From the NCBI GenBank assembly GCA_046758445.1, contig JBHIAE010000054.1, positions 1-19,038 on the forward strand: a DNA stretch of 19,038 nt. Reading direction: 5' to 3'. A model generated the notes under the pieces. The model was not told the DNA's origin and searched no databases. It saw nothing but the letters and a program-made list of their open reading frames with translations. Both the position numbers and the translations under genes were made by a program. Source of the DNA: Candidatus Thorarchaeota archaeon (GTDB taxonomy: Archaea > Asgardarchaeota > Thorarchaeia > Thorarchaeales > Thorarchaeaceae). Below are positions 1-19,038 of this stretch, piece by piece (the first letter of the stretch is position 1; each line of letters begins with the position of its first letter).

Positions 1-2429
1 ACACCAATCACTGCGGCACCGCCGAGACCAGCTACAACGTAGAGGGTCGGGATACCAAGGATGGTGCCTTCCCACCAATTGCCTGCACCGCCCAAGACCT
101 GGATTTGATAGCCTGGAGCGGAAAAGGTGTATCGTGCGGACCCAGTCCAGTTTCCTGCGTCACCCACCACGAATGATGCGAGTGTCGTGTTGAAGTAGAC
201 ACAGATAGCTGGCAGGTCGAGGTATAGACCAGGGTCAGTCGCAGCGACGTTATAGGTGATGACCCAAGACTCGCCAGGATTCAGGGTCGCTCTCTCCCAG
301 TAGAAGTCACGTTCCCCGTCCAGTCCAATGCTCATGCCATCGAGTACACCCAGGTCGTAGGCTATGTCATTGCCGTAGTTGTGAACAGTGATTGTGAACT
401 CTATCGTTTGACCTGATTCGACTGTCCTGTTGGCAGTGCCCTTTGTGACCACCAGATACGGTCCATCAAGGACCAGAGAGTCCGGTGACGCATCAAAGGT
501 CAGTGTCAGATCTGAGACATCCAATGCCATGGCTGACGTATTTGTCATTGGATCAAAGTTGACTGCACCCGTAAAGCCAATCCCGCCTATCAATGAAGCC
601 CCAAGGTCTGCCATCAGATAGGGTATGAACTGCTTTCTCAGGTTATCCATGTCCATCATGTTGACAAGAGCGGTCTTGATTCCAGCTAGATTGTCTGCTG
701 CCATCGCTGTCCAGAGGGCCGATAGTACAATCTCCCAATGATCATTGACGAAGGCCGCAATCTCCTCTTTGTTTTGGAACTCGGCAGGAAGATCGAATCC
801 GCTGAAGTCCTTGAGATAGGCCTCGATACCTTCTATGAAGGTGTTCAGATAGCCTTCCAATGCAACTGGGTCTGCATAGATGTCGTTATCAAGGATGTCC
901 AGAAGACCATAAGCGTCGAAGTATCTGACGAACGCCTGGGCAAGCGCAGCGAGTGGATTTGTTTGCGCAAGAGTGGCATCAATCCTACTGGTAAGAGCGT
1001 CTGCGTTCATGCCAATAGCGCCCATCAATTCTGCTAGCAGGTCAAGGTTTAGCTCTTTGAGAGGCGTTGGTGGAATCATCGTGGTGAAATCAACGTTTAG
1101 GATACTCTGCTTGAAGTCTGGGAATGGACCAACACTACCCCAAATGGCGTCAATGACATCACTGATGCCCTGTTCAATTTCGGTCATGTTAACCATTGAC
1201 ATTTCTTGATCTAGAAGCAGAGCGTACTCCCTAGGCAAAGCTGAGAGCATCATCCTCATAGCGTCACCGACAGTGGTGTTCTCTGGAATGTAAAGAGTTT
1301 CTCCCACCGTTAGGTTACTAGGAATTGGAAAGCTGTCATTGAAGACCATGAAGTTGCTTGGAAGCTCAGGGATTGAGAGAGACCCTGGAGTCGCACCCAC
1401 GATGAAAGACATCGAGTCTGAAGATGAGTCCTGTTGCATCTTGTTCTGTATGTTGCCTGTGTGACCAACGTGTTGCTTCAGCGAGTAGGTCTCATCTCCA
1501 GGTCCTTCCGTAACTGTCCCTGGAGCACCGAAGCCCACTTCCGCCATAACTCCAAACTGGACTGTCTCGACCAGGTCGGTGTGGCTCGTGTGAGCTCTGT
1601 GATAGGGCCTGTTTGTCGCCCCTAACAGCTCACCAACGAAGTCTGACTCAAAGCCAGTGTAGTTTGCTAGCCAATGGGCTGGAACGAATCCCTCGACTCC
1701 CTGAGTCATTAGGTCCGGCCAATCAGGGGAATCTGCAAGATCCATGAAACCACCCATGCCGGCCAGTCTGCTTCTGAAAGTAGTCATTGCAGTAGCACCA
1801 GGTGTGGCATCAAGGACATCGATGTACGTCATCATGTATCTTTTGACCACTATGTCAACCGGGACTGCAACCCCAAGGTCGAACCAATAGGAGTAGTTGG
1901 CGTCGATAGTGATGAACCTATCCATACTTAATCCGAGAGCGGTTTCATATTCTGTTACAAACTCATCAGCAATGGTAATCGCTTCAGTGATGCTCAAATC
2001 AGTACTGGCCGCAAGATCCCGGTTGAGAGGAACCTCTACAATAGATTCAACGACAATCTCCAAGACTGCCATTGGAGGTCCTACTGCGCCGTTCGGGAAC
2101 GGACTCAGTCCTGTGAAGAGAAACACTGACTGGCTCACATAACCATCATCGGTCGCCATCTGGTTCTGTACAATAGTCTCAAGAGGGTCGAGATGGGCAT
2201 AGCTGTAGTGAGTCTGGTTCTGTAATGACACAATAGCGTTGTAGACCCCACCCCATGGATCCACAATGGAGGCCAGTCCCTCAATCGTTGCGACGGACGG
2301 ACCATTGGACGCCGGGGCAAAAGAGTCCAAAACAACTGGCGTGCCAACGCTACTACCTGCGATTGCTGGCAACACAAGCGTGATGACAACGAACGCAGTT
2401 AGCAGCAGGTTGTCTTTTCTGTTGCTCAA
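1..2429 (-). CDS. Large secreted, C-terminally anchored surface glycoprotein with a membrane-proximal Ig-like (DUF11/CARDB-like) domain; 3' end runs off the window
   Basis: Not in the ORF track. Manual translation gives 809 stop-free codons from TTG at 2429 (AAGGAG 9 nt upstream; in-frame stop upstream at 2490-2492). N-terminal signal peptide MSNRKDNLLLTAFVVITLVLPAIAG. Eleven N-x-S/T sequons. Ig-like segment PYLVVTKGTANRTVESGQTIEFTITVHNYG...LNPGESWVITYNV. Hydrophobic anchor ILGIPTLYVVAGLGGAAVIG at the window edge. Confidence 0.9.
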   Translation of the reverse strand, partial: MSNRKDNLLLTAFVVITLVLPAIAGSSVGTPVVLDSFAPASNGPSVATIEGLASIVDPWGGVYNAIVSLQNQTHYSYAHLDPLETIVQNQMATDDGYVSQSVFLFTGLSPFPNGAVGPPMAVLEIVVESIVEVPLNRDLAASTDLSITEAITIADEFVTEYETALGLSMDRFITIDANYSYWFDLGVAVPVDIVVKRYMMTYIDVLDATPGATAMTTFRSRLAGMGGFMDLADSPDWPDLMTQGVEGFVPAHWLANYTGFESDFVGELLGATNRPYHRAHTSHTDLVETVQFGVMAEVGFGAPGTVTEGPGDETYSLKQHVGHTGNIQNKMQQDSSSDSMSFIVGATPGSLSIPELPSNFMVFNDSFPIPSNLTVGETLYIPENTTVGDAMRMMLSALPREYALLLDQEMSMVNMTEIEQGISDVIDAIWGSVGPFPDFKQSILNVDFTTMIPPTPLKELNLDLLAELMGAIGMNADALTSRIDATLAQTNPLAALAQAFVRYFDAYGLLDILDNDIYADPVALEGYLNTFIEGIEAYLKDFSGFDLPAEFQNKEEIAAFVNDHWEIVLSALWTAMAADNLAGIKTALVNMMDMDNLRKQFIPYLMADLGASLIGGIGFTGAVNFDPMTNTSAMALDVSDLTLTFDASPDSLVLDGPYLVVTKGTANRTVESGQTIEFTITVHNYGNDIAYDLGVLDGMSIGLDGERDFYWERATLNPGESWVITYNVAATDPGLYLDLPAICVYFNTTLASFVVGDAGNWTGSARYTFSAPGYQIQVLGGAGNWWEGTILGIPTLYVVAGLGGAAVIG

Positions 2430-2438
2430 TTTGGAATT

Positions 2439-2444
2439 CTCCTT
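2439..2444 (-). promoter_or_regulatory. Shine-Dalgarno-like site (AAGGAG) for the TTG start at 2429
   Basis: Minus strand reads AAGGAG-AATTCCAAA-TTG. Confidence 0.6.
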
Positions 2445-2652
2445 AAGGCATTCCTGAACGCTCGGTTCATGGCGAACGTTTGGCGCATGTCAAACACCGT
2501 CACAATCTCTTATGAACTGTGTGGTGTACGCCAAACTCTCTCGAACGACAGGCACATGCCTAACTCACATTAATTGTAAAACATCCCCAAAGTAGGTATT
2601 TGAAGTTTTGTCGCTCATCTCGACGCCCCAATGTGTGGTAGACTGCACAATT

Positions 2653-3939
2653 CTAATCTTGCTGTTCATGGTCGTCCAAGAGGTCTTCTGACGGTTCAAC
2701 TGAGCTTTCCTCGTCTGATGAGCGGTCCGAATCGGGCAATTCTTCAATTTCCTTTTCTTCAAATAGCTCTTCCTCCTCGACATCATCTGCGGGCTCAAGT
2801 TCTTCTTCCTCTGTTGGAATCCGCAGGTCCTCAGGAATCTCGGGAGGCTCAGGTGCCCTGCCAATCCTCCTGAGATACACGAGTTCCATGACCAGCGCCA
2901 CAAACGGGAAGATGTAGAGTTTGATCAGGTCGCCAAAGGAGGCTCCGATGTCAATCCCGATCCCCTGATTGCCCAGTCCGAATATGATCGGAAAGATTGC
3001 ATCCGAGAAGTAGTACCCCGATGCCAGAAAGAAGGTGAATGTGGCTGCTACGTCAGCGGAGATCTTCCACCTAGTTTCAAGTCCCTCTCTGCTAGCCAGC
3101 GATCGCCCGACCGAACTCATAGTATAGAAGAGGAAGAGTATTGAAACTCCGATGCCCACAAGGTCTAGTCCGAGCGCTGCCCCCTGACCTGCGTTGTAGA
3201 TGAAGTAGGATGAGTATAAGGAAACAAAGAGTCCTATGACAGCGAGATTCACCAGCGTTGGCTTATCGCGATGGCGGACCATGATGATTCCATTCAGGAA
3301 ATTGAAGCCCATGACCAATAGAGCTCCAGGGATGATCGCGGCAAGAAGCCAGATGTTTGTGATAAACAGACCCTGCAGGATTCCTACATAGACAAGAGTT
3401 GCGACGACCACAAAGTAGCTGAAGAGATTGGAGAATCCAGCAAGTCCTCTAACGATTCTTCTAACCTCTGTGCCAGCGGCGACGTCAGCATACCTAAGAC
3501 TTGTCCTCGTACTGTAGTAGGCCTGGAAGGCAATCCAGCCCACAAAGGCGACTCCGAATATGAGAATCTCCAATATGGGCATAGCGAAGAGGATGAAGAC
3601 GAACAGGACTGCACCACTGACTATCATCCAGGGAATGACTCCAACGAGTGATTTGGCATAGGACTCTTCACTCGCTAGGAACCTCTGAAGGCCGACGAGG
3701 GAGAGAAGCACCGCCAAGAGGAAATAGATGGGCCATACTCCAGCCAGCAAGATAAAACCTGGAAGAAGTGGAGCCACAAAGGCTGGACCGTAGACTGCAA
3801 GAAGGGTTGCCCCAATGCGACCTAGCAGTGAGATGATGACAGCCCCAATCACGAAGAGAATAGTCAACCATCTTAGCCGGTTGGATGCCCAGAATAGCTT
3901 GAGTCCTTCGATAAGTCCTGACAATATTGGAACGTCCAT
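2653..3939 (-). CDS. Polytopic membrane protein of unknown function (~10 TM) with a highly acidic C-terminal tail
   Basis: About 10 hydrophobic segments; 32 of the last 66 residues are D/E. Start moved from 3945 to ATG 3939 because AAGGAGGT (3947-3954) is 7 nt from 3939 but only 1 nt from 3945. Confidence 0.85.
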   Translation of the reverse strand: MDVPILSGLIEGLKLFWASNRLRWLTILFVIGAVIISLLGRIGATLLAVYGPAFVAPLLPGFILLAGVWPIYFLLAVLLSLVGLQRFLASEESYAKSLVGVIPWMIVSGAVLFVFILFAMPILEILIFGVAFVGWIAFQAYYSTRTSLRYADVAAGTEVRRIVRGLAGFSNLFSYFVVVATLVYVGILQGLFITNIWLLAAIIPGALLVMGFNFLNGIIMVRHRDKPTLVNLAVIGLFVSLYSSYFIYNAGQGAALGLDLVGIGVSILFLFYTMSSVGRSLASREGLETRWKISADVAATFTFFLASGYYFSDAIFPIIFGLGNQGIGIDIGASFGDLIKLYIFPFVALVMELVYLRRIGRAPEPPEIPEDLRIPTEEEELEPADDVEEEELFEEKEIEELPDSDRSSDEESSVEPSEDLLDDHEQQD

Positions 3940-3946
3940 CTCCATT

Positions 3947-3954
3947 ACCTCCTT
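3947..3954 (-). promoter_or_regulatory. Strong Shine-Dalgarno site AAGGAGGT
   Basis: Minus strand AAGGAGGT-AATGGAG-ATG; fits a downstream cistron in an operon with the thioredoxin gene. Confidence 0.7.
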
Positions 3955-3990
3955 CAGCCTTCCCCTTGGGGACTGAGCCCGCTTTTATTT

Positions 3991-4464
3991 CTACGCTCCC
4001 GCCTTCTTGAGGACATAGACAAGCTCAGCTTCCAATGTAGGCTTGACGACCTGCTTCTCAACAATTGTGGCGACTCTGTTTCCTTGAGAGTCGAAGATCT
4101 CAATCCAAGGTATCGCAGTTGCTCCCCACTCCTCGATCTCAGGCGGAGATGGGGGTACCCTCCATTGATGGTCTGGGTCCAGTGGGGCAGTCTTGATTCC
4201 TCCGAAGACTCGGATGTCCAAGCCGATTTCCTCTTCAAGTTGTGCCAACACGAGTATCGCTTTGACACAGTCCTTGCACCAACCAGCACTCATCACTACT
4301 ATCGTCAGCCCTGTGGTCAGGTTACGGAGCTCTTCCGTACTCACTGGGTCTAATTCGTATGACTGATACTCTGCCATGAAGCGATCGATGTGCTTGCTTT
4401 CGATGCTTTCTAAGTACTCTTTCGCTGTCTTGGTCCGGCTTCGGATGTTCTCCAAGTCTGCCAT
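3991..4464 (-). CDS. Thioredoxin-family protein (WCxDC type)
   Basis: Strand IVVMSAG followed by WCKDC, later AIPWIEIFD (cis-Pro strand). Start set at ATG 4464 (MADLENIR, 157 aa); the longer track start runs through the divergent promoter region. Confidence 0.85.
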   Translation of the reverse strand: MADLENIRSRTKTAKEYLESIESKHIDRFMAEYQSYELDPVSTEELRNLTTGLTIVVMSAGWCKDCVKAILVLAQLEEEIGLDIRVFGGIKTAPLDPDHQWRVPPSPPEIEEWGATAIPWIEIFDSQGNRVATIVEKQVVKPTLEAELVYVLKKAGA

Positions 4465-4573
4465 GGCAGATGAATCGCGGTATGTTCTGCTCAAAAAACA
4501 TTCTGTAGGGATACCGGGGGATGGTGGCCGATGAATTGATTTGTCGGAATCCACAGTATATCGCATCAACCCT

Positions 4574-4589
4574 GAAAAGCGTTTAGAAG
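4574..4589 (+). promoter_or_regulatory. Putative BRE/TATA-like promoter of the GTPase gene (leaderless or short leader)
   Basis: GAAAAGCG-TTTAGAAG; the T-rich box starts 29 nt before GTG 4611. The same AAAGCGTTT 9-mer occurs at equivalent spacing before 8152. Confidence 0.45.
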
Positions 4590-4610
4590 ACTCAATCAAG
4601 CAGGAACTAG

Positions 4611-5168
4611 GTGGTGTGTAGCCTGCCTACAGAGGTCTACAAAGCTATCGTACTCGGCCCACCCAACGTAGGAAAGAGTTCTCTAATCAGAAGATATCAG
4701 TCTGGTGAGTTCTCTGAAACCTATACTGCCACTGTGGGGCTCGATATGAAGGCAGCCACCTTCGATTTTCCTGACGGGTCTGTAGTTCTAACAGTTGTTG
4801 ACATTGGAGGGCAGGAAACATTCACCGCGCTAAGGAGTCGTTTCTTCGCGGGGGCCCATCACTTGATTCTCGTGTTTGACAAGACAGATCGATCGACCTT
4901 CGATCTGATTCCGGAGTGGCACGAATCGCTTACCAAGAATGTGAACATCCCCGAACATCTATTTCCGAAGGGGTCACTGGTTGGAAACAAGGCGGACCTG
5001 GAGGATCAGATTGTGGTCACCACAGAAGAAGCGAAGCGACTGGCCACAATCCTTGTTCTGGAGTACTTTGAGGCTAGCGCGAAGACTGGCCTAAATGTGG
5101 CCGAGATCTTCATGCGCGCGGCTTCAGAATCTCGCCGAGTTGCCAGAGGTCTAAGTACACAGGACTGA
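4611..5168 (+). CDS. Ras-superfamily small GTPase, Rab-like
   Basis: G1 GPPNVGKS, G2 YTATVG, G3 DIGGQE, G4 NKAD, G5 EASAK. Degenerate RabF-like motifs VGLDM, FFAGA and LVFDKT. No C-terminal Cys. Confidence 0.95.
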   Translation: MVCSLPTEVYKAIVLGPPNVGKSSLIRRYQSGEFSETYTATVGLDMKAATFDFPDGSVVLTVVDIGGQETFTALRSRFFAGAHHLILVFDKTDRSTFDLIPEWHESLTKNVNIPEHLFPKGSLVGNKADLEDQIVVTTEEAKRLATILVLEYFEASAKTGLNVAEIFMRAASESRRVARGLSTQD

Positions 5169-5280
5169 AACGTGTACTTCCTGAGGCCCGTTGACGATTT
5201 ATGGGTCAGGTCCCAAGAGTTAAAACGCAGCTCCTCACGAGCAGTCTCGTCACATGACAATCTGGGAAGGCTAGGGTATC

Positions 5281-6621
5281 ATGTCGGTAGCAATTGAGGA
5301 AATCCGGAAACGAAAGTGGCTTGCGATATATGCGTTCTTAATCATGGATGTCCTACAGATTCTGTTTGTGTCGATACTCAACGTAGACGAGCTGAACCCA
5401 TATGTGGTGGGTATTGACCTCTCACGGTCGAGTCCAATTGCTTCGACATCACTATTTCTGACAATAGTCCTTCTCCAGCTGTTTGTGGTGTATTACGTAG
5501 CCTACGCCATGCAGCGCAGTCCAGAGCTAAGACCTCTGCATCCACATTTTGACAGCAAGAAGAAGTGGGAGTGCCGATACTCAAGAGACGAGATTGTTAG
5601 TTGGACGCTTGAACAGGCTGAAAAGAGCAAAGTCAGTGTGCGAAAGATCTACTTAGTGAGCTCACCTCTTCCAAATGCCTTCACCTTCAGTCTGCCTGGC
5701 ATGGGGTCTATAGTAGCAGTCTACAGCAATATTCTCGATATCCTCGAGCCGAATGAAGTGAAGGCAATAGTCGCCCACGAGGTCGGTCACATTTCCAATC
5801 GTGACTCGATAATTCAGATATTTGTCAGGATGCCTTCGTTCTTTGTTGACACAATCTATCTCTACATCTACCTGAGACTGGCCATGGGAGTGTCGAATGC
5901 GCTCTTCTTGTACGGTGACCCAGTGCTAGCCGGAATCAGACTTGGCGTTCTTCTCGTGTTCTTCGGGTTCTCGAGATTCCTTTCAATTGTTTCGCAAGCC
6001 GTTATGCAGAAGGCGTCTCGTGAGGCCGAGCTTCTGTCCGATTATCATGCGGCAGAGATTGTTGGTGTAGAACCGACCATCAACGGCCTTGTTCGGCTCG
6101 GGCAAAGATCTGAGGCCGTCAGTGCTTTGATTGATGAGATTCGATGGCTTGAGTCCCTAAATCCAGAACGCAGCGGAGCCCTGAGAAGAAAGGAACTGGT
6201 CCGCATGATTGAGTTGTATCCTTTAGACGGCATTGACGAGGACAATGCGAGAGAGATGGCGCCCTGGGTGTTTCTCTCAACGAGACTAAGGCATATGAGA
6301 GAAGTCTACGGTCTGAGTCTGACTGATGACCAGATCAAATCGGCAGTGGAGCCGGCCTTAGATGTTCTCGCTGAGAAGCGTTCAAAGAAGAAAGAAGAGC
6401 CTGAAGAGAAGAAGGGGCCTGGCACAATAGACTGGCGCACAGTTGACTACGACGGGGATCGCAGACTATCGACTGAAGAACTCAAAGACCTACTAGAGCT
6501 CCTACGCAAGAATCCGAAGAAGTTGATGTTTGACAGCGAATTGAGCATGAGTCTTTGGGCCATGAGCCACCCTGACTTCCGAAGGAGAGTACTCACTGTA
6601 GCGGATGCATTTGGCCTATGA
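5281..6621 (+). CDS. M48 (HtpX/Ste24-like) membrane zinc metalloprotease with an EF-hand-containing insertion
   Basis: Two N-terminal TM helices, PNAF, HEVGH (5776-5790), two further TMs, SREAELLSD (third ligand Glu at 6028-6030) and a C-terminal SHPDFRRRV motif. EF-hand loop DYDGDRRLSTEE at 6445-6480. Confidence 0.9.
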   Translation: MSVAIEEIRKRKWLAIYAFLIMDVLQILFVSILNVDELNPYVVGIDLSRSSPIASTSLFLTIVLLQLFVVYYVAYAMQRSPELRPLHPHFDSKKKWECRYSRDEIVSWTLEQAEKSKVSVRKIYLVSSPLPNAFTFSLPGMGSIVAVYSNILDILEPNEVKAIVAHEVGHISNRDSIIQIFVRMPSFFVDTIYLYIYLRLAMGVSNALFLYGDPVLAGIRLGVLLVFFGFSRFLSIVSQAVMQKASREAELLSDYHAAEIVGVEPTINGLVRLGQRSEAVSALIDEIRWLESLNPERSGALRRKELVRMIELYPLDGIDEDNAREMAPWVFLSTRLRHMREVYGLSLTDDQIKSAVEPALDVLAEKRSKKKEEPEEKKGPGTIDWRTVDYDGDRRLSTEELKDLLELLRKNPKKLMFDSELSMSLWAMSHPDFRRRVLTVADAFGL

Positions 6622-8031
6622 GCCTGCTGATGCCGTTCTCTGTTCTTCAGCCGGACTCAGGCCGCGAAAAGCCGAGATGATTCCTGCCAGGAGAGCCAGA
6701 ACACAGAATGTCCAGATAGTCCACTGGAACGATTGTGTGTAAGGTAAGATGTCATGATATACCATGAAGACTGTTGTCACCAATGCCGTTGCGATTGAGA
6801 AGCCTGTGGTTCTCGCTATGTTTGTCAGTGCACTTACTACTCCCATATATTCACGTGGTGCCGATGTCATTATGAAATTCCCATTGGCGACAGAGAAGGT
6901 TGAGAGTCCGAAGCCCATGATAACGATTCCAACAATGATCAGCGGGATATCTGGAATCACAAGTCCGATGAACAACAGACCCAGAAGTTGGATAACAAGT
7001 CCAAATACGGTCTGCTTTCTAGCCTTTACCCGCTCTGACACTAGACCGGCAAAGGGTCCCACTACAGAGATCACTATTGGATGTGCAGTCAGAATGAGTC
7101 CTGTCAGCGACTGAGAGAACCCCAGTTCCTCCTGCAGAAAGAAGGGAAAGAGGAAGATGAGAGGCACTATTGCCATGTAGGACAAGAGTGCCGAGAAGAT
7201 GCTAGCAGAAATCCGTTTGTCTGCGAGCACGCGAGTAGGGACAATTGGTGCTTCAAACCTCGTTTCCCTCATAATGAATGCGATCAAGGAGATAATGATT
7301 ACAGATGCTAGGAATACTGAGATGACCAAGTGTGCAGTTCTCGCCACTGAAACGAGATAGATTAGCATAAAGAGAAACGTGAAAAACAGCCCGGCGCCCA
7401 GTGTGTCGAATTTCGTTTCATGCACCAGTTCGGTTTCCGGCACAATGCTCTGCACAACCAGAAATCCAACCACCCCGATTGGGAGGTTGATCAGAAAGAT
7501 GCTTGGCCAACCGAAGTATTGGCTCAACAATCCGCCAATAACAGGTCCAAGACCCAAGGCCGCCGCCAACACAACAGAGTTCAGGCCAATGGCGCGTCCA
7601 CGATTCTGCGGAGTAGTAAAGTATGTGACCAGGGCCAGTCCATTGGCGGTCATCATGCTGGCTCCAAAGGCCTGGAACACTCTAGAAGCCACAAGGAATG
7701 CCAAGTCCGGACTCAATGCGCAGAATAGAGACCCTGTGATGAAGATTAACATGCCAGTCTGAAAGATCCTCGTCTTTCCGTATCTATCTCCCAACTTGCC
7801 CATCAATGGCATGAGAGAAGTGATGACGAGTAGGTAGGCCAGCACAACCCACTGAATCTCAGTCATAGTGACTCCAAGACTTCCTGACATTGTGACAAGT
7901 GACACATTCACAATTGAGGCATCGAGAGCCCCGAGGAATATCCCGAAACTAGTAGCGGCGACAATCTTGTAGGGGCCCGGAAGAGATGGCTCTCCGATGT
8001 GTGGCGACTGCTGGCTTTCAGGGTGAGTCAT
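6616..8031 (-). CDS. MFS drug:H+ antiporter, DHA2 (EmrB/QacA-like, 14 TM)
   Basis: LDASIVNVSL, GKLGDRYGKTR (motif A), GLGPVIGGLL (motif C), WPSIFLINLPIG. Start set to ATG 8031 (MTHPES). Overlaps the convergent M48 gene by 6 nt. Confidence 0.92.
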   Translation of the reverse strand: MTHPESQQSPHIGEPSLPGPYKIVAATSFGIFLGALDASIVNVSLVTMSGSLGVTMTEIQWVVLAYLLVITSLMPLMGKLGDRYGKTRIFQTGMLIFITGSLFCALSPDLAFLVASRVFQAFGASMMTANGLALVTYFTTPQNRGRAIGLNSVVLAAALGLGPVIGGLLSQYFGWPSIFLINLPIGVVGFLVVQSIVPETELVHETKFDTLGAGLFFTFLFMLIYLVSVARTAHLVISVFLASVIIISLIAFIMRETRFEAPIVPTRVLADKRISASIFSALLSYMAIVPLIFLFPFFLQEELGFSQSLTGLILTAHPIVISVVGPFAGLVSERVKARKQTVFGLVIQLLGLLFIGLVIPDIPLIIVGIVIMGFGLSTFSVANGNFIMTSAPREYMGVVSALTNIARTTGFSIATALVTTVFMVYHDILPYTQSFQWTIWTFCVLALLAGIISAFRGLSPAEEQRTASAGS

Positions 8032-8116
8032 CGATAGTCGTGCCTCTTCTGTGAGATTAGACGCAGCACAGCCAGCCTCCAATTAAGGGTATGGCTATGT
8101 TGTGATTTCACCTTAC

Positions 8117-8130
8117 GAAAGCGTTTTCTT
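8117..8130 (+). promoter_or_regulatory. Putative BRE/TATA-like promoter (leaderless)
   Basis: GAAAGCG-TTTTCTT; the T-rich box starts 28 nt before ATG 8152 and matches the element at 4574. Confidence 0.4.
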
Positions 8131-8151
8131 CGTGTGGGAATCGTCATCCTC

Positions 8152-8967
8152 ATGGTCGACTTCTCTCTGCTTCACAAGAAGGCGCGGCATGACATCCGTG
8201 TATGTCTTCAGGTCTGGTCTGAACTACTTCGCGAGAGTCTGGGAGAGCGCCTCAAGTATGCCTACGCCAAGGGATCGGCTGTCAAGACATGGGACTCCGC
8301 AATTGACTACGTTCCAGTAGTAAGTGATGTGGACATACATGTCTATCTCAGTGATGACGCCGGACTCTTTGCTGGATATGATGATGCATTCAAGCGGTCG
8401 ATGGAACTGTCCAGCTTGTTTGAGAGAGCTTTCTATCAGCGGGAACCCGACCCACTTCATTTACCGAGGACTCAGATAGTTCTTCTAAATGATGCGTTAA
8501 AGCAGAAGGGATTCACCATGCCCCGGCTGAGTGACGTTCAACCGATTGTTGGAAATCCTGTCTTCCCTTCCCAACCATCTCCGGAAACCACTCGACATTA
8601 CGATCTGCTAAACTTGAGAGAGCTAGGGGAATACTTGGATGCTGTTCCCCTAAAGACAGTAGACCGTGCGGGATTCGATTTCTGGTCATTGATTCGAACG
8701 ATGATATGGAGAGTTTCCCCAACTCCAGTCCGATTACTCACACAGAGGCATGAAGACCCAATGGAGGTATGGAGCTGGAACCGAACCCGAATTGCAGAGG
8801 AACTAAAGACTCACGGTCACAATATCTTGGAAGGGCGCTATCGGGGATTCTATGAGGCGGGCTGGCGCTTGTTCATCTTAGGGTTCACGAGCTCGGAGGA
8901 CTTCCGTGGGATGGTCTATAATGGATACTATTTGCTAAGGGGCTGCCGTGATGCTGTTGGCAACTAA
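8152..8967 (+). CDS. Putative nucleotidyltransferase (DNA polymerase beta superfamily fold) with a helical C-terminal domain
   Basis: hG[GS]...SDxDh signature: YAYAKGSAVK...SDVDIHVYL (8272-8334). ATG 8152 preferred over GTG 8134 because of promoter spacing. Confidence 0.65.
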   Translation: MVDFSLLHKKARHDIRVCLQVWSELLRESLGERLKYAYAKGSAVKTWDSAIDYVPVVSDVDIHVYLSDDAGLFAGYDDAFKRSMELSSLFERAFYQREPDPLHLPRTQIVLLNDALKQKGFTMPRLSDVQPIVGNPVFPSQPSPETTRHYDLLNLRELGEYLDAVPLKTVDRAGFDFWSLIRTMIWRVSPTPVRLLTQRHEDPMEVWSWNRTRIAEELKTHGHNILEGRYRGFYEAGWRLFILGFTSSEDFRGMVYNGYYLLRGCRDAVGN

Positions 8968-9003
8968 CTGGTGGCCTGTTCGTACCTATTTGGTTATATC
9001 TGA

Positions 9004-9843
9004 GTGAAGAAAAGACCACAAACAGTCCCCTTGACTCCGGGAGGCTTCTGCTTGAAACCGTACAGGACACTGCCTACAAAGAAACTCGAAACGGATGGCT
9101 TTAGGAACGAGGACGATCTGGTCGCAATAGAAACCGCGATGGAACTGAGATTGGAGAAGGAGTTCATCGCTGCATTTGTATGTAGCCCTGGTCTTCAGAA
9201 GGAACTGGCATTGGGCTACATGCTCACGTCGGGAATCCTTCATTCTGTTGATGAAATGGCCAGCGTCAAGTGTCTGAACAATGTATGCACGGTTAGACCG
9301 GCAGAAGGTGTTCCCATCCGTTCAAGGCACCGTCCACTTCACGTGAGGAGAGTCGTCACTACAGAGTGTTCGGCGCCAGAAATCCTTCAGGAGCTCAGAA
9401 CTGCATCTGGCATACCGGAGCTTGACTTTCAAATCTCCATCCCAATACATGAGCTGTATGATGCAACGAAGTTGATGAGAGAGTCTCAAGAAATTCGTCA
9501 GAAGACAGGAGCCACACATGCAGCACTTCTCAAAGACACTGGGACCGGCAGCTATTCTGTAGTTGAGGACTTGGGGCGACATACTGCCGCAGACAAGTGC
9601 ATTGGACTAGCCGTCAACAAAGGATATGACCTCAAGTCCTCCATCCTGCTGACCAGCGGCCGTCTGACAGCCGATATCGTCAGCAAGTGTGCCTGGGCTT
9701 CAATCCCATTGCTTGCCTCCTCCGCGGTAGCCACTGACGCTGCAATTAAGTTCGCTCAACGAGGAAACATCACCCTAGTTGGTTCGCTTCGAGGCCAACG
9801 AATGAGGCTCTACAATGAGGGAGCAGCGGAGTTATCAGTCTGA
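9004..9843 (+). CDS. fdhD: Formate dehydrogenase accessory sulfurtransferase FdhD family
   Basis: SPGLQKELALGYMLTSG, TGATHAA, EDLGRHTAADKCIG, TSGRLTADIVSK and NITLVGSLRG are typical FdhD blocks. Confidence 0.9.
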   Translation: MKKRPQTVPLTPGGFCLKPYRTLPTKKLETDGFRNEDDLVAIETAMELRLEKEFIAAFVCSPGLQKELALGYMLTSGILHSVDEMASVKCLNNVCTVRPAEGVPIRSRHRPLHVRRVVTTECSAPEILQELRTASGIPELDFQISIPIHELYDATKLMRESQEIRQKTGATHAALLKDTGTGSYSVVEDLGRHTAADKCIGLAVNKGYDLKSSILLTSGRLTADIVSKCAWASIPLLASSAVATDAAIKFAQRGNITLVGSLRGQRMRLYNEGAAELSV

Positions 9844-9968
9844 AGATTCCTTCGGACATAGCGGCCGCGCACCACAACGAAGGTCGTTTCAATTGGAAAT
9901 CGGTCTACATTACGGAGAAACCTACAGAGGCTAATTCTTATCAATACACCACTCGGTGTAGGTGCGTC

Positions 9969-10478
9969 ATGAAGCGCATCTTGGTTCTTGGTCCGAGTGG
10001 CTCAGGAAAGTCAACATTTGCCAAGAATCTTGCCGAGCGTCTAGGTCTCCCTTGGATCAATCTGGACTCTCACTATTGGAAACCCAATTGGCAAGAAACG
10101 CCAGAACAAGAGTGGAGAAAAGTGGTCGGGCAGCTCATTCTGCAGGATGAGTGGGTGATGGATGGCAACTACTCCAAGACATTGGAAATGAGGATAAAGA
10201 GGGCAGACACAGCTGTCTTGTTGGACGTTCCAAGAAGAGTTTCATTCTGGAGAGTGTTGAAGAGACGCATCAAGCATCGAGGAGAGGTGAGATCTGAATT
10301 AGCTGAGGGCTGCTATGAGAAGATCGACTTGGACTTCTTGAGATGGATATATGGGTACCCCAAACGGACTAGACGAGAGGTTGATAGAATCCTTGCTGAG
10401 AACTCTGATGACACAAATGTGGTGGTGCTGAAGGGTTCTAAGGAAGCAGCGGACTATCTTTCCAATTTTCCCAGTTAG
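9969..10478 (+). CDS. Small P-loop kinase, adenylate-kinase-like ('topology modulation protein' FlaR family)
   Basis: KRILVLGPSGSGKST, LDSHYWKPNW, WVMDGNY, RADTAVLLD, GCYEKIDLDFLRWI. Confidence 0.85.
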   Translation: MKRILVLGPSGSGKSTFAKNLAERLGLPWINLDSHYWKPNWQETPEQEWRKVVGQLILQDEWVMDGNYSKTLEMRIKRADTAVLLDVPRRVSFWRVLKRRIKHRGEVRSELAEGCYEKIDLDFLRWIYGYPKRTRREVDRILAENSDDTNVVVLKGSKEAADYLSNFPS

Positions 10479-10531
10479 ACCAGTTGTATCTACCGATAGT
10501 ATCTTAGGTGCGATAGTTCGGCTGACCGTTC

Positions 10532-11434
10532 ATGCAGGTCACCCCTGAGCTCATCCTTGGCACGACAGTAGGCTTTGCCGCATCAGCGATGTGGGCTGTT
10601 TCCGTTGTTGTCTACAGGTCACAGAGCAAAGAGATACGCCCGTTGGCAATCAGCTCTATCAAGATGTGGGTGGCCCTGGGATTCATGTCCTTGATTGTAG
10701 TTTTGCCGTTCAGACCAGAGCCATTCACGATGCTACCAGAGGCCGTTCTCTTTCTTGCACTTTCTGTTACGTTTGGAGCCGTGATTGGTGACACGCTTTA
10801 CCTCATCAGCCAAGAGAGGATTGGTGTTTCCTATGCCTTTCCAATCGCAATGTCCTTTCCAATTCTCACCTATTTCTTGGCAATAGTCTTTCTTGGCGAT
10901 ACTCTGGTGCCTTCGAAACTGCTAGGTACCGTGGTGACTGTTACCGGATTAATACTCATTTCGCGAGAGCAAAACGGGAAAAGCGAGGATGGCTCTGCCG
11001 CGAGATTTGACCCGTTAGGTATCACTCTAGCATTCCTGACCATGGTCCTCTTTGCTAGCGCCACAGTCATGCTAGACAAAGGTGTTACTCACGTTGACCC
11101 GATTGACGCCAATTTCGTGAGGGTCGTATTCGGTTCCTTAGAGTTCGTACCGCTCTTTGTTGTGGCACGCCAATACGGAATGCCAATGCCCACAAAGCGC
11201 GCCGCCAAGATCGTGGCTTCTGCAGGCCTTTTTGGAATGGCGATAGGGTCATTGCTCTACGTCTGGATGGTCAAACTCATTGGTGCGGCCATGGGTGCAG
11301 TTGTAGGGTCCACGTCGCCTCTCTTTGCAGTTCCAATCTCGGTCTTCTTCCTCAAGGAGAAACTCACAGCCTTGGCAGGGGTTGGCGTCCTGGCAACGGT
11401 GGCTGGAGTCATACTAGTCGTGGTGGCATTCTAG
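10532..11434 (+). CDS. DMT superfamily (EamA-like) transporter, 10 TM
   Basis: 300 aa with two 5-TM halves; GDTLY...IGVSYA in the first half and SPLFAVPISVFFLKEKL in the second. Confidence 0.9.
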   Translation: MQVTPELILGTTVGFAASAMWAVSVVVYRSQSKEIRPLAISSIKMWVALGFMSLIVVLPFRPEPFTMLPEAVLFLALSVTFGAVIGDTLYLISQERIGVSYAFPIAMSFPILTYFLAIVFLGDTLVPSKLLGTVVTVTGLILISREQNGKSEDGSAARFDPLGITLAFLTMVLFASATVMLDKGVTHVDPIDANFVRVVFGSLEFVPLFVVARQYGMPMPTKRAAKIVASAGLFGMAIGSLLYVWMVKLIGAAMGAVVGSTSPLFAVPISVFFLKEKLTALAGVGVLATVAGVILVVVAF

Positions 11435-11466
11435 TAGCTAAGGCTCTATTGACGGCACTCCTGAGA

Positions 11467-12393
11467 TCACTCTGCAGAAGCTAGCTGGACGTAGACCTCA
11501 AAGACGTCGTTCCCACGTGCAAACCTGACCCTGAGCTTCTCTCCAACGCGTTTGCCAAGTATCTTGCGGCGAAGGTCATCCATGGTGTCAACATCATTAT
11601 CATCGATGCCGACAATGACATCTCCTGCCCTCAATCCAGATTCCGCTGATGGCCCCCTTGGCACCTGCACTATCAGGGCGCCCTTGTCAACTGGAAGCCT
11701 ATAGTGCGAGGCCACTCGTTTATCTAGGGTCACTCCCATTATTCCCATCCATGGTGTCCTAACGGTCCCTGTTTCGACCAGTTCATTGAATACGGCCTTG
11801 ATCATGTCTACCGCTATTGCGAAACCGATGCCCTGGCTAAATGGAATCATTGCAGTGGGTACGCCAATAAGATTGCCTCCCGAGTCAACAAGAGCACCAC
11901 CACTATTGCCAGGGTTGATCTCCGCCGAGGTCTGAACCAACCCCTCAAGGAAGGAGTCCCTACTCTGAATCGTCCTGTCTACCGCACTCACCATCCCAAA
12001 TGTCACAGTCGTGCCTAGACCTAGTGAGTTGCCTATGGCTATGGCAAACTGTCCAACCTTGAGTGCCCCGGAGTCGCCCAACTCAATGGGTGTAAGATTC
12101 GCTGCGTCGACTTTGAGAACAGCCAAGTCTCTGAGTTTTGACTCGCCTACCACAACGGCCTTGAGCGTTCGCCCATCGTTCAAGGTGACCTCAACGTCCC
12201 TGGCTCCTGCCACAACATGGGCATTAGTGACAACAAAGCCCTCCTCCGTCAAAATGACCCCGGATCCCTGGCCCTGAACAGGTACGCGTCGTGAGAGTTG
12301 ATCTCTCGCAAGTCTTGTTGTGGAAACGCTAACAACGCTGGGAACAACTTTCGCAACAATATCTACAAGTCTTTTCTCAAGTTTGGCAAGCAT
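11467..12393 (-). CDS. htrA: HtrA/DegP-family trypsin-like serine protease with one PDZ domain and no export signal
   Basis: GSGVI, TNAHV (His), DLAVLKV (Asp), INPGNSGG (Ser). PDZ: PWMGI...GPSAESGLRAGDVIVGID. Confidence 0.93.
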   Translation of the reverse strand: MLAKLEKRLVDIVAKVVPSVVSVSTTRLARDQLSRRVPVQGQGSGVILTEEGFVVTNAHVVAGARDVEVTLNDGRTLKAVVVGESKLRDLAVLKVDAANLTPIELGDSGALKVGQFAIAIGNSLGLGTTVTFGMVSAVDRTIQSRDSFLEGLVQTSAEINPGNSGGALVDSGGNLIGVPTAMIPFSQGIGFAIAVDMIKAVFNELVETGTVRTPWMGIMGVTLDKRVASHYRLPVDKGALIVQVPRGPSAESGLRAGDVIVGIDDNDVDTMDDLRRKILGKRVGEKLRVRFARGNDVFEVYVQLASAE

Positions 12394-12686
12394 GGTTCAC
12401 ACTGTGGCATTAACTATGGTACTCAGTTATTAGTATGAGCATCGGACAATTCGGCTGTGATTCCACCTTGATTTGGCCTTTGCTGAAACGGCAGGTCAAG
12501 AGCATCACTCTTCGTCCGTGACAGGACGATTCTTCTTGGCAAGTATGTGCTTGGATAGCATACTCAGCCGAAACCTGTACGAAAACCTCAGACATTGAGT
12601 AAACTCGTACTGTTCTGAACGCAAAGACAACCAAGGAATCCTTTTCACATCTAGACTAGTCTTCTTTCTGTAAGTGATGTTGGACG

Positions 12687-14966
12687 ATGGAATACAGTGG
12701 ACGTCTAATAGCAAAGGTTGCTGGCATCGTTTCAGTGGCTGTGATTGCTGCTGTCTTGGCTATTGGAGGTGCCGGACTTGCTTCGCTGACGCCCACAGCC
12801 AGAGTCGGTGTACACTCACTTCTTTCGTACTGGGCTGCAATTCCAGTCGCAGTCAGTATACTTGCGCTCGCGAAACGCTCGTCCAAATCACACGTTGCGC
12901 TATGTTCTGCACTTCTATTTCCGACATTTGTTCACATGGGCAGTGCCATAATGTACCGACTTGATCTTCTCCAATCTGGTGTGGTTAGGCAGGTGCCAAA
13001 TCTCGTAGGTGACGTATTTGAGTTGACTGCGTTTGGTCTTCTTCTAATGGCCGCAGTATGGTTGTCCACTATTCCTAAGAATAGCGCGTTGGGAATCAAT
13101 GGTTTCGCGGCAGCCATTGTCCTGGTGTTCATTCAGCTGGCAGTGTACGGCTTACTGTGGTTCTTTGTCTTTCCCGCGATGTCCACCATCGTTTTGGTGG
13201 CCTTTGGTGTCATCATTGGAATCATTGGTTTCTCCGCATTCCTGGTCAATGCATATCTCTCCCTGCGGTTGCAGTACGAACATCTCCTGATTGATGCGGG
13301 ATATCTTGCTAGCGCTCTTGTCCTACTGGGATTCTCCACAGCAGTTACGGCAGCTGAGATAATACAGCCCACATCATCTTGGATCTATGCTGAGAATCTT
13401 CAGATAGCTGCATTCATCTTGCTCGGACTTTCGTTAGGTGTTCCTTTCCTCAAGAGGTCCGGGCTCAATGGCATGACGGCGCATCTCATTGTTGCAGGAC
13501 TAGCGATAATAACCTACCTGCCGTTCACGATAACAATCTCCATAGAAGTTATGCAGCTCAACGCAGTCATTGAGCCTCTGAACCGACTCGCCTTTTCCAT
13601 CATTCACATTGGTGCTGGCTCATTATCAGCTATGATGGCTATTCTCCTGCACACATTTTCCAAACGGCATCCTTCACGGAACCACTACGCCCTCATACTT
13701 CTTTTTGCGCTTTGGGCAGGGGTAGCAGCTGTATCAGTTCTGGCTGTCATCATCCCCGAATTGACACCATTGGGTGAACCCATAGTCCCCTATGTCGTAG
13801 GTAGTCTACTCTCATTCCCTCTCCTAGTCTATGCGGTGAGGTGGACCACTCCTGATCTAAGAGCTGCAGTTTCGCGCCGCCCTAGCCTTCGGCTGTTCAT
13901 AGGAGTGGTGCTTCTTCTCGCCGCAGTTGTCACCGGCGAAGCTGTCAACCAGTTAGTTCTGCAAAGATACGGAGGGCTCAGCGGCAACCCGGCCAGTAAC
14001 TCCATCCTCCTGGGCACCAGCCTGGTGAGTATGTTGGCTTTTGCCGTCTTAATCTTTGTCCTTGCTGAACAGTCTCGAGGTCGGATTTCCATTGAGATTT
14101 ACGCAGCATTCTTCCTTTCCATGTGGATTGTACCTAACATTCTCAAGAGTTACTATACAATGTGGACAGCTGGATGGTGGGTTTCAGAGGTTCTCATCTT
14201 CATAGGAATGTTGCTGGGTCCTCCACTGATGGGTCTGTTCTATGTCCGAGCCTTGCAGGACGCGGAAGACTCCCACCACAGGGCGAACCTGTATGCCGAT
14301 CTACTGATGCACGACGTAAGTAACTACAATCAGATGCTATTGACCGCTCTAGAGTTGCTTGGTGAGAAGGACGTTTCTGACATGCTGCGAAACAGGGTAT
14401 CAGGAGACGCAAGGCAGGTAATCTCCTTCGCGGACCAGTTGATAGCAAATGTCAGACTGATTGGAAGAACGGACAGACTTGTTCAGAGTACTCTTAAACC
14501 GACGAATCTCGTGGCCACGGTCATAGAGGCACTTGACATAGTGACACAGGGTGCGATTGGAGAGGACATTGAGCTTCGGCTAAGAACAGATAGCGGACAC
14601 GGATTCGTTCTCGCTGACGAGGCTCTGAAGTATGTCTTCATGAATCTCCTCTATGTGGCCTTTCAACAGCCAATTGAGAAGAAGACCATCCTCATTGAGA
14701 TTGATACCTATGCTGATTCTGGACTGTGCCAATGGAGAGTTCGTATGAGCGTTCCTGGTCTGTGGATAGACCAGAGGGACAGAGAAGAACTGATGCATAG
14801 GGACGCCGACACATATAGTAGCAGCGCGCTTGGACTACTTGTAGCCCGCTTGATAACCGAGTCTCTTGGGGGCTCTTTCACTATGACTGACAGACTAGAA
14901 CAGGAATTCCATCAGGGGACTGTTTTTGTCGTGACGCTACCGGGTCACGAGAAACCTGAAGATTGA
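12687..14966 (+). CDS. Membrane sensor, histidine-kinase-like (~16 TM + HisKA + degenerate HATPase_c)
   Basis: About 520 aa of hydrophobic helices, H-box LLMHDVSNYNQ (His at 14310-14312), then VFMNLL...LGLLVARLITESLGG...GTVFVVTLP. Confidence 0.85.
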   Translation: MEYSGRLIAKVAGIVSVAVIAAVLAIGGAGLASLTPTARVGVHSLLSYWAAIPVAVSILALAKRSSKSHVALCSALLFPTFVHMGSAIMYRLDLLQSGVVRQVPNLVGDVFELTAFGLLLMAAVWLSTIPKNSALGINGFAAAIVLVFIQLAVYGLLWFFVFPAMSTIVLVAFGVIIGIIGFSAFLVNAYLSLRLQYEHLLIDAGYLASALVLLGFSTAVTAAEIIQPTSSWIYAENLQIAAFILLGLSLGVPFLKRSGLNGMTAHLIVAGLAIITYLPFTITISIEVMQLNAVIEPLNRLAFSIIHIGAGSLSAMMAILLHTFSKRHPSRNHYALILLFALWAGVAAVSVLAVIIPELTPLGEPIVPYVVGSLLSFPLLVYAVRWTTPDLRAAVSRRPSLRLFIGVVLLLAAVVTGEAVNQLVLQRYGGLSGNPASNSILLGTSLVSMLAFAVLIFVLAEQSRGRISIEIYAAFFLSMWIVPNILKSYYTMWTAGWWVSEVLIFIGMLLGPPLMGLFYVRALQDAEDSHHRANLYADLLMHDVSNYNQMLLTALELLGEKDVSDMLRNRVSGDARQVISFADQLIANVRLIGRTDRLVQSTLKPTNLVATVIEALDIVTQGAIGEDIELRLRTDSGHGFVLADEALKYVFMNLLYVAFQQPIEKKTILIEIDTYADSGLCQWRVRMSVPGLWIDQRDREELMHRDADTYSSSALGLLVARLITESLGGSFTMTDRLEQEFHQGTVFVVTLPGHEKPED

Positions 14967-15086
14967 GAAGGTCTAGAAGCATCAAGTAACTCTTCAAACC
15001 AGCTGTGCCATTCAGAACAGTCTTGTGGTGCCTGACGGCGACGCTGTTGTTGCGCTGATACAAACTGAGAGGTAGTCGACTGCATA

Positions 15087-15188
15087 CTTGGCCAGTGGTA
15101 GTCTGACGATGAAGCTGGCACTTTTGGGGTGCTTATCACTTACTATATCTTCGACATCTACTTCCCTACCAACGCGTTTGACTATCCT
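15087..15188 (-). pseudogene. Remnant of the 3' end of a histidine kinase (HATPase_c C-terminal strands)
   Basis: Minus-strand frame with no start of its own reads RIVKRVGREVDVEDIVSDKHPKSASFIVRLPLAK. It aligns without gaps to the neighbouring kinase tail (LITESLGGSFTMTDRLEQEFHQGTVFVVTLPG). Confidence 0.6.
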
Positions 15189-17818
15189 CTCTCCTTTGGT
15201 CGAATCACGAAATAGTAGTATAGCACAAATGTTACCAAAGCTGCCGCACCAGCTGCCGCCGCAATTAGCAGAAGGTCTGGTGGCGGAGGACCAGTTGTTG
15301 TCGTAGGAGTCGTGGGTGGCGTGATGTTTAACACGCTAACATCTATTGTGACTTGGTCCTGGTTCCCCGCAACATCGAAGACCCTCACGACAAACGTGTA
15401 GTTGGCGTTTGCCACGGTAGTTGTGTCCCAGGTGTATATGTAGGAGTTGTCTACACTGGGGCTGCTTGGTGGGCTTATTGTCTGATTTGAAACTAGCACA
15501 CCGTCAAGGTAGAACTCTACACGTGCAATTCCGCTCTCCGAGTCTCCAGCGATGACTGTGACATCCTTCTCACCAACAAAGACTGACCCGTTGACTAGTC
15601 CGGGATGCCATGACACGTGAGGGTCTAGTGCATCAGTAGGGGTGAAACTCAGATATGAGGCATCACTCGGGAATCTCGTTGTCTTGCCAAAGGTGTCATT
15701 TGCTGTCAGGAAGTATTCGACATAGTCTCCATACGACCGGCCAGGGATACTCGCCTGATATGTATCCCCTAGTTGCAGGACCATTGATTCGTTAACCAAC
15801 GCGCCACCATCAACACGATAGTGTAGAATCGCATCATCAATCCCTGCATCTATGACATCAGCTGAAACACTGACATCTTCATTGACCCCCGGCGTTGTAG
15901 GGTTGGCCAAGACATTCTGAATGCCCGGAGCTGGATCATCGTACAAATAGAGGTCATCAAGGAGTAACTCGATCCTCTCTTCTGCACTTCCTACGGAACC
16001 CAGTGCAAGACTGGTAATAGCGGTGTTCGGAAGGCTCCCAAAGACTGCTTCATAATCATGGACAAGGTTTCTATGGACTTCGAACCATGTATTCTTCGTG
16101 TTGTGATTGGGGAGGAAGATATAGCCTTGGGTTGAAAGATTGCTGACACTCATCGATTGGGCGCAGAGATAGTAAAGCCACTTACCGTCTTGGAACCTAA
16201 GAGCAAATCCTGCCCATGTGAACAAGGTCTCCGAATAGTCTTCAAGATTCCATGCGAAATCAAAGTACGTTTCTGTGTTCTGAGTCAGTGGTCGATACGA
16301 GAGGTAATGGTATCGAGTTAGAGCATCTGCATCAACAATCGTGAGGTTAGCCGCTTTGGTTCCTGAGAAGGAATCTGACGTCACACTAAGTTCACCATCA
16401 ACTGAGAAGGTGGAACCACTCGATGGTATCATCGAGCTAGTGAATCCCCGGACCCCATTCCCCGCGGCATCCTGGTCCTCGAAGCCGATGCTTCCAAGGG
16501 CAGCCGAACGGAGTTCAAAGTCGTCGAACAGTATCTCCAGTCTACTCCCTTGAGTATCAGAGTATCCGCGTAATGTTACATCTGTTATGCCGACTTTATT
16601 CGTAGAGAAGTAGGGTCCTGCATCATCTAGGATATTACGATTGATATGCACCCAAGAGCCTGTGATGTTGAAGTTGGATGGAGTAATGTGCAAATCACTG
16701 CTCGTGTTCGTCCCAACCGTTGGACCTCCGTAGCATATGTAATAGAAAACGGTGAATGAGTTGGTACTATTCACACAGTCCAGTCTGATGTACGTCATTG
16801 TGCCAGGTGCGGCCAACGTCCAGTCGCGAATACTATACCAGAGACTGAGCACTCCCAGGTTCTCGCTCGTCAGTCTCACCATGGGCTCATCATAAATCAT
16901 CGCCTCACTTGCGTTACCATCCGAGTTCAGTGTCATGTTAAGGCTCCAGGGATCAGTCTTTGCGGTTGAGCTTTGAGAGAATATCCCCAGACCTTTGTTG
17001 AGTTCCGAACTCCAGGCCCCTCCAGCTTCGAAGCTTCCGTCTCTAGTCGTAGGATCGACGTAGACAGTAGTACTGTTCACCATCCTAACATTGTCCAGAA
17101 AGGCGCGAATGAACTCACCAGTACTGCCCGAAGAGAACACATGGATGTAGAGATGGGTGAGTTGCAGCCCCCCGGGGATTACACCTCCGTATCCGAGTTG
17201 CGTCACGCTGAGGACGTCGTCAGTGATATTCCTATCAAAGACATTCCAGGTCTTCAAGGGCCCGGTCATTTGGAACGATGCGTCCGTTGTAGAGTTCACC
17301 TGGAGCGCAACACCGTTTAGAGTGTAGTACGCTTCCTTGCCATCATTCAGGAACAGCCTCAAATAGAGAGAGTCCCCTCCGGGTCCGGGGTCTGGATTCT
17401 CGTCTGGCCACCAACTTAGAGAGAGACTAAGGTTTCTCATGTCGGCAAATATGTTAGTCAGTCTCCATTGCGTATTCTGCCATACGAAAGTATCGGTGGC
17501 ACGCAATTGAATGCCGATTGACCGCGATCCGTGACTCACTGGCGACATGGCGTACCAGTGGTACCTCTCGTGAGTCTGATAGTTCGTCACAAGTGATGGT
17601 ATTCTGGGATTGGCCCATACATCAAAACCTCCGTCCGGAATGTGGTTGCTAGTCCAGTTGACTCTCTGTAGATCAACCGAAGCTAGGCTGTGTCCCTGAA
17701 CTACTCTGAATTGGGGCTCCGCCACCAAGCTAGATGGTGATTCTACCGCAACGAGTGAAACCGTGGTCACAAGCAGCATAGCTATGAGCATGGTAGTCTG
17801 ACGCCTCATTACTCTCAT
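15182..17818 (-). CDS. Type-I membrane surface glycoprotein: 3 tandem beta-rich (CBM/jelly-roll-like) repeats, 2 Ig-like domains, Pro/Thr linker, TM and short basic tail
   Basis: Start at ATG 17818 (AGGAGGAG at 17827-17834). Signal peptide MRVMRRQTTMLIAMLLVTTVSLVAV. Eighteen N-x-S/T sequons. Big-like domain SGIARVEFYLDG...YTWDTT...FDVAGN, linker TPPTTPTTTTGPPPP, TM helix, then RPKERG. Confidence 0.9.
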   Translation of the reverse strand: MRVMRRQTTMLIAMLLVTTVSLVAVESPSSLVAEPQFRVVQGHSLASVDLQRVNWTSNHIPDGGFDVWANPRIPSLVTNYQTHERYHWYAMSPVSHGSRSIGIQLRATDTFVWQNTQWRLTNIFADMRNLSLSLSWWPDENPDPGPGGDSLYLRLFLNDGKEAYYTLNGVALQVNSTTDASFQMTGPLKTWNVFDRNITDDVLSVTQLGYGGVIPGGLQLTHLYIHVFSSGSTGEFIRAFLDNVRMVNSTTVYVDPTTRDGSFEAGGAWSSELNKGLGIFSQSSTAKTDPWSLNMTLNSDGNASEAMIYDEPMVRLTSENLGVLSLWYSIRDWTLAAPGTMTYIRLDCVNSTNSFTVFYYICYGGPTVGTNTSSDLHITPSNFNITGSWVHINRNILDDAGPYFSTNKVGITDVTLRGYSDTQGSRLEILFDDFELRSAALGSIGFEDQDAAGNGVRGFTSSMIPSSGSTFSVDGELSVTSDSFSGTKAANLTIVDADALTRYHYLSYRPLTQNTETYFDFAWNLEDYSETLFTWAGFALRFQDGKWLYYLCAQSMSVSNLSTQGYIFLPNHNTKNTWFEVHRNLVHDYEAVFGSLPNTAITSLALGSVGSAEERIELLLDDLYLYDDPAPGIQNVLANPTTPGVNEDVSVSADVIDAGIDDAILHYRVDGGALVNESMVLQLGDTYQASIPGRSYGDYVEYFLTANDTFGKTTRFPSDASYLSFTPTDALDPHVSWHPGLVNGSVFVGEKDVTVIAGDSESGIARVEFYLDGVLVSNQTISPPSSPSVDNSYIYTWDTTTVANANYTFVVRVFDVAGNQDQVTIDVSVLNITPPTTPTTTTGPPPPDLLLIAAAAGAAALVTFVLYYYFVIRPKERG
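15941..17647 (-). repeat. Three diverged ~185-aa protein-domain repeats (approx. 17647-17078, 17044-16508, 16495-15941)
   Basis: Shared motifs in order: DGGFD/DGSFE/SIGFE; YYTL/YYIC/YYLC; TWNVFDRNITDD/SWVHINRNILDD/TWFEVHRNLVHD; AFLDNVRM/ILFDDFEL/LLLDDLYL. Confidence 0.85.
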
Positions 17819-18130
17819 TTGAGGTTCTCCTCCTAACAAGCGCCGTATCCATTCCGTCATCCAAACTAGGGTTTAACATTTGTGGGGAATCATTGCGCAG
17901 GCCTACCTGAGAAATGGTGGGTTGTGAAAGAATCCTGAAGAGGCCGTGCCGCACAAAGAGGTGAAGTGAGCCACTCAGACTGCTGACGTGAGCGGACGAC
18001 AACTTCCTTGTGATTCCCAAGGCACATTCATCATCCAAAGATACATCTTTCCCCTGTTTCAGTCCATCAGCATCATGCAAATAAGGACAGAACGCATTAG
18101 CCAAAGTCTGTGAGGTAGAGGAAGTTGGGT

Positions 18131-19038
18131 ATGTCCCCACAGGAAGATGTAGCTCCAGTCATCCGATTGCGCGTGACAATCAATAAACCGCTCGACGAAG
18201 TGTGGGAGAAGTTCCTCGATCCTCTGATCATGATTCAGTGGCTTGGGAATGAGATCAGTGCTGACATCAGAACCGGGGGCTCTATCACTTTCTTGGGCAG
18301 CAATGCTCCCACAACTGCGGAGATTGGAAATAGGTGGGACATCAAGGAGCTCACTGACAAGAAGGGTATCCTCTTTGGATGGAACATCCTAGGTGCAGAC
18401 ACACTCTTTGTGTTGAGGTTCCGCCCGAGCAATGGTGCGACTTACTTGGAACTCAAACATGGCGCTATAGCTGATTCCGCAATAGACTTCCATCTACCCG
18501 AACATTGGATTGTGCTGCTCGGCAATTTCAAGTCAGTTGTGGAGCTCGGATACCCTGCTCTCAGATTTGACTACTCAGAGTATCGTCCCTTAAGAATCAC
18601 TAGATACGATCCCAAGGAAGTTAGACTGAGCGTTCATTGCAAGGTACCCCCCTCGTTGCCATTTGATGTCTGGACCAACCCAGAGAAGCTTCGGCGTTTC
18701 ATAAGAGCGGAGCAGCCAAAGATTGACGCGCAATACGCAGGAATCTACACGTGGTGGGCTGAGGGACAAGGACCCGTTGTGTTCACAAAGATGGAACATG
18801 ACAGCGAGATAGAGTTCACCTGGGTCTATGGGACCGAGATGGAGACCCGTGTCAATGTCAGATTCGAGGATGTGGAAGGAAACACTCTAGTCACTCTCCA
18901 TCATCATGGCTTCAGACAACCAGAGCACGTAGTGGGCTATGACATAGGTTGGACCGCTATGCTCTGTGAGCTTAAGCTTCTCTGCGAGCTCGGAGATTCA
19001 GGGATTGAGAGACTCGGTCGTTGGGAAGAATCCATCTA
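18131..19038 (+). CDS. Tandem SRPBCC (START/AHSA1-like) domain protein; stop codon probably cut by the window edge
   Basis: Not in the ORF track. ATG 18131 opens 302 codons ending ...RWEESI followed by 'TA'. Domain 1: KPLDEVWEKFLDP..IQWLG...LELKH...WIVLLGNFKSVVELG. Domain 2: PFDVWTNPEKLRRF...IEFTW...TLVTLHH...GWTAMLCELKLLCELG. Confidence 0.88.
   Translation, partial: MSPQEDVAPVIRLRVTINKPLDEVWEKFLDPLIMIQWLGNEISADIRTGGSITFLGSNAPTTAEIGNRWDIKELTDKKGILFGWNILGADTLFVLRFRPSNGATYLELKHGAIADSAIDFHLPEHWIVLLGNFKSVVELGYPALRFDYSEYRPLRITRYDPKEVRLSVHCKVPPSLPFDVWTNPEKLRRFIRAEQPKIDAQYAGIYTWWAEGQGPVVFTKMEHDSEIEFTWVYGTEMETRVNVRFEDVEGNTLVTLHHHGFRQPEHVVGYDIGWTAMLCELKLLCELGDSGIERLGRWEESI

Follow-up and report, generated by a model that had tools for sequence, protein, structure and literature searches.

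An EF-hand upstream of the active-site plug marks an HtpX-like M48 membrane protease of Thorarchaeota as a candidate calcium-switched enzyme

In calpain, with its penta-EF-hand domains, and in Drosophila Rhomboid-4, an intramembrane protease with cytosolic EF-hands, Ca2+ at the fused EF-hands sets protease activity. Proteases of the M48 family share a conserved autoinhibitory plug, the HPx4R motif (PMC7950410). In BepA, the plug fills the fourth zinc coordination site, with H246 as the fourth zinc ligand and with R252 lying in the active site and keeping the plug in place; the roles of E201 and D205 are also known, D205 holding the plug (PMC7950410; bioRxiv 10.64898/2026.07.01.735768). A mechanism of plug release is known for BepA only (bioRxiv 10.64898/2026.07.01.735768). 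BepA is a soluble periplasmic protease of E. coli with a TPR domain, and its plug is freed once its lid has entered the outer membrane where a BAM complex is stalled, whereas the Thorarchaeota protease described here is of the membrane type and carries an EF-hand just upstream of its plug motif. This arrangement suggests a different, ionic trigger.

The window (the whole stretch of DNA that was analysed, 19,038 nucleotides from a Candidatus Thorarchaeota archaeon) encodes an HtpX-like protein whose features are collected in Table 1. Pfam Peptidase_M48 (PF01435) matches residues 107 to 274 (E = 3.3e-18, 66.6 bits against a gathering cut-off of 20.3) and matches only once in the genome, so that the gene product, for which proteolytic activity is predicted, is the only HtpX-type (M48) membrane zinc protease found there. 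Among the matches listed there are 120 homologues at 55 to 93% identity, almost all of them full-length, with most of the named close homologues labelled Thorarchaeota, in line with an Asgard archaeon as the source. The best sequence match among solved structures is the Vibrio HtpX domain 3cqb, and the AF2 model of the full protease reaches a pLDDT of 86.6 and a pTM of 0.84. The Peptidase_M48 match ends at model position 165 of 186, and the 155 residues remaining before the HP motif are extra; the HExxH-to-HP distance is 264 residues, compared with 169 to 171 in short bacterial HtpX proteins (n = 9) and 148 to 197 in other Asgard M48 proteins, and the surplus between third zinc ligand and plug amounts to about 125 residues. 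Pfam match and spacing thus bear out the initial annotation, made from the letters of the sequence, which had described a membrane protease of the M48/HtpX type whose chain is extended between third zinc ligand and terminal HP motif (6115 to 6573, corresponding to residues 279 to 431); the strings that it quoted were located as given (REAELLSD at residue 247, SHP at 429, DYDGDRRLSTEE at 389 to 400 and NPERSGALRRKE at 294 to 305).

Table 1. Features of the protease gene, with nucleotide positions counted from the first letter of the window
Feature	Residues	Position	Strand	Basis
Whole gene: HtpX-like M48 zinc metalloprotease with EF-hand-bearing insert	446 aa	5281..6621	+	ORF and translation, Pfam PF01435
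Two N-terminal transmembrane helices; intervening loop predicted extracellular	~12-34 and 55-77	5314..5511	+	Hydropathy, K/R counts
HEVGH zinc-binding/catalytic motif	H166, E167, H170	5776..5790	+	At least 90% conserved in 91 diverse sequences
Second hydrophobic pair, HtpX hydrophobic regions 3 and 4 (M48 lid region)	185-242	5833..6006	+	Hydropathy
REAELLSD: third zinc ligand and counterpart of BepA D205	Glu250, Asp254	6019..6042	+	Conservation
Probable relic EF-hand loop NPERSGALRRKE, between helices 263-292 and 303-311	294-305	6160..6195	+	Alignment
Long-form-specific helical hairpin; predicted homodimer interface	320-343 and 349-371	6238..6393	+	AF2 pLDDT ~90
Lys/Glu-rich low-confidence linker	372-381	6394..6423	+	pLDDT <50 at 373-379; variable columns
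EF-hand helix-loop-helix; loop DYDGDRRLSTEE at 6445-6480; exit helix 398-410	382-410	6424..6510	+	PS00018, conservation, Pfam, AF2
Connector from EF-hand to plug (P412, K414, F417, E420 conserved) with flexible hydrophobic stretch	423-428 (flexible stretch)	6511..6567	+	Conservation
HPDFRRR, the HPx4R motif; putative autoinhibitory active-site plug of M48	H430, P431, R436	6568..6588	+	Conservation; BepA role

With respect to membrane topology and active site, the protein has the HExxH motif, the third-ligand Glu, the HPx4R motif, the transmembrane layout and the predicted cytoplasmic site in common with HtpX (MEROPS M48B), which serves quality control in the inner membrane of E. coli and has archaeal homologues. 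The two N-terminal transmembrane helices and the hydrophobic pair between HExxH and the Glu characteristic of HtpX are present, their orientation being predicted. The AF2 model places helices at residues 3 to 32 and 52 to 78 in the N-terminal part and at 185 to 210 and 214 to 261 in the second pair, and Lys plus Arg counts are 4 for the N-terminus, 1 for the loop 34 to 55 and 14 for the segment 78 to 185. A catalytic domain facing the cytoplasm, as had been assumed initially, agrees with the positive-inside rule and with HtpX topology, and the insert is predicted to lie on the same side. Across 121 homologues, E250 and D254 are 100% conserved, as are H430, P431 and R436, and D254, H430, P431 and R436 correspond to D205, H246, P247 and R252 of BepA. 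Conservation of the motif points to a plug function in the Thorarchaeota protease as well. Recognizing the terminal HP as the autoinhibitory plug, a point that the initial annotation had missed, provides a concrete mechanical element on which the EF-hand could act.

Judging from its conservation, which equals that of the catalytic residues in Asgard and bacterial relatives, the EF-hand is genuine. Its loop DYDGDRRLSTEEL matches PROSITE PS00018, with donors at positions 1, 3, 5 and 12 (Glu) and a hydrophobic residue at position 8. In the 121 homologues, D1, L8 and E12 are invariant, D or N occupies positions 3 and 5 in 100% and S9 is found in 99%; the strict ligand set is retained in 50 of the 58 representatives of 50%-identity clusters, and conservation spans Asgard and bacterial relatives at identities of 21 to 93%. 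The columns of W385, R386, D389, L396 and E400 are at least 90% conserved, like those of H166, E167, H170, E250, H430 and R436. Position 6, glycine in the canonical loop, holds Arg394 in this protein, and 113 of the 121 family members (93%) likewise have Arg there, with Gly6 found in 22 of the 58 distant representatives; at position 7, too, 93% of the Thorarchaeota family have Arg. On this sequence alone, Pfam EF-hand models score 17 to 20.6 bits (gathering thresholds of 25 to 30), and EF-hand_1 matches 114 of 119 family members, with a best E of 1.6e-5.

A profile of the insert, when searched against the PDB, retrieves calbindin D28k (E = 7.6e-13), secretagogin (6e-8) and calmodulin (about 3e-4), always through the same stretch, and among 1.84 billion sequences it has 64 matches, 7 of which are multi-EF-hand repeat proteins. 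Calbindin D28k and secretagogin, the best solved matches, share the pattern W-R-K-[YF]-D-x-D-x-S-G-x-[IL]-x-x-x-E-L-x-x-[FL]-[IL]-x-x-L with the motif; both are soluble proteins with six paired EF-hands, whereas the Thorarchaeota protease has one live hand, and the likeness covers about 40 residues. In the AF2 model, a helix at 385 to 388, a loop at 389 to 397 and a helix at 398 to 410 (pLDDT 87 to 94) are followed by a flexible stretch (pLDDT <50 at residues 423 to 428) and the HP motif, the entering helix being unusually short with 4 residues, and DSSP assigns bridges at residues 382 and 415 and none at loop position 8. The near-canonical EF-hand with Arg in place of Gly6 that had been proposed at the outset is thus supported by its conserved acidic positions, by PROSITE and family-level Pfam matches, by solved EF-hand proteins and by a helix-loop-helix at 385 to 410 in the model. 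Glutamate at position 12 of an EF-loop confers a preference for Ca2+ over Mg2+, and the loop would be expected to bind Ca2+, although Arg in place of Gly6 may weaken or abolish this binding.

The insert as a whole consists, in order, of a relic EF-hand, a helical hairpin, a linker and the EF-hand, which precedes the plug histidine by about 30 residues. Compared with HtpX, the Thorarchaeota protein thereby gains about 125 residues, and we know of no relic EF-hand, hairpin or canonical EF-hand in E. coli HtpX. In fold searches with the insert, EF-hand domains were not significantly matched: Foldseek against the PDB returned nothing at E <= 0.001 and EF-hand proteins (SOS3, CDPK1, calmodulin) only at E values of 0.9 to 3 with an rmsd of about 17 A, while the best Z scores of the wide and second-look VIA-align runs, 5.2 and 4.6, all belonged to generic helical arrangements. 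The relic loop lies 95 residues upstream of the live EF-hand and is conserved solely inside the Thorarchaeota family. In an alignment with short HtpX proteins, whose overall hhalign probability is 99.2, it falls in register with their canonical EF-hand, and the 39-column relic segment by itself reaches 83.5% against 0.1 to 0.5% for controls. The degenerate first EF-hand of the initial annotation thus stands, with moderate support from the register alignment, as a relic, but probably not as a metal site: it has lost ligand positions and residues 294 to 305 match no Pfam EF-hand HMM, and this NPERxG loop is probably a dead EF-hand.

An alignment of the family profile with short HtpX proteins skips the hairpin, which probably makes the protease a homodimer, as judged from modelling. 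The homodimer model has an ipSAE of 0.48 (best control 0.00), at least 94% of its contacts recur between runs, and the partner pLDDT is at least 67. In the calibration, from which the present run differs in using its own alignment and in the Ca2+ riding along, this mark was reached by 20 of the 30 known pairs and by 1 of the 23 single chains. Residues 290, 293 to 296, 308 and 328 to 363 form the predicted interface. Dimerization through the EF-hand, in which an unpaired hand would find its partner across the dimer in the manner of penta-EF-hand proteins, is not supported by this model: the confident contacts lie in the hairpin and the relic loop and involve no EF-hand residues.

The combination of EF-hand and HtpX is common in bacteria and archaea. 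Short-form proteins of about 320 aa occur in Omnitrophota, Planctomycetales, Stahlbacteria and Deltaproteobacteria, in entries named 'zinc metalloprotease HtpX'; they share the M48 core with the long form (hhalign probability 99.2), with EF loop and plug co-aligning with the family profile, and they differ in having a single EF-hand with Gly6, no hairpin and an EF-hand-to-HPx4R spacing of 35 residues rather than the 41 of the Thorarchaeota protein. Among the nearest relatives of a ~320-aa bacterial HtpX, 120 of 120 place a PS00018 EF-hand at one and the same distance, 35 residues ahead of HPx4R, and in an ESM Atlas 'HtpX' cluster, mainly from Methanobacteriota, 77% of members carry EF-hand_5. 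A hairpin flanked by a relic and a live EF-hand is found in the long form only, which would fit an internal duplication or an insertion. The long form is present in 100 of 400 Asgard genomes and in one Deltaproteobacteria-labelled MAG, and the other Asgard M48 frames (572 to 850 aa) lack an EF-hand and show the usual spacing. A region search with residues 378 to 446 returned close relatives only. The architecture, initially noted in an archaeal protein, is therefore neither rare nor restricted to archaea; that it is undescribed agrees with our literature search on HtpX or M48 with EF-hand or calcium, which yielded no relevant paper.

We propose the protease as a candidate Ca2+-switched enzyme, a reading that we hold to be about evenly balanced. 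Binding of Ca2+ at the EF-hand would reorient the exit helix, and this movement would travel along the short conserved connector and act on the plug, on the lid or on both, changing protease activity by either activation or inhibition. Probably, a rise of cytosolic Ca2+, for example when the membrane leaks in sea water or sediment rich in Ca2+, would in this way license the degradation of damaged membrane proteins. Coupling of EF-hand and plug is suggested by their proximity along the chain. The genome encodes three transporter frames of the Na_Ca_ex family (CaCA) and two P-type ATPases with Cation_ATPase_N, which makes a low resting cytosolic Ca2+ plausible. Points against a switch are that the hand may be unpaired, or paired with the relic only, and that the model shows no loop-loop beta bridge.

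Much of the same evidence would also be compatible with a structural metal site, in which constitutively bound Ca2+ (or Mg2+) stabilizes the plug-bearing C-terminal region and has no signalling role. Strong conservation suits such a role equally well, the fixed 35-residue gap to the plug in the short-form relatives is what a rigid element would be expected to show, and a genome search for EF-hand pair proteins (PF13499) was negative at E <= 0.01 and thus gave no further hint of an EF-hand Ca2+-signalling toolkit. In addition, the EF ligands are retained in three paralogues that are catalytically dead, indicating that the EF-hand may serve a role other than catalytic control. However, a cytoplasmic location together with Ca2+ exporters means that free Ca2+ is sub-micromolar, a level that would probably not saturate a lone EF-hand carrying Arg6, and structural Ca2+ sites occur mostly in extracytoplasmic proteins. 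On balance we regard the structural site as rather improbable, though a serious competitor of the switch.

The features that weaken the case for Ca2+ binding lead to another alternative, an EF-hand-derived fold that has lost its metal in the Thorarchaeota branch and serves in packing or interaction (substrate or partner docking, lid support). It would account for Arg at positions 6 and 7 in this branch, for the very short entering helix of the model and for Pfam scores under gathering, and the nearby relic loop documents the decay of an EF-hand into a non-binding element in the same protein. Yet the oxygen donors at positions 1, 3, 5, 9 and 12 are 99 to 100% canonical (n = 121), which is unexpected after loss of binding and sets the live loop apart from the relic loop, and Arg at position 6 is permitted by PS00018; we therefore consider loss of binding distinctly unlikely. 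Accidental resemblance, meaning a chance PS00018 match in an acidic helical insert, draws on the observation that PS00018 occurs 7 times in the open frames of at least 150 aa of the genome (~1.05 M residues) compared with 2 to 7 times in shuffles, and as this frequency is at chance we dropped PS00018 as evidence on its own. The EF-hand nevertheless stands above chance because of its conservation among homologues down to 21% identity and because of the profile searches, including the calbindin match and the EF-hand Pfam matches across the family, which effectively refute a coincidence and render it vanishingly improbable.

Should the candidate switch hold, its bearing would extend to other HtpX proteins. 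With an EF-hand placed 35 to 41 residues ahead of the plug in hundreds of HtpX proteins from bacteria and archaea, the addition or removal of Ca2+ is a simple candidate trigger for the activation of HtpX-type M48 proteases. That Ca2+ at the EF-hand releases or locks the HPx4R plug as a physiological switch throughout a large bacterial and archaeal HtpX clade, with a dimeric long form and a relic-plus-live pair in Asgard archaea, is a tentative generalization, possible but short of an even prospect. If true, entry of Ca2+ into the cytosol would be a prokaryotic membrane-damage signal wired straight to membrane-protein quality control, older than Ca2+-triggered membrane repair in eukaryotes and the regulation of calpain and rhomboid, and parallel to them. 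Calpain and Rhomboid-4 are Cys and Ser proteases of folds unrelated to the zinc M48 proteases and show no sequence relationship to them outside the EF-hand, so that the parallel is one of analogy only, with Rhomboid-4 resembling the Thorarchaeota protease in being a membrane protease with cytosolic EF-hands. The protease would likewise be among the few concrete conserved candidates for a cytosolic Ca2+ sensor in prokaryotes, with an EF-hand native to Asgard archaea. Such an Asgard-native EF-hand contrasts with published work on the Ca2+-stores system of eukaryotes, in which the key Ca2+-binding EF-hand components are traced to a bacterial source (PMC7016017).

A GTPase-protease module was also considered for the neighbourhood of the gene and rejected: the Trx-Ras-M48-MFS order is absent from the other Asgard families with a long-form protease; it represents family-level synteny and no evidence of a functional module. 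Within the Thorarchaeota family, the order (Trx pointing away from a Ras and M48 tandem, with MFS converging on M48) is kept in 6 of 7 sampled genera, Ras not being found in one, and is sometimes interrupted by about 3 kb.

The Pfam Peptidase_M48 domain of the protease, an HtpX-like product that is the single M48 match in the source genome (3.25 Mb, 92.7% complete), covers residues 107-274 (E 3.3e-18, 66.6 bits, cut-off 20.3), and its alignment stops at model position 165 of 186, so that extra sequence displaces the C-terminal part of the model. The insert that the initial annotation had placed at 6115-6573 is indeed present, as residues 279-431, and both loops claimed within it, a degenerate first one (the relic loop) and a near-canonical EF-hand loop, lie where they had been located (see the table). 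Two N-terminal transmembrane helices are apparent from hydropathy, as is a second hydrophobic pair (185-242); by K+R counts, N-terminus, catalytic part and the entire C-terminal region are predicted to be cytoplasmic, like those of HtpX.

Coordinates of the protease, its motifs, neighboring genes and candidate Ca2+ exporters (G000, source genome; C5 to C28, its contigs)
Feature	Position	Strand	Remarks
M48 protease	5281-6621	+	open reading frame, 446 aa
HEVGH	residues 166-170		
REAELLSD	residues 247-254		includes Glu250
Relic loop	residues 294-305, nt 6160-6195		NPERSGALRRKE
EF loop	residues 389-400, nt 6445-6480		DYDGDRRLSTEE
SHPDFRRR	residues 429-436		
Ras-family small GTPase	4611-5168	+	Pfam Ras E 2.3e-39; 112 nt upstream of protease
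Divergent pair: thioredoxin-like protein and 430-aa putative membrane protein	2653-4599	-	Thioredoxin_9 E 5.5e-10
MFS transporter	6616-8082	-	convergent to protease
HtrA-like trypsin-PDZ serine protease	11467-12393	-	Trypsin_2 E 7.5e-32, PDZ_2 E 5.3e-13
Three Na_Ca_ex-family (CaCA) transporter frames and two P-type ATPases	G000:C14:28625-29659, C28:14636-15088, C11:28065-28499, C5:5622-5825, C17:53777-53974		ATPases ~950 aa, Cation_ATPase_N

In the PROSITE scan that the initial annotation had proposed, the EF loop fits PS00018, a match that by itself is worthless as evidence here (7 matches in the open frames of the source genome versus 2-7 in shuffled frames). Since the pattern occurs at chance level and the protease sequence alone stays under gathering with the Pfam EF-hand models (17-20.6 bits), comparative data decide. 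Across 121 homologues, where conservation of the loop acids was to be checked, D1, L8 and E12 do not vary, only D or N occurs at positions 3 and 5, and 99% have S9; the sole departure, Arg at position 6, recurs in 93% of the Thorarchaeota branch. Pfam models match most of 119 family members (EF-hand_1 in 114, EF-hand_6 in 111, EF-hand_7 in 101), and the region profile retrieves calbindin D28k (E 7.6e-13), secretagogin (6e-8) and calmodulin (about 3e-4) from PDB sequences, with alignments spanning W-R-x-x-D...E plus the exit helix. W385, R386, D389, L396 and E400 are at least 90% conserved in a 91-sequence alignment, as are H166, E167, H170, E250, H430, P431 and R436. Conservation, family matches and PDB-sequence profile matches together indicate that this hand is homologous to known EF-hands and under strong selection; the earlier description of a near-canonical EF-hand with Arg for Gly6 is thus borne out by the homologues and the calbindin match.

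An insert profile searched against 1.84 billion cluster representatives retrieved just 64 proteins, mostly M48 proteins of 430-500 aa sharing the same layout (the long form), with seven bona fide multi-EF-hand repeat proteins aligned on the EF-hand stretch only. The distant long-form relatives (21-41% identity), where labelled, come from Hodarchaeales, Odinarchaeota, Promethearchaeota and one Deltaproteobacteria MAG; the strict D / D-N / D-N-S / E ligand set is kept in 50 of 58 distant sequences (query included) and the classical Gly6 in 22. Close homologues (55-93% identity) are nearly all full-length and, where named, mostly Thorarchaeota-labelled, with a few labelled Promethearchaeota or Odinarchaeota. 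The long form occurs in 100 of 400 Asgard genomes, with 63/85 in the window's family and 21/22, 11/12 and 2/2 in three others, and was not found in the largest family (0/135); in other Asgard M48 genes, with frames of 572-850 aa, the spacing is normal and an EF-hand is lacking.

Searching GTDB species genomes with a loop peptide from another genome yielded nine bacterial loci (Planctomycetales, Omnitrophota, Stahlbacteria, MAGs), all encoding a ~320-aa HtpX with HExxH, REYFAD and STHPNMLKR, a single EF-hand and exactly 35 residues from EF loop to HPx4R (the short form). The same 35-residue spacing of a PS00018 loop holds for 120/120 nearest database relatives of one short form, which their sources name "zinc metalloprotease HtpX", some with a precomputed EF-hand_5 match, and automatic labels give EF-hand_5 in 77% of a 75-member, mainly Methanobacteriota, HtpX cluster of the ESM Atlas. 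Full-text literature searches found no paper on HtpX or M48 proteases with an EF-hand; the EF-hand-bearing M48/HtpX is widespread rather than unique, and undescribed within the literature searched. For the ER Ca2+ stores of eukaryotes, the key EF-hand components that bind Ca2+ have been derived from a bacterial source (PMC7016017).

Alignment of the long-form family profile to short forms covers two blocks, catalytic core and EF-hand plus plug, and skips a hairpin, which indicates that the ~150-residue insert is composite: an ordinary post-ligand helix, the relic, a long-form-specific hairpin, a linker and the EF-hand. The relic loop is conserved as NPERxGx[IV][ST]xxE in the Thorarchaeota family and not so in distant long-form relatives. 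Its earlier description as a degenerate EF-hand holds in part: no Pfam EF-hand model matches it, but profile-profile comparison sets EIRWLESL-NPERSGALRRKE-L opposite EIRELSEL-DLDRSGTIDPDE-L, the canonical short-form hand. The whole alignment of protease family and short form has a probability of 99.2; 39-column slices against the short-form hand gave 83.5% (E 8e-6) for the relic, 91.5% (E 9e-7) for the EF-hand and 0.1-0.5% for two controls, figures that are soft given the 33% of a further control, a helical slice against the EF-hand. Our reading is that the relic would be a decayed EF-hand with no metal site. The short-form hand resembles the relic in its N-terminal context and the EF-hand in its C-terminal context, suggesting internal duplication or insertion behind the two hands of the long form.

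The full-length AF2 model (pLDDT 86.6, pTM 0.84) continues past the third-ligand helix with a helix (263-292), a loop (293-302), a helix (303-311), a helical hairpin (320-343 and 349-371), a disordered Lys/Glu linker (372-381) and the EF-hand, whose loop lies between a four-residue helix (385-388) and the exit helix (398-410); the helix-loop-helix anticipated there is thus modelled, with a very short entering helix. A low-confidence stretch (423-428) precedes the HP motif, and DSSP shows no beta bridge between the relic and EF loops. The isolated insert reproduces this arrangement (pLDDT 85) and had no significant match in structural searches; for the full model, ZMPSTE24, Ste24 and HtpX-domain structures are weak matches, as would be expected. 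For two insert copies with Ca2+, ipSAE was 0.48 in two of the three runs and 0.45 in the other (three controls, 0.00), scores possibly inflated by surfaces bared on cutting out the insert; at least 94% of contacts agree between runs, with partner pLDDT at least 67. The dimer mark was calibrated on known homomers (reached by 20/30) and single chains (1/23), from which our own alignment and riding ligand both depart. The confident interface (residues 290, 293-296, 308 and 328-363) comprises hairpin and relic loop without the EF-hand, and the models support a putative dimeric long form.

The terminal HP motif of the protease is that of the HPx4R active-site plug, an element conserved across PF01435. 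The BepA plug occupies the substrate groove, with His246 as the fourth zinc ligand, and H246N apparently deregulates the enzyme (PMC7950410). The BepA study that first explained plug release has the plug held by Arg252 and Asp205 (bioRxiv 10.64898/2026.07.01.735768). His430, Pro431, Arg436 and Asp254 of the protease are each 100% conserved, and Asp254 lies at Glu250+4 as D205 of BepA lies at E201+4. The 20 residues between the end of the exit helix and His430 comprise a connector, with P412, K414, F417 and E420 conserved, and a hydrophobic stretch that is flexible. Given this proximity and co-conservation, the most economical hypothesis would have Ca2+, once bound, reorient the exit helix and so move the plug, the lid or both, with activation or inhibition as the outcome. 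The main rival is that the EF-hand is a constitutive structural metal site. Ca2+ binding could also be weak or absent, given Arg6, an entering helix of only four residues and the lack of a modelled partner hand, although retention of every donor position, unlike in the decayed relic loop, argues for binding. Among long-form representatives, HExxH is lost in seven (P0126, P0137, P0139, P0155, P0157, P0158, P0179), often with a degenerate HP motif too, and these are probable pseudoproteases; strict EF ligands are lost in three and kept in three, so the EF-hand may also have a non-catalytic role.

The CaCA frames and Cation_ATPase_N ATPases could be the Ca2+ export toolkit of the cell, so that its resting cytosolic Ca2+ is plausibly low, as sensing would require. 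A search of the source genome for EF-hand pair proteins (PF13499) gave no match at E <= 0.01. A 229-aa minus-strand frame near the end of contig G000:C81 carries two PS00018 loops, DSDADGIVDWYEL and DTDGDNFLDGYEV, 23 residues apart; it is the only other candidate Ca2+-loop protein in a genome-wide pattern scan, and its loops may be a dockerin- or thrombospondin-type repeat instead of an EF-hand.

The 3' ends of the protease and MFS transporter genes share 6 nt (6616-6621), so no terminator fits between them. Of seven genera sampled in the window's family, six keep the neighborhood order, some of them with an insertion of about 3 kb, and in the seventh no GTPase was found; the thioredoxin-like and 430-aa genes, the latter without a Pfam match, are kept beside them across the family (tblastn, seven loci). 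Because the order is not kept in other Asgard families carrying the protease, we do not interpret it as a GTPase-protease functional module. The HtrA-like protease 5 kb downstream is a second quality-control-type protease of the window.
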